Source of the DNA: Planctomycetota bacterium
GTDB taxonomy: Bacteria > Planctomycetota > Phycisphaerae > Phycisphaerales > UBA1924
Direction of reading: 5' to 3'
NCBI GenBank assembly: GCA_018242605.1
Contig: JAFEBP010000010.1
Location: 54,354 to 118,353, forward strand
DNA length: 64,000 nt
The number at the start of each line of letters is the position of its first letter. The stretch's first letter is position 1. This document shows, piece after piece, positions 1 to 64,000 of the stretch. The notes below the pieces were generated by a model. The model saw only the letters and a program-made list of their open reading frames with translations. It searched no databases and was not told the DNA's origin. The translations under genes were made by a program, and so were the position numbers.

Positions 1-642
1 GAATCTCTCCAGGCCCCGCTTCCGCCCACCACCAAGGTGCTCATGGCCGTGGGGTTGTGGCTGCGCGAATACTGGTGGGCTTTCGTACCCGCCCTGGGCC
101 TCTCCATCGCGGGTCTGTGCTGGTGGCTCAAAACTCCGGGAGCCAAGGCCGCCGCCGGCGCCGCGATGCTCCGCGCCCCCAAGGTCGGCCCCATCCTCCG
201 CGGATTCAGCACCGCCCGCATTGCCCGCCTGCTGGGCGTGCTACTACAAGCCCGCATCCCGTTGCTCGACGCCCTGCGCCTCACCCGCGAAGCCTGCGGT
301 GTGGGCGCGTACGCAAATCTGCTCGAACGTGCTGAACTCGCCGTCACCCGCGGCCAGGGCCTAGCCGCCGTTCTCCACGAACCCACGCTGGTCGCCCCCG
401 CCGTCAGCGAAGCGCTCGCCAGCGGCGAACGCACCGGCCACGTCGGCGAGGTGCTTGTGCAGGTCGCCGAGTACCTCGACGAGGACAACGACCACGTCAT
501 CAAGTCTCTGGCCAGCATCATCGAACCTCTGGTCCTCACCGTGCTTGGCCTGGTCGTCGGCGTTGTCGCCGTCAGCATGTTCATGCCGCTCTTTGATCTC
601 ACCGCCGCCGGCGCAGGCGCGGGCGGGGGAGGCTCGCCCTGA
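1..642 (+). CDS. GspF/PilC-family platform protein of a type IV pilus / type II secretion-like machine, C-terminal part (5' end lies outside the window)
   Basis: Frame 1 is open from nt 1. The translation shows APLPPTTKVLMAVG (the LPxxT motif after a TM). A T2SSF-type cytoplasmic domain follows (ARIPLLDALRLT...GQGLAAVL...ASGERTGHVGEVL), then a terminal TM (IIEPLVLTVLGLVVGVVAVSMFMPLFDL). The stop overlaps the next start (ATGA). Confidence 0.85.
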   Translation, partial: ESLQAPLPPTTKVLMAVGLWLREYWWAFVPALGLSIAGLCWWLKTPGAKAAAGAAMLRAPKVGPILRGFSTARIARLLGVLLQARIPLLDALRLTREACGVGAYANLLERAELAVTRGQGLAAVLHEPTLVAPAVSEALASGERTGHVGEVLVQVAEYLDEDNDHVIKSLASIIEPLVLTVLGLVVGVVAVSMFMPLFDLTAAGAGAGGGGSP

Positions 643-1688
643 TGTACCACTCATTCACCCCAGTCGGCGTTGATATCAGCGGCGGCAGCGTCAACGCCGT
701 CCAGTTGCGGCGTTCCGGCGACCGCTGGGCCGTCCACGCCGCCGCCACATTCCCGCGTCTCAGCGGCGACGCCACGTCCCAGCAGGAGGCCCCACGCATC
801 GCCCGCGTGCTGCGCCGCCAGTGCTTCCGGGGGGACCGCGTCGCCCTGTGCCTCCCGCAGGAACTCGCGCTCGCCGCCGTGCTCGATCTGCCCCCTGCTT
901 CCTCGGGAGCACCCATCGACCGCATCGCGTGCGCCGAGATGGCACGCATGTTCAAGCGCGACGCCGCCACGCTCGAAACCGCGTGGTGGGAACTTCCCGC
1001 CTCCGCACGCCAGGGCGCGGCCACCCAGTGCATGGCCGTCGCCTGCCCGCACGATCAGAGCGCCCCGCTCCTGGACGCCTTCGAGGCCGCCGGCCTCTGC
1101 GTCACCGCACTGACCCCCCGCGGCATCGCCACCACCCGCGGCTGCGAGCAACTCCTGGCCTCCAGCGGCCCCGCCGTCATCGCGGACATCGGTCTGCTCG
1201 GCAGCACGCTCGCTGCCGTTCACGCAGGCACCATCGTGTACGAACGCTCGCTCGAAGGCTGCGACGTCCGCAAGCTCAGCGAAGACACCGGCAGCGCCCT
1301 GCAACTCAATCCTGCCATCGCCCGCATGGTGCTCGCCGGCAGTCTCGACTCTGCCCAGAGCCCCGAGGCCGCCGCGATCGCCAAGTCCGCGATCGATCGC
1401 CTCGTCGCACAGTTCGCGCGACGCATCGGCGAGCAACTCCGCGTCTCCATCGCGTACGTCGGACACCGTTTCCCGATCCCCGCGCCCCAGACGGTCCTTG
1501 TGACCGGCGAGTTCGCCTCGCTGCCGGGCCTCTCCGCCGCGATCGCCGGCGCCACGCAGATCGCCTGCCGACCCGTGCTGCTGGGCGAAGCGACCACGGT
1601 GCCGCCCGAGTTCGCCCACCTCGCGGCCCAAGGTGGCCTGATCGCGGCACTGGGTCTGGCCAAGACAGCATCGGAGGCCGCATGTTGA
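642..1688 (+). CDS. PilM-like actin-fold pilus assembly protein
   Basis: 348 aa. The N-terminal VGVDISGGSVNAVQL resembles the ASKHA phosphate-1 motif of PilM. It sits between the pilC-like and pilN-like genes, and its start and stop both overlap neighbours. Confidence 0.7.
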   Translation: MYHSFTPVGVDISGGSVNAVQLRRSGDRWAVHAAATFPRLSGDATSQQEAPRIARVLRRQCFRGDRVALCLPQELALAAVLDLPPASSGAPIDRIACAEMARMFKRDAATLETAWWELPASARQGAATQCMAVACPHDQSAPLLDAFEAAGLCVTALTPRGIATTRGCEQLLASSGPAVIADIGLLGSTLAAVHAGTIVYERSLEGCDVRKLSEDTGSALQLNPAIARMVLAGSLDSAQSPEAAAIAKSAIDRLVAQFARRIGEQLRVSIAYVGHRFPIPAPQTVLVTGEFASLPGLSAAIAGATQIACRPVLLGEATTVPPEFAHLAAQGGLIAALGLAKTASEAAC

Positions 1689-2269
1689 GCATCCCGGTCA
1701 ACCTCGTCCCCCGTTCGCGGCGCATCGCCCGCGCCCGCGCCGAACGCACCCGCCGCTGGGCCGTCGGCCTCGCCGCTTACTCGCTGCTCCTCGCCGCCGC
1801 CTGCGGCGTCGCGTTCGCCATGTCCCGCACCAGCGGCGACACCGGTGAATCACGCCTCGCCGCCGTCAGCACCGAGGCCAGGGACCTCGACGCCCGCGTC
1901 AAGGCCCTCCGCGCCCAGGCCGCCGCGCTCAACAGCCAACTCGCCTCCGCGCGGGCTCTGGGCAGCCACCCGGATTGGAGCCTTCTTCTGGAGTTCCTCA
2001 CCTCTCTCCGCACCGACGAGATCTCGTTCGACAGCGTCGCGATCGAATCAAGCCCCACCAACAAGCCCGGTCTCCCCGGTTCCTACTCCCTGCACGTAGA
2101 GGGCATCGGCAAGGACCACCGCACCGTCGCGCAGTTCGCCGTGCGCCTTGAAAAGGCCGGCCTGTTCGACCGCGTCGTCGTCGCCGACACGCGCGCCGTG
2201 GATCAGGACCGCGAGTCCCGCATCGCCTTCCGCATCGATTGCACCCTCTCCGACAAGGCCAAGCCATGA
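1682..2269 (+). CDS. PilN-like inner-membrane pilus assembly protein
   Basis: ATG 1682 overlaps the pilM stop (ATGTTGA). It has a basic N-terminus, a single TM (WAVGLAAYSLLLAAACGVAF), a coiled-coil segment and a PilN-like C-terminal domain. The listed ORF 821..2269 is an upstream in-frame extension that I reject. Confidence 0.65.
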   Translation: MLSIPVNLVPRSRRIARARAERTRRWAVGLAAYSLLLAAACGVAFAMSRTSGDTGESRLAAVSTEARDLDARVKALRAQAAALNSQLASARALGSHPDWSLLLEFLTSLRTDEISFDSVAIESSPTNKPGLPGSYSLHVEGIGKDHRTVAQFAVRLEKAGLFDRVVVADTRAVDQDRESRIAFRIDCTLSDKAKP

Positions 2270-2886
2270 GCGCCGCCAGACCCCAACCACACGACTCCGC
2301 CCGCCTCTGGGCCATCGACGCCGCGGGCTTCGGCGCGGCGGTCCTGCTCACCTCCGCCGCCGCGTTCGCTTCCCTGCGCCCGCTCTTGGACCAGCGCGAG
2401 CAGACACGCGCCACCCAGCAGAGCCTGCACGACGAACGCGAACGCGCCGACCGCCTCCGCGCCGACCGCAAGGCCCTGGACGCGCGGATCGCCCGCTTCC
2501 AGTCCGATCTCGCCGCCGACAACTGGAAACCAGAGCCAATCTCCCAACTCAACGAGCGCTTGTCGCGCCTCACCGAATCGGCCGTTTCCAGCGGCCTCAC
2601 CGTCGGCCAGCTCACGCCCGGCGCCCCGGCCGCGCAACCCAAGGTCACCGCCGTGCCGATCCGCCTCTCCGCCCGCGGCACCTACAAAGCCTGCCACGCT
2701 TTTCTCTCCGCCTTGAACGATCAGTTCCGCGACACCGCGACGCTCGCCGTCCGCTTATCGGCTCAGACCCAGGGAGCGCAGCGGGACGTTGAATTCCAGG
2801 CCGAACTGCGCTGGTACGCCGCGCCACCCTCACCACCCTCATCACCCTCATCACCCGCGCCGCCGGCACAACCGGCCAGAAAATAG
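2266..2886 (+). CDS. PilO-like pilus assembly protein with Pro/Ser-rich tail
   Basis: ATG 2266 overlaps the pilN stop (ATGA). It has one TM (GFGAAVLLTSAAAFASL), a coiled coil rich in R/D/E, and a C-terminal alpha/beta domain. Its position after pilN supports the call. Confidence 0.55.
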   Translation: MSAARPQPHDSARLWAIDAAGFGAAVLLTSAAAFASLRPLLDQREQTRATQQSLHDERERADRLRADRKALDARIARFQSDLAADNWKPEPISQLNERLSRLTESAVSSGLTVGQLTPGAPAAQPKVTAVPIRLSARGTYKACHAFLSALNDQFRDTATLAVRLSAQTQGAQRDVEFQAELRWYAAPPSPPSSPSSPAPPAQPARK

Positions 2887-2933
2887 CGACCGGCCCCTTG
2901 CCGCCCCCGCACCTGAATTGGACACTTGCGGGC

Positions 2934-3467
2934 ATGGCGTGGAACCCTCAACGCAAGGCGTACGTGTCGGTGCTGGCCCTCGCCGGCGCCGCCCTCATCG
3001 TGGACCGTTTCTTCCTCGGCGCCTCCGCCGTCAGCGGCCCCGCCCCTGCCGCCGCGTCGCAGGAGTTCGCGTTGCCGCAGCGCACCGCGGCCGAGAAGGC
3101 CCAGCAACCGCTCAAGGACGAACCCATCGCCGGGGACTTGGCCGCCCGCCTGGAGGCCCTGCGCCAACCCGGTGACACCGGCGACCTGTTCTACTGCGGT
3201 TTCGCGCCCCCGCGTGCAGAGCTCGACGCCCCCGCCCCCGTGGAGACCACTCCCGCGTTTGATAAGGACGCGTTCATCACCGCGCACCCGCTCAGCGCCG
3301 TCATGCGCGGGAGCGGCGGTTCGCTGGCCGTCATCGGCAAGCGCGTCCTGCGCGTCGGCGACACGCTCGACGGCCTCACACTCGTCCGTATCGAGAATCA
3401 GTCGGCCGTGTTCGAGGGCGCGGGCACCCCGGTGGTAATCACGGTTGGTCGCGCCGATCCCCGATAA
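2934..3467 (+). CDS. PilP/GspC-like periplasmic assembly protein (hypothetical)
   Basis: N-terminal TM (YVSVLALAGAALIV). The C-terminal beta-domain pattern AVIGKRVLRVGDTLDGLTLVRIENQSAVFE resembles PilP/GspC HR domains. The start is uncertain (TTG 2898 or ATG 2934). Confidence 0.45.
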   Translation: MAWNPQRKAYVSVLALAGAALIVDRFFLGASAVSGPAPAAASQEFALPQRTAAEKAQQPLKDEPIAGDLAARLEALRQPGDTGDLFYCGFAPPRAELDAPAPVETTPAFDKDAFITAHPLSAVMRGSGGSLAVIGKRVLRVGDTLDGLTLVRIENQSAVFEGAGTPVVITVGRADPR

Positions 3468-3610
3468 CCGCCCCGATTTGTCGGCACAGGTGACCCATCC
3501 GGATGCGACACGCCGCCTTGCGTGAAGTCGCGAGCACGCGCCGTCGATAGGTTTTCCGTCCGCGCGGTGCGCGGCCTCACAAGAAATCCTTCTCACGGAG
3601 TGTGGAGCAT

Positions 3611-4093
3611 ATGTTGAACGTCCTTCGTCACCGTCGCGGTGCATTCAGCCTCATCGAACTCGTCATCGTCGTCCTCATCATCGGGATCCTCGCCGCCATC
3701 GCGGTGCCCAAGATGAGCCGCGGCGCCGCCGCCGCCGCCGACTCGGCGCTGCAGAGCAACCTCGCCACCATCCGCAGTGCGCTCGAACTCTTCCAGACCG
3801 AGCACGCCGGCGTGTACCCCGCCCTCGCGGACCTCGACAACGCCCTCACCCAGTACTCCGATGCCGGCGCCACCAAGTACGGCGCCAAGGACACCGCCGC
3901 CGGCGTCATCTACGGCCCCTACCTCCGCAAGGTCCCGCCGCTCCCCGTCGGCGCCGACCGCGGCAAGACTTCCTTCATCGGCTCCATCACCGCCGGCAAC
4001 GGCTGGGTCTACGACGCCACCACCGGCAGCATCAAGGCCAACTGCCCCGACGCCGAAGTCGATGCCCGCGGCGTCAAGTACAACACCTACTGA
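3611..4093 (+). CDS. Prepilin-type (type IV pilin / pseudopilin) protein
   Basis: Short basic leader MLNVLRHRRG followed by AFSLIELVIVVLIIGILAAIAVP, the class III signal peptide with Glu5 and hydrophobic helix. GGAG motifs lie 3 and 10 nt upstream of ATG 3611. A strong terminator follows. Confidence 0.85.
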   Translation: MLNVLRHRRGAFSLIELVIVVLIIGILAAIAVPKMSRGAAAAADSALQSNLATIRSALELFQTEHAGVYPALADLDNALTQYSDAGATKYGAKDTAAGVIYGPYLRKVPPLPVGADRGKTSFIGSITAGNGWVYDATTGSIKANCPDAEVDARGVKYNTY

Positions 4094-4121
4094 TCCGGAT
4101 CCTCCTGCTCGCTACTCGAAA

Positions 4122-4156
4122 GGCCGCCCCTCCCCGGGGCGGCCTTTTTCGTTTTT
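4122..4156 (+). terminator. Rho-independent terminator after the pilin gene
   Basis: GGCCGCCCC (4122-4130) pairs with GGGGCGGCC (4136-4144) around loop TCCCC, followed by TTTTTCGTTTTT. Confidence 0.85.
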
Positions 4157-4260
4157 GCTCCCCGCCGGAAACCCCCCTCCGCGCTGGCATTCGCCCCGGG
4201 AAAGTTCTACCCTGTGGCGAGGTCTTTTGTAACGGTTTCAATATACAGAGAGCTATACAG

Positions 4261-5856
<1,596 letters not shown>

Positions 5857-5890
5857 TCTCACCCGCCCGATCTCCCGGAGCCCTCCTCAC

Positions 5891-5918
5891 GGGCGCTGAC
5901 AGCCCCCTGTCAGCGCCC
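5891..5918 (+). terminator. Terminator-like hairpin downstream of pckA
   Basis: 12-bp perfect stem, GGGCGCTGACAG (5891-5902) pairing with CTGTCAGCGCCC (5907-5918), loop CCCC. The following U-tract is weak (GCTGTTCATT). Confidence 0.5.
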
Positions 5919-5979
5919 GCTGTTCATTCCCGGCGTACACGCCGCCCGCCCGAGGGCATCCGCCGTCCCTCACCCGCTG

Positions 5980-5985
5980 TATACT
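5980..5985 (+). promoter_or_regulatory. -10-like box (TATACT) 5 nt upstream of ATG 5991
   Basis: Member of the recurrent TAnnnT-short spacer-start pattern described in the leaderless finding. No SD is present. Confidence 0.4.
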
Positions 5986-5990
5986 TGTGC

Positions 5991-6230
5991 ATGACGATGC
6001 CCTCCGCACTCCGCCGCGCCGCGATCGCCTGCACGCTGGCACTACCCCTCTTCGCCGCCCCGGCGCACGCGCAGCCCCCGGCGCCCGGTGGCCCTCAGCC
6101 CCTCCGCCCGCCCACGCCGGGCAAGCCTGATGAGCCCCCGATCATCATGAACTACCTCTCGCTCTTCGTCATCATCGCCACCGTCGTGGGCGCCAACCTC
6201 ATCCCCAGCAAGCGCGGCCACCAGGACTGA
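5991..6230 (+). CDS. Small exported Pro-rich protein with C-terminal membrane anchor (hypothetical)
   Basis: Signal peptide MTMPSALRRAAIACTLALPLFAAPAHA. A Pro-rich linker follows, then the C-terminal TM YLSLFVIIATVVGANLI and KRGHQD. The track start TTG 5985 is less likely than ATG 5991. Confidence 0.5.
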   Translation: MTMPSALRRAAIACTLALPLFAAPAHAQPPAPGGPQPLRPPTPGKPDEPPIIMNYLSLFVIIATVVGANLIPSKRGHQD

Positions 6231-6252
6231 TCCCACCGACGCGAGAGCCCCC

Positions 6253-6570
6253 ATGCGAGAACTACTGCGCTCCAACCGCGCCCTGGTGCTGCTGAACCTG
6301 GGGCTGCTATGCGCTCTGACCTGGCTCGCCCTCTCCCACTCCGCCCGCGCCCAGAACGCGGCGCCCAAGGCAGAGAACACCGGCCGCCCCCGCGGCGACT
6401 ACACCATGGTCAGCGGACGCGTCAGCGCGGGCGGCTCCGACGCCATCTACATCCTCGATACCAACAACCAGGAACTCGTCGCCCTTCGCTGGGACACCGC
6501 CAAGCAATCCCTCGCCGGCATCGGCTTTCGTGACTTGAACGCCGACGGCAAGCTCGCCCCCGGCCGCTAA
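6253..6570 (+). CDS. Small membrane-anchored hypothetical protein (paralog A)
   Basis: N-terminal TM/signal anchor ALVLLNLGLLCALTWLAL. Its C-terminal domain shares a pattern with the next gene (MVSGR...ILD..NQELV..R). Confidence 0.5.
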   Translation: MRELLRSNRALVLLNLGLLCALTWLALSHSARAQNAAPKAENTGRPRGDYTMVSGRVSAGGSDAIYILDTNNQELVALRWDTAKQSLAGIGFRDLNADGKLAPGR

Positions 6571-6600
6571 CCCCCACCCCAGCCCGCCGGACACACCGTA

Positions 6601-6954
6601 GTGGACACACCCGCCCAACAACCCCTCCGCCCCACCCCGGCCGCCGATCCCCGGCGCACCGCGCTCTGGGCCAGCGCCGCCATCCTGGGCGGCTTGCTCG
6701 CCGTCCAGCTCCTCGCCGCGGCACCGCCCCTGGGCGGCGGAGGCGGCGCCAGCGGCGGTATGGTCTCGCAGCGGGGCGCCCACACCATCCTCACCGCCGA
6801 CGCCAACAACGAGGACATCACCCTCGTCCTGGACGGCCGCACCGAGCAGCTCTTCGTCTACCGCACGAACACGCAGTCGGGCATCCAGATGTTCCAGAAG
6901 CTCAACCTGCCCACCGTCTTCGCCGACGCCAAGGCCCGCTCCTTCGGCAAGTGA
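6601..6954 (+). CDS. Small membrane-anchored hypothetical protein (paralog B)
   Basis: GTG start. TM is ALWASAAILGGLLAVQLLAAA. The domain MVSQRGAHTILTADANNEDITLVLDGRTEQLFVYR parallels the domain of the upstream gene. Confidence 0.5.
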   Translation: MDTPAQQPLRPTPAADPRRTALWASAAILGGLLAVQLLAAAPPLGGGGGASGGMVSQRGAHTILTADANNEDITLVLDGRTEQLFVYRTNTQSGIQMFQKLNLPTVFADAKARSFGK

Positions 6955-6969
6955 GCCTCCCGCCGCGGC

Positions 6970-8016
6970 TTAGAAATCAAGCCCCAGCAGCGCGAAGTAC
7001 TCCAGGTCGTTGCGCTTAAACCCCGCGCCAGGATCGCTGTTGTACCGATCCTCCAGCCCCATATTGAAACTCAGGTTGGAGGTGGGATCAATGATGAGTT
7101 TGTACCCCGCCTTGGTGTTGACGCGGTACTCCGACAGGTCATCGAGGCTCGGCAGCACTTCGCACGTCACCAGCACGCTCTGCGTCTTCGAGAACTTGTA
7201 CTCAAAGTCCAGCCCCGCCAGCCCCTCGGGCACCGGCCCGGCCTGCGTGCCGCCGATCTCCTCCGTGATCCCCGCGCCCACCCGCCCGCGGAAGGTCATC
7301 GCGTCGGACTTCACGAACGTGTAGCTGGGGCCGCCGAACCCCGAGAGCCGCCAATCCCAATCCTGAAACTGGTCGTACTCCGCACGCCCCTTGGCGAACA
7401 GGCCCAGCGGCGAGTTTCGGAACAGCCAGTCGTTCAGGATGTTCGCCTCCGCGCGATCCTTGGAGACCGTGCCCTCGTCCGTCGCGTACGTGTACACGAT
7501 CCCCGCCCGCGTCTCCATCAACTCCGCGATCCGCGAGGCGCCCGCACCCGCACGCACGCTCAGCGTGTCGGTGTTGCCGTCCGACCCGTTCGCGCCCAGC
7601 GCGACATTCCCGCGCCACCCTTCAATGAAAGAGGCCGTGTTGAGCCGAACCCGCTCGGACTCTGCTTCCTTCTGCTTCTTGAACTCCGCCTCCACCCGCG
7701 CCACCGCCGCCTCCTTGGCCTTGGCGAGTTCGTGCGCCTCGTCCATCACCGGCTCCGCGGGCGGCTCCGCCGCTCCCTGGCCCGCCTCCGAACCCGCCGC
7801 CGGCGGCGGACTCACCGACACCACCGTCACGCTCTCCCGCGGCAGCGTCAGCGTCCCCAGCACCGGGTGCGTGAACCGCACCGATGTCTCCGTGACACAC
7901 ACGCCCGACACCGTGAGCACTTCGCCCGTCGACAGCCGCACCTCATCCCCCGCCGCCGCCGATACGAGCGCCGCCACCAGCGCCGCGACAACCCGCCGCG
8001 AACGCCTCCGCACCAT
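6970..8016 (-). CDS. DUF481-like outer-membrane beta-barrel protein
   Basis: Signal peptide MVRRRSRRVVAALVAALVSAAAG. The C-terminal half has an alternating beta-strand pattern and DUF481-like segments (NDWLFRNSPLGLFAKGRAEYDQF, NMGLEDRYNSDP). The terminal ...FALLGLDF ends in an aromatic residue. Confidence 0.65.
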   Translation of the reverse strand: MVRRRSRRVVAALVAALVSAAAGDEVRLSTGEVLTVSGVCVTETSVRFTHPVLGTLTLPRESVTVVSVSPPPAAGSEAGQGAAEPPAEPVMDEAHELAKAKEAAVARVEAEFKKQKEAESERVRLNTASFIEGWRGNVALGANGSDGNTDTLSVRAGAGASRIAELMETRAGIVYTYATDEGTVSKDRAEANILNDWLFRNSPLGLFAKGRAEYDQFQDWDWRLSGFGGPSYTFVKSDAMTFRGRVGAGITEEIGGTQAGPVPEGLAGLDFEYKFSKTQSVLVTCEVLPSLDDLSEYRVNTKAGYKLIIDPTSNLSFNMGLEDRYNSDPGAGFKRNDLEYFALLGLDF

Positions 8017-8218
8017 CGAATCGTCAATGAGGAACACACGCACTCCCGGGATGGAGAACAACCGTTCAACGCGCACACACCGTCCGCGTGGATTTTGGGG
8101 GCGCGATGGTAGCGGCGAGGCACGCGCAATCCACCGATCGCCCGGCCGATCTGCACCCGGCAACCGCCACGCTGCTCGCAACGCTCACAGCAGGCGACTG
8201 AACTTCACGAGCCCCCTG

Positions 8219-9475
8219 CTACGCGCATCCACCCCGCTCCCACACGTTGAAGAAATACGAAACATCCGCTCCGTCCACGCCGCCATCCTCGTTAACGTCT
8301 CCGTTCGCCGCACCCGACTCCCACGTAGCGAAGAACGCCTGAACATCCTGACCGTCGATCCCGCCATTTCGATCAAAATCGGCTGGGCATGGAGCGCCGA
8401 CCTTCGCAACAAAACCCTTTGTCTGTCCTTCAGGCGTGAGACCAACGCCACAAAATGTCTTTCCATCGCCGGAGACGGCATCAACCTGGAACATTCGCCA
8501 CCCAACCGGCACCACAACTCCGTGCTCGTAAAAATAATCCGCCGCATATCGCATTCCTGCGTTCGGCGTCCAAATCATGGCTCCAGAGGTCGCCTCGTTG
8601 ATGCTCCCCGCCCGTCCAGCAACCACCTGGCCGTCGTCCGAAGTACAGAATGCAATATACGTAGTATGTGTGCCTACTGAGCCGAGGTCGGTAGGAACAC
8701 GCTGGGCGTTCCACATGACCGCCCGATTGCCGTTGGCGCCTGAGTAGAATCCGACGATCACTGTCCCGTTTGCGTTGACGCCGTTAACGGTGTGAAAGTT
8801 TGATCCGGGAACCGACAATACCCTCATGCCCGTGCTCTGCTTCCAGACGAAGCCAACCTGTACACCGCTGCCCGTGCTCGACGAGTTTCCCACAATGGTC
8901 GTGCCGTCTCGGCTGATCGCGCTGGCAGAACTGTAGTTGTCACCGCTGCGGGCGAACCCAAGCCCCTGAACTCCGGTGGCGGCGCTCCATCGGAACGCCT
9001 GGTATGAATACGGCACCGGCGGGCGAAAGCAGTCGCCGACCACGATCAGCCCGCTCCCGCTGACAGCATGCGGGGAGGAATACAGATAGCCGCTCAGCAC
9101 GGGCAACTGAACGGCCGCATCCGCGCCGTGCTGCACAAAGGACATTGACCCCGTCGCGAAGAAGGTTGATGTGTGGCTTCCGATGACAGTTTGGCCATCG
9201 GATGAAACGCCGACCAACACCGGGTAGGCGAGCACACCGGCGGCCGCGTAACGAACCGGGCCCGTGTCCTGCGTCCAGATGTAAGAATCATGGACTTGCG
9301 CCGTGTACCCGTACCAATAACCCACAGCCGTGTCGCCCGTTTGGGATAACGCCAATGCGTACGACTGCGTCGCTCCGGGTATCAGATCGATCGCGTAGAA
9401 GCCCGGCTCGGTCGCGGATGCACCTCCGCACAGCAGCATGCCCCCGAGAAGCGACCGCATCATGGCCCTGTTCAT
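8219..9475 (-). CDS. Secreted HAF-type repeat protein with C-terminal tandem EF-hand/dockerin-like module ending GGCA
   Basis: Signal peptide MNRAMMRSLLGGMLLCGGASA. About 7 repeats of the S.DG.T.VG type are present (LSQTGDTAVGY, VSSDGQTVIGS, ISRDGTTIVGN, VNANGTVIVGF, TSDDGQVVAGR, VSGDGKTFCGV). The tail is CPADFDRNGGIDGQDVQAFFATWE...DVNEDGGVDGADVSYFFNVWERGGCA. GGAGG lies 7 nt upstream of the ATG. Confidence 0.7.
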   Translation of the reverse strand: MNRAMMRSLLGGMLLCGGASATEPGFYAIDLIPGATQSYALALSQTGDTAVGYWYGYTAQVHDSYIWTQDTGPVRYAAAGVLAYPVLVGVSSDGQTVIGSHTSTFFATGSMSFVQHGADAAVQLPVLSGYLYSSPHAVSGSGLIVVGDCFRPPVPYSYQAFRWSAATGVQGLGFARSGDNYSSASAISRDGTTIVGNSSSTGSGVQVGFVWKQSTGMRVLSVPGSNFHTVNGVNANGTVIVGFYSGANGNRAVMWNAQRVPTDLGSVGTHTTYIAFCTSDDGQVVAGRAGSINEATSGAMIWTPNAGMRYAADYFYEHGVVVPVGWRMFQVDAVSGDGKTFCGVGLTPEGQTKGFVAKVGAPCPADFDRNGGIDGQDVQAFFATWESGAANGDVNEDGGVDGADVSYFFNVWERGGCA

Positions 9476-9865
9476 ACGCTGTCCTCCGAAACCCAGTGGC
9501 ACTTCGGTCCGCTCAATCGTCCGAGAACGGACCGCCGCGACGCGTGCGATGAACTGCCGCGGGTGAGGAATTATACGGCAACCCAAGCCACTTGTTTCGG
9601 CCTAGACAACATTGTTATCCAGATATCGAAGATAGCATGACCGTTCTGCCGGTGCTCCGCTACAGCACGCGGCGTTGCGTCTGAGAATCAATCAAATTGA
9701 CGGGATCAGTGGCCCGAATCTACAGAGTGTCCCCCGACCCCACGCTCGCGCCGAGCGCCTTTCTACAGTCGAATCATACCGGACGCCGCTGGATTCCAGC
9801 AAGCCCCTCCCAGCGATCACCCCGACCGCAGCACGCGATCGCACGGATGCTCGTTCGTTCCCCGC

Positions 9866-11383
9866 TTACAGCCTCGTCGCCGCCAGGCTCGCCAACTCGC
9901 TCCGCTCGCTCTTGGCCAGCGTCACGTGCGCGAACAGCCGGACGCCCTTCATCTTCTCGATGGAGTACGCCAGCCCGTTGCTCGACTGGTCCAGGTACGG
10001 GTTGTCGATCTGCCCGATATCGCCGGTCAGGATCAGCTTCGTCCCCTCGCCCACGCGGCTCGCGATCGTCTTGATCTCGTGCGGCGTCAGGTTCTGCGCC
10101 TCGTCCACGATCATGAACTGGTGCGGAATGCTCCGCCCGCGGATGTACGTCAATGGCTCGAGCACCAGCTTGCCGTCGGCCATCAGCTTCTGCACCCGCT
10201 GCTCCACCGAGTGGCTGTCCGCCGCCTGGCTCTGCGCCCCCCTGGTGCTCAGCAGGTACTGCAGGTTGTCGAAGATCGGTTGCATCCACGCAGTCAGTTT
10301 CTCGTCCTTGTCGCCCGGCAGGTACCCGATGTCGCGCCCCATCGGCATGATCGGCCGCGCCACCAGCAGCTTGTCGTACCGCTCCTCGCTGAACACCTTG
10401 GTCATCCCCGCGGCGATCGCCAGCAGCGTCTTGCCCGTGCCCGCCCCGCCCAGCAGCGTGACCATCTTGATGTCGTCGTCCAGCAGCGCGTCGAGCACCA
10501 TCGTCTGCTGCACGTTGCGCGCCATGATCCCGCTCACCGGCTTGCGCGGGCCCGTCACGGGGATCGCGTGATCCGTGTCGCTCAGCCGCCGCGCCAGGCC
10601 CGTGTGGTTCTCGTCGTCCTTGTCCCGCAGCACGATGTACTGGTTGGGGATCACTTCCTCGGCCAGCGTCTCCTGCCCGTCGCCCGCGAGGTGCGGCGCC
10701 AGCCGCTCCATGCTCAGCAGCCGGTCGCGGTAGAGCTCGTCGATCAGCTCGCCCTCCACGTCCAGCGTGATGTAGCCGATGTACAACCGGTCCGCGTCGA
10801 CCTTCTGGTTCGTGAAGTCCTCGGTCTTGATCCCCAGCGAATCGCTCTTGATCCGCGCGCCCAGGTCCTTGGTGACGAACACCGTCCGCTGCCCCAGCCG
10901 CTGCAGGTGCCACGCCACCGCGATGATCCGGTTGTCCGGCAGGTTCTCCGCGATCGCCGGCGGCCGCTCGTACTCGTTCACGTCCACGCGGATCGTGCCC
11001 GTGATGCCCCCCGGACCCACCGCGTGCGCCGTGTTGGCCATCGGCAGCAGCGCCTGCCAGTTCACCCCGTCGCCGCTCAGGCTCCCGATCGCCCGCAGCC
11101 GGTCAAGATGCCGGATCGCCGCCCGGGAGTTGCGCCCCAGGTCGTCCTCCTTGCGCTTCATCTTGTCCAGTTCCTCGATGACCGTGAACGGGATCACCAC
11201 GTGGTGCTCCTTGAACACGAACATCGCGTCCGGGTTGTGCAGCAGGATATTGGTATCGAGCACGAAGGTCTTGACCGCCGTGTCCGCGTCCGGTCCGAGC
11301 GATCGGACGGGGTGCGTCTCTCCTTGCCGCGATGCGGTGCTGATGGTCTTCTCTCCGACGAACGCACGGTTGGCTGTTGCCAT
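9866..11383 (-). CDS. PhoH2-type protein (N-terminal PIN domain fused to PhoH-like P-loop ATPase)
   Basis: PIN signature VLDTNILLHNP...VIPFTVIEELD. Walker A is GGAGTGKT, Walker B is FMIVDEAQN, followed by ILTGDIGQID. ATG 11383 (MATANRAF) is preferred over the upstream track start. Confidence 0.85.
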   Translation of the reverse strand: MATANRAFVGEKTISTASRQGETHPVRSLGPDADTAVKTFVLDTNILLHNPDAMFVFKEHHVVIPFTVIEELDKMKRKEDDLGRNSRAAIRHLDRLRAIGSLSGDGVNWQALLPMANTAHAVGPGGITGTIRVDVNEYERPPAIAENLPDNRIIAVAWHLQRLGQRTVFVTKDLGARIKSDSLGIKTEDFTNQKVDADRLYIGYITLDVEGELIDELYRDRLLSMERLAPHLAGDGQETLAEEVIPNQYIVLRDKDDENHTGLARRLSDTDHAIPVTGPRKPVSGIMARNVQQTMVLDALLDDDIKMVTLLGGAGTGKTLLAIAAGMTKVFSEERYDKLLVARPIMPMGRDIGYLPGDKDEKLTAWMQPIFDNLQYLLSTRGAQSQAADSHSVEQRVQKLMADGKLVLEPLTYIRGRSIPHQFMIVDEAQNLTPHEIKTIASRVGEGTKLILTGDIGQIDNPYLDQSSNGLAYSIEKMKGVRLFAHVTLAKSERSELASLAATRL

Positions 11384-11606
11384 GCGGCGGGGGCTTTCTG
11401 TGAGTGTCGGGCGGAACCTTGGCGCCAATCCATTGGCTCGGTCGCTCCGCCGGGGGCTGTCTCTCCTCCAAACGATACACCCTAGATCGGCACGCGGATG
11501 CGTCGGCACCAAAAAGGCCGCCCCCCGCCCCATATTCCCGGGGTGCTCCCCTCCCCCATCCGGCATTCCCCCGCGAAGGCCGAGCGCTCCGCCCGCCCGC
11601 GTAAAC

Positions 11607-11612
11607 TACCCT
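11607..11612 (+). promoter_or_regulatory. -10-like box (TACCCT; overlapping TAAACT at 11602-11607) 11 nt upstream of ATG 11624
   Basis: Recurrent TAnnnT-spacer-start pattern with a C-rich spacer and no SD. Confidence 0.4.
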
Positions 11613-11623
11613 GCAGTCCCCGC

Positions 11624-12835
11624 ATGGCCAGAATCGCGCTCCAAACCTCCACCCAGTACCTCGTCCTGGCCGCCAAACCCGACGGCGGCCGCACCTTCGG
11701 CCTCCGCCGCGCCCGCGATCCGCGCCACCTCAACGACCAGCTCCGCCGCGAACGCCTCGTGGCCCTCAAGACTTGGGCCCTGCCCCAGTGGGCCGGCGGC
11801 GGCGATTCTCAGGTCTCGCTCAAAGACCAGAGCGAACTGCACACCCAGCTCGCCCAACTCCTGACCCGCGGCGTGCCCCTCGTCGAAGCGCTCGACGCCA
11901 CCAGCAAGTCCGTCGCCAACTCCACCGCCCCGCGCGTGGAACGCATGCGCGACATGGTCGCCTCCGGCACCAGCTTCTCCGACGCCGCCTCCTCCGTGGG
12001 CATCTTCGACCCCGTCACCACCTCCGTCTACCGCGCCGCCGAACGCACCGGCGATCTCGGCGGCGCCGCCAAGCAGCTCGCCGGCACCACGCGCCGCCAG
12101 CTCCGCATCGCAGGCAAGGCCGGCACGCTGATGGTCTACCCCGCCATCGTGCTGAGCATCAGCCTGCTCGTCACCCTCGCGATGATCTGCTTCGTCCTGC
12201 CCAAGATCGGCCAGTCCATCAAGGACCTGGGCACCGAACTGCCCGCCTTCACACAGGCGATGATGGCCACCGGCGTCTTCCTCCGCGAGAACGCCCTGTG
12301 GGTCCTGGCCGGCGTCATGGCCGTCATCACCCTGGCGATCATCGCCCGCCGCGCCCTCTTCCTCGTCGTTGCGCGGCTCGCCCGCTCCACCCCACTGCTC
12401 AAGGACGTTGTCGTCACGCAGGAGTCCGCCCGTTTCTTCACCGTCATGGCCGCCATGACCCACAACGGCGTCACCCTCGCCGACGCGCTGGGCGTCGCCG
12501 TCGGCGTCATCAGCCACCCCAAGCTCCGCGGCCAGCTCACCACGCTCCGCAACAAGCTCATCGAGGGCGGCGTCCTGCGCACCCTCATCGACAGCGTCGA
12601 CTCTCTCCCCCTGCCCACCCGCCGCCTGCTCATGGCCGCCGAACGCGCGGGCGATCTCGATTCCGCCTTCGACACGCTCGCCGCCGATATGACCGAGGAA
12701 CTCGAACGCAAGAGCGAGCGTCTGCTCGCCGCGATGGAGCCCATCCTCATCGTCATCATGTTCCTGATGATCGGCTCCCTCGTGGTCTCGATCATGATCC
12801 CCCTGATCCGCGCCACCAGCGCCGCCGTTCAGTAA
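11624..12835 (+). CDS. GspF/PilC-family platform protein (second copy, not next to other pilus genes)
   Basis: Two T2SSF-type domains (LLTRGVPLVEALDA...GTSFSDAA...AAERTGDLGGA and MTHNGVTLADALGV...LMAAERAGDLDSAF). It also has the VLPKIGQSIKDLGTELPAFTQ motif and 3 TMs. Confidence 0.8.
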   Translation: MARIALQTSTQYLVLAAKPDGGRTFGLRRARDPRHLNDQLRRERLVALKTWALPQWAGGGDSQVSLKDQSELHTQLAQLLTRGVPLVEALDATSKSVANSTAPRVERMRDMVASGTSFSDAASSVGIFDPVTTSVYRAAERTGDLGGAAKQLAGTTRRQLRIAGKAGTLMVYPAIVLSISLLVTLAMICFVLPKIGQSIKDLGTELPAFTQAMMATGVFLRENALWVLAGVMAVITLAIIARRALFLVVARLARSTPLLKDVVVTQESARFFTVMAAMTHNGVTLADALGVAVGVISHPKLRGQLTTLRNKLIEGGVLRTLIDSVDSLPLPTRRLLMAAERAGDLDSAFDTLAADMTEELERKSERLLAAMEPILIVIMFLMIGSLVVSIMIPLIRATSAAVQ

Positions 12836-12891
12836 CCGGCGACCCGCCTTCCCCTCCTTCGATTCCAGAATCCCTTCGCGCCGCGGCCCCC

Positions 12892-14628
12892 TCACACTCC
12901 CAGCGGCCCGTCGTACGCGTGATTCACCGGATCAATCCGCCGCATCGGCTTCTCGCGCGTCTGTTCCTCCACCACGTGCGCCACCAGCCCCGGCGTCCGC
13001 GCGATCATGAAGATCCCGTTGAATACCCGCGGGTCCAGCCCCAGGTCCGACAGGATCGCCCCGATCGCGCCATCGACATTGATCGGCAGCGGCTTGCCGA
13101 TCGCCGCGAACGCCCGCTCCACCGCCCGCGCCGCCTCCACGTGCGTCGTCGCGCCGCCCTTGCTCTCTCCCACCCCCGCCGCCGCGGCCAGCTCGAACAG
13201 CCTGGCCGTCCGCGGGTCTTTCGTGTGCACACGGTGCCCGAACCCGCTGATGCGGTCGCCGCTCGCCTTGATCCTCGCCACTTCCTCCGCCGCGACCTCG
13301 TCGATACTCCGCCCCGCATCCTTTGCTGACTTCATGAGCCCCGCCAGGTACCGCGCGCAATCCTCGATCGCCCCGCCGTGATGCCGGTTGATCGAAGAGA
13401 TCCCCGCCGCGACGCTCTGCGAGAGCGACGCTCCCGTCGACGCCACCGTCCGCGCCGCCAGGCAACTCGGCGGGGTCGCGCCGTGATCGATGCTCGAGAC
13501 CAGTATCGCGTCCATCAACCGCCCCACCGCCGCGTCCGGCATCCTGCCTGTCAGAATCAGGTGCACCGCCGCGCCGAACGACACGTTGCCCATCAGGTCC
13601 GCGATGTTCCGCCCCCGCACCGCCACCGTATTGGGCGCGATCCGCGTGATCGCCGTCGTCCACACCGCCTTGCGCTCCGCCTCGCTCATCAAAGAGAGCG
13701 ACGGCCCGCCATTCCTCGATGTCCGCAGCATCCCCGCCACCGCGCCGGGCAGATCGCCGAACGAATCCGCCACCACCGCACCCGCCCCGCGCAGCGCCGC
13801 CACCTTCCCCGCGTGCGTGCCCTTGTTCCCCTCGATGATCGCCCCCGCGTGGCTGAACCGCGTCCCCGCCGTCGCCGCTTTCCCGCCGATGTACGCCGCC
13901 ACCGGCTTGGTGATCTTCTTCGCCGCCATCAACGCCGCCAGTTCCTCCTCCTGCGATCCGCCGATCTCCCCGAACAGCACGATCGCGTCCGTCGCCGGAT
14001 CCGCCTCAAACATCTGCGCCACTTCCGCGACGCGCACCCCCAGCACCGCGTCGCCCCCCACGTGCACGATGCTCGAGATCCGCACTCCCGCCTGCCCCAG
14101 GTAATACGCCGTGCTCGACGACATCCCACCGGACCGCGAGATGATCCCCACACCCGTCCCCCCCGGCAGCGGCGGCTTGAACCACTCCCGCGCCGACTCG
14201 GCCCGCCCGCCGATCATCCCCACCACCGCCTTGCCCGGGCTCGCGATCCCCAGCGTGTTGGGCCCCAAGAACCGCGCCCCGGCCTTCTTCGCCGCCTTCG
14301 CGATCGCCATCGCGTCCCACACCGGCACGCGATCCGCCACCAGCACCACCAGCCCGATCCCCGCCTCCAGCGCATCGATCGCCGCCGCCTTGATTCCCGC
14401 CGCGGGCACGAACAGCACCGACACATCAACGCCCCCCAGCGCCGCCACCGCATCGCCGCACGAGTTGAACACGGGCAGCCCGAAGACCTCGCCGCCGCCC
14501 TTGCCCGGCGTCACTCCACCCACCACCTTCGTGCCGTAATCCAGCATCAGCCGCGTGCGGGCCTGACCCTCACGCCCCGTGATCCCCTGCACCAGAACGC
14601 GCTTGGTTTCGTCGATGAGAATCGCCAT
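12892..14628 (-). CDS. Fusion of a succinyl-CoA-synthetase-alpha-like domain (CoA-binding/ligase) with a citryl-CoA-lyase / citrate-synthase-like domain (ATP-citrate-lyase alpha-subunit-like)
   Basis: The N-terminal half aligns by eye to SucD (MAILIDETKRVLVQGITGREG...GGVTPGKGG...SRSGG...phospho-His context FSHAGAII). The C-terminal half has citrate-synthase-fold motifs (SSIDHGATPPS, GFGHRVHTKDPR). Start is ATG 14628. Confidence 0.7.
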   Translation of the reverse strand: MAILIDETKRVLVQGITGREGQARTRLMLDYGTKVVGGVTPGKGGGEVFGLPVFNSCGDAVAALGGVDVSVLFVPAAGIKAAAIDALEAGIGLVVLVADRVPVWDAMAIAKAAKKAGARFLGPNTLGIASPGKAVVGMIGGRAESAREWFKPPLPGGTGVGIISRSGGMSSSTAYYLGQAGVRISSIVHVGGDAVLGVRVAEVAQMFEADPATDAIVLFGEIGGSQEEELAALMAAKKITKPVAAYIGGKAATAGTRFSHAGAIIEGNKGTHAGKVAALRGAGAVVADSFGDLPGAVAGMLRTSRNGGPSLSLMSEAERKAVWTTAITRIAPNTVAVRGRNIADLMGNVSFGAAVHLILTGRMPDAAVGRLMDAILVSSIDHGATPPSCLAARTVASTGASLSQSVAAGISSINRHHGGAIEDCARYLAGLMKSAKDAGRSIDEVAAEEVARIKASGDRISGFGHRVHTKDPRTARLFELAAAAGVGESKGGATTHVEAARAVERAFAAIGKPLPINVDGAIGAILSDLGLDPRVFNGIFMIARTPGLVAHVVEEQTREKPMRRIDPVNHAYDGPLGV

Positions 14629-14636
14629 GCGCCGCA

Positions 14637-14642
14637 AGCGTA
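14637..14642 (-). promoter_or_regulatory. -10-like box (TACGCT on minus strand) 8 nt upstream of start 14628
   Basis: Recurrent TAnnnT-spacer-start pattern. Confidence 0.4.
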
Positions 14643-14688
14643 GTCCGCGGCGGCCCATGCTTGCTCGGGGCCTTCACGCACCAATCCA

Positions 14689-15594
14689 TCACACGGCGGG
14701 ACGGGATTTGAGCGATGCCTTCAACGTCGCCAGCGCCGCCTCCCGCGCCGCCCCGCTCAGCGGCCGCCGCGGCCCGCGAACCCGCTCGCTCCCGTGCCCC
14801 ATCTCCTGCTGCACCAGCTTGATCAGGTGCACAAACTCCGGCACCACGTCCATCCGCAGCAGCGGCAGAAACCACTGGTACAGCGCCGCAGCCTTGTCCT
14901 TCTGGCCCGCCATCGCGTACCTGAACAGCGCCACCGACTCCGCCGGGAACGCGTTGACCAGCCCCGCCACCCACCCCGTCGCCCCCGCCCCGATCGCCTC
15001 GACGATCAGATCATCCACGCCCACCAGCACCGCCAGGCGCTCCCCCATCAGCGCCCGGATCGCCGTCACTCGCCGCACATCCGCCGACGATTCCTTCACC
15101 GCCTGCAGGTTCGCGTGCGAAGCCGCCAGTTCTGCCAACTGTTCCGGCAGCACATCCGTCCCGTACGCGATCGGGTTGTTGTACAGCATGCACGACAACC
15201 CCGTCGCCCCGATCACCGCCCCGAAGTGCTCGCGCATTTCCGACCACGGCCCCTTGTACGCGTACGGCGGCAGCACCATCAGCCCGCGGCAGCCGCACGC
15301 CGCCGCATCCTTCGCGTACGCCGCCGCCGCCCGCGTCGAGACCGAACTGATACCCGCCACCACGGGCGCCTTGCCGCCCACGGCTTTCACGATCGTCGTC
15401 AGCACCGCCGATCGCTCGTCGCGATCCAGGGCCCCGCCCTCGCCCAGTGATCCCAGCGCGACGATCCCGCCGCAGCCGCACTCCACCATCCAAGCCGCGT
15501 GCGCCGCGAGCAAGCCATGATCCACCCGATCATCGCTCGTGAACGGGGTCGTGATCGCGGGCAGAACCGTGTTCCAGTCGTTGTGATTCATCAT
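14689..15594 (-). CDS. DapA/DHDPS-family lyase, candidate pyrroline-4-hydroxy-2-carboxylate deaminase
   Basis: 301 aa with DHDPS-family N-terminus (LPAITTPFTSDDRVDHGLL...GGIVALGSLGEGGAL). It lies directly downstream of a hydroxyproline epimerase-type gene, and the deaminase of that pathway is a DapA-family enzyme. Confidence 0.7.
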   Translation of the reverse strand: MMNHNDWNTVLPAITTPFTSDDRVDHGLLAAHAAWMVECGCGGIVALGSLGEGGALDRDERSAVLTTIVKAVGGKAPVVAGISSVSTRAAAAYAKDAAACGCRGLMVLPPYAYKGPWSEMREHFGAVIGATGLSCMLYNNPIAYGTDVLPEQLAELAASHANLQAVKESSADVRRVTAIRALMGERLAVLVGVDDLIVEAIGAGATGWVAGLVNAFPAESVALFRYAMAGQKDKAAALYQWFLPLLRMDVVPEFVHLIKLVQQEMGHGSERVRGPRRPLSGAAREAALATLKASLKSRPAV

Positions 15595-15620
15595 GCTCGG
15601 TGTCCATCACTCGTTGCGCT

Positions 15621-16562
15621 TCAAGCAAGCCGGATTCCATGCCGCAGCGGATCGCGCGGGTCCAACAGTAACTCCCCCCGCGCCGTGATGTACGCCCGCC
15701 CGCTGATCGTCGGGATCACGCGCCCGTTCTCCAACCTGTAATTCCCGCGGAACGCGCTGCCGATGATGCTCTCCTGCCCCCACTCTTCGCCCGGCAGCAG
15801 TTTCCCGTCCGCGTGCAGGCACGCCAGCTTCGCGCTCGTCCCCGTCCCGCACGGCGACCGGTCGTACGCCTTGCCCGGGCAAAGCACGAAGTTCCGGCTT
15901 TTGCAGTCCTCGCGCGCGGGAGGCCCGAACAGCTCCACGTGATCGATCTCCGCCCCGTTCACGCCCGTGATCCCCCGCCGCGTGAGTTCCTGCCGGATCG
16001 CCCACGCCGCCCGCGTCAACTCCTCGATGTTCCCCGCCTCCACCTTCATTCCGTGGTCCTCGCACAGGAAGAACCAGTTCCCGCCCCACGCCACGTCGCC
16101 GCTCACCCGCCCAACCCCCGGCACATCCAGCGACACGCCCTTCAGGTGCCTGTAGCTCGGCACGTTCTCGATGCTCACCAACCCATCCGCCCCGAGCGTC
16201 GCCGCCACCGTCCCCGCGGGCGTCTCGATCAGGTGCGTCCCCGTCCCGACCCGGCACAGGTACGCGAGCGTGGCCACCAGCCCGATCGTTCCGTGCCCGC
16301 ACATCCCCAGGTAGCCCACGTTGTTGAAGAAGATCACCCCCGCCGCCGCCTCCGGGTTCACCGGCGCACACAACAGCGCCCCCACCATCGCGTCGTTGCC
16401 CCGCGGCTCGTTCGCCACCGCCGACCGGAACGCCTCGTGCTTCGCGCGGAACACCGCCAGCCGCGCCGACATGTCGCCGCAGCCCAGGTCCGGCCCACCG
16501 GCCACCACCACGCGCGTCGGCTCTCCTTCCGTGTGCGAATCAACCACTTCGATCTTGCGCAT
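15621..16562 (-). CDS. Proline racemase family enzyme, probably 4-hydroxyproline 2-epimerase
   Basis: [19 protein letters not shown]. Both catalytic Cys contexts are present (GMCGHG and [11 protein letters not shown]), which indicates an epimerase/racemase rather than the Cys/Thr dehydratase subtype. Confidence 0.85.
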
Positions 16563-16567
16563 GCTGC

Positions 16568-17227
16568 TTACGTGCTCCTCGCCGCGAACACCAGTTCAAC
16601 CACGTCTTCCGGCCGCCCGAGTGTTCGCCCCTCGCGCTTCGCCCGATCGATCGCCCGCAGCACCAGCCGCTCCGCGTCCGGCCGCGTCTCGCCAAGCGTT
16701 ACCAGTACCTGCACCGCGTCCTCGCTCATCGCGTCGGCGCCGGCTGCGCCGCGCCCCACCGCGCCCATGTCCAGTTCCCGCACCTCGCCCTCGCTCAGGT
16801 ACCCGTCCACCTTCCCCGTGAGCTCCGCGATCACCGTCTCGGCCATCCGCTTGCCGATCTCCGGCAGCTTCACCAGCGCCGCCGCGTCCTTCCTCGCGAT
16901 CGCCGAAGCGATCACCGACGGCTCCACCGCCATCGCCCGCAGCGCCTTGCGGTTGCCGATTCCTTTCACCGTCGTGAACAGCTCGAAGAAGTCCCGCTGA
17001 TGCCTTGACAGGAACCCGATCAGCCGCGGGATGAACGACGCTCCCTGCCCCTGCCCCTCGAAGTACTGGTGCGTGATGAGCACCACCGGCTGGCCCGTTT
17101 TCGCCGCCAGTTGCTCCGCCAGGAACCGCGGCAGCAGCACCTCGTACGCGACGCTTCCCCCGCTCGGGGCGATCGTCGCCGTGAGGTCGTCCACGCGCTC
17201 CAGCATTCCTGAAATCCGGCAGATCAT
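16568..17227 (-). CDS. ruvA: Holliday junction branch migration complex subunit RuvA
   Basis: [12 protein letters not shown]... is a typical RuvA N-terminus. HhH region is [19 protein letters not shown]...[13 protein letters not shown]. The C-terminal domain III is present. ATG 17227 is preferred. Confidence 0.85.
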
Positions 17228-17235
17228 GCGCCAAG

Positions 17236-17241
17236 ACGGTA
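17236..17241 (-). promoter_or_regulatory. -10-like box (TACCGT on minus strand) 8 nt upstream of ruvA start
   Basis: Recurrent TAnnnT-spacer-start pattern. Confidence 0.4.
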
Positions 17242-17288
17242 GCCCATAACGCGGCTCCCGCTCCGCCCGCCCCGCGGCACCCCCGCAG

Positions 17289-18986
17289 TTGATGCTCATT
17301 TCTCACCGTGCCGATAACGCCAGCGCCGCCACACCCGCCCGCCGGGAACGCATTCCCCGCGCCAGGCGTCTCCGCGGCAACCGGAACCGGACCGTGCCAC
17401 ACAAAGCATTGGACTCCAACCCCGCCACGCCCTTCAGCCGCGACCTGAGCGGCGCCAACATCGCACGCCGCGTCGTGCTGATCGGCACGCCCGACACCCT
17501 CGCCACCCTCGCGCCCCAGTTCGCGCTGGGCTCAGGCCTCGCCACGCCCATCGGCGTCGTTCCCATCGAAGACTCCGCATCCCCGCACGCCAACGCCTGC
17601 GGCCTGCCCCTCATCGCCTCGCTCGAAGACCTCGCCGCCATCCACCGGCGCGACCCCGTCTCGCTCGCCGTCGTGAGCGTGCCCAAGCGCCTCTCCGGCA
17701 ACCGCCAGCGCATCCTCACCCGCCTTCGCGAACTGGGCATCGCGCACCGGCTCGTGACGCCCCTGGCCGACCTCATGGACGCCCCCGCCGAACGCGCCCA
17801 GGGCCCCATCGATCTTGGCGAACTCATCGGCCGGTCCCCGCACACCATCGACCGCGACGCCGTCGCCCAGGCCATCTCCGGCAAGCGCATCGTCGTCACC
17901 GGCGCGGGCGGCAGCATCGGCAGCGAGCTCTGCCGCATCCTCGCCGAGTTCCAGCCCGCCTGCATCGTCATGATGGAACGCGGCGAGAACGCCCTCTTCG
18001 AGATCGACCGCTGCCTCGCCGAGCGCTTCCCCTCCGTCCCGCGCCGCGCGGTCCTCCACGACATCACCGACGCCGAGCAGACCCTCCGCCACTTTGTCAA
18101 CATCCGCCCACAGGCCGTCTTCCACGCCGCGGCACACAAACACGTGCCCCTCATGGAAGACCACCCCTCGCACGCCGTTCACAACAACTTCTTCGGCACC
18201 CGCAGCGTCGCGGACGCCGCGCTCGCCGTCTCCGCCGAGCGCCTCGTGGTCATCTCCTCCGACAAGGCCGTCAACCCCACCAGCGTCATGGGCGCCACCA
18301 AGCGCCTCGCCGAGATGTACGTGCAGTTGCTCTCGCCCACCGCCGGCCGCACCACGCTCAGCATGGTCCGCTTCGGCAACGTGCTCGGCTCTGCGTGCAG
18401 CGTCCTGCCCATCTGGGAACGCCAGCTCGCCGCGGGCGGCCCCCTCACCGTCACCGACGCCCGCATGACCCGCTACTTCATGTCCATCCGCGAAGCCGCG
18501 GCGCTCGTCATCCAGGCCGGCGTCATCGACGGCATCGGCCAGCCCCCCAGCATCTACGTGCTCGACATGGGCGAGCCCATCCGCATCCTCGACCTCGCCG
18601 AACGCTTCGCCCGCCTCCACGGCTACTCCCCCTTCATCAACGCCGCGCCCGCCAACAGCGAGGAGCCCACTGTCGAGATCTCCATCACCGGTGCACGCCC
18701 CGGCGAGAAGCTCCACGAAGAACTCGCCTACGCCGCCGAGGCCCTCTCCCCCACCCGGTTCCCCGGCATCCGTGCGCTGCGCAGCGCCACCCAGCCCCAC
18801 ATCGACGCCGCCACCCTCACCGCCGAGCTCTCCGCCGTCCGCACCGCCACAGATAAGGGGCTGGTCCTGGGCGTCATCCGCCGCCATGTCCCGGAGATGC
18901 GTCGCCCCAGCGACGCGCTCACCCTCGGTGTCGAAGCCGCCGAACAAACATTTGGCGAACAGATCCCTGTTGCACAGGCCGCTTGA
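17289..18986 (+). CDS. Polysaccharide biosynthesis protein, CapD/PglF-type NDP-sugar 4,6-dehydratase/epimerase
   Basis: Rossmann motif VTGAGGSIGSEL, FHAAAHKHVPLME and VRFGNVLGS. The N-terminal TM segments usual for this family are absent, and the start is uncertain. Confidence 0.8.
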   Translation: MMLISHRADNASAATPARRERIPRARRLRGNRNRTVPHKALDSNPATPFSRDLSGANIARRVVLIGTPDTLATLAPQFALGSGLATPIGVVPIEDSASPHANACGLPLIASLEDLAAIHRRDPVSLAVVSVPKRLSGNRQRILTRLRELGIAHRLVTPLADLMDAPAERAQGPIDLGELIGRSPHTIDRDAVAQAISGKRIVVTGAGGSIGSELCRILAEFQPACIVMMERGENALFEIDRCLAERFPSVPRRAVLHDITDAEQTLRHFVNIRPQAVFHAAAHKHVPLMEDHPSHAVHNNFFGTRSVADAALAVSAERLVVISSDKAVNPTSVMGATKRLAEMYVQLLSPTAGRTTLSMVRFGNVLGSACSVLPIWERQLAAGGPLTVTDARMTRYFMSIREAAALVIQAGVIDGIGQPPSIYVLDMGEPIRILDLAERFARLHGYSPFINAAPANSEEPTVEISITGARPGEKLHEELAYAAEALSPTRFPGIRALRSATQPHIDAATLTAELSAVRTATDKGLVLGVIRRHVPEMRRPSDALTLGVEAAEQTFGEQIPVAQAA

Positions 18987-19089
18987 TCGGCCGAACCAAC
19001 AGGCGGACAATCAGTTAAGGCGAACCGTGTTTCCAAAGGGTCTTCCGGCCCCCGGCAACGCCGGTCCGTTCCGAGAACTGAACCGCAGC

Positions 19090-19338
19090 ATGATCGATTC
19101 CCAACTCAGTCTTGATGAAATCCGCGCCGGCAAGGCCCAGGCCGAGCAGTTGCTCGCCAACCTCCGCGCCGCCAAGGACCAGACCGAGGCCTCCCTCGCA
19201 CAGACCAACCGCCGCGACCTCTTCAAGCGCGTCACGGGCGCCTCCAGCATCGACAACGCCATCGCCTCTGCCACCCGCATGATCGAGGCCTATTCCCGCC
19301 TCATCGCCGAGCACGAGCAGGCCGCCAAGGTCGCCTGA
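19090..19338 (+). CDS. Small coiled-coil hypothetical protein
   Basis: 82 aa from ATG 19090 ([31 protein letters not shown]...). An alternative GTG start lies at 19027. No clear SD or -10 box was seen. Confidence 0.35.
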
Positions 19339-19374
19339 CGCCCTCCTTCACCCCCTGCGCTCAGCCCCGCGGCG

Positions 19375-19380
19375 TACCGT
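19375..19380 (+). promoter_or_regulatory. -10-like box (TACCGT) 8 nt upstream of dut ATG
   Basis: Recurrent TAnnnT-spacer-start pattern. Confidence 0.4.
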
Positions 19381-19388
19381 CCGCCCCC

Positions 19389-26618: not shown

Positions 26619-28295
26619 ATGCCATCCTCCACATACACCACCCTCCCCGCCGACACCAATCAGGCCCTCGGACTCGCCCAGTACGCCATCGACTTCATGT
26701 CCGATGACTCGCCGAACTCCGGCCAGCCCGACGCCTCCGTCCTCGAGCGCATCAACCTCTTCCACACCGACGCCTGCCTCTGCGGCGTCTCCGCCATCGC
26801 GCTCGGGACCAACGCACCCGTCCTCCTCCGCCAGGAAGCCCTCGAGTACCGCACACCCGCCAGCGGCTTCGGCACGCTCCGCGGCGTTCCCTGGGCCTCC
26901 GGCTGCGTCCGCTCCGGCGTCCCCATCTTCGGCAGCTCCGTCGATGTCGCCGTCGAGAAGGCCATCGTCGCAAACTGCGCCGCCGTCCGCGAGTGGGACA
27001 GCAACGGCACCAACTTCGGTTACAACCCCACCCTCGGCCACACCGCCGGTGAGTTCGGGCACAACGACTTCTACTCCGTCGCCGTCGCCGCGGCACAGCT
27101 CCGCGGCAAGAGCGGCGCGTACGCCCTGAAGGGCATGATCCTCCTGGACGAGATCCGCGGCCGCCTCGCCGAGGTCTTCTCCCTCAAGTCCTACAAGATC
27201 GACCACGTCGTCCACGGCGCCATCGGCTCCGCCGCCACCTTCGGCGCCATGATGGGCGCCACCGCCGAGCAGATCGAGTCCGCCATCGGCATGGTCGTCG
27301 CCCATTACATCCCCTTCCGCGCCATCCGCGCCGGCAAGCAGCTCTCCGACAGCAAGGGCGCCTCCGCCGCCATCAGCACCGAGGCCGCCATCCTCTCCGT
27401 CAAGCGCAGCATGGCCGGCTTCCTGGGCCCGCGCGATATCTTCCGCAACCCCGAGGCCATCTTCCGCCTCTTTGAGGGCCCCGGCCAGCTCTTCCGCAAG
27501 GTCGAGAGCGCGGGCACCGGCATCCCCACCGCCCGCGAAGGCAAGGCCTACGCCAGCCCCTTCGAACTCGTCCTCGCCCGCACCGGCGACGACTTCGCCG
27601 TCATGGGCATGCACTTCAAGCTCGGCCTGTACGAGCACCAGTCCGCCGGCGCGCTCCAGGGCCTCATCAACCTCATCAACGCCCACCCGCACCTGCTCGA
27701 CGGCCAGTCCGGCGACCGCATCGCCAAGATCGTCGTCCGCGCCTACGAACCCGCCTTCGGCATCATCGGCGACCCCGCCAAGCGCGACCCCAAGACGCGC
27801 CAGTCCGCCGACCACTCGATGCTCTACCTCGTCTGCTCCAAGCTCCGCAAGGCGCTTGAACTCCACAGCGCCTCGAAGAAGCCCCTGGGCTGGAAGGAAC
27901 TCATGCTCCTTCCCTACGACTTTGAAGCCAAGGACCTCAAGGACCCCTTGACCCGCTCGCTCATGGAGAAGATGTCCTTCGAGCACGGCGGCCCCGAGTA
28001 CGACGCCAAGTACCCCGACGGCATCCCCACCTCCATGGTCATCACCGACGACGCCGGCAACTCCTACGACTCCGGCCTGGTCATGTACCCCGGCGGCCAC
28101 GCCCGCAACCACATGGGCCCCGACAAGATCGACCTCAAGGACGTCCTCACCCACAAGTTCGAGTGCCTGGGCTCCCTCGCCGTCGACGATGCCAAGGGCC
28201 TGGTCAAGCGCCTCAGCAACCTCGAAAAGAAGTCCCCCAAGGACGTCGCCGGCCTCTACGACTTCCCGCTCACCGTCAAAGCCAAGTTCGAGTAA
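26619..28295 (+). CDS. MmgE/PrpD-family protein (2-methylcitrate dehydratase-like)
   Basis: 558 aa with PrpD-type motifs (DHVVHGAIGSAAT, ADHSMLYLV). It is longer than typical PrpD of about 480 aa. Confidence 0.75.
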   Translation: MPSSTYTTLPADTNQALGLAQYAIDFMSDDSPNSGQPDASVLERINLFHTDACLCGVSAIALGTNAPVLLRQEALEYRTPASGFGTLRGVPWASGCVRSGVPIFGSSVDVAVEKAIVANCAAVREWDSNGTNFGYNPTLGHTAGEFGHNDFYSVAVAAAQLRGKSGAYALKGMILLDEIRGRLAEVFSLKSYKIDHVVHGAIGSAATFGAMMGATAEQIESAIGMVVAHYIPFRAIRAGKQLSDSKGASAAISTEAAILSVKRSMAGFLGPRDIFRNPEAIFRLFEGPGQLFRKVESAGTGIPTAREGKAYASPFELVLARTGDDFAVMGMHFKLGLYEHQSAGALQGLINLINAHPHLLDGQSGDRIAKIVVRAYEPAFGIIGDPAKRDPKTRQSADHSMLYLVCSKLRKALELHSASKKPLGWKELMLLPYDFEAKDLKDPLTRSLMEKMSFEHGGPEYDAKYPDGIPTSMVITDDAGNSYDSGLVMYPGGHARNHMGPDKIDLKDVLTHKFECLGSLAVDDAKGLVKRLSNLEKKSPKDVAGLYDFPLTVKAKFE

Positions 28296-28336
28296 TCCCG
28301 CCCCCCATCACCGCCCCCCATCACCACACACCGACA

Positions 28337-28367
28337 CCGAGCGCCACTCAAGGCGCTCGGTTTTTTT
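28337..28367 (+). terminator. Rho-independent terminator after the PrpD-family gene
   Basis: CCGAGCGCC (28337-28345) pairs with GGCGCTCGG (28352-28360) around loop ACTCAA, followed by TTTTTTT. Confidence 0.8.
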
Positions 28368-28387
28368 ATCCTCGCCCGAGTGTCCTC

Positions 28388-28422
28388 CCTGATGCCCGAT
28401 GCCTCTTGCCTGATGCCTTCCC
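28388..28422 (+). repeat. Array of 5 imperfect pyrimidine-rich heptads
   Basis: CCTGATG CCCGATG CCTCTTG CCTGATG CCTTCCC. It lies between the terminator and the 3' end of lepB copy 1. Confidence 0.6.
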
Positions 28423-28424
28423 CA

Positions 28425-30140
28425 TCACCAAATCCACCGCATGTGCCCCACATCCGGCACCGGCATCCGCCCCTGCTTGATCGGCGCCGGGAAATACACG
28501 AAGAACGCCTTGCCGATCAGCAGATCGCGGTTCACCACGCCCGTCGTGGGGTCCAGCTTCGCCACCCACGGGTGCGGCTTGTCCCACAAGCGCCCGTCCA
28601 GGCTCTGCGGGCTGTTGTCCCCGCACGTGAAGTACTGGTACGGCCCCAGCGTCAACGTCGATGACGGGTGCGTCGCCAGCGCGGGCTGCCGCGCCCGCGA
28701 GTGCGGCTCGGTCGCGTCCCCCACCCGGTACGTATCCGCCTGGTAGTGCACATCCCGCGACAGCGCCACCTGGTACAGCGAAAACGCCCCGCCCTCGAAC
28801 TCGAACCGCGCCTTGGGCCGCGTGTAGTTCTCCGCCACCGTCATCGTCTCGCTCCCCCGCGCCGCCTCGTCCAGCGTCATGTTCATCGCGAACTTCACCC
28901 GCTCCGCCGGCGTCCAGTCGTAGTCATACCGGCACAGCAGTTCATCCCCGTCCCACAACTGCAGCGATTGATCCACGTGCCAAAAGTCCAGCGTCGTCAC
29001 CTTCCCCGCTTCCATGTTCACCGGCCGAGCCCCGTGCGCCACCTGCACCCACGGCTCCCACCCCCGCCCATCCTGCGTCGGCCGGCGGGATTCAATCACC
29101 GGCGCACCGTCCCCCAGCCTCGCGCGGAACTCATGCCCCCGCGCCGTCACCACCGCCGACACCTTCTGCCCCGCCGTCCGAGGACGGATCGCCAGCGACA
29201 TTCTCAGATCGCTCACCGGGAACACATGGAACGCCGCGCTCCCGTTGTCGTTGTACGCGTACGTGTCGTCGATCGGCCGACGCGCCGTGTCCCACTGCAA
29301 CTGCGTCGGCCCCTGCCCCTTGTACTCATACTCCGTCCGCCCCTCCACCTTCCAATCCCCACCCGATTCTCCCACGCCCACCGGAACCCACGGCGGCTTG
29401 AACCACGTTTCCAGCCCCATCGTCGGCGTCAGCGGCTCCCATTGGCTGTCGAACAGCAACTGCCACATCGCCCGCTGCGCCCGCTCCGGCTTTCTGCAGA
29501 TGCTCCACCCCGGCAGCTTCCAGGGGTTCGGCTCCGACGCATCCCCCGCCGTCGGCGTGCGCACGAACACATCCCCGTCGATGATCGCCAGCATCTCGCC
29601 CGGCTGCCCCAGCAGCCGCTTGATGTAGTTCACGCCCGGGTCCCGCGGATTCTTGAACACCACCACGTCGAACCGCCCCGGATCGAACACCGAGTACAGA
29701 TACTTCATCACGAAGATCCGGTCGCCCCAGTGCGTAGGCACGTTCACCTCGTGCATCGGCCACCCGCTCATCGGGTCGCGCACGTCGATCGGCGGGAACG
29801 ATCCCAGCGGCACCGTCGGGTCCGCGGGGTCGTAGTACTGCGCCGCCTGCACGGGCTGCGGTGAGATCCCGTCATCCCGCATGTCCCGCGGCGACACCGC
29901 CCACTCATACCCCGTCTGCGGGCTCCTGAACTGCATGTGCGCGCCCCGAAGCGTCGGCGCCATCGAGCCCGTGGGAATCAGGAACGCCTCCACCACGAAC
30001 CCGCGGAACACGAACGCCATCACGAACGCGATGATCACCGCCGTCACCGTCTCCTTGATCGCGTGCCGATACGGCGCCGGGTGCCCTTCCTCCGCCGCGG
30101 CGTGTATCATCGAGGTTGTCCCGGTTTCTTCAGCAGACAC
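28425..30140 (-). CDS. lepB: Signal peptidase I (S26 family), unusually long, copy 1
   Basis: TM (VTAVIIAFVMAFVF) followed by the catalytic Ser box IPTGSMAPTLRG. The Lys box is NYIKRLLGQPGE, and GDNSPQSLDGRLWD lies near the C-terminus. 571 aa from a GTG start; E. coli LepB, as I recall, is about 324 aa. Confidence 0.85.
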   Translation of the reverse strand: MSAEETGTTSMIHAAAEEGHPAPYRHAIKETVTAVIIAFVMAFVFRGFVVEAFLIPTGSMAPTLRGAHMQFRSPQTGYEWAVSPRDMRDDGISPQPVQAAQYYDPADPTVPLGSFPPIDVRDPMSGWPMHEVNVPTHWGDRIFVMKYLYSVFDPGRFDVVVFKNPRDPGVNYIKRLLGQPGEMLAIIDGDVFVRTPTAGDASEPNPWKLPGWSICRKPERAQRAMWQLLFDSQWEPLTPTMGLETWFKPPWVPVGVGESGGDWKVEGRTEYEYKGQGPTQLQWDTARRPIDDTYAYNDNGSAAFHVFPVSDLRMSLAIRPRTAGQKVSAVVTARGHEFRARLGDGAPVIESRRPTQDGRGWEPWVQVAHGARPVNMEAGKVTTLDFWHVDQSLQLWDGDELLCRYDYDWTPAERVKFAMNMTLDEAARGSETMTVAENYTRPKARFEFEGGAFSLYQVALSRDVHYQADTYRVGDATEPHSRARQPALATHPSSTLTLGPYQYFTCGDNSPQSLDGRLWDKPHPWVAKLDPTTGVVNRDLLIGKAFFVYFPAPIKQGRMPVPDVGHMRWIW

Positions 30141-30337
30141 GTCGTGTTCCCGGCCGACCCTGCGCGTTCACGTTTGTTCGGCGTTCCGCCGCCGCGGGTT
30201 TCGATTGTTCGCACAGTAGCCCCCCACAGCCCCAACCCCACATAGGTGATGCGCCCCCGCGCCACTCAGGTGAATCCCCGCTCCCACTTCTTCATTCCCC
30301 AATGTCCCGCGTTCCCCGTTCCCCAACCGCCCGCCCC

Positions 30338-30343
30338 TACGCT
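30338..30343 (+). promoter_or_regulatory. -10-like box (TACGCT) 5 nt upstream of GTG 30349
   Basis: Recurrent TAnnnT-spacer-start pattern. Confidence 0.35.
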
Positions 30344-30348
30344 CCCCC

Positions 30349-31752
30349 GTGCCCGAGTTTGTCGCCCGCTCGCCCATGCCTGTTCCCGCCGCGGACCTTT
30401 TCGCGTGGCACGCCCGCCCCGGAGCGTTCGAGCGCCTCATGCCGCCCTGGGAGCAACTGCGCATCATCCGCCGCGCCGGCGGAATCCAGGACGGCGCCAC
30501 CCTCACCTTCGCCGCGAAAAAGGGCCCCCTGTGGCTCCCGTGGGAAGCCCGCCACACCGGCTACATCGAGGGCTCCCAGTTCTGCGATGAGCAGGTCAAG
30601 GGCCCCATGGCCTTCTGGCGCCACACCCACCGCTGCCTCCCCGGCGACACGCCCAACACCAGCATCCTTGAAGACCTCGTCGAGTACCGCCTCCCCGGCG
30701 GCCGCGTCGGCCAGGCCCTCGGCAACGCCCACATGCAGGCCCTGCTCGCCCGCATGTTCACCTTCCGCCACGAGCGCACGCGCCTGGACCTCGCGCGTCA
30801 CGCCGGCGTCCCCCGCATGCGCATCGTCATGACCGGCGCCTCGGGCGCCATCGGCGGCGCACTCCTGCACTTCCTCACCACCGGTGGCCACCGCGTCCAG
30901 CGCCTCGTCCGCAGAAAAGCCGACGAGGCCGCCGGCGAGATCTTCTGGCAGCCCGGCGCAGGCCTCCGCGGCGGGCAGATCGACGACGCCGCACTCGAAG
31001 GCGTCGACGCCGTGATCCACCTCGCCGGAGAGAGCGTCGCCAAAGGCCGATGGACCGCCGCCAAAAAGGAAGCCATCCGCGCCAGCCGCGTCGAGGGCAC
31101 CCGCCTCCTCGCCCGCGCCCTCGCCAACCTCCGGCACAAGCCCAGATGCCTCATCGTCGCCAGCGGCATCCACTACTACGGCGACCGCGGCGACCAGGAA
31201 CTCACCGAAGAAGCCGGCATCGGCAGCGGCTTCCTCGCCGAAGTCTCCCGCGAGTGGGAAGCCGCCGACGAACCCGCCCGCCAGGCCGGCATCCGCGTCG
31301 TCAACCTCCGCGTGGGCGTCGTCCTCTCCGCCAAGGCCGGAATGCTCAAGGCCGGCCTGCGCCCCGCACGCCTCGGCCTCGCCAGCATCCTCGGCCGCGG
31401 CAGCCAATGGTGGTCCTGGATCGGCCAGGACGATCTCCTGGGCGCCATCCTCCACACGCTTACCACCGAGTCCATCCGCGGCGGCGTCAACGCCGTCACC
31501 CCCAGCCCCGTGCCCATGCACGAGTTCGCCTCCGCCATCGCCGCCCACGTCGGCCGCCCCCTCTTCGCCCGCTTCCCCGGCTGGCTCCTCCACGCCGCGC
31601 TGGGCGAAAAAGTCGACCCCCTCCTCGCCAGCACCCGCGCCGTCCCCGATGCCCTGCGCCGCAGCGGCTTCCGCTTCACACACCCGCTCCTCCCCGACGC
31701 CCTCGCCTGGGAACTCGGCTCGCCCCCGCGTCCACCCACCGGCGATCTCTAG
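30349..31752 (+). CDS. SRPBCC-domain protein fused to TIGR01777 (YfcH-like) NAD-dependent epimerase-family domain
   Basis: The N-terminal about 150 aa are SRPBCC/cyclase-like (LFAWHARPGAFERLMPPWE). A Rossmann motif VMTGASGAIGGAL follows, then a DUF1731-like C-terminus (ALRRSGFRFTHP). Confidence 0.8.
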   Translation: MPEFVARSPMPVPAADLFAWHARPGAFERLMPPWEQLRIIRRAGGIQDGATLTFAAKKGPLWLPWEARHTGYIEGSQFCDEQVKGPMAFWRHTHRCLPGDTPNTSILEDLVEYRLPGGRVGQALGNAHMQALLARMFTFRHERTRLDLARHAGVPRMRIVMTGASGAIGGALLHFLTTGGHRVQRLVRRKADEAAGEIFWQPGAGLRGGQIDDAALEGVDAVIHLAGESVAKGRWTAAKKEAIRASRVEGTRLLARALANLRHKPRCLIVASGIHYYGDRGDQELTEEAGIGSGFLAEVSREWEAADEPARQAGIRVVNLRVGVVLSAKAGMLKAGLRPARLGLASILGRGSQWWSWIGQDDLLGAILHTLTTESIRGGVNAVTPSPVPMHEFASAIAAHVGRPLFARFPGWLLHAALGEKVDPLLASTRAVPDALRRSGFRFTHPLLPDALAWELGSPPRPPTGDL

Positions 31753-31761
31753 CCTCACTCC

Positions 31762-31767
31762 TATCCT
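31762..31767 (+). promoter_or_regulatory. -10-like box (TATCCT) 5 nt upstream of ATG 31773
   Basis: Recurrent TAnnnT-spacer-start pattern. Confidence 0.35.
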
Positions 31768-31772
31768 CCCCC

Positions 31773-32339
31773 ATGGCCACGGCCGCGACCTTCCCCACAC
31801 TCCCTGAGGCCGCGGCTGCCGCCGAGTACCTCATCCGCAGCGGCATCCTCGCCTCCGCCGCTCAAGTCAACGACGTGTGGAAGGGCTCCTCGGCCCGCGT
31901 CGAAGTCAATCAGAGCGATCTCGAACGCGCCCGCGCACTCATGGATGAGTTCCACAAGGAAAAGGCCGACCTCCAGGACGACTGGGAGGACCAGACCCGC
32001 CCCGACCTGTCCGCGCTCGATCCCGCTCTGGCCCCCGCCTGCCCCAACTGCCGCTCCATCCTCCCGCTCGATGCATCCCTCGCCAACTGCCCCGCCTGCC
32101 GCGAGCCCGTCGATGTCGTTTCCCTCATCGTCGCCCGCCACGGGCCCGAAGCGCTCGACGCCTGCTATGAGCCTCACGACCTCAACCTCAACGAGCGCGA
32201 GCTCGAAGACCTCCACGCATCCTGCGCCTGCGGTTACTCGCTCCATGGCCTGCCCGGCACCGGCACCTGCCCCGAGTGCGGCGCACCCTACAACAAGATC
32301 GGCCCCCTCTTCGGCGACCGACGCGATGAACAGCCTTGA
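31773..32339 (+). CDS. Hypothetical protein with DUF2007-like N-terminal domain and two Cys4 zinc-ribbon-like motifs
   Basis: 188 aa. Cys motifs are CPNCRS...CPACRE and CACGYS...CPECGAPY. The N-terminal pattern EAAAAAEYLIRSGILA...VEVNQSDLERARALM resembles DUF2007. Confidence 0.6.
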   Translation: MATAATFPTLPEAAAAAEYLIRSGILASAAQVNDVWKGSSARVEVNQSDLERARALMDEFHKEKADLQDDWEDQTRPDLSALDPALAPACPNCRSILPLDASLANCPACREPVDVVSLIVARHGPEALDACYEPHDLNLNERELEDLHASCACGYSLHGLPGTGTCPECGAPYNKIGPLFGDRRDEQP

Positions 32340-32365
32340 ACCACCCGCGTCAGTCCCCCGCGAAC

Positions 32366-32371
32366 TACCCT
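32366..32371 (+). promoter_or_regulatory. -10-like box (TACCCT) 13 nt upstream of dxr ATG
   Basis: Recurrent TAnnnT-spacer-start pattern. Confidence 0.35.
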
Positions 32372-32384
32372 CCCTGTTCACCGC

Positions 32385-33569
32385 ATGAAACGCCGCCTCA
32401 TCATCCTCGGCTCCACCGGCTCCATCGGCACCCAGACCCTGGAAGTCGTTGAGCACCTCAACAACCTGCACCGCCAGGGCCAGTTCCCGTACGAGTACAC
32501 CGTCGTCGGCCTCGCCGCGGGCACCAACTCGCAGCTCGCCTTCGCTCAGGCCGCCGCCACCGGCGCCCGGCACGTCGCCCTCGCCGCCCCCGCCTCCGCG
32601 CCCGGCGGCATCACCCTGCTGGAAGGCCCCAGCGCCGCCGAGCAACTCGTCCGCCGCGTCGAGTGCGATGTCGTCCTCGCCGCCGTCGTCGGCGCCGCCG
32701 GCCTGCCCGCCACCCTCGCCGCCGTTGAACTCGGCCGGCAGGTCGCCCTCGCCAACAAGGAAACCCTTGTCGCCGCGGGCTCCCTCGTCATTCCCGCGGC
32801 GAGAAAATCCGGCTCCACCCTCCTGCCCGTCGATAGCGAGCACGCCGGCGTCTGGCAGTGCCTCCCCAACCACGCCGGCCCCGCCGCGCCCCCCGGCTGC
32901 GCCGACCACGCCATCACCCGCGTCGTCCTCACCGCCAGCGGCGGCCCTTTCCGCACTTGGGAGCGCGCCGCGATGCAGGCCGCCACCCCCGAGCAGGCCC
33001 TCAAGCACCCCACGTGGACCATGGGCCGCAAGGTCACCATCGACTCTGCCTCGCTCATGAACAAGGCCCTGGAACTCATCGAGGCCCACTGGCTCTTCGG
33101 CCTCCCCGCCGATCGGCTCGGCGCGATCATCCACCCTCAGTCCATCGTGCACGCCATGGTCGATTACGCCGACGGCTCCACCATCGCCCAGCTCGGCGCG
33201 CCCGACATGCGCACGCCCATCCAGTACGCCCTCACCTGGCCCCACCGCGCGGACGGTGTCTCCAAGAAGATCGACTGGACCACGCTCACCTCCCTTGAGT
33301 TCCAGCAGATCGACCCCGCGCAGTTCCCCGCGCCCTCCCTCGCCCTGCGCGCCATCGAAACCGGCGGCGCGGCGGGCGCCATCCTCAACGCCGCGAACGA
33401 GATCGCCGTCGAGGCCTTCCTCGCTCGCCAGATCCCCTTCGGCCGCATCTCCACCCTCGTCGCCGAAACGCTCGACGCCCTCCCCCGCCGCGACATCGAC
33501 ACGCTGCAAGACTGCCTCACCGCCGACGCCGCCGCCCGCGACTGCGCCCGCAGCCGCCTCGCGGGCTGA
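32385..33569 (+). CDS. dxr: 1-deoxy-D-xylulose 5-phosphate reductoisomerase
   Basis: LIILGSTGSIGTQTL, LANKETLV, DSEH, HPTWTMG and the NAANE motif. Confidence 0.93.
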   Translation: MKRRLIILGSTGSIGTQTLEVVEHLNNLHRQGQFPYEYTVVGLAAGTNSQLAFAQAAATGARHVALAAPASAPGGITLLEGPSAAEQLVRRVECDVVLAAVVGAAGLPATLAAVELGRQVALANKETLVAAGSLVIPAARKSGSTLLPVDSEHAGVWQCLPNHAGPAAPPGCADHAITRVVLTASGGPFRTWERAAMQAATPEQALKHPTWTMGRKVTIDSASLMNKALELIEAHWLFGLPADRLGAIIHPQSIVHAMVDYADGSTIAQLGAPDMRTPIQYALTWPHRADGVSKKIDWTTLTSLEFQQIDPAQFPAPSLALRAIETGGAAGAILNAANEIAVEAFLARQIPFGRISTLVAETLDALPRRDIDTLQDCLTADAAARDCARSRLAG

Positions 33570-33744
33570 CCAACCTCCACACCGGCCACGACGCCCAGCC
33601 TAAGCGCAGGCTCTGCGAAGCGAAGACCGGGATCGCACGCAGCCATGAACTCGACTCGCTCGTCCCGCGTGCCACATACAGAATGCTGGCGTTGCCACGC
33701 CGCAACCCGCGCGTCCCGCCCAACAACCCCAAGCCAACTCCGAC

Positions 33745-33750
33745 TATCCT
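33745..33750 (+). promoter_or_regulatory. -10-like box (TATCCT) 7 nt upstream of ATG 33758
   Basis: Recurrent TAnnnT-spacer-start pattern. I used it to choose the start of the GNAT gene. Confidence 0.4.
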
Positions 33751-33757
33751 CACGCCG

Positions 33758-34318
33758 ATGCCCACGCCCCGCGACTGGATGACACTCTCGATCCGTCCCT
33801 GCGCAGTACCGCGGCACGCTCCCGCCGCGATCCCCGGCCTCCGCCCCTTCAAAACCTCGGACGCCGAAGCGCTCGCCCGACTCATGCTCGAGAGCTACCG
33901 CGGCAGCGTCGACGACGGCGGCGAGACGCTCGACGATGCACGGCGCGATGTGAACAAACTCATCGCCGACGACTTCGGCGCCATGGACTGGGGCGCTTCG
34001 ATCGTCGTGGAAGCCGGGGACATCCTCTCCTCCGCCACGATCGTCACACGCGACCGCGTAGCGCCCCCACCGCTCGCCGCGGGAGAGGCATTCCTCGCCT
34101 TCTCGATGACCGCGCCCGCGTGGAAGCGCCAAGGCCTCGCCCGGTCCGGCCTCTCCCACGTGATCGAACTCCTCCGATCCCGCGGCGAGCCAAGACTGCA
34201 CCTGGTCGTCACACGCACCAACACCCCCGCCGTGATGCTCTACCAATCCCTCGGCTTCGAGAACGGCCCCATCGGCGGTGAAGGCGGACCTCACCAGAGC
34301 GCACCGAGCGTGCAGTGA
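33758..34318 (+). CDS. GNAT-family N-acetyltransferase
   Basis: Acetyl-CoA binding region AFSMTAPAWKRQGLARSGLSHVIELL, then VVTRTNTPAVMLYQSLGF. The start is uncertain (33683, 33758 or 33779). Confidence 0.7.
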   Translation: MPTPRDWMTLSIRPCAVPRHAPAAIPGLRPFKTSDAEALARLMLESYRGSVDDGGETLDDARRDVNKLIADDFGAMDWGASIVVEAGDILSSATIVTRDRVAPPPLAAGEAFLAFSMTAPAWKRQGLARSGLSHVIELLRSRGEPRLHLVVTRTNTPAVMLYQSLGFENGPIGGEGGPHQSAPSVQ

Positions 34319-34512
34319 CGAGACCCGGAAGTTCCTTTGCTCTTGACCCCTGAACGACGGTGGCTGGAAATGATGGGAGACAAGTCCCCGGTCGGCACGG
34401 GTTCAAACCGTCCAATCCGGGCGTTCACCGGCACTCTGAGGTGGAACGAAGAAGATGTGGCCGCCGACGGGATGATCCCGAAAAACGCCCACGCCAACGC
34501 GGCAAGCGGGCG

Positions 34513-34644
34513 CGTGTGTACCTCACGGATGAGGCCCGCTTCGGGCAGCATGGCACGACGACGCCGATGTGGGCAAAAAAGGGAACTCGCTCCACCACGG
34601 TCAAGCAGACCGGGTACGAGTGGGTGTATCTCTTCGCCGCGGCG
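34513..34644 (+). pseudogene. IS630-family (DDE_3) transposase remnant
   Basis: RVYLTDEARFGQHGTTTPMWAKKGTRSTTVKQTGYEWVYLFAAA matches the catalytic-core start of IS630-type transposases (DE..fG..g...r.Wa.kG.r). No intact ORF or terminal repeats were recognised. The surroundings are AT-richer. Confidence 0.55.
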
Positions 34645-35276
34645 GCCGTACGCGTCGAAACGCGGGCTGGCGGCGTACGGGTTGGGCATCACGGTCTCCG
34701 GCGAACGCCTACGGATTGAGCGACAAGGAGCAGCCGTCATGGAGGGGGCGGGCGCAGTCTTTTTGAGTGCCCCGATTCACGCGCGGGGAGCGCTCGCGCT
34801 GAGTCCTTGATCACATCGCGTCAGAAGAGTCTGTGCATTCTCGGACCTATCGCCGCGAATGCATGTCCGGAATAATCACTTCATCTGTCGCGGTGTTTTG
34901 TGTTGCCGAGTACATTTCTGTGATGTGTATCTAGTGTGTTCGAACTGCGCGGGCGGAACCGCGCGTTGGCGTGGTTGTCCATGTCTTCCGCCCGAGCGCC
35001 TTGATTGCGGGGTCTCCATGCGGGCTTGCGTTTTCGTGCGCCGGATGCGGTCCAATCATCAGACATCTCGCCAAGCGGGGTTTCTCCACGCATCGGTACT
35101 CTTCGCGACGGCGCTGGGGGGAGCGGGTATGGCTGCGGCGCATCAGTTTGTGCCTGATCATCTCACCATGCACGTTGCCGACCCCCAGCCCGCAGGGATG
35201 GCGACAACGTCGGGCGTTCAGCTGTTCCTTGAACAACTCGCTGGGCAGCCATAATCACTCTTTTGAGGAGGGCGCT

Positions 35277-36434
35277 ATGGCAGCAACACAGGCATTTTCA
35301 TTCATGGCAGCGGTCGCGGTGGGGACACTGGGACACGTTTGGGCATCGACTCTCTACGTGCTCGCTCCTTCCCCACCTCCTTATAGCGACGGGCCATACA
35401 TCACTGCGATAACCGCGCGTGCCGAAACGGCGTTTGGAGTGGAGTTTACTTCGATCGTTCAGGCACGCTCCTTCCGCTGGACACCGGATTGGGGGCGTGT
35501 GCCATTTTTGGATGCGCCGAACAACTACTACTACGCAGCAGCCAGTGACGCCGCCGGCGCCCGAACAGCCGGCATCGGACTGGAGCAGATTCAGACCGGC
35601 GCGCAGCGCATTACCGCGGTGATTCGCGACAGCGACGGCACCTACACCTCGCTCGGACGATCCGATGCGTACCGATCGTCGCGAGCGGTGGACATCAGCG
35701 CCGATGGTCAAACCGTCGTCGGCGATATCTACCAGACACGGCCCGACGGCAACGAAATCGGCCGCCCCTTCATCTGGACCGCGGCAACGGGGCGCGTGGA
35801 TTTGCCGCATGCAATCGACGGTAATCCGTTCTTCCTCCGCACCCACTTCTCCGCCATCAGCGCCGACGGGCGTGTCGCTGTCGGCGACTCCAATGAATAC
35901 GCATTTCGCTGGACCGCGGCCAACGGCTACGACTTTCTGAGCACGCCCGCCGGCGCCCAAGGCGCATACTTGGCCACCGATGTCAGCGCCGACGGATCGG
36001 TCATTGTGGGCAAAGCGGTGACGCTCGCCGGAGATTCCGTGGCCGCCTATTGGGACGGCAATAACGTCGGCCACATCCTTGACGCCCGTTGGATCAACGC
36101 AACAGCACTGCACTGCAGCGCCGATGCAGCGGTGATTTCCGGCTTCGGTGTGCAGCCGGGCGGTACGACGCAGGCCTGGATCTGGACTCGGGCCACCGGA
36201 GTGATGGCCGCGACCCAGTTCCTGCGCGACAACGGCATCAACATCCCCACGGGCTACATGGTCAACTCGATCACCGCAATCTCCCCGGATGGAACCGCCT
36301 TCGGCGGCTCGGCAGTCACCGCCGATGGTCAATCATATTTCTACTTCATCGCGACCGTGCCGACTCCTTCCGCGGGCGGGCTGCTTCTGGGAGCCGCGGT
36401 GTTGTACGGGCGCAGGCGCAGACGGCGACGATGA
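35277..36434 (+). CDS. HAF-type repeat protein with PEP-CTERM-like C-terminal sorting tail
   Basis: GAGGAGG SD upstream of ATG 35277. Repeats are ISADGQTVVGD, ISADGRVAVGD, VSADGSVIVGK and ISPDGTAFGGS. The tail is VPTPSAGGLLLGAAVLYGRRRRRRR. Confidence 0.75.
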   Translation: MAATQAFSFMAAVAVGTLGHVWASTLYVLAPSPPPYSDGPYITAITARAETAFGVEFTSIVQARSFRWTPDWGRVPFLDAPNNYYYAAASDAAGARTAGIGLEQIQTGAQRITAVIRDSDGTYTSLGRSDAYRSSRAVDISADGQTVVGDIYQTRPDGNEIGRPFIWTAATGRVDLPHAIDGNPFFLRTHFSAISADGRVAVGDSNEYAFRWTAANGYDFLSTPAGAQGAYLATDVSADGSVIVGKAVTLAGDSVAAYWDGNNVGHILDARWINATALHCSADAAVISGFGVQPGGTTQAWIWTRATGVMAATQFLRDNGINIPTGYMVNSITAISPDGTAFGGSAVTADGQSYFYFIATVPTPSAGGLLLGAAVLYGRRRRRRR

Positions 36435-36689
36435 CCACCTTCCCACATTGATGACGCCACACTCGGAGCGAATCTCGACTCCGCATTCCCCGAGACATGC
36501 ACTCAATAGGAACGCCTGTGAGTGAGCGCAATCGCGATGGGCGTCCACGACGGCGGCGATCGCTCAACGCAAACGACTCTGCCTCAACCATCGCACTCAT
36601 CGACCCCATAGTTTGCGGCTATGAAATCTCCTAACCCAAGCACCGACAATCACTTAACCCACAATTTGACGCCTATCCGTACAAATCCC

Positions 36690-36717
36690 TTGCAATACCA
36701 CTCAAAATCCGTACAAT
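36690..36717 (+). promoter_or_regulatory. Sigma70-type promoter (TTGCAA-16 nt-TACAAT)
   Basis: TTGCAA at 36690-36695, a 16-nt spacer, and TACAAT at 36712-36717. GTG 36727 follows 9 nt later. Confidence 0.55.
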
Positions 36718-36726
36718 GCTCTCTGA

Positions 36727-37572
36727 GTGGAGCCTTCCGTTCCAACCCCCTTCGCCCCTTCTCCCGCGCAGGTCGAGGAACTGCTCGTCGCACTCACCAA
36801 TCCCGAGTCCTCCCTCTCCGACGTCGCCGTTGAGTTCCGGACCACGCTCCCCGCCCTCGTCGGCTGGCTGAATCTCCCCGAAGCCCAGGAGCGTTTGAGC
36901 AACATCGCCGACCGCGCCACCCAGCACGCCCGTTTCGTCGCCAACAACCATCTCATCCGCGTGCTCAACGCCGCCCTGCGCATCGTCGAGACGTACGAAG
37001 CCATCGAAAAGCGCGTCGCCGTCAACCTCTCCAGCCTGTCGCACATCGAGAACCGCCGCCGCGCGGCCGAGACCGCCCGTCGCGCCGGTGCGCTCGTGCT
37101 CCGCATCGCGCGCCTCCCCAACTTCTCAGCCGCCATCCGCCCACCCCGCCTCGAATCGCCGCGGCACTCAATTCCCGCCGAAGCCCCCGACCTGGCCCTC
37201 CTCCTCCAACTCCTCAACTCCCACGACCTCGCCCCCCACCCCGCCGCGCCCAGCGAGCAACCCGAACTCGTTCCCCTCACCGCGCAGGCGCCCGAAGCGA
37301 AATCGCAGGCGAGCACCACCGCAAGCCCCAGCGCGAACCGCGCCAATCCTCAACCCGCGCCACAGCCGAGCGCTGCCCAATCTCCCCCGCCCGCGGCCAA
37401 GCCCGCATCCTCTCCCGCCCAATCTGCTTCCCCTCGGGAGCGATCCACCCCAGCACGTTCCGCGAACCCCTCGCCCGTCGCACACCCACAGAGCACCCCT
37501 GCCGCGCACCAACCTCCCGCCGCGGACCAATCGCCCTTCCCGATGACCCCGCCGCTGCGACAAGCCGGGTAG
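36727..37572 (+). CDS. Hypothetical protein with helical N-terminal domain and long Pro/Ala/Ser-rich tail
   Basis: 281 aa from GTG 36727 behind a good promoter. The N-terminal about 130 aa are helical (SLSDVAVEFRTTLPALVGWLNLPEAQERL). The rest is low complexity. Confidence 0.5.
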   Translation: MEPSVPTPFAPSPAQVEELLVALTNPESSLSDVAVEFRTTLPALVGWLNLPEAQERLSNIADRATQHARFVANNHLIRVLNAALRIVETYEAIEKRVAVNLSSLSHIENRRRAAETARRAGALVLRIARLPNFSAAIRPPRLESPRHSIPAEAPDLALLLQLLNSHDLAPHPAAPSEQPELVPLTAQAPEAKSQASTTASPSANRANPQPAPQPSAAQSPPPAAKPASSPAQSASPRERSTPARSANPSPVAHPQSTPAAHQPPAADQSPFPMTPPLRQAG

Positions 37573-37756
37573 CGCATCGCGCCGCGAGCACCCCGCTCGC
37601 ACACCGCGCCAAGCGTGGGCGGCACGCCCAATCCACGCGGCCCACCACGCCTCGTCGCCCCAACCACACCAGCCCAGCCCTCACCCCGATCGCGCCGCGC
37701 GATCCCGGTCCTCGCTGCGCACACAAGCTCCCAAACCCTTCCGTTCCCACCATTGG

Positions 37757-37811
37757 TTCTCCGCTTTTCGCTCCTTCCTTTTCGCTTCTCGTTTTTCGCT
37801 TTTCGTTTTCG
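37757..37811 (+). repeat. Array of about 8 imperfect pyrimidine-rich heptads
   Basis: TTCTCCG CTTTTCG CTCCTTC CTTTTCG CTTCTCG TTTTTCG CTTTTCG TTTTCG. It ends 17 nt before the TACCCT box of lepB copy 2. Confidence 0.75.
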
Positions 37812-37828
37812 ATTTCCCCCTCACCCCC

Positions 37829-37834
37829 TACCCT
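37829..37834 (+). promoter_or_regulatory. -10-like box (TACCCT) 8 nt upstream of ATG 37843
   Basis: Recurrent TAnnnT-spacer-start pattern. Confidence 0.45.
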
Positions 37835-37842
37835 CCCCCGTC

Positions 37843-39507
37843 ATGCCCCCGACCCCTACCGCCCATCCCGAAGGCCACCCGCTCACCTCGACGGTCGACT
37901 CCTTCAAAGGCATCATCGTCGCCTTCATGATGGCCCTGGTCTTCCGCGCTTTCGTCATCGAAGGGTTTGAGATCCCCACCGGTTCGATGGCCCCCACCCT
38001 CCGCGGCCAGCACACGCAGTGGGAAAGCCCTCAATCCGGCGCGCACTGGGCGGTAGGACCCGCCAAATACCTGCCGGGTGGCTCTCGCACACCCACAGCG
38101 GAACAGGGCCCGATGAAGGTGCTTGATCCGATCTCCGGCGCTGAAGTCTCCGCCACCTCCGCCCCCATCCGAGGCGGTGATCGTGTCTTCATCCTCAAGT
38201 ATCTCTGGCCTTTCTACACCCCCAGCCGCTTCGACGTTGTCGTCTTCAAGAACCCCCGCGACCCCGCGCAGAACTACATCAAGCGTCTCGTCGGCGTCGG
38301 CGCGGAAGAGCTCGCCCTCATCGACGGCGATGTCTTCTCCCGCCCCACCAAGGACGAGCCCAAGCCGGGCGAGAACTCCTGGGCGCTGCCCGGCTGGAAG
38401 ATCCAGCGCAAGCACGAGGCCGCCCAGCGCATCATGTGGCAGCCCGTCTACAGCAGCGATTACGCGCCCCTCTCCCCGCTCCGCGACGGCCGCACCTGGT
38501 TCCGCAACCCGTGGGTCGCCGCCGGCGACTCGGCGAAGAACTGGGAGATCGAGGGCAAGACCGAGTACCGCTTCTCCGGCGCCGGCACCGCCTCGCTCGC
38601 GTGGGATGTCAGCCGCCGCGTCATCAACGACTTCTACGGGTACAACCAGATCGGCGGCCCGCCCAACGGCGTCTTCCCGGTGAACGATGTGCGCATCTCC
38701 TTCGGCATCCGGCCGGAGAAGGAAGGCATCGCGTGGGCCGGAACCATCAAGGCCCGCTCGCACGTCTTTGAGGCACGCATCGAGGGCACCGCCGTCACGC
38801 TCCGCATGCGCCCCGATGAGAATGATGCGCCCTGGAAGACCATCGGTCAGGGCACGCTCCCCAGCCCCCTCGCCGCGGGCCGCGTCACCAACGTCGACTT
38901 CTGGCACGCCGATCAGGCCCTGAGCCTCTTCGTTGAAAACAAGCTGATCGCCCGGGGTGAATACGACTGGACCCCCGCCGAGCGCATCAAGTTCGCCACC
39001 ACCGTCACGCTCGAGGATGTCTTTAACGCCGCCCCCAGCGCGGGCAACGCGGTCGCTCCCAACCTGCTCGCCGTCCCCAAAATCTACAAGGCCCCCGCCA
39101 TCAGCATGGACTTTTCCGGCGGCGCGTTCACGCTGGTGCGCGTCGCGCTCGCTCGCGATATCTATTACCAGCCCGTCGACTACCCCCCGTACAACGATCC
39201 CACCCCCTGGTCCGCCGTGGGCCCGCACTCCCGCGCCAACCGCCCCGCCGCGGCGACCCACCCGCGGATGCCCCTCTTCCTCGGCGACGGCGAGTACTTC
39301 TTCTGCGGCGATAACAGCCCGCAGAGCCTCGACGCCCGTATGTGGGATGTGCCCAACCCCTGGATGGCCCAGCTCGAACCCAAGACCGGCGTCGTGACGC
39401 GCGACGCCCTCATCGGCCGCGCGTTCGTGGTCTACTGGCCGGGTTTCTACTGGAAGAACGGCTTCCTGCCGATACCTGACACCGGGCGGGTGCGCCAGGT
39501 GAACTGA
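37843..39507 (+). CDS. lepB: Signal peptidase I (S26 family), unusually long, copy 2
   Basis: IPTGSMAPTLRG, NYIKRLVGVGAE and GDNSPQSLDARMWD. 554 aa and collinear with copy 1. ATG 37843 is preferred over the track start 37615. Confidence 0.85.
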   Translation: MPPTPTAHPEGHPLTSTVDSFKGIIVAFMMALVFRAFVIEGFEIPTGSMAPTLRGQHTQWESPQSGAHWAVGPAKYLPGGSRTPTAEQGPMKVLDPISGAEVSATSAPIRGGDRVFILKYLWPFYTPSRFDVVVFKNPRDPAQNYIKRLVGVGAEELALIDGDVFSRPTKDEPKPGENSWALPGWKIQRKHEAAQRIMWQPVYSSDYAPLSPLRDGRTWFRNPWVAAGDSAKNWEIEGKTEYRFSGAGTASLAWDVSRRVINDFYGYNQIGGPPNGVFPVNDVRISFGIRPEKEGIAWAGTIKARSHVFEARIEGTAVTLRMRPDENDAPWKTIGQGTLPSPLAAGRVTNVDFWHADQALSLFVENKLIARGEYDWTPAERIKFATTVTLEDVFNAAPSAGNAVAPNLLAVPKIYKAPAISMDFSGGAFTLVRVALARDIYYQPVDYPPYNDPTPWSAVGPHSRANRPAAATHPRMPLFLGDGEYFFCGDNSPQSLDARMWDVPNPWMAQLEPKTGVVTRDALIGRAFVVYWPGFYWKNGFLPIPDTGRVRQVN

Positions 39508-39683
39508 GCGGCAAGCTCAACCGACCCACCCGGAATCGAGGGTTCATCATCCGCGGGTCAGCATCCAACTCACGCCCCACGTCCCCGCCGATCCCGCAAT
39601 CGGCCGGTGGTCCCACACACATCCGCCTTCACACTGCGCCCCCACCGCGTTCCTCCTGACTCCGCCCGATTCCCTCTTCTTCC

Positions 39684-40886
39684 GTGCACATTCTCCACTA
39701 CATCAAATGGCTCCGACTCCGTGACGGCGGCACCGTCCGCGCCGTGCTCGACATGTGCGCCGCTCTCGCCAAGCGAGGACATCAGGTCACCGCGCTCTCG
39801 TGCGACGATTCGGGCGTTCCCGATTCCTGGCGCACGCCCACGCCCGGCCTTCCGCACTCGGTGGTCATCCGCCTCGCCGACCCGCTCTTCGAGCGCCGCG
39901 GCCGCACCATCGACCAGGCCACGCGCGACACGCTCACGCAGCACCTGCCCAAGGACGCCATGGCCACAGCCCGCGAACTCTTCGCCAAGGCCGACGCGGT
40001 GCACATCCACGGGGCCTGGGCCAACCCCAACCACCAGTTGGCCCGCCTCGCCGAACGACTCAAAGTTCCCTACGTCATCTCGCCCCACGGCATGCTCGAC
40101 GATTGGTCGATGGCGCAGGGCGGATCCAAAAAGCGCCTGCACCTGGCGCTCATCGGTCGGCGAACCTTGAGCCGCGCCCGCGCCATCCACTGCACCGCCT
40201 CAGCCGAACTCCAGCAGGCCTCCAAGCACTTCCCCAAAGGCCGCGGCGTGGTCATCCCGCTCCTCTTCGATACCTCCCAGTTCGCCTCGCTCCAAGGCCC
40301 CGGTGAAGCCCGCGGCGCCTTCGCCGCGGCGCTCACCACCCAGCTCCCCACGCTCCTCTTCCTGAGCCGCCTGCACGTGAAGAAGGGCGTGGAAACACTC
40401 ATCGACGCCGGAGCGCTGCTCTCTCGCCGCGGCCAGCCCGTCAACCTCGTCCTCGCCGGGCCCTCCGACCCGCCCGAGTACATCGACGCCCTCAAGGCCC
40501 GCGCCGCCGCCGCGGGCATCGCTGCGACCACGCACTTCGTCGGCATGGTGGGCGGGAGCGCCAAGTGGAGCCTCTACCAGGCCGCCGACCTGTTCGTGCT
40601 CCCCACCAGCCAGGAGAACTTCGGCTACGTGCTGCTCGAATCGCTCGCGTGCGGCACGCCGGTGATCACGACCAAGGGCGTGGACATCTGGCCCGAACTG
40701 CAGGAGAGCGGCGGCGCGATCATCGCCGATCGCGAGCCACAGGCGATCGCCGACTCGGTGACCAGGCTCCTCGCCGATCCCGCCCGCCGCGCCCAGATGG
40801 GCCGCGTGGGCCGCGAGTGGGCGCTCACGCACCTCAACTCCGAATCCACCGTCACGGCGATGGAGAAGATGTACCGGGGCGAGTGA
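39684..40886 (+). CDS. Glycosyltransferase, GT4 (GT-B fold) family
   Basis: N-terminal GGTVRAVLDMCAALAKRGHQV. The C-terminal E-x7-E region is PTSQENFGYVLLESLACGTPVI. Confidence 0.8.
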   Translation: MHILHYIKWLRLRDGGTVRAVLDMCAALAKRGHQVTALSCDDSGVPDSWRTPTPGLPHSVVIRLADPLFERRGRTIDQATRDTLTQHLPKDAMATARELFAKADAVHIHGAWANPNHQLARLAERLKVPYVISPHGMLDDWSMAQGGSKKRLHLALIGRRTLSRARAIHCTASAELQQASKHFPKGRGVVIPLLFDTSQFASLQGPGEARGAFAAALTTQLPTLLFLSRLHVKKGVETLIDAGALLSRRGQPVNLVLAGPSDPPEYIDALKARAAAAGIAATTHFVGMVGGSAKWSLYQAADLFVLPTSQENFGYVLLESLACGTPVITTKGVDIWPELQESGGAIIADREPQAIADSVTRLLADPARRAQMGRVGREWALTHLNSESTVTAMEKMYRGE

Positions 40887-40909
40887 ACTCCGCCGGCCCA
40901 TCATCGGAG

Positions 40910-40915
40910 TACGCT
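40910..40915 (+). promoter_or_regulatory. -10-like box (TACGCT) 11 nt upstream of ATG 40927
   Basis: Recurrent TAnnnT-spacer-start pattern. Confidence 0.35.
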
Positions 40916-40926
40916 CTCCCACACCG

Positions 40927-41994
40927 ATGGACCGCTCAGCCCCGCAACCCCCCGCCCTTGCCGACTGGCTCGCCAACGCGATCCACTCGCCGGCCTTCAT
41001 CCCCGCCGAGCGTGCGTTGCCGATCCACCACCGCGTCTTCGCGGCGTGGGCCACGCACGCGTGCGCGATGGCCGCGAGATCGCTGTTCAACCGGCCCGTC
41101 ACGCTCGCGCCGACCGAGTCCTTTGCGGGCCCAGTCTTCGCCGCGACGCTGCGCCATGATGGCCATGACGCCGCGGTCATCGCCTTCGATCTCCCCGCGG
41201 CACGCGCCATCGCCGATGCTCTCTCTGTGTCGCTCGTGGGTGTGCGTGGCGCGGGCACGATCTCGCCCGCCGAAGCCGCGCTATTGGAGTACGCCTGCCT
41301 CGAACTGCTCGACCGCGTGCTGAGCGCCTCGGGACTCGCGGATTGCCCGCTCGTCCTCGGCGGCTTCCAGACCGGCGAAGACGCCGCGTCGCGTGTTTCG
41401 ACCGGCGCATCGCTCCCGCTCTCGCTCACGATCGCGGGCCACGCCGGCGGCGCGCACGTGCGGCTGCCCCAGTGCGCCCCGCAGATCCCCCCGCTCCTGC
41501 CCGCCTCGCCGCTGGGTGCACACGGCGCGGTCTCGGTCTCGCTCGCACTGCCCACCTTCGCCCTCGCGGATTCGGAACTCGCCGAGATGCAGCCCGGCGA
41601 CATCGTGCTGCCCGGCCTCACCGATCTGGCCAGCGCGGCCGGTTGCCGGCTCGTCACCCGCACGCTCTGGTGCCTCGCCGACGCCGCGATCGCGGCGGAT
41701 GCGCCCGGCCACATCCAGGTGCGCTGCGGCCCGGTCAACGTGCGGCCCGACGCCCCGCTCGCCGACCCCGCGCCCCCGGCGCACCGCACCGCGTGCGTGC
41801 TCATCGGCGATTCTCCCGCCTCCGTGACCGACCTGACCGAACTCGCCGCCGACCGCTTCCTCTCCATCCGCAAGCGCCCCGGCGAAGAAGCCACGCTCCT
41901 GGTCGACGCCCGCGCCGTCGCGCGGGGCGAACTCGTCCGCTGCGAAAATGAGATCGGCGTGCGCATCACCCAACGGATCGGAGGCGCCTCGTGA
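40927..41994 (+). CDS. FliM/FliN-like (SctQ-like) switch-complex protein with SpoA-type C-terminal domain(s)
   Basis: The CheC/FliM-like middle segment is GTISPAEAALLEYACLELLDRV. Two SpoA-like beta segments follow (LAEMQPGDIVLPGL...RLVTRTL and LSIRKRPGEEATLLVDARAVARGELVRCENEIGVRITQ). A FliO-like gene comes next. Confidence 0.55.
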   Translation: MDRSAPQPPALADWLANAIHSPAFIPAERALPIHHRVFAAWATHACAMAARSLFNRPVTLAPTESFAGPVFAATLRHDGHDAAVIAFDLPAARAIADALSVSLVGVRGAGTISPAEAALLEYACLELLDRVLSASGLADCPLVLGGFQTGEDAASRVSTGASLPLSLTIAGHAGGAHVRLPQCAPQIPPLLPASPLGAHGAVSVSLALPTFALADSELAEMQPGDIVLPGLTDLASAAGCRLVTRTLWCLADAAIAADAPGHIQVRCGPVNVRPDAPLADPAPPAHRTACVLIGDSPASVTDLTELAADRFLSIRKRPGEEATLLVDARAVARGELVRCENEIGVRITQRIGGAS

Positions 41995-42365
41995 TGACCT
42001 TGGCCGCCGCGATGTTCCAGCAGGCACCCGAAGTAGAAGCGCCCGGCTACGGCTGGGCCGCCATCCGCATGCTGCTGGCGCTGGTCATCGTCGTCGCGCT
42101 GCTGCTCATCGTGGCGAGGCTGCTCCCGCGATGGCTCTCCCGCTCGCGTCCGCCCATCGGCGGCGAGGAGATCCAGATCGTCTCCAGCCGCCCACTCGAG
42201 CCCGGCCGCACGCTCTACATCATCCGCGCCAAAGGCCGCGAGTACCTCATCGCCACCAGCGAGCACGGCGTGCACGCGATCTCCGGCACGCCCCTGGACG
42301 CGCCGGAACGTCCGCCGGCTAGAGATTTCGCGGCCGTGCTGGCACAGCAACCACCAGCGGGGTAA
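41991..42365 (+). CDS. fliO: FliO-family flagellar biosynthesis protein
   Basis: 124 aa with a single TM (IRMLLALVIVVALLLIVARLL). The FliO pattern follows (IQIVSSRPLEPGRTLYIIRAKGREYLIATSEHGVHAI...DFAAVL). The start overlaps the upstream stop. Confidence 0.55.
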   Translation: MMTLAAAMFQQAPEVEAPGYGWAAIRMLLALVIVVALLLIVARLLPRWLSRSRPPIGGEEIQIVSSRPLEPGRTLYIIRAKGREYLIATSEHGVHAISGTPLDAPERPPARDFAAVLAQQPPAG

Positions 42366-42381
42366 ACGAGGTGCGACCTTG

Positions 42382-42750
42382 TCAACTTCGGCGCGAATCA
42401 ACCCCCGTCACCGCGCTCACCGGGCTGAACAGGTCCAGGATTTCCGTCTCTTCAATGGCGCGGCACGAATGGGGCACGTTCGAGGGCAGGTGCAGCACCT
42501 CGCCGCCTCTGACTTCCAACGTCCGATGGGCAGGAGATCCTTCCTCGCCCAGCCCGAACTCGCAGCGGCCGCGAAGCATCACCACGAACTGCTCGTTCTC
42601 GTGCCGGTGGCTCGGGAGCGTGAACCCGGGGGACAGGATCACGCGCGAGATCATCATCTTCTCGCCGATGATCCGCTGCCTCGCGATGAGGGGCATGGGA
42701 AAGTCGGCAGGCAGGTCCGCCCACGCTGTCTTCAAAGCAGTTGTGCTCAC
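42382..42750 (-). CDS. Cupin-domain protein
   Basis: SHRHENEQFVVMLRGR...GEVLHLPSNVPH (the two cupin motifs). The GGGAGGAG SD lies upstream of the GTG start. Confidence 0.75.
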   Translation of the reverse strand: MSTTALKTAWADLPADFPMPLIARQRIIGEKMMISRVILSPGFTLPSHRHENEQFVVMLRGRCEFGLGEEGSPAHRTLEVRGGEVLHLPSNVPHSCRAIEETEILDLFSPVSAVTGVDSRRS

Positions 42751-42781
42751 GAGCGATCTCCTCCCGCCGTGCGGGGTCAGG

Positions 42782-43279
42782 TCACTTCTTCTTTTTCTTC
42801 CGGGCGGCTTTGCGACGCCGCGGCAGTTTCGCCAGCTTCTTGCGCACCACCACCGGCGCGGCCACCGCGATCCGCGGGGCGCTCTTCATGGCCAGTTCCA
42901 GCACATGGCGTTCTTCAACGTAATCCAGCCGGCGCATCGCGACCTCGGGACGCATCCAGACCAGGGCGTCGACCTCGGCGTTGGCCATGAACTTGCGCCG
43001 GTGACGGCAGAGCATCAGCCAGAAAAAGACGAGTTTGGGCTTGCCGTCGATCTCGTAGTAGACCGTTCCCAGGAACTTCTGCGGCGCGCCGATGCAGCCG
43101 GTCTCTTCCATTACCTCCCGCACCGCCGCCTGCATCTCGCTCTCTCGCTTGTCCAGTTTGCCCTTGGGCAGGCACCAGTCGTCGTACGCCGGCCGATGAA
43201 TCAACGCCACCCGGCCGCTGTCGTTGAAAACGACACCGCCCGCGGCGAGAATCGGCGCGCCATCCTTGCGCTTTCCCAT
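42782..43279 (-). CDS. NUDIX hydrolase with Lys/Arg-rich C-terminal tail
   Basis: Nudix box GKLDKRESEMQAAVREVMEETG. The tail is PRRRKAARKKKKK. Confidence 0.85.
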   Translation of the reverse strand: MGKRKDGAPILAAGGVVFNDSGRVALIHRPAYDDWCLPKGKLDKRESEMQAAVREVMEETGCIGAPQKFLGTVYYEIDGKPKLVFFWLMLCRHRRKFMANAEVDALVWMRPEVAMRRLDYVEERHVLELAMKSAPRIAVAAPVVVRKKLAKLPRRRKAARKKKKK

Positions 43280-43286
43280 GGTTCCT

Positions 43287-43292
43287 AGTTTA
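43287..43292 (-). promoter_or_regulatory. -10-like box (TAAACT on minus strand) 7 nt upstream of start 43279
   Basis: Recurrent TAnnnT-spacer-start pattern. Confidence 0.45.
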
Positions 43293-43382
43293 TCCAGCGG
43301 TCGGTTGCCGATCCGGCGTTTTTCCTGAGAAACTCACCCCTTTGTCGCCCCGCTTCAAACACCCGCTCGCCGCCGCGCACCG

Positions 43383-43388
43383 TACCAT
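43383..43388 (+). promoter_or_regulatory. -10-like box (TACCAT) 9 nt upstream of dnaX ATG
   Basis: Recurrent TAnnnT-spacer-start pattern. Confidence 0.4.
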
Positions 43389-43397
43389 CCCCACCTT

Positions 43398-44519
43398 ATG
43401 GCCTACACCGTCCTCGCACGCCGATACCGCTCCCAGACCTTCGACGAAGTCGTCGGCCAGGAGCCGATCGCCCGCACGCTGATGAACGCCATCAAGAGCA
43501 ACCGCGTGGCGCACGCCTACCTGTTCGTGGGGACGCGGGGCGTGGGCAAAACGACGATGGCGCGGCTGTTCGCCAAGGCGTTGAACGGCGGCACGCCGGA
43601 GATCGACGACCTGATCATGCAGGGCCGCGAGACCGACACGATCGAGTTCGACGCCGCGAGCAACACCGGCGTGGACGAGGCCCGCGAACTGATCGCCAAC
43701 TGCGCGTACAAACCGCTGCGGGGCAAGTACAAGATCTACATCATCGACGAAGTGCACATGCTCTCGACCAGCGCGTTCAACGCGCTGCTCAAAACCATGG
43801 AGGAGCCGCCCGAGCACGTCAAGTTCATCCTGTGCACCACCGACCCGCAGAAGGTGCCGGCGACGATCCAGAGCCGGTGCCAGCGGTACGACTTCCGCAA
43901 CATCCCCACGCAGCGGATCGCCGAGCACCTGGAAGCGGTGGTGAAGCGCGAGGGTTCAACGGCGGACGAGGAGCTGATCTTCGCCGTCGCGCGGCTGGGC
44001 AACGGCTCGATGCGCGACGCGCTGAGCCTGCTCGACCGGCTCATGGCCTCGGGCGAGAAGCACCTGACCAACAAGGTGCTCGAGGAACTGCTCGGGCTGC
44101 CCGACCGGGCGGTCATCGGCCGCCTACTCGACGCCCTCGCCGAGGGCAAGCCGGGCCAGGCGCTCGAGCAGGCTTCCGAACTCATTCAACGCGGCATCTC
44201 GATCGATCAGCTCATCGAAGCGCTCGCGTCGCGGCTGCGGGACCTGCTCGTGCTCGCGGCGTGCGGACCGACCTCTCCGCTCGTGGAACTCTCCGAGCAG
44301 GCCAAGGCCGAGGAAGCCGCGCGGGCGACCAAGTTCGACGCCGCGGGGATCGTGCACATGATCGCGTTGTGCGAGAACGTGCAGCGCAGCGTGAAGACGA
44401 GCGCGGTGCCGCGAGCATTGGTTGACGCGTTGGTCGTGCGGCTGGCCCTGACGGAGAAGTTCGCCGACGTGACCGCCCTGGTGGCCGGGAGCCAGCAGGT
44501 GTCCGCAAAAAAACGCTGA
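43398..44519 (+). CDS. dnaX: DNA polymerase III subunit gamma/tau, zero-frame product (short, gamma-like)
   Basis: YRSQTFDEVVGQE, Walker A GTRGVGKTT, DEVHMLS and the SRC motif (QSRCQRYDF). The ORF ends GCA AAA AAA CGC TGA. Confidence 0.92.
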   Translation: MAYTVLARRYRSQTFDEVVGQEPIARTLMNAIKSNRVAHAYLFVGTRGVGKTTMARLFAKALNGGTPEIDDLIMQGRETDTIEFDAASNTGVDEARELIANCAYKPLRGKYKIYIIDEVHMLSTSAFNALLKTMEEPPEHVKFILCTTDPQKVPATIQSRCQRYDFRNIPTQRIAEHLEAVVKREGSTADEELIFAVARLGNGSMRDALSLLDRLMASGEKHLTNKVLEELLGLPDRAVIGRLLDALAEGKPGQALEQASELIQRGISIDQLIEALASRLRDLLVLAACGPTSPLVELSEQAKAEEAARATKFDAAGIVHMIALCENVQRSVKTSAVPRALVDALVVRLALTEKFADVTALVAGSQQVSAKKR

Positions 44520-44776
44520 CGGCGGGCGAGCAATCGCCACCACGCCCGCCGCAGCCAAGGCAGATCGCGCCCCCGCCGCCCGCCGCGCCCCCGCGGGCGA
44601 TCGCCCCGCCGGTTCAGGCGGCCCCGGTCGCGTCTGCGCCCGAACCGCTTCCCGCTTCCGCGCAACCCCCGCCGGGGGACGAGCGTCCCATCGCCGAGCA
44701 TCCGCTGGTGAAGCAGACGATGGAACTGTTGAACGCGAAACTAATCGGCGTGCAGCCACGGATGAAGAAAGAGTAA
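44513..44776 (+). CDS. dnaX: Putative -1 frame C-terminal extension of dnaX (tau-specific tail), reached by frameshift or slippage at the A7 run
   Basis: From 44513 the -1 frame is open for 87 codons to TAA 44774-44776. It encodes a Pro/Ala-rich linker followed by ...ERPIAEHPLVKQTMELLNAKLIGVQPRMKKE. Confidence 0.5.
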   Translation, partial: TLTAGEQSPPRPPQPRQIAPPPPAAPPRAIAPPVQAAPVASAPEPLPASAQPPPGDERPIAEHPLVKQTMELLNAKLIGVQPRMKKE

Positions 44777-44840
44777 CTGCGTCCGGAGATATCTGTTCGA
44801 GACCGGGGCGGCGTGCGTCCCGAAAGGAAACCCAAGGATC

Positions 44841-45209
44841 ATGTTCGACAACTTCAAGGCGATGGGCGCCCTCGCGGGCCTGATGAAGAACAAGGAAAAG
44901 CTGCGCGAAGCCGGCGAGCGCGTGCGGGCGAAGATGGAGACCACCCGCGTGATCGGCGAAGCTGGCGCCGGCGCGGCGCGGGCGGTCGCGACGGGCTCGA
45001 TGCGGATCCTGGAGGTTGAACTCACCTCGGGGTTGATCGTGGGGATGGCGGCGGACGAGAAGACGCGGGCGCTGGCCGGCAATCTCATCGCCGAGGCGTG
45101 CAACGAAGCGATCCGCCGCGCGCAAATCGCCATGAAGGAGGCCGTTGACGAGGAAGCCAAGGCCTTGGGCCTGGACGGCATCCCCGGCCTGGAGAACCTG
45201 CTGCAGTGA
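44841..45209 (+). CDS. ybaB: YbaB/EbfC-family nucleoid-associated protein
   Basis: MFDNFKAMGALAGLMKNKEKL... and the typical dnaX-ybaB synteny. AAGGA SD is present. Confidence 0.85.
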   Translation: MFDNFKAMGALAGLMKNKEKLREAGERVRAKMETTRVIGEAGAGAARAVATGSMRILEVELTSGLIVGMAADEKTRALAGNLIAEACNEAIRRAQIAMKEAVDEEAKALGLDGIPGLENLLQ

Positions 45210-45943
45210 GCCTTCCGTACCGCGGCATCCCCGGCATCGAGGCGTGGGAGATCGACCCCACGGCGGGAGAGCTGCGCATCGGCGTGTCGCCGCAGTCACC
45301 GCCACCGCCCACCGAGGCCGTCCGCGAGCAGTGGACGGCGTTGCTGCGGTCCAACTCTCGGTACCACGACAGCCCGATCCTGAGCGTGCTGACGTTCGAT
45401 CCGCACACCAACGAGATTCTCACCCGCGTTGACGGGTACATGCGGTTGGCGGTGCAGCCGCGGGTGAACACGGGCGTGCGCCTGCTGGGAGTCACGGCTC
45501 TGCTGTGTGCCCGCGACCGCGCCGGGCGTGAGTTCGTGCTGCTGGGCCGGCGCGCCCCGGGCACGCGCGTGTTCGGGGGGATGTGGGAACTGGGTCCTTC
45601 GGGCGGCGTGGCCCCGCCCACGGCGAACATCGCGCAACTGGACTGCGACTACCTCACCCGACAGCTCGCCGACGAGATCAGCGAGGAGGTCGGCATGATG
45701 ATCACGCACGCCGCCACCCCGGTCGCGTACATCCGCGACCACGGCGCTCACAGCGACGACGTTGTTCTGCGGTTCACGCTGGGGTTCATCGAGGACCTGC
45801 GCCACCAGCCCACCGCGGCCAACTGGGAATACACGGAAGTGGTGTGGATGCCCACCGATTCGGCGCACGCGTGGGACCACGAGGGCGTCATCGACGCCAC
45901 GCGCGCGACGTTCAGGGTGATGGGCTGGATCGATCCGGCTTAG
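45206..45943 (+). CDS. NUDIX-like protein with degenerate Nudix box (hypothetical)
   Basis: GGMWELGPSGGV...LADEISEEVGM resembles Gx5Ex7REUxEExGU but carries substitutions and an insertion. The GTG start overlaps the ybaB stop. Confidence 0.45.
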   Translation: MSLPYRGIPGIEAWEIDPTAGELRIGVSPQSPPPPTEAVREQWTALLRSNSRYHDSPILSVLTFDPHTNEILTRVDGYMRLAVQPRVNTGVRLLGVTALLCARDRAGREFVLLGRRAPGTRVFGGMWELGPSGGVAPPTANIAQLDCDYLTRQLADEISEEVGMMITHAATPVAYIRDHGAHSDDVVLRFTLGFIEDLRHQPTAANWEYTEVVWMPTDSAHAWDHEGVIDATRATFRVMGWIDPA

Positions 45944-46617
45944 GCCCGGCGGCGACGGGGCAGGGCGCACAGACCGAGCAGGGCCGCCGCGGTGGCGGGC
46001 GCCGGTACCGAGGTGACCCGCACGCTGAAGTTGTCGTAGTCCACCGTGATCGAGTAGCCCGATCCGGTTGAACTGTTGGACGTGACAAAGCCGAACCGCA
46101 TCGGCACAGCGGTGGCCGAGAAATCAGGGAGGCCGGCGCCGCCGTCGAGGCGGGAAAATGAGGCCGCGGTGAGCCCCGACGCGGTCTTGTGCCCCCAATC
46201 CCCGGTCGAGCCGGTGACGGAGAACGCCGCCACATAGACAAACGTTCCTTGCTTGAGGGCGACGCTGAGACCCTGGCCCTGACCGAATCCGCTGACCATG
46301 CGGTAATCCAGGTCAAACTTGAGCGCGCCGATGGCGCCTTGCGTGAGCGGGTCGTAGCGTGTGGCGGCGGTGCTGCCGTACCGGTGGAACGCGCTGATCT
46401 GCGAACCGGCGGAGGCGTTGACGGTGTCGAGCACGCGCAGGGCATTGCCCGGATTGCCGGTGCCGACGCTCTGGGATGAGGACGCCGTGCCGCCGCCGCC
46501 CGAGGGGTAGGTCTCGGTGGTCCATGTTCCTGCGGCGAAGTTGCCGTCGGAGAACACGATGTCGCCATGCGCGAGCGCGGCGAGGCCGCAGCACGAAAGT
46601 AACGCAACAGTCTTCAT
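45940..46617 (-). CDS. PEP-CTERM-tailed secreted protein (hypothetical)
   Basis: Signal peptide MKTVALLSCCGLAALAHG, and C-terminus VPAPATAAALLGLCALPRRRRA. A GGGAG SD is present. The stop overlaps the convergent gene by 4 nt. Confidence 0.7.
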   Translation of the reverse strand: MKTVALLSCCGLAALAHGDIVFSDGNFAAGTWTTETYPSGGGGTASSSQSVGTGNPGNALRVLDTVNASAGSQISAFHRYGSTAATRYDPLTQGAIGALKFDLDYRMVSGFGQGQGLSVALKQGTFVYVAAFSVTGSTGDWGHKTASGLTAASFSRLDGGAGLPDFSATAVPMRFGFVTSNSSTGSGYSITVDYDNFSVRVTSVPAPATAAALLGLCALPRRRRA

Positions 46618-46798
46618 CTCTCGCTCCCGAATAAGAAACCTGCGCGGTACGGCCGCGTGTGCCACAGCATACCACAGTTCGGGGACATTGGGAAGAGAAT
46701 CCTGCCCGGTCGGCGCGGCGGAGGCGGAAAATTCAGCGCACTCCTTACCGCGGCATCGTTATCGGGACTCGCCGCCCACCGGGCCGGCCTGGTCGGGG

Positions 46799-46844
46799 TT
46801 GACAATCTCGGGTTCGCGGCCAACACTTGCATAATGACGCAAGT
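46799..46844 (+). promoter_or_regulatory. arsR promoter/operator candidate
   Basis: TTGACA lies at 46799-46804, followed after 17 nt by AACACT at 46822-46827. An inverted repeat, ACTTGC-8 nt-GCAAGT (46825-46844), spans the arsR ATG at 46834. Confidence 0.4.
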
Positions 46845-47229
46845 ACGCACAACGAAACCGATCTCTCCCAAGCAGGCCGCGGCGTGCTGCAGGCCGGTGG
46901 ATGATCTGCTCGACCCCGCGATGTTCAAGGCCCTGTGCGATCCGACGCGGACGCGTTTGCTCTCGTGCCTCATCAAGTGCGCCCGCGCGTGCTCGGTCAC
47001 CGAGGTCGCCGAGTGCTGCTCGGTAGACTTCTCCGTGGTCTCCCGCCACCTGACGATGCTGGAGAAAGCGGGGATACTGGAAGCCGCCAAGCAGGGGCGC
47101 ACCGTGAGCTACGCGGTGCGGTACGCGCACCTGAGCAAGACCTTCCGAAAACTGGCGGCGTCGATCGACGAGTGCCGCCCCACGCGCGGTGGCAAGCCGT
47201 GCGGAGACAACTGCTGTGGGACGTGCTGA
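46834..47229 (+). CDS. arsR: ArsR/SmtB-family metalloregulator
   Basis: HTH region FKALCDPTRTRLLSCLIKCARACSVTEVAECCSVDFSVVSRHLTMLEKAGIL. It has Cys pairs and a Cys-rich tail (CGDNCCGTC). It heads an ars operon. Confidence 0.8.
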   Translation: MTQVRTTKPISPKQAAACCRPVDDLLDPAMFKALCDPTRTRLLSCLIKCARACSVTEVAECCSVDFSVVSRHLTMLEKAGILEAAKQGRTVSYAVRYAHLSKTFRKLAASIDECRPTRGGKPCGDNCCGTC

Positions 47230-48052
47230 CGACAGACCCAAGGTGCTCTTTCTGTGCACGGGCAACTCCTGCCGGAGCCAGATGGCCGAGGGCTGGGCCA
47301 GGGCGCTGCTCTCAGAATCGCTCGAGGCGTTCTCGGCGGGGACCAATCCGCAAGGCCTGAACCCGCTGGCGGTACGCGCAATGGCGGAGGTTGACGTCGA
47401 TATCTCTGGGCACTCGAGCAAACGCGCTGGGGACCTGCGCGTTGAGTTTGACTTCGTCATCACCGTCTGCGGCGGCGCTCACGAACAATGTCCGGTGTTT
47501 GCGGCTCGCACTCGCATCATCCACGCAGGGTTTGATGATCCGCCGCGGCTGGCCACCGGTGCGCGGAGCGACGAAGAGGCGATGCCCCACTACCGGCGCG
47601 TGCGAGATGAAATACGGACGTTTGTCAGAACTCTACCCGAGCGGCTCATGCATCAGCGGAGCCAAACTACCAAGGAGCACCCGATGTCAACCGTCACCGT
47701 CTTCGATCCGCCCATGTGCTGTTCATCGGGGGTGTGCGGCGCGGAGCCCGATGTCGCCCGGGCCCGATTCGCCGCGGACCTCAAGTGGCTGGAGGGTCGG
47801 GGCGTAGCGGTTCAGCGATACTCGCTATCACAGCAGCCCCAGGAGTTCACCACGCGGGCCGCGGTGCTGCAAGCCGTCAGCGCCGGAGGCACGGGTGCGC
47901 TGCCGATCGTCATGGTTGATGACCAAATCGTGGCGGAGCGTGCGTACCCGAGCCGCGAACAGCTCGCGGTGAAACTCTGCCTCACTCTTGACACCGCGCC
48001 GATCGTGCCTGCACCGCGGCCGTGCGGCTGCGGGTCCGGCGCCTGCTGCTGA
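47189..48052 (+). CDS. arsC: Single ORF containing an LMW-PTP-type (thioredoxin-coupled) arsenate reductase ArsC domain followed in frame by an ArsD metallochaperone domain
   Basis: ArsC motifs are LFLCTGNSCRSQMAEGW and ITVCGGAHEQCP. No stop codon occurs before MSTVTVFDPPMCCSSGVCG (ArsD). The ArsC start is uncertain (GTG 47189, 47216 or 47243). Confidence 0.75.
   Translation: MASRAETTAVGRADDRPKVLFLCTGNSCRSQMAEGWARALLSESLEAFSAGTNPQGLNPLAVRAMAEVDVDISGHSSKRAGDLRVEFDFVITVCGGAHEQCPVFAARTRIIHAGFDDPPRLATGARSDEEAMPHYRRVRDEIRTFVRTLPERLMHQRSQTTKEHPMSTVTVFDPPMCCSSGVCGAEPDVARARFAADLKWLEGRGVAVQRYSLSQQPQEFTTRAAVLQAVSAGGTGALPIVMVDDQIVAERAYPSREQLAVKLCLTLDTAPIVPAPRPCGCGSGACC
47684..48052 (+). CDS. arsD: ArsD arsenical metallochaperone (possible independent initiation inside the arsC-arsD ORF)
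   Basis: AAGGAG (47672-47677) lies 6 nt upstream of ATG 47684. The Cys12-Cys13-Cys18 motif is FDPPMCCSSGVCG. Confidence 0.7.
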   Translation: MSTVTVFDPPMCCSSGVCGAEPDVARARFAADLKWLEGRGVAVQRYSLSQQPQEFTTRAAVLQAVSAGGTGALPIVMVDDQIVAERAYPSREQLAVKLCLTLDTAPIVPAPRPCGCGSGACC

Positions 48053-48115
48053 GCGACGCCGACAACACCCGTCGCCATCTCCGTCGGACCAAGTTCGTAC
48101 CGAAGGACAAGCCTC

Positions 48116-49930
48116 ATGGACTTTGTCAACTCTCCGACCCGTTACCTCTTCTTCACCGGCAAGGGCGGGGTGGGCAAGACCTCTCTCGCGTGTGCCACGG
48201 CCGTTTCGCTGGCGGATCGCGGCGAGCATGTGCTCCTGGTGAGCACCGACCCGGCCTCGAACCTTGATGATGTTTTCGGGGTGCGTCTTTCCAACACCCC
48301 CACTCCTGTGCCCGGCGCACCGGGGCTGGAAGCGGTCAACGTGGACCCCGAGGCCGCGGCGAAGGCGTACCGGGACCGCGTCGTTGGCCCGTACCGGGGC
48401 GTGTTGCCCGCCGACGCCATCGCCCACATGGAAGAACAACTCTCGGGCTCGTGCACGGTCGAGATCGCGGCGTTCGATGAGTTCACGGGCTTGCTCACCA
48501 ACAACGCCATCGCCCGAAAGTACGGGCACATCATCTTCGACACGGCGCCGACGGGGCACACGCTGCGGTTGTTGTCACTTCCCGCCGCGTGGACCGGGTT
48601 CCTGCAGACCAACACTCAGGGAAGTTCATGCCTGGGCCCGCTCTCGGGGCTCAACTCCCAAAGGGAGCGGTACGAAGCGACCGTCAGAGCACTGGCGGAC
48701 AAGCAACAGACCACCTTCGTCCTCGTGGCCCGGGCTGAACCCAGCGCCCTCCGCGAGGCGGACCGCACCAGCCACGAACTGGGCGCGCTGGGCATGAGTA
48801 ACCAGAGGCTCGTCGTCAACGGAGTCTTTACTCCCACGTCGGCGGGCGACGAAATCGCCGACGCGATGGGGGCGCGGACACTTCAGGCTCTCGAAGCGAT
48901 CCCGGACGGCATCGCGTCGCTGCCTCGCACGCTGATACCTCTGAAACGGCGCAACCTCATCGGACTGGAAGCGATCCGGGCGATGCTGCGCGACGAGTGC
49001 GTGGGGACGATTCCCGATGTATTTTCCGACGAGCCTTCGGATGCGATGAACATGCCCCCGCTGATCGACCTCATCGATCAGATCGAGGCGGCCGGGCACG
49101 GAGCGGTGATGACCATGGGAAAGGGCGGCGTCGGGAAGACGACGATCGCCGCGGCCATCGCTGTCGAGCTTGCGCGTCGCGGGCACGAGGTACACCTGAC
49201 CACAACGGATCCGGCGGCGCACATCTCCGCCGCGATCGGGGCGTCCCTCCCGAACCTCACCGTGGATCGCATCGACCCGGTCGCCGAGACCAAGGCGTAC
49301 CGCGACGGGGTGCTTCGGGCCTCCGCCAAGGAACTTGACGCCGCGGGGCTTGCGCTGCTGGAGGAAGACCTTCGCTCGCCCTGCACGGAGGAGGTCGCGG
49401 TGTTCCGGGCTTTCTCGCGCATACTCAACGAGGCGAAACGGCGGTTCGTGGTCATCGACACCGCGCCGACGGGGCACACCCTGCTCTTGCTGGACGCCAC
49501 GGGCTCGTACCACCGGGAGATGATGCGGCAGATGAGCAAACTCCGGCCCGCGGAATCGACGCACACCGACGCCCAGGGACACTTGTCGGTCGAGGGCGTC
49601 AGCACGCCGATGATGAAGCTGCAGGACCGGTCGTACACCAAGGTCATCATCGTGACGCTCGCGGAGAACACCCCCGTGCTCGAGGCGTCGCGCCTTCAGG
49701 ATGATCTGCGGCGGGCCCACATCGAGCCTTACGCGTGGGTGATCAACAGCAGCCTGTCCGCCACCGCTACCGCCGACCCGCTGCTTCTCGCCCGCGCCCG
49801 CGGCGAACACGCCATGATCGAAGACGTGCGTACGAAGCGAGCGACGAGGACGTTCATCGTCCCGTGGCAAGCGGAGCCGCCGGTGGGCGCCGCGTCGCTG
49901 CATCATCTGATCGGGGCGGCCGCTTCATGA
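48116..49930 (+). CDS. arsA: Arsenite-transporting ATPase ArsA
   Basis: Two homologous halves each carry a deviant Walker A (GKGGVGKTS / GKGGVGKTT) and DTAPTGHTL signal sequences. Confidence 0.93.
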
Positions 49931-51045
49931 AGATCTCAGGCATGGATACTGATTGTCGGCCGTGCCCGGCACCCCGCGCGGACCGTCTGAGTTTTCTGGA
50001 CCGTTACCTCACGCTCTGGATCTTCCTGGCGATGGCGACGGGCGTTGCGATCGGCCGGCTGGCGCCGGGTGTGCGCGGCGTCATCGACAGCGTAACGGTC
50101 GGCACCACCAACATCCCGATCGCCATCGGCCTGGTGCTGATGATGTACCCGCCGCTCGCCAAAGTGCGGTACGAGGAACTGCCAACGGTCTTTCGCGGCT
50201 GGAAGATCCTCGTCCTCTCGCTGGTTCAGAACTGGATCGTGGGACCGGTGCTGATGTTCGCGCTCGCCGCGATCTTCCTGCACGACACGCCCGAGTACAT
50301 GCTCGGGCTCACGATGGTCGGCTTGGCACGGTGCATCGCGATGGTGCTGGTGTGGAACGACCTGGCCAAAGGCAGCCCCGAATACGCCGCGGGGCTGGTG
50401 GCGTTCAACAGCATTTTCCAGGTGCTCTTCTTCGGCGTGTACGCATGGGTGTTCATGACGTGGCTGCCGCCGTTGGTGGGACTCAAGGGCGCGGTGGTGA
50501 ACGTGGGCATGGCGAGCATCTTCAGGAGCGTGCTCATCTACCTGGGCATCCCGTTCTTCGCGGGCATGTTTACCCGCGCGATCCTGCGTGCCGTGAAGGG
50601 CGATGCGTGGTACACACGCGTGTTCATCCCGCGCATCTCCCCCCTCACGCTGGTCGCGTTGCTGTTCACGATTGTCGTGATGTTCAGCCTGCAGGGTCAC
50701 CGGATCATCGCCGCGCCGCTGGACATCGTGCGGATCGCGGTGCCGCTGGTGTTGTATTTCGTGATCATGTTCTTGACGTCGTTCTTCATGGCCCGCCGCG
50801 TGGGGGCAGACTACGAACGGTCGGCCACGCTCGCGTTCACGGCCACCGGCAACAACTTCGAGCTCGCCATTGCGGTGGCGATCAGCGTATTCGGGATCGC
50901 TTCCGGCACGGCGTTCGCGACCGTGATCGGGCCGCTGGTGGAGGTACCTGTCCTCATCGGGCTGGTGAGCGTTTCGTTGCGGCTGGGGAAAAAGTGGTTC
51001 CCCAACAAGGCGGCGCCGCGCGTCACCGCGGCGCGAGCCGCGTGA
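49927..51045 (+). CDS. acr3: ACR3-family arsenite efflux transporter
   Basis: [23 protein letters not shown] and about 10 TMs. ATG 49927 overlaps the arsA stop (ATGA). Confidence 0.9.
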
Positions 51046-51375
51046 CCGGCCGACGACGGTCGCGGCCTCACTGGCGCTTCCTCTCCGCCCACATCGCGCC
51101 CGCCCGAACCAGTTCGCGTCGACCGGCCACCACACCCAGGATGACCGCGACGATTTGGAACCGCGATGCCCACGCCGCGTGTTGAGCCTCAAAGACGCCG
51201 CAAACGAGAGCCCTGAGCGCCTCAGCATCGCAACTCACGGCGATTGCCCTGAGGCCCCCATGCAGCCGATTGGATCACGCGCGACTTCCCCATGGCAGCA
51301 CCTTTCGGTTGCCGCGCACAACCGTCCATCGTCGGGAGTTTCGACTGTGTTGAATGTCTGCGGTTCCCCGAGGCT

Positions 51376-52374
51376 TCACCTCGGTGTAGCAATCTCATCG
51401 CCGTCAAAGTCGCGGCCCAGCAGGCCCGGCCGCGTCCAACGGTACATGCCGGTTAGGTTGGTTCCCCCCAGCGCGGGCGGCTCCCACGACAGCGGCTGGT
51501 AGGTCAGGGTCGTGGGGAACAGCGCCTGCGGGTTCGACGGATTGAACCCGCGGTTGGCGCTTGAGGTCGCACGCACGGCCACAGAACCGTCCGCGAAGCA
51601 AATGGGCACGCGCGCTTCGGGGTACATGAAGTATGCGATCCGGGGGCCCAGATGACGCTGGTACGGGTCCCACGCGAACGCCTTCTGCGACGAGTATGCG
51701 ATCTCTGCGGTGCGTCTGCGGCCGAGCAGCGTGCCGCCGAGAATCTGGTACGTGCTGTGCGTCGTAGCCTGCGTGACCGTGCCGACCGCCCCGACCACGT
51801 AATCGGGGCTATAGAACGCGGGGCCGATCTCGTAGGTGCTGGAGTATGGCCAGCGCTGCGTTCCGGGGCCGGGAGTCGGCTGAGGCGTCAGTTGACCGCG
51901 ATCGAACGCCGCGGGATCGTTCGCCCACGCCTGAAGGCGTTCATCCTCGGGCGAGATGGACCATCGCAAGGGCAGCGCGGCGGCGTAATAGTCAGCGAGA
52001 ACCAAGTGCGAGAACTTGATGTGAGGGATCCAAGACGAGATCAACGGGATATCCGCGCGGTTGGCCCGGCGGCGCATGATGTCGACGGCCTGCGCGGACG
52101 CTGCGGACAGATCGTCGCCGAACGGACCGCGCAGGTCGGCGTACGTGGTGGGATTCACCACACCTGCCTGCCACGAGAACGAGAAAATGCGATCGACGTT
52201 GTCCGAGGCGTACGAGCCGAGCGAACAACCGTACTGGCGGAGGTTGGTCATCGATTCGCCGAGGGACGACAGACGCCGCGTACGCGACGCCGCGGGCAGT
52301 AGCAGCGCGGCGACCGCTGCAAGCACCAAAGTAACGGCCAGAAGATCCGGGAGGGCGAAGGCGCGGCGTTTCAT
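51376..52374 (-). CDS. Pseudopilin-like protein (DUF1559-like) with degenerate prepilin N-terminus
   Basis: MKRRAFALPDLLAVTLVLAAVAALLLPA...NLRQYG parallels the planctomycete G/FTLIELLVV...LLPA...NLKQIG pattern but has Asp in place of Glu5. An AAGGGGA SD is present. Confidence 0.5.
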   Translation of the reverse strand: MKRRAFALPDLLAVTLVLAAVAALLLPAASRTRRLSSLGESMTNLRQYGCSLGSYASDNVDRIFSFSWQAGVVNPTTYADLRGPFGDDLSAASAQAVDIMRRRANRADIPLISSWIPHIKFSHLVLADYYAAALPLRWSISPEDERLQAWANDPAAFDRGQLTPQPTPGPGTQRWPYSSTYEIGPAFYSPDYVVGAVGTVTQATTHSTYQILGGTLLGRRRTAEIAYSSQKAFAWDPYQRHLGPRIAYFMYPEARVPICFADGSVAVRATSSANRGFNPSNPQALFPTTLTYQPLSWEPPALGGTNLTGMYRWTRPGLLGRDFDGDEIATPR

Positions 52375-52547
52375 GTGGTCCCCTTGGCAGCTTCCGCGAC
52401 GAATGCGCGGATGACGACACAAGGATACAAGGCCGCGTCCGTCAGGTTGCGTGCGCAACGGTCCCGAAATCCGTGATCGCCCGGGATTCAGTCAGATTTT
52501 CGTCGTTTCCAGCGGTCCCGATCGTCACCCGAACGTCCGGTCGGGTG

Positions 52548-53093
52548 TCACATCGGCTTCTTGTTGATGGTCACGTCGTACACGTGCAGGAGTTTCTCCT
52601 TGTCGAAGATCATCTCCTGACGCGTAGCACCGACGATGTCGTACTCGGTGGTGAGTTCGATGGCGTCAACGGGGCAGGCCTCTTCGCACATGCCGCAATA
52701 GATGCACCGCAGTTCGTCGATCTCGAACTTCATCGGGTACTTTTCACGATCATCCCAGGGGCTTTCACTGGCCTGAATGTGGATGCAGCGAGCCGGGCAG
52801 ATCGTGGGGCACATCATGCAGGCAACGCACTTCACTCGGCCCTTTTCGTCGCGATTCAGGCGGTGCACGCCGCGGAAGTTGCCGGCGAACTGTCCGCCTT
52901 CTTCCACCGGCAGATGCTCGCGGCGGACTTCCGGGTACTGCATCACGCGGCTGGTCCGCCCCTGGCCCCATGAAGTGAACATGTGGCGGAGGGTGGTACC
53001 GAAGCCCTTGAAGATCGACGGCAGGTAGACGGCTTCCAGGCGCGTCATCGGCGCCGGATCGATGTTGATGATGTCCTCGGGGCGGATGGTCAT
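52548..53093 (-). CDS. nuoI: NADH-quinone oxidoreductase subunit I-like 2x[4Fe-4S] ferredoxin
   Basis: CVACMMCPTICP and CIYCGMCEEACPVDAIE, with NuoI-like flanks (YPEVRREHLP...RGVHRL). No other nuo genes are in the window. Confidence 0.75.
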   Translation of the reverse strand: MTIRPEDIINIDPAPMTRLEAVYLPSIFKGFGTTLRHMFTSWGQGRTSRVMQYPEVRREHLPVEEGGQFAGNFRGVHRLNRDEKGRVKCVACMMCPTICPARCIHIQASESPWDDREKYPMKFEIDELRCIYCGMCEEACPVDAIELTTEYDIVGATRQEMIFDKEKLLHVYDVTINKKPM

Positions 53094-53102
53094 GCTGGCG
53101 GG

Positions 53103-53108
53103 AGTGTA
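53103..53108 (-). promoter_or_regulatory. -10-like box (TACACT on minus strand) 9 nt upstream of nuoI start
   Basis: Recurrent TAnnnT-spacer-start pattern. Confidence 0.4.
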
Positions 53109-53506
53109 GGAATGTCCACCCCGGTCGGGAGGAATTTCGCGGTGCCCGGGCTTGGGTACTTCTGCTCGGATCGCGCCGGCACAGGGGGCGGAGCGGCACC
53201 CCCTTTGGGTCGAACTCCTGGATCCTCACGCCTGTCATTCGTCCCTAGGGCCTTGGCAACCTGGGGCGGTACGGGTGGCGGCCCACGTTCGGGTTGGGGG
53301 GGCGCGGGGCGTGCCCGGGTGGAAGTTTGAATGCATCGGAGTGCTGCCGGCTGGTCTTCGCCATGCCGACACATCGGACCGCGTGAGGGATGCCCTTCGG
53401 TCTCGACCGAAATACCTGACCGGCATGGAAGCGATCACCGAGTCTCACTCTGGCGACGATCGCCCCGAGCCGTTGGGCATCCGGGCGTGGGTCGGGACCG
53501 TTGGCC

Positions 53507-53704
53507 TTACGACCACGTCACGCGGAACTGCTGTGCCGCGCTGGCGACGGCCTGTGCATTCACGGAGGTGGCGCCTTCACCATCGATCGCGGCTTGAACC
53601 GCAGCGCCGACGTTCGGGCGGGAGACAACCGCTGAGGAACGAGTGGACTTGGCCACGGAGGACCTCTTCTTGGCCGCCTTCTTCTTGCCCTTCTTTTTCG
53701 CCAT
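53507..53704 (-). CDS. Small basic hypothetical protein
   Basis: AAGGAG lies 7 nt upstream of ATG 53704. The protein is 65 aa, starting MAKKKGKKKAAKKRSS... Confidence 0.45.
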   Translation of the reverse strand: MAKKKGKKKAAKKRSSVAKSTRSSAVVSRPNVGAAVQAAIDGEGATSVNAQAVASAAQQFRVTWS

Positions 53705-53731
53705 GTTCAAACTCCTTGAGTTGCAGGTGAA

Positions 53732-54931
53732 CTAACGCTTCAACGCTCCGAGGTCGTACATCGCCTGCCACCGCAGGGAGTCCCAACTGTCACCCGAAGC
53801 GAACTCGACAAAGCCGGGCGGATCTTTCGTGATGTGCTTTGTGATCCAGTCCTTGATCAACGGCACCCGCTTGGCCGAATCGGCCGTGTACCACGACTGC
53901 AGCAACCCGGTGCTGTTGTATTGCCGCGGCACGAAGTTGCTCTGCCCGGTCACCCGGTAATACGTGGGCATCGGCGCCGACAAGACGCCGCCGGGGAGAA
54001 TGAGGCAGTCATAGGCGAGGTAGCCGATCGTCATGGGCTTGGGGAACTGCTCCTGCATCGTCACCGATCGCTGGGAGACGCTCACGAACTTGACGTTGGC
54101 CCCGATCTGGGAGCCGGCGGTGGCGTTCAGCGTATTGGTCAGTTCCGCGTAGCGTTCCCCGGCGGACCTAGTGGCGTCGGGCGTGCCCGGGTTGGGCGCC
54201 GGCAGCGCGATCCCCGCGGCACCCGAGGCCCCGTGCGATGAGGCGTCATCCAGGTGGACGTTGATGCTTTTGGCCTGGAAGACGCGGGTCACCACGCGCA
54301 CGTACACGGGGTTCGAGCCCGGTTCGCCGTTGGCGTACGCGTCGAGCATGCTCTGGTGCTGCGAGCGCCAGGCCTGCAACAGCGGATCGATCGTGGAGAT
54401 ATCCAGGCCCTTGGTCTGGGCTTCGCTGATGGCCACGGTAACGGTCGCGGCGGCCGAGCCGAGAAAGCTCAGTCCCACCGGGATGCCCTCGATCGGGAAC
54501 GCGGCGTTGAGGCCTCCGCCGCGCCGGATGTCGAAGGAGTATGTGGGGAACGCGGCGGCGGGCAGGTCGTCCCAGCCGCTCACCTGCGTGGGGAACTGGC
54601 CTTCATCGCCCGTACGTTTGGCGTAGAACTTCTCGATCTCGCCCAGCACGGGCAACCGCACCAAGTGGGTGTCCAGCGGGAGGAACCCGTTCTTCTCGAA
54701 CAGGGCGATCTCCTTGCCGATGGGGGTAGTGGTCAGGAACACGTCGCCGGGCTCGATGTCCCGCGAGAGCGGGTACGCGGGCATCACCTGCGAGGCGCGG
54801 ATCGTGAGGCACCAATCGCGGGCGACGTGCCCGAGTTTGTCCGCCTTCTCCGCGTCGGTAACGCACCCGCCAAGCACCAGCGCCGCGGCGCCGCACGCGG
54901 CAATCGCCAACCTTCGCCAACTGATCTTCAT
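53732..54931 (-). CDS. Lipoprotein of unknown function
   Basis: AAGGAG SD. The signal peptide with lipobox is MKISWRRLAIAACGAAALVLGGC. The 399-aa body is beta-rich, and I recognised no family. Confidence 0.7.
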   Translation of the reverse strand: MKISWRRLAIAACGAAALVLGGCVTDAEKADKLGHVARDWCLTIRASQVMPAYPLSRDIEPGDVFLTTTPIGKEIALFEKNGFLPLDTHLVRLPVLGEIEKFYAKRTGDEGQFPTQVSGWDDLPAAAFPTYSFDIRRGGGLNAAFPIEGIPVGLSFLGSAAATVTVAISEAQTKGLDISTIDPLLQAWRSQHQSMLDAYANGEPGSNPVYVRVVTRVFQAKSINVHLDDASSHGASGAAGIALPAPNPGTPDATRSAGERYAELTNTLNATAGSQIGANVKFVSVSQRSVTMQEQFPKPMTIGYLAYDCLILPGGVLSAPMPTYYRVTGQSNFVPRQYNSTGLLQSWYTADSAKRVPLIKDWITKHITKDPPGFVEFASGDSWDSLRWQAMYDLGALKR

Positions 54932-55121
54932 GAAACTGCTCCTTCAGACAGGACCGATTCCTGCGCGGCGCGACTGTACCCGGCGTTCGCTGCCCGGAGC
55001 GTCGGTCCCGCAAGAAGGGTTCGCCTCGGGCATCGGCGGACCGGCCCGCTCGCCGAACATCCGCCGTGCCATCAGAGAGACGCGGCGGCGGCGGATCGGC
55101 GCGGCCTTCCGCCCTCTCCCC

Positions 55122-55127
55122 TACCCT
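55122..55127 (+). promoter_or_regulatory. -10-like box (TACCCT) 11 nt upstream of mutS ATG
   Basis: Recurrent TAnnnT-spacer-start pattern. Confidence 0.4.
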
Positions 55128-55138
55128 TTTCTCCCTCA

Positions 55139-57856
55139 ATGGCCGACCCCCGAGAAACCCCGGCGATGCAGCAGTACTACCGCTTCAAGCGGGCCCACCC
55201 GGGGTGCGTACTGCTCTTTCGCATCGGCGATTTCTACGAGATGTTCGACGATGACGCGGTGAAGGTCAGCAAGGCCATCGGGCTCACGCTCACCGCCCGC
55301 ACGGAGGGCATGCCCATGTGCGGGCTGCCGTTCCATCAGTTGGAGCCGTACCTCAAGAAACTGCTGAACGCGGGTTTCCGCGTCGCCGTGTGCGAACAGC
55401 TGGCGGACGCGACGCAGGTGAAGGGCCTGGTGCCGCGGGGCGTGACGCGGGTTGTCACTCCCGGCACCGCCGTGGACGAGACCCTGCTCGAGGGCGACGC
55501 CGTGGGCACGCTGGGGTGCGTGCTCTTCACGGGCAACGGCGAGGACTCCCCCGCTTCCATCGCGGTGGTCGAGGTCTCCACGGGCGACTTCACGGTGTGC
55601 GACTGCGGGCCGGCGGAACTGATCGACGAACTCGCTCGCCGCGGCGTGCGGGAACTGCTCTTTTCCGACCCCGGCGACGGTTCGTCCCCGCCACGCGTGA
55701 AGCGGTTGCTCGCGGCGCTGAGCATCTCCGCAACGCCCCGTCCCGCCTGGCAGTTCCGCAAGGCAGAGGCGGTGCAGGCGCTGCGCGAGCACTTCGGCGT
55801 CTCCACGCTCGCCGGCTTCGGCCTGGGCGAGGACGAACCGGCCGCGCACGCCGCGGGTGCGGTGATCCGGTATCTCAAGGAAACCCAGACGCTCAGCGAA
55901 GAAGACGCCAAGCTCGTCTCTAATTTCGTGGCGGTGCGTGCCACGCTGCGGCACCTGCGCCCGCCCCGCCGGGAAGACCCCAGCCGCGTCTGCGTCATCG
56001 ACGCCGTGAGCCTGCGTTCGCTGGAGATCGAACGGACCATCCGCGGCGGCGGATTCGACGGTTCGCTGCTGGGCGTGTTCATTTCCGGCGGCGTGTGCCG
56101 CACCGCGATGGGAAAGCGGCTCCTGCGGGAGTGGCTCTGCCGGCCGTTGCGTGACCTTACGCAGATCGAAGCCCGGCAACGGTGCGTGAGCGCGTTCGTG
56201 CAGGGGCGGGCGTTGGCGGAGCGTGCCGCGAACGCGATGGAAAAAATTCAGGACATCGCCCGCATCGCCGGGCGCGTGGCGATGGGGCGCTGCACGCCGC
56301 GTGATCTGGTGGGGCTGGCGACTTCTCTGAAAGCCGCGGCGGAACTCGCGGGCACGCTCGCGGGCGCCGAGGCGTTTGCGGTGATGCACGCCAACCTGAC
56401 CGCGGCGTGCGGACAGACCGGGGCGCTCGCCGACGCGATCACCCGCGGGTGCGTCGAGAATCCTCCGCCGCACCTGCGCGAGGGAGGCGTCTTCCGCGAC
56501 GGGTTCGACGCGGAACTGGATGAATGCCGCGGGCTGCAGCGTGATGCGGGCGCGTGGCTCGCCGAGTACCAGCAGCGACTCATCGCGACGCACAACCTGC
56601 CGAGCCTGAAGGTGGGGTACAACTCAGTCTTTGGTTATTACATCGAACTGCCCACGGCGCAGTCACGCCAGGCCCCGCCGGAACTGGTGCGCAAGCAGAC
56701 GCTCAAGAACGCCGAACGCTACACCACGCCCGAACTGCGCGAGTACGAGGGCAAGGTGATGAACGCCCAGGCCCGGGCGATGGAGCGGGAGCGGGTGCTC
56801 TTTGCCGACCTGTGCGAACAGGCCGCTTCCAACATCTCGCACATCGCGTCTGTGGCAGACACGGTCGCGGCGATCGACGCGTTGAGCGGGATGGCGGAGA
56901 AATCCTTCCGCCGGGGCTGGCGCACGCCACGGATGGTGGACGAGCCGACCCTGAGCATCGAGGGTGGTCGCCACCCGGTGCTGGATGAGTCACTGGGCAG
57001 CGGCTTTGTTCCCAACGACGTGGAACTCGGGGGCGCCGCGGCGGGGCTGGCGCTCATCACGGGCCCCAACATGGCGGGCAAGAGCACGTTCATCCGTCAG
57101 ACGGCGCTCATCGCGCTGCTGGCGCACGCGGGGAGCGACGTGCCCGCCGACCGGGCCACCGTGGGCATCATCGACCGGATTTTCACCCGCATCGGCGCCG
57201 ATGATGCGCTGCACGCGGGTCAATCCACGTTCATGGTGGAGATGATCGAGACCGCGAACATCCTGAACCACGCCAGCGCGAGCAGCCTGGTCGTGCTGGA
57301 CGAGGTCGGCCGCGGCACCAGCACGCTCGACGGCCTGAGCCTGGCGTGGGCCATCGTCGAGCACCTCGCCCGCGCGGATTCGAAGGACAAGGGCCCGCGG
57401 ACCCTGTTCGCCACGCACTACCACGAACTGACCGACCTTGAGGATCGATTCACCGACCGCGTCAAGAACCTGCACGTCGCCGTGCGTGAGTGGCCGGCGG
57501 GTGACGGGCACGCCGAGATTGTCTTCCTGCACCGCATCCTCCCCGGCCGCACCGATCAGAGCTACGGCCTGCACGTGGCGAGACTGGCGGGCATGCCCGC
57601 GGGCGTCGTATCGCGGGCACGTGAGGTCCTGGCGGGCCTGGCCGTGCACCACGCCGGGGCCAGCGTCGCGGGCAACATCGCCCCGCCCACGCCGGTAGAA
57701 CCCAAGGGCCAGTTGTCCCTGTTCACCGAGTATGTCCAGCACCCCGCCGTCGACGCCGTGCGGGAAATGCGCATCGAAACGCTCTCTCCGATGCAGGCCT
57801 TCGACTCGCTGCGTCGGCTGAAGGAAATGGTGGAAGCCACCAACGGCGCCAGATGA
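55139..57856 (+). CDS. mutS: DNA mismatch repair protein MutS
   Basis: TPAMQQYYRFKRAHPGCVLLFRIGDFYEMF, Walker A GPNMAGKST, and DEVGRGTST. ATG 55139 is preferred; the track ORF from 54254 is an upstream in-frame extension. Confidence 0.94.
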   Translation: MADPRETPAMQQYYRFKRAHPGCVLLFRIGDFYEMFDDDAVKVSKAIGLTLTARTEGMPMCGLPFHQLEPYLKKLLNAGFRVAVCEQLADATQVKGLVPRGVTRVVTPGTAVDETLLEGDAVGTLGCVLFTGNGEDSPASIAVVEVSTGDFTVCDCGPAELIDELARRGVRELLFSDPGDGSSPPRVKRLLAALSISATPRPAWQFRKAEAVQALREHFGVSTLAGFGLGEDEPAAHAAGAVIRYLKETQTLSEEDAKLVSNFVAVRATLRHLRPPRREDPSRVCVIDAVSLRSLEIERTIRGGGFDGSLLGVFISGGVCRTAMGKRLLREWLCRPLRDLTQIEARQRCVSAFVQGRALAERAANAMEKIQDIARIAGRVAMGRCTPRDLVGLATSLKAAAELAGTLAGAEAFAVMHANLTAACGQTGALADAITRGCVENPPPHLREGGVFRDGFDAELDECRGLQRDAGAWLAEYQQRLIATHNLPSLKVGYNSVFGYYIELPTAQSRQAPPELVRKQTLKNAERYTTPELREYEGKVMNAQARAMERERVLFADLCEQAASNISHIASVADTVAAIDALSGMAEKSFRRGWRTPRMVDEPTLSIEGGRHPVLDESLGSGFVPNDVELGGAAAGLALITGPNMAGKSTFIRQTALIALLAHAGSDVPADRATVGIIDRIFTRIGADDALHAGQSTFMVEMIETANILNHASASSLVVLDEVGRGTSTLDGLSLAWAIVEHLARADSKDKGPRTLFATHYHELTDLEDRFTDRVKNLHVAVREWPAGDGHAEIVFLHRILPGRTDQSYGLHVARLAGMPAGVVSRAREVLAGLAVHHAGASVAGNIAPPTPVEPKGQLSLFTEYVQHPAVDAVREMRIETLSPMQAFDSLRRLKEMVEATNGAR

Positions 57857-58458
57857 ACTGTTCACACGCACCCAGCACACACGCTCGCTTCGCCGCGCTG
57901 ATTGCGGCGGGCTTGTCCGTGGCCGCGTGCGAGCAGCACGTGGTGAGCTACAACGGCCTGCTTTCGGGCCTGCCCAACTCGCAGCAGAGCTTGCCGCTGA
58001 AGCGCAACTTGGGGGACTACAAGGACCCTACCCGGGTCTCGGAGAGCAGCCTTGTCGTTGAGGACAAGACCAAAGAGAAAAAGCTCGTGGCACGCACGGG
58101 CCGGCACCTGATGATCCACATTTACAACACGGTGGACGAGGGCGATTCCGATCTGTTCGTGCGCGAGGTGCTTTCCTCCGGCACGAAACAGGCCATTGTG
58201 CTCGACGGTCGCAGCCCCACCGATTATTTCAACCTCCTACGTTCGCACCAGCGCGATCTTCAGGCGCTGTTCTCCGCCATGCCCATGGGCGAGAACACGC
58301 CGGGCATGTTCATGCGGCCGGTCGGCAACGGCGTGCAGCGTGTCCGCGTGGACGGCATCGCCGCAAAGAATCTTTACTGGGATGGCTTCGACATGGTGAT
58401 GGAAGGCGGCAACTGGAAACTGGTGGGCTTCACCGGCGGCGAACGCTGGCAGAAGTGA
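57853..58458 (+). CDS. Lipoprotein of unknown function, start overlapping the mutS stop
   Basis: ATGA overlap at 57853-57856. The lipobox is LSVAAC. Confidence 0.6.
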   Translation: MNCSHAPSTHARFAALIAAGLSVAACEQHVVSYNGLLSGLPNSQQSLPLKRNLGDYKDPTRVSESSLVVEDKTKEKKLVARTGRHLMIHIYNTVDEGDSDLFVREVLSSGTKQAIVLDGRSPTDYFNLLRSHQRDLQALFSAMPMGENTPGMFMRPVGNGVQRVRVDGIAAKNLYWDGFDMVMEGGNWKLVGFTGGERWQK

Positions 58459-58464
58459 GCCGCG

Positions 58465-59061
58465 TTATTCCGTCGCGCCTGGGTTCGCCAGCCGCTCGTA
58501 CAGCCATGCCTTGGCATATTCCCAGTCACGCTTGGCTGTGCGCGACGAGATCCCAAGCAGTTCGGCCACCGCGTCGAAAGACAGGCCCGCGAAGTATCGC
58601 AGGTTCACCACGCGTGCGAGCCGTTCGTCCTCTTGCTCGAGTTCCTGGAGAGCGGCGTCGAGGGCCTCCCAATCCATCATTTCCGGGTCGCCCGAGCCGG
58701 TGAGCGCTGCGGATTCGTGGAGTTCCACGCGATCTCGGCCGCCGCCGCGTTTGGGCCCTGCGTAAGCGCGGGCACGCTCGATCAGAATGCGTCGCATCGC
58801 GATCGCCGCGGCCGAGAAGAAGTGGTTCCGGCCCGACCACTTGGGGTCTCCACCCTCGCCCCCCACCAGGCGCATGTACGCGTCGTGCACCAATGCGGTG
58901 GCCTGCAGTGTCTGCCCGGGTTTTTCATGGCTCAGCCGAGCGCGGGCGAGGGCTCGCAGTTCGTCGTAGACCAAGGGCAAGAGCGCGGCCGCGGCGTGCG
59001 CATCGCCCTTGGCCGCGGCGTCTATCAACGTTGTGGCGTTGTGCTGTGGTTGGTCGTGCAT
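58465..59061 (-). CDS. ECF-type RNA polymerase sigma factor (TIGR02999-like family)
   Basis: LLPLVYDELRALARARL...TLQATALVHDAYMRL (region 2). The region 4 HTH is LRYFAGLSFDAVAELLGISSRTAKRDWEYAKAWL. ATG 59061 is preferred. Confidence 0.85.
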   Translation of the reverse strand: MHDQPQHNATTLIDAAAKGDAHAAAALLPLVYDELRALARARLSHEKPGQTLQATALVHDAYMRLVGGEGGDPKWSGRNHFFSAAAIAMRRILIERARAYAGPKRGGGRDRVELHESAALTGSGDPEMMDWEALDAALQELEQEDERLARVVNLRYFAGLSFDAVAELLGISSRTAKRDWEYAKAWLYERLANPGATE

Positions 59062-59615
59062 GTCCTGTTGGCGTGTTACACCCGTCGAAGATGATAGTGC
59101 GGCCTGATAAACCGGGCGTTGTGCCGGGTCCGCGGCCCACACCTTCTCTAGAGATAGGCCGCACGGAAAACGTTTCGCAAGCTGTGTCACTGGGGCTCCG
59201 CCTTTCTCGCACTGCTAGTGTCGGTCGCCGCGGGCCGTGACAACAGTCCGCGGCGTCAACGGTCGGTCATACAAGAGATGCCTGACCCGACATGTGCCGT
59301 CATCCGCTGATTGCCGGAGCAATCAGAATCGCAATGACGGCAACTGGAAGAACACCCATCCCGATGTGACTGCCGGCGGGCATCGGGCATCGAAACTCCG
59401 CCGGCCTGAATGGCTGAGGGTGTCAAAAACGACACTCGCAGTCGGAACGAACGCCCCGCCCGCAACGGCGCCCATCATCACGATTTCCGCGAAGTCCGGT
59501 TAGCCTACCGCGGCCTGCACTTCGCATTGGATGTCGTTCGGGCGGGGCCATCTGCTTGGAATGTGCGCCCACACGCATGTTCCGAGCCGCGCAACCGGTG
59601 CGCTCGCAACGCACC

Positions 59616-60263
59616 ATGGAGTACCGCATGAAGATGCAGACAGTTTGTGCCGCGCTCGTCGCGGCGGCCCTTTCGCAGGCGGCGTCCGCGGACGTGACCA
59701 CGCACCGGATCGACTTCTTCCCCGACATTCCGGGCACGTACACCAACCAGCTCCGCTTCATCGGCCCGCAGGAAGGCCGCATCGTCGGCGTCCGCGTCTA
59801 CATGGATTTCACCACGCAGCACGGGTACGACGCGTCGACGATCAACTTCCTCTTCGTCGCTCCGGTGCCCAACTCGCCCAACAACGGCTTCTTCCAGATC
59901 ACCGGCGACCAGTTGGGCTGGAGCGGCGAAGGTCAGTTCGTGGCCGAATACCAGACCAACGCACTCGACGGCGACATCGTCGGCGGGCTGTGGGTCTGGG
60001 ACCTGGGCAGCACCAACGACCCACCGTCTTACTCCGGCGTCTTCAGCGAGGACAGCCGCGTCGAGGTGGATATCGAGACGGCGGGCGGCACTCCGTGCCC
60101 CGCGGACTTTAACCAGGATGGCGGCATCGACGGCGCGGACGTCGAGGCGTTCTTCACGGCGTGGCAGGATTCGGCGCCGCAGAGCGATGTGAACCAGGAC
60201 GGCGGAGTTGACGGCTCGGACGTTGAAGTCTTCTTCAACGCCTGGGAAGCGGGCGGCTGCTGA
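59616..60263 (+). CDS. Secreted protein with C-terminal tandem EF-hand/dockerin-like module ending GGC
   Basis: The signal peptide is MKMQTVCAALVAAALSQAASA. The tail is CPADFNQDGGIDGADVEAFFTAWQ...DVNQDGGVDGSDVEVFFNAWEAGGC. Confidence 0.7.
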   Translation: MEYRMKMQTVCAALVAAALSQAASADVTTHRIDFFPDIPGTYTNQLRFIGPQEGRIVGVRVYMDFTTQHGYDASTINFLFVAPVPNSPNNGFFQITGDQLGWSGEGQFVAEYQTNALDGDIVGGLWVWDLGSTNDPPSYSGVFSEDSRVEVDIETAGGTPCPADFNQDGGIDGADVEAFFTAWQDSAPQSDVNQDGGVDGSDVEVFFNAWEAGGC

Positions 60264-60314
60264 GCGCGGCCGACCTTGATCGGTTTCTAGTTATTTCCTG
60301 ATGCCCTCCCTACG

Positions 60315-60355
60315 GCGCCGCCGCCGCGACACGTGTCGCGCGGCGGTGCTTTTTT
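60315..60355 (+). terminator. Rho-independent terminator
   Basis: A long GC-rich hairpin centred on the palindrome CGCGACACGTGTCGCG pairs 60315-60332 with 60333-60349 and has one bulged C. TTTTTT follows. Confidence 0.75.
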
Positions 60356-60431
60356 CATTACTCCCTCTCCCGGACTAGAATTAGTTGGGTTATTCGGCCT
60401 ACTCACTCGCGACTATTCCAAAGGCAGGTAC

Positions 60432-62651
60432 ATGGTGCCCCCAGTCAGAACTCAACGAGCATCGTGGCTTGCATGCTGCGTGGGGATTTCGCTGGCCGCC
60501 AACATCGCGGCGGCCCAATGCGCCGATTGGTCGGTCGGAGTCCTGGGCGAAATACCCGGGGTGGATGGCAGCGTTGTCGATGCCGTGAATTGGGATCCCG
60601 ACGGAGCCGGACCGTCCGAACCTTGGCTGGTAGTAGTCGGCGGATTTCGATGGGCGGGGCTCGCCCCTGCCGTTAATGTTGCCGCGTGGGATGGTGTCGC
60701 GTGGAGGGCGTTGGCAGGTGGCGTTGGCGGCGGCGCGACCGGCGGTTACGCGACTTCGGTCGCGGTGTTTGACGGCGATCTCATCGTCGGCGGCACGTTT
60801 ACGACCGCCGGGGGCGTCACGGCTAAGGGCCTTGCCCGATGGAACGGCAACACTTGGAGCGAGTTCGCCGGCGGTGTCCGCACGGCGAACGCCGTCAGCC
60901 CGGGAACGGTCGTTTCGATGACGGTCGACACCGATGGAAGCCTTGTCGTCGCCGGAGAATTCGCGTTCGCGGGCGATATCGCCGCGCCGGCCATCGCTCG
61001 CTGGCACGGTGCGTGGACGGCGTTTCCAAGCCCCGGGGGCCTCCCAACCCGGACGCCGACCGGGGTCATATCGACGTCTAGCGGGCTGTTCTGCGCCGGA
61101 GATTTCGCCGACCTTTCCAAGCTGAACCGCTGGCACAACAACGCATGGGAACCACTCTGGTCGCAATCCGCGATCGAGTTGTATGGTTGGTGGCCGGATT
61201 CGCAGGGCGGTTTGTTCTTGGCCGAACGCCAGCGACTCATCGGATTGATGTACTCGTATTACGCGTCCTTGTGGACCTCGACGGGATGGGCCACGATCAA
61301 CTTTGGATACCCCGGCGACTTCCTGACTGCATTCGGGGAGTTTGGCGGCATCCGCCTGTTCGCCTATACCAATGCTCCCAGCGGCTCGACGCCGGAATGG
61401 GGAATCTCCGCTCAAGGCGCCCCCGCCTCCGGGCTCACGATCTATCCGGTCGGTAAGTTCGTTCAGTGGCGGGGCCGTCCGGTGGCCATCGGGCAACTCA
61501 CGCATATCGACAATCGAAGCACATCGCACATCGCGGTGCTGTCAGATTCGGGTCGTTGGGAGTCCCTGGGGGGCGGTGGTGTCGGCGGAGTTTCAAGGCT
61601 TGCCGCGAACGATCAGACGATTCTGGTGACCCGCACGCACGAGATGGGCCGGTACGCCCGTTTTTTCGGAATCACCGACGTACTGCGGAACGGTGTCTGG
61701 CGGCACATTGAAACTGCGCCCGACTTCTTCACGTTTTCTTCTGCCGTTGTCGGCAACAACGCGTACGTCACAGGCACGGCGGCGAGCGGCACGAGGCTGT
61801 ATCGTGAGGTATCGGGTGCCTGGGCGCCGGTTCCGCTCAACATCTCTACGCCGCTGAGCCTCTTCGCCGTGGGAGATGATCTGCTCGTTCAGGCCTACTC
61901 CGCGAATCCACAGACGGCGCGTCTGGCGCTCATCAGCGGTGGTGTCGAGAGGGATATTTCGGCTGGGCTCGGCGGCAACGTCAATGCGGCGGCGCTCTAC
62001 AGGGGCGACATCGTCGTCGCGGGCGATTTCACGTCCGCGAACGGCGCTCCGGTTGATCACGTCGCGCGTTGGAACGGCACCGCTTGGGAGCCCATCGGCG
62101 CCGGTCTGCCCCGCGCCATCGTCGCGGTCTCGGCAAGCGATGATGAGCTCTTCGCGGCCGCGGCTGGCCCTTTGACCGTTTGGCGATGGAACGGCGCGAG
62201 TTGGGTAGAGACCGACACCGGTGTGGCGGACCCTGCGCAATCGGCGTGGACGCAGTTGACGACCGTCGGCGGCACAACTTGTTTGCTCCACGGAATCCGC
62301 GCTGCACCTCACTCGCAACTGCGGGCCTGGAATGGTTCGTCCTGGGAGCCGCTCGCGATACCCACGGGCATCGCGGCAACTACGTTCGCCGCCAACGGCA
62401 ACCGTCTCATCCTCGGGGGCGCTGCGCTGGAGTTGCTGGGCCAACCATCCAGCGGCCTTGTCGCTTACGGCCCGATCGCCCCGTCCTGCCCCTCAGATGT
62501 TGATTGCAGCGGCGGGGTTGACGGCTCGGATGTCGGCGCGTTCTTCTCTCTTTGGGAAGCCTCGAATAACCGCGCAGACTTCAACCACGATGGCGGCATC
62601 GACGGCGCCGACGTCGAGAGTTTCTTCCTCGTGTGGCAATCGGGCTGTTGA
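60432..62651 (+). CDS. Large secreted repeat (beta-propeller-like) protein with C-terminal EF-hand/dockerin-like module ending SGC
   Basis: The signal peptide is ASWLACCVGISLAANIAAA. Recurrent motifs are ARWNG..W and VAAWDG..W. The tail is CPSDVDCSGGVDGSDVGAFFSLWE...DFNHDGGIDGADVESFFLVWQSGC. Confidence 0.75.
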   Translation: MVPPVRTQRASWLACCVGISLAANIAAAQCADWSVGVLGEIPGVDGSVVDAVNWDPDGAGPSEPWLVVVGGFRWAGLAPAVNVAAWDGVAWRALAGGVGGGATGGYATSVAVFDGDLIVGGTFTTAGGVTAKGLARWNGNTWSEFAGGVRTANAVSPGTVVSMTVDTDGSLVVAGEFAFAGDIAAPAIARWHGAWTAFPSPGGLPTRTPTGVISTSSGLFCAGDFADLSKLNRWHNNAWEPLWSQSAIELYGWWPDSQGGLFLAERQRLIGLMYSYYASLWTSTGWATINFGYPGDFLTAFGEFGGIRLFAYTNAPSGSTPEWGISAQGAPASGLTIYPVGKFVQWRGRPVAIGQLTHIDNRSTSHIAVLSDSGRWESLGGGGVGGVSRLAANDQTILVTRTHEMGRYARFFGITDVLRNGVWRHIETAPDFFTFSSAVVGNNAYVTGTAASGTRLYREVSGAWAPVPLNISTPLSLFAVGDDLLVQAYSANPQTARLALISGGVERDISAGLGGNVNAAALYRGDIVVAGDFTSANGAPVDHVARWNGTAWEPIGAGLPRAIVAVSASDDELFAAAAGPLTVWRWNGASWVETDTGVADPAQSAWTQLTTVGGTTCLLHGIRAAPHSQLRAWNGSSWEPLAIPTGIAATTFAANGNRLILGGAALELLGQPSSGLVAYGPIAPSCPSDVDCSGGVDGSDVGAFFSLWEASNNRADFNHDGGIDGADVESFFLVWQSGC

Positions 62652-62749
62652 TCGTCCCTCTTCACGCTTCGACTCTGAGCAATCAGACTCATTCGCTGGT
62701 CTCTTGAGACGCACGCGGGACTCATTGCAACGCGCCGACACCCCCTTCC

Positions 62750-62755
62750 CTACAC
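62750..62755 (+). promoter_or_regulatory. -10-like box (TACACT) 6 nt upstream of GTG 62762
   Basis: Recurrent TAnnnT-spacer-start pattern. Confidence 0.35.
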
Positions 62756-62761
62756 TTTGCC

Positions 62762-64000
62762 GTGCCTTCACCCGCGTCTAAAACAAAGTCCAAACGATCG
62801 CCGATTCAGACCGTTTCGCTGGTCTCATTGGGCTGTCCCAAGAACCTCGTTGATTCCGAGAAAATGCTCGGAATGCTCGCAGAATCCGGCCTGGCGCCGA
62901 TTTCCTACGAAGGCGACGGGGGCTTTGGCGGGGCCGACGCGGTCGTGGTGAACACCTGCGGTTTCCTGGAAGCCTCCAAGGACGAATCGCTGGGCGTCAT
63001 CAAGGAAGCCATTTTGGCGAAGGAACGCGGCGAGGTGCAGCGGGTGATCGTCGCGGGCTGCCTTGTGCAGCGTCACCGCGCCAAGATGCTCGAGTGGGCC
63101 CCGGGTATCGACGCCATGGTCGGTGTGTTCGATCGCGACAAGATCGTGGAGGCCGTGAAGGGCGGGGCCGTCACTCGGGCACGCTCCAAGTCGGCGCTGG
63201 ATGCTTCCGACAAGCCCTCGTACTGGATCGCCGCGAACGCGCTCACCGCCGCCAAGGATCGCGGCCTCAAGACGGCGGGGCTCACCGTCAACGGCAAGGA
63301 CGGCAACGGCATCGGCTACTTCGAGGATGATTCGGCCCGCCTGCGTCTGACGCCGCGGCACTACGCGTACCTGCGCATCAGCGAAGGGTGCAATCAGAAC
63401 TGCGCGTTCTGCACGATCCCCAGCATCCGCGGCAAGATGCGCAGCAAGCCGCTGGACCGGATCGCGCAGGAAACCCGCGAACTCATCGCCGACGGTGCGT
63501 TCGAACTCCTGCTCATCGGGCAGGATACCACGAGCTACGGCGACGACATCGGCATGGGGCTCGACGCGGGCGTCGGCCTGCCGGGTCTGCTGCGGACCAT
63601 CTCCGACACCATGACGGCCGAGGGCTGCAAGGGCTGGCTGCGCCTCATGTACGCCTACCCCACCAACTTCGGCCCGCGCATTGTCGAGGCCTTCGCCGAC
63701 CTGGTGCAACGCGGCCGGCTGCTGCCGTACCTGGACATCCCGCTCCAGCACGCCAGCGACAAGGTGCTGGCCTCGATGCGGCGCCACGTCACACGCCGCC
63801 AGCAGGAAGACCTGATCGGCTCGATGCGGGAACGCATCACGGGCATGTCGATCCGCACCACGTTCATCAGCGGCTTCCCCGGCGAGACCGAGAAGGACCA
63901 CGACCAACTTTTGGACTTCATCAGCACGATGAGGTTCGAGGCCGTGGGCGTCTTCGAGTACTCCAAGGAGCCCGGCACCGTCGCGGGCACGATGGAAGAG
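62762..64000 (+). CDS. rimO: Ribosomal protein S12 methylthiotransferase RimO (radical SAM), 3' end lies outside the window
   Basis: This ORF is absent from the track because it has no stop inside the window. My own translation gives VSLVSLGCPKNLVDSEKMLGML and the radical SAM motif EGCNQNCAFCTIP. The frame is open to nt 64000. Confidence 0.85.
   Translation, partial: MPSPASKTKSKRSPIQTVSLVSLGCPKNLVDSEKMLGMLAESGLAPISYEGDGGFGGADAVVVNTCGFLEASKDESLGVIKEAILAKERGEVQRVIVAGCLVQRHRAKMLEWAPGIDAMVGVFDRDKIVEAVKGGAVTRARSKSALDASDKPSYWIAANALTAAKDRGLKTAGLTVNGKDGNGIGYFEDDSARLRLTPRHYAYLRISEGCNQNCAFCTIPSIRGKMRSKPLDRIAQETRELIADGAFELLLIGQDTTSYGDDIGMGLDAGVGLPGLLRTISDTMTAEGCKGWLRLMYAYPTNFGPRIVEAFADLVQRGRLLPYLDIPLQHASDKVLASMRRHVTRRQQEDLIGSMRERITGMSIRTTFISGFPGETEKDHDQLLDFISTMRFEAVGVFEYSKEPGTVAGTMEE

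Follow-up and report, generated by a model that had tools for sequence, protein, structure and literature searches.

The dnaX locus

The DNA analysed, referred to as the window, is a stretch of 64,000 nucleotides from contig JAFEBP010000010.1 of a bacterium in the Phycisphaerales, and all positions are those of the window. The gene dnaX starts with ATG at 43398 and stops with TGA at 44517-44519, the final codons being GCA AAA AAA CGC TGA by direct reading and by the open reading frame listing. The features of the locus are as follows.

43398..44519, + strand: zero-frame dnaX, 373 aa, gamma-like short product with clamp-loader domains I-III (direct reading, ORF listing, Pfam, NCBIfam)
44487..44491, + strand: SD-like GGGAG, 15 nt 5' of the heptamer, an atypical distance since relatives usually have 7-13 nt (direct reading)
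44507..44513, + strand: slippery heptamer A AAA AAA in the phase X XXY YYZ, formed by the codons of Lys371 and Lys372 and the preceding A (direct reading; phase kept in 69+5 loci)
44513..44776, + strand: -1 frame extension of 87 codons followed by TAA at 44774-44776 (translation)
44514..44519, + strand: 6-nt spacer CGC TGA, holding the zero-frame stop (44517-44519) of the short product (direct reading)
44520..44551, + strand: candidate hairpin with 5' arm CGGCGGGCG (44520-44528), a 14-nt loop and 3' arm CGCCCGCCG (44543-44551) (folding, relatives)
44699..44758, + strand: conserved C-terminal module of the tail, HPLVKQTMELLNAKLIGVQP (HMM of tail ends, synonymous fraction)
44841..45209, + strand: ybaB/ebfC, the usual gene 3' of dnaX, given for context only (Pfam YbaB_DNA_bd, 5e-9)

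Domains I-III of DnaX are confined to the zero frame, with Pfam matches to DNA_pol3_delta2 (2e-36), DNAX_ATPase_lid and DNA_pol3_gamma3, and the zero-frame product scored 385 bits against NCBIfam dnaX_nterm for which the cut-off is 250. The window's dnaX therefore encodes an AAA+ clamp-loader protein of the DnaX (gamma/tau) family, in agreement with a first-pass annotation of the same DNA in which the 373-aa reading frame was described as the clamp-loader part only. The product is identical to MBS0197582.1, annotated as 'DNA polymerase III subunit gamma/tau'. Among the database entries examined, dnaX of the Phycisphaerales appears only as a 'gamma/tau' protein of 372-411 aa, the tau tail being either missed or listed as an orphan ORF, as is part of the tail by gene callers in locus L161. 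In E. coli, tau is the subunit that couples polymerase and helicase. Genomes of the Phycisphaerales look as though they are without tau because the databases record the short product only.

Conservation of the heptamer and the frame split

Direct reading bears out the earlier description of A AAA AAA at 44507-44513 as a perfect X XXY YYZ heptamer, and in the window as in its relatives the heptamer is in phase such that both tRNAs would be able to re-pair in the -1 frame. Taken by itself, the sequence of the window is only suggestive of more than chance because GC-rich DNA often leaves alternative frames open. The G+C content of the window is 67%, alternative frames are frequently open, and the +1 frame remains open for 121 codons past the stop. 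Runs of seven or more A or T occur twice only in the 64 kb.

Loci of relatives were obtained from a metagenome scan guided by a clade-specific alignment of domain III. A contig scan that used the entire N-terminal protein picked up mainly generic AAA+ motifs and yielded three close relatives only, and the anchor motif HMIALCE missed approximately 12 loci, most of which were regained with a broader pattern. The heptamer lies exactly 10 nt before the stop in 69 distinct DNA loci and is in phase in 5 further loci (L003, L082, L095, L110 and L134) that have other distances or were missed by the anchor motif. The zero-frame stop is at +4 to +6 in all 67 loci scored, and the tail is in the -1 frame without exception among the loci compared. 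The common layout, in which the in-phase heptamer is followed, in most cases after one codon, by the zero-frame stop and the tail continues in the -1 frame, is found in ~75 distinct relatives from independent assemblies. Both the A-run and the frame split, for which the first-pass annotation had suggested a comparison with related genomes, are thus kept.

These results bear on the proposal that the split is a sequencing or assembly artefact of a true A8, or else a recent inactivating frameshift that left a pseudogene. Homopolymers are error-prone and an A8 would fuse the two frames of the window; however, the ~75 distinct loci, which come from many projects and assemblers and include contigs of 2.9-4.6 Mb, all have the identical split. 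The best 120 protein homologues were all 372-411 aa in length, nearly all ending in KK followed by 0-1 residue, and none of the 120 covered more than 87% of the fused query, indicating that no close relative has a fused gene. Furthermore, members with A8, which form a marine subgroup and have the longest run in the clade, likewise require a -1 shift for the tail and the flanking signals are conserved. The A8 miscall, which the first-pass annotation had named as a possible cause, is refuted by the independent loci, and the probability of any artefact or pseudogene is negligible. Comparison of sequences across relatives is decisive in settling the reality of the split.

The -1 frame tail

Retranslation from 44513 in the -1 frame gave 87 sense codons up to the TAA at 44774-44776 and a peptide identical to that first reported, which includes TLTAGEQSPPRPPQPR and QTMELLNAK. 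Residues 1-372 joined to the extension are predicted from the sequence to form a tau-type product of 459 aa. The -1 tails of relatives are 71-230 aa in length and end with the pattern [DH]PLV[KR]xAxExFxAxΦΦxV. The search of the tail against DnaX C-termini that had been proposed earlier was conducted with an HMM of tail ends, which matched the extreme C-termini of DnaX proteins encoded by a single ORF (L058 with 1e-11, L007, L012, L005, L030 and others). The terminal module of 25 aa is homologous to ordinary DnaX C-termini in several phyla. The synonymous fraction of the module was 0.31 in the -1 frame, the other two frames giving 0.11 and 0.06, and only in the -1 frame did the tail show third-position variation and a surplus of synonymous differences. 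By these measures the terminal block is under purifying selection at the level of protein in the -1 frame. Since the HMM matched the C-termini of unshifted DnaX and synonymous differences are in excess in the -1 frame, the comparison indicates that the tail is genuine coding sequence.

The tail had also been described as that expected for full-length tau, a description that holds for the terminal module with its homology to DnaX C-termini but not for the middle of the tail, where a segment of ~100 aa present in most relatives and in ordinary DnaX is missing. On this comparison the tail in the window is an incomplete tau tail. Searches of the tails against Pfam and PDB sequences returned no match, including Pfam tau_4/tau_5.

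Alternatively, the tail could be a separate small gene, translated from its own start or, past the TGA, by termination-reinitiation, or it could be a relic that is not expressed, with only the short DnaX in use in either case. Long open alternative frames are common in GC-rich DNA and part of the tail in L161 is annotated as an orphan ORF, as described above. However, the tail frame of the window has no start codon ahead of a GTG at 44708, which leaves an ORF of 22 aa only, and a start codon within 10 codons of the site was present in 9 of 59 loci at positions that are not conserved. The purifying selection on the terminal module in the -1 frame and its homology to a C-terminus that in ordinary DnaX is covalently attached speak against both a separate gene and a relic, and the geometry of heptamer, stop and hairpin would not persist across a deep clade if the tail were a relic. 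On these grounds both readings, an independent gene and a relic, were rejected, and they are very unlikely explanations of the locus.

Putative stimulatory signals

A stimulatory structure downstream of the heptamer had been proposed as a feature to look for, and a GC-rich hairpin was predicted at 44520-44551. The minimum free energy in the window is -27.1 kcal/mol (z = -3.5), a value equalled by 1 of 200 shuffles, and the stem is extendable by GCUG/CAGC (44515-18 paired with 44552-55). Among relatives the stem begins at +7, leaving a 6-nt spacer, in 49 of 63 loci with a score of 22.5 versus 13.4±4.2 in shuffles. The mean pairing probability for 54 non-redundant loci jumps to 0.74-0.87 at +7 to +16 with a sharp onset at +7. 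Compensatory changes were found in all 9 of the stem pairs, with 50 double-change cells versus 14±3 in shuffles. In the covariation alignment, pairing drops from 90% to 35-67% on sliding the register, although the 3' arm register was picked locus by locus which inflates the percentage paired. RNAalifold applied to a MAFFT alignment of the natural sequences found no structure, a result ascribed to failure of the alignment because loop lengths vary (6-72 nt) and therefore not counted against the hairpin, which was instead assessed by heptamer-anchored pairing probabilities and a loop-trimmed alignment. The candidate hairpin starts at a distance 3' of the heptamer that is within the 5-8 nt characteristic of stimulatory structures, the covariation being read with the caveat on register choice.

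Upstream of the heptamer, 46 of 69 loci have GGAG at a distance of 7-13 nt, compared with 1-4 for control windows. The Gly codons at this SD-like block are GGA or GGG in 83% of cases versus a background of 39% (p = 4e-13), GGA and GGG being rare codons. In addition to the GGGAG at 44487-44491, the window contains a second partial SD-like match, AGGTG at 44496-44500, which lies 6 nt 5' of the heptamer.

Mechanism of the shift

The most probable mechanism at the dnaX locus is programmed -1 ribosomal frameshifting of a polarity opposite to that of E. coli. Ribosomes that remain in frame would read Lys-Lys-Arg and terminate at the TGA at 44517-44519 to yield the 373-aa gamma-like clamp-loader subunit. 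Some ribosomes, while tRNA-Lys occupies AAA AAA in both the P and the A site, would slip back by 1 nt at 44507-44513, promoted by the GC-rich hairpin that starts 6 nt downstream and, in most relatives, also by the SD-like GGAG approximately 10 nt upstream. The slipped ribosomes would then read 87 codons in the -1 frame to yield the 459-aa tau-type DnaX, in which a Pro/Ala linker would terminate in the conserved DnaX C-terminal module. The sequence elements are established by the comparisons, together with their conservation, phase and covariation and the homology of the tail to DnaX C-termini; the occurrence of the slip on the ribosome and its efficiency are inferred. By analogy with tau of E. 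coli, the terminal module may tether polymerase or helicase. It has been reported that in E. coli A AAA AAA is less shift-prone than A AAA AAG (PMC5009743).

The run of A's is also compatible with transcriptional slippage as in Thermus dnaX, by which a non-templated A would be added and a fraction of mRNA with A8 would encode tau by normal translation. A homopolymeric A7 or A8 is present in ~90% of loci, and outgroups have A8-A9 at the equivalent site. Besides the Thermus precedent, reversed-polarity dnaX of Chlorobi and Bacteroidetes with A7-A10 was ascribed to transcriptional realignment by Antonov et al. However, the heptamer is replaced in some members of the clade, always in phase and by no other sequences than G GGA AAA, at four or more separate positions in the tree, and C CCA AAA and C AAA AAA, once each. 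G GGA AAA or C CCA AAA, with four A's only, is present in no fewer than 11 loci, spread over 5 or more positions in the tree, and these loci keep the tail, the stop, the SD-like block and the hairpin. Slippage is argued against because these variants keep X XXY YYZ but lose the homopolymer. The site has AAA-AAA almost universally, although AAA makes up a minority, 21%, of the Lys codons of these dnaX genes.

Other properties of the loci are likewise at odds with slippage. Programmed transcriptional realignment involves a homopolymer of approximately 9, the length prone to slippage in many bacteria, and is independent of phase (PMC1088944), whereas the run is A7 in the window and never exceeds 8 in the clade, and the reading phase, irrelevant to the polymerase and essential for re-pairing of tRNA, is invariant. 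Moreover, the tail is -1 in every case, and the covarying hairpin is 3' of the run where it would be untranscribed while the polymerase sits on the run. Slippage is consequently improbable as the mechanism and may at most be a minor contributor on A7 or A8. Of the three causes that were first considered, a miscall is thus refuted and slippage disfavoured. Programmed -1 ribosomal frameshifting has strong support from the SD-like block, the covarying hairpin and the replacement of the heptamer by G GGA AAA or C CCA AAA.

Comparison with known recoding sites

The site resembles that of dnaX from E. coli and other enterobacteria in gene and in location at the end of domain III. The geometry of the E. 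coli cassette, confirmed by inspection of the E. coli sequence, is shared with the clade (SD, 10 nt, heptamer, 6 nt, stem). Both have an A-rich X XXY YYZ heptamer read by tRNA-Lys, a 6-nt spacer with TGA and a GC-rich stem-loop, and the window is predicted, like E. coli, to have two products with a common N-terminus. The heptamer in the window ends with AAA whereas that of E. coli ends with AAG. The E. coli spacer is AGTGAA with the TGA at +3 to +5 in the -1 frame, such that the shifted product is the short gamma; in contrast, the TGA in the window is at +4 to +6 in the zero frame and a shift is predicted to yield the long tau. The homology of the tail module and the selection in the -1 frame sustain the original reading that the unshifted frame gives the short product and the shifted frame the long one, the reverse of E. 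coli. The tau tail of the clade showed no match to the Pfam tau domains IV/V, which in E. coli bind DnaB and Pol III alpha. The E. coli site carries the annotation of the Rfam DnaX ribosomal frameshifting element, and a search of Rfam over 44380-44700 matched no family even at E<=10, including this element. The site in the window is therein predicted to function like the Rfam DnaX element yet is not a member of the family at the level of sequence.

The dnaX gene of Thermus thermophilus also has an A-run at the equivalent place and two DnaX isoforms; according to Larsen et al. (2000), as cited in PMC1088944 and PMC5009743, the run is A9, the zero frame encodes tau, and slippage leads to gamma whichever its direction. 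By comparison, the run in the window's clade has fewer A's, a strict phase and a single direction, and G GGA AAA or C CCA AAA can take its place. The transposase genes orfA-orfB of the IS3 family undergo -1 frameshifting on heptamers of the A AAA AAG/A type, with the longer fusion as the shifted product; an SD ahead of the heptamer and a structure after it are frequent (PMC5009743). These are genes of mobile elements with another organisation of the ORF overlap, whereas dnaX is an essential housekeeping gene of replication.

Reversed polarity, with tau requiring the shift, has been published for Chlorobi and Bacteroidetes by Antonov et al. 2013 (PMC3711429), whose GeneTack cluster COF_239165634 comprises Chlorobi, Flavobacterium, Cytophaga, Capnocytophaga and Coraliomargarita. 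Two-ORF dnaX genes of reversed polarity likewise appear in Atkins et al. 2016 and Sharma et al. 2014, the former mentioning as unpublished work an A7 member from Chlorobium phaeobacteroides with stimulators like those of E. coli. The window conforms to reversed polarity as defined in PMC3711429 and PMC5009743, both in layout and in having a tail that is a DnaX C-terminus under selection. As in the systems of Antonov et al., two dnaX ORFs are related by -1, the stop is right after the A-run and tau is reached via recoding. The published cases are from other phyla, have mostly A9-A10 runs and were ascribed to transcriptional realignment; in contrast, the window's clade has A7 (A8 in the marine subgroup), heptamer variants that are not homopolymeric, and an SD-like block and covarying hairpin documented over ~70 loci. 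A literature search found no paper tying reversed-polarity dnaX to Phycisphaerae or Planctomycetes. Reversed polarity itself is not new; the sequence comparisons indicate a genuine layout that an entire bacterial clade has conserved.

Evolution and implications

A scenario for the origin of the arrangement is offered tentatively and may well prove incorrect. The Lys-run at the domain III boundary could be an ancestral recoding site of the Phycisphaerae in which polarity was flipped by a 1-nt deletion. In the outgroups tau would have stayed in frame, with A8-A9 and a -1 stop close by, and the essential tau of the focal clade would depend on ribosomal frameshifting with the tau:gamma ratio set at translation. 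In the lineage of the window and at least three others, the tau part would have been cut to a flexible linker and a 25-residue peptide.

If correct, the tau:gamma ratio and hence the composition of the replisome could be tuned at translation. The lineages with the shortened tail would also provide a natural minimal tau, pinpointing the 25-residue peptide as the element tethering polymerase or helicase outside the proteobacteria. The heptamer swaps and compensatory stem changes amount to natural 'mutagenesis' by the clade that favors ribosomal frameshifting over the published transcriptional realignment. Together with the outgroups of conventional polarity, the clade would be an example of a single indel swapping which isoform requires recoding. 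Recoding-dependent synthesis of an essential housekeeping protein is uncommon, and no new category of biology is opened. The locus could usefully serve to test tools that predict frameshifts and to study how efficient frameshifting is in a GC-rich, non-model phylum.

Organization of the dnaX junction

Independent reading and translation of the sequence gave the same dnaX gene, A7 heptamer and 87-codon extension in the -1 frame that had been described in the first-pass annotation. The features of the junction are listed below with their basis.

43398-44519: dnaX, zero frame, from ATG 43398 to TGA 44517-44519, 373 aa, ending GCA AAA AAA CGC TGA (sequence reading and ORF listing)
44507-44513: A7 run phased A AAA AAA (sequence reading)
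44513-44776: -1 tail, 87 residues then TAA (translation)
44520-44528 with 44543-44551: 9-bp GC stem, 6 nt 3' of the heptamer
44841-45209: ybaB, the usual neighbour of dnaX, on its 3' side (Pfam)

The zero frame encodes DnaX domains I-III (Pfam, NCBIfam), and no recognisable Pfam or NCBIfam domain was found in the tail. The protein, MBS0197582.1, is annotated solely as the 373-aa product. The G+C content is 67%, and the +1 frame stays open longer than the -1 frame, for 121 codons; an open -1 frame is therefore weak evidence by itself. The other A/T homopolymer of at least seven nucleotides in the 64-kb window is a single T7 run at 28361-28367.

Conservation of the split gene

The fused 459-aa product was searched against 5.8 billion proteins and the 120 best matches were analysed. 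These matches, 69-79% identical and from Phycisphaerae/Phycisphaerales MAGs in NCBI, JGI, ENA and Logan, were all 372-411 aa long with query coverage of at most 87%, and no fused dnaX gene was found among these close relatives. The C-termini were hypervariable over 10-30 residues, almost all ending in KK plus zero or one residue. Two homologues (P0071/P0038) appear to be mislabelled: the name 'Holliday junction ATP-dependent DNA helicase RuvB' on one looks like misannotation of an AAA+ protein, and the source 'Leptolyngbya sp. PLA1' given for the other suggests that a planctomycete contig was assigned to a cyanobacterium during binning or labelling.

DNA loci came from a genome scan (3) and from a metagenome scan guided by an alignment specific to the clade (80). 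An in-phase heptamer was located exactly 10 nt 5' of the zero-frame stop in 69 distinct loci, and five further loci contained an in-phase heptamer: L082, with the stop directly after it; L095 and L110, with the stop six codons past it; L003, with the stop five codons past it; and L134, which the anchor motif had missed. The same junction was present on a 4.6-Mb contig. A homopolymer miscall of an A8 run, one of the causes considered initially, was rejected since the split is shared by the 69 and 5 distinct loci, the 4.6-Mb contig included; the split dnaX is a character of the clade. On the 4.6-Mb contig (L161, JGI 3300059092) the gene caller annotated the distal part of the -1 tail as a separate 177-aa ORF without a Pfam match (2757-3290), showing how tau gets overlooked in the clade.

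The -1 tail as the C-terminus of DnaX

The -1 frame could be traced to its stop in 59 loci; in all of them the tail was 71-230 aa long, with one outlier of 308, and ended in the module [DH]P[LV][VI][KRQ]xAΦExFxGxΦΦxV. A profile built from the last 60 tail residues and searched against DnaX proteins of the fetched set matched the extreme C-termini of uninterrupted DnaX from other lineages, including Nitrospirales L058 (1e-11, residues 563-608 of 614), L007, L012, L005, Nitrospira L027/L060, Verrucomicrobia L030 and deltaproteobacterium L072. The codon-position entropy of a 22-codon block was 1.05/0.78/1.50 in the -1 frame, variation falling mostly at third positions, and synonymous changes made up 31% of codon differences in that frame, compared with 11% and 6% in the remaining two. 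These results indicate that the tail is a genuine C-terminus of DnaX, as first proposed, and agree with a polarity the reverse of that in E. coli, the zero-frame stop yielding the short product. Translation of the tail from its own start was rejected, since the first in-frame ATG/GTG/TTG in the window leaves just 22 aa and a start codon within 10 codons of the site was found in only 9/59 loci. Across all loci, tails nearly always begin with x-L-T-A (CTG ACG GCG), the rest of the linker being hypervariable; this conservation appears to stem from the overlapping stop codon and hairpin 5' arm and is unlikely to reflect protein constraint.

The tail of the window consists only of a Pro/Ala linker and the 25-aa terminal module, as revealed by comparison with L081, L086, L117 and others. 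A middle segment of ~100 aa occurs in 40/59 recoded tails, and single-ORF DnaX from many phyla also contains it (L004, 6e-12; L007; L005; Verrucomicrobia, Nitrospira, Firmicutes). The other 19/59 tails, spread over several separate positions in the tree, do not have it, and it was not found in a six-frame translation of the whole window.

Recoding signals

The heptamer was A AAA AAA in 62/69 loci, among them a marine subgroup with A8 in which the phase is kept, although AAA encodes just 21% of the lysines in these dnaX genes. The remaining loci contained G GGA AAA (n = 5), C CCA AAA (n = 1) and C AAA AAA (n = 1), and three more G GGA AAA cases were L095, L110 and L134. G GGA AAA occupied at least four separate positions in the neighbour-joining tree for domain III, with C CCA AAA sister to one. 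Every replacement retained X XXA AAA in phase and lost the homopolymer. The C AAA AAA of L122 (GCC AAA AAA, versus GCA AAA AAA in near-identical L121/L123/L124/L126) may be a variant that is tolerated despite imperfect re-pairing in the P site, or else an error in base calling.

A search for stimulatory structure 3' of the run revealed a hairpin in the window with an MFE of -27.1 kcal/mol (z = -3.5; 1/200 shuffles equally good). With 5' starts limited to +5 to +9 (nt 3' of the heptamer), stems across 63 loci were 5-12 bp (median 8), with a 6-nt spacer in 49/63 and a mean score of 22.5 versus 13.4±4.2 in shuffles. Pairing probabilities anchored on the heptamer and averaged over 54 non-redundant loci, a test free of alignment, were at most 0.11 in the heptamer (unpaired) and 0.74-0.87 from +7 to +16, the spacer between being mostly open. 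In a loop-trimmed alignment, where the 3' arm was placed locus by locus with a bias toward pairing, compensatory changes occurred at 9/9 pairs, the number of double-change cells being 50 as against 14±3 after shuffling. Sliding the register lowered pairing from 90% to 35-67%. The arm diversity is real, as in CGGCGACGGG/CCCGTCGCCG versus CGGCGTCGGG/CCCGACGCCG, and also CCGCATCCG/CGGATGCGG and CGCCGACCG/CGGTCGGCG.

Upstream, GGAG was found 7-13 nt 5' of the heptamer in 46/69 loci versus 1-4 loci in control windows of equal width. Gly codons at this SD-like block were GGA/GGG in 83% of cases versus 39% elsewhere in dnaX (p = 4e-13), a bias that places the signal in the nucleotide sequence. Here the window departs from the usual spacing, with GGGAG 15 nt and AGGTG 6 nt 5' of the heptamer. 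In E. coli the cassette reads AGGGAG-10 nt-A AAA AAG-AGTGAA-stem, as confirmed in annotated genomes; the essential difference is the spacer TGA, at +3 to +5 in the -1 frame in E. coli and at +4 to +6 in the zero frame here. The Rfam DnaX element had no match at the window site.

Judged from sequence comparison, the heptamer replacements, hairpin and SD-like block point to ribosomal -1 frameshifting among the causes originally listed. Transcriptional slippage possibly contributes on A7/A8 but fails to explain the pattern: some heptamer variants have only four A's, the phase is invariant, the direction is exclusively -1, and the covarying hairpin lies 3' of the run and so is not yet made while the polymerase sits on the run. 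The slippage-prone run length is about nine in many bacteria (PMC1088944). The comparative evidence for the ribosomal mechanism is unusually clean.

Evolution and known counterparts

In the domain III tree the recoded genes group together as a single clade, whose sister is the unshifted L120/L146. Just after domain III, at the boundary where the recoded genes have the heptamer, L120, L146 and the more distant, also unshifted L006 and L009 have an A8-A9 run in frame (Lys-Lys-Lys), with a -1 stop 2-6 codons beyond it, the conventional polarity. These relatives may make gamma by E. coli-like or Thermus-like recoding, and a 1-nt deletion in the run would give the focal layout; if they do recode, the site would be ancestral in Phycisphaerae.

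Reversed dnaX was reported in 17 genomes of 12 genera (Chlorobi, Flavobacterium, Cytophaga, Capnocytophaga, Coraliomargarita), most with A9-A10 runs, and transcriptional realignment was inferred (Antonov et al. 2013, PMC3711429). The same arrangement was noted by Sharma et al. 2014, and Atkins et al. 2016 described it as rare, mentioning as unpublished an A7 Chlorobium case with E. coli-like stimulators. A literature search found dnaX recoding tied to Phycisphaerae or Planctomycetes only in a taxon table. Reversed-polarity dnaX is therefore an already known kind, of which the Phycisphaerae case is new and clade-wide.

An unusual tRNA

The window contains a single tRNA.

21809-21886, + strand: tRNA, Rfam 46.5 bits

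It has approximately three extra nucleotides in the anticodon arm and was reported by ARAGORN as 'tRNA-???' with the four-base anticodon ttgg; possible readings are an expanded anticodon loop, a small insertion, or a pseudogene.
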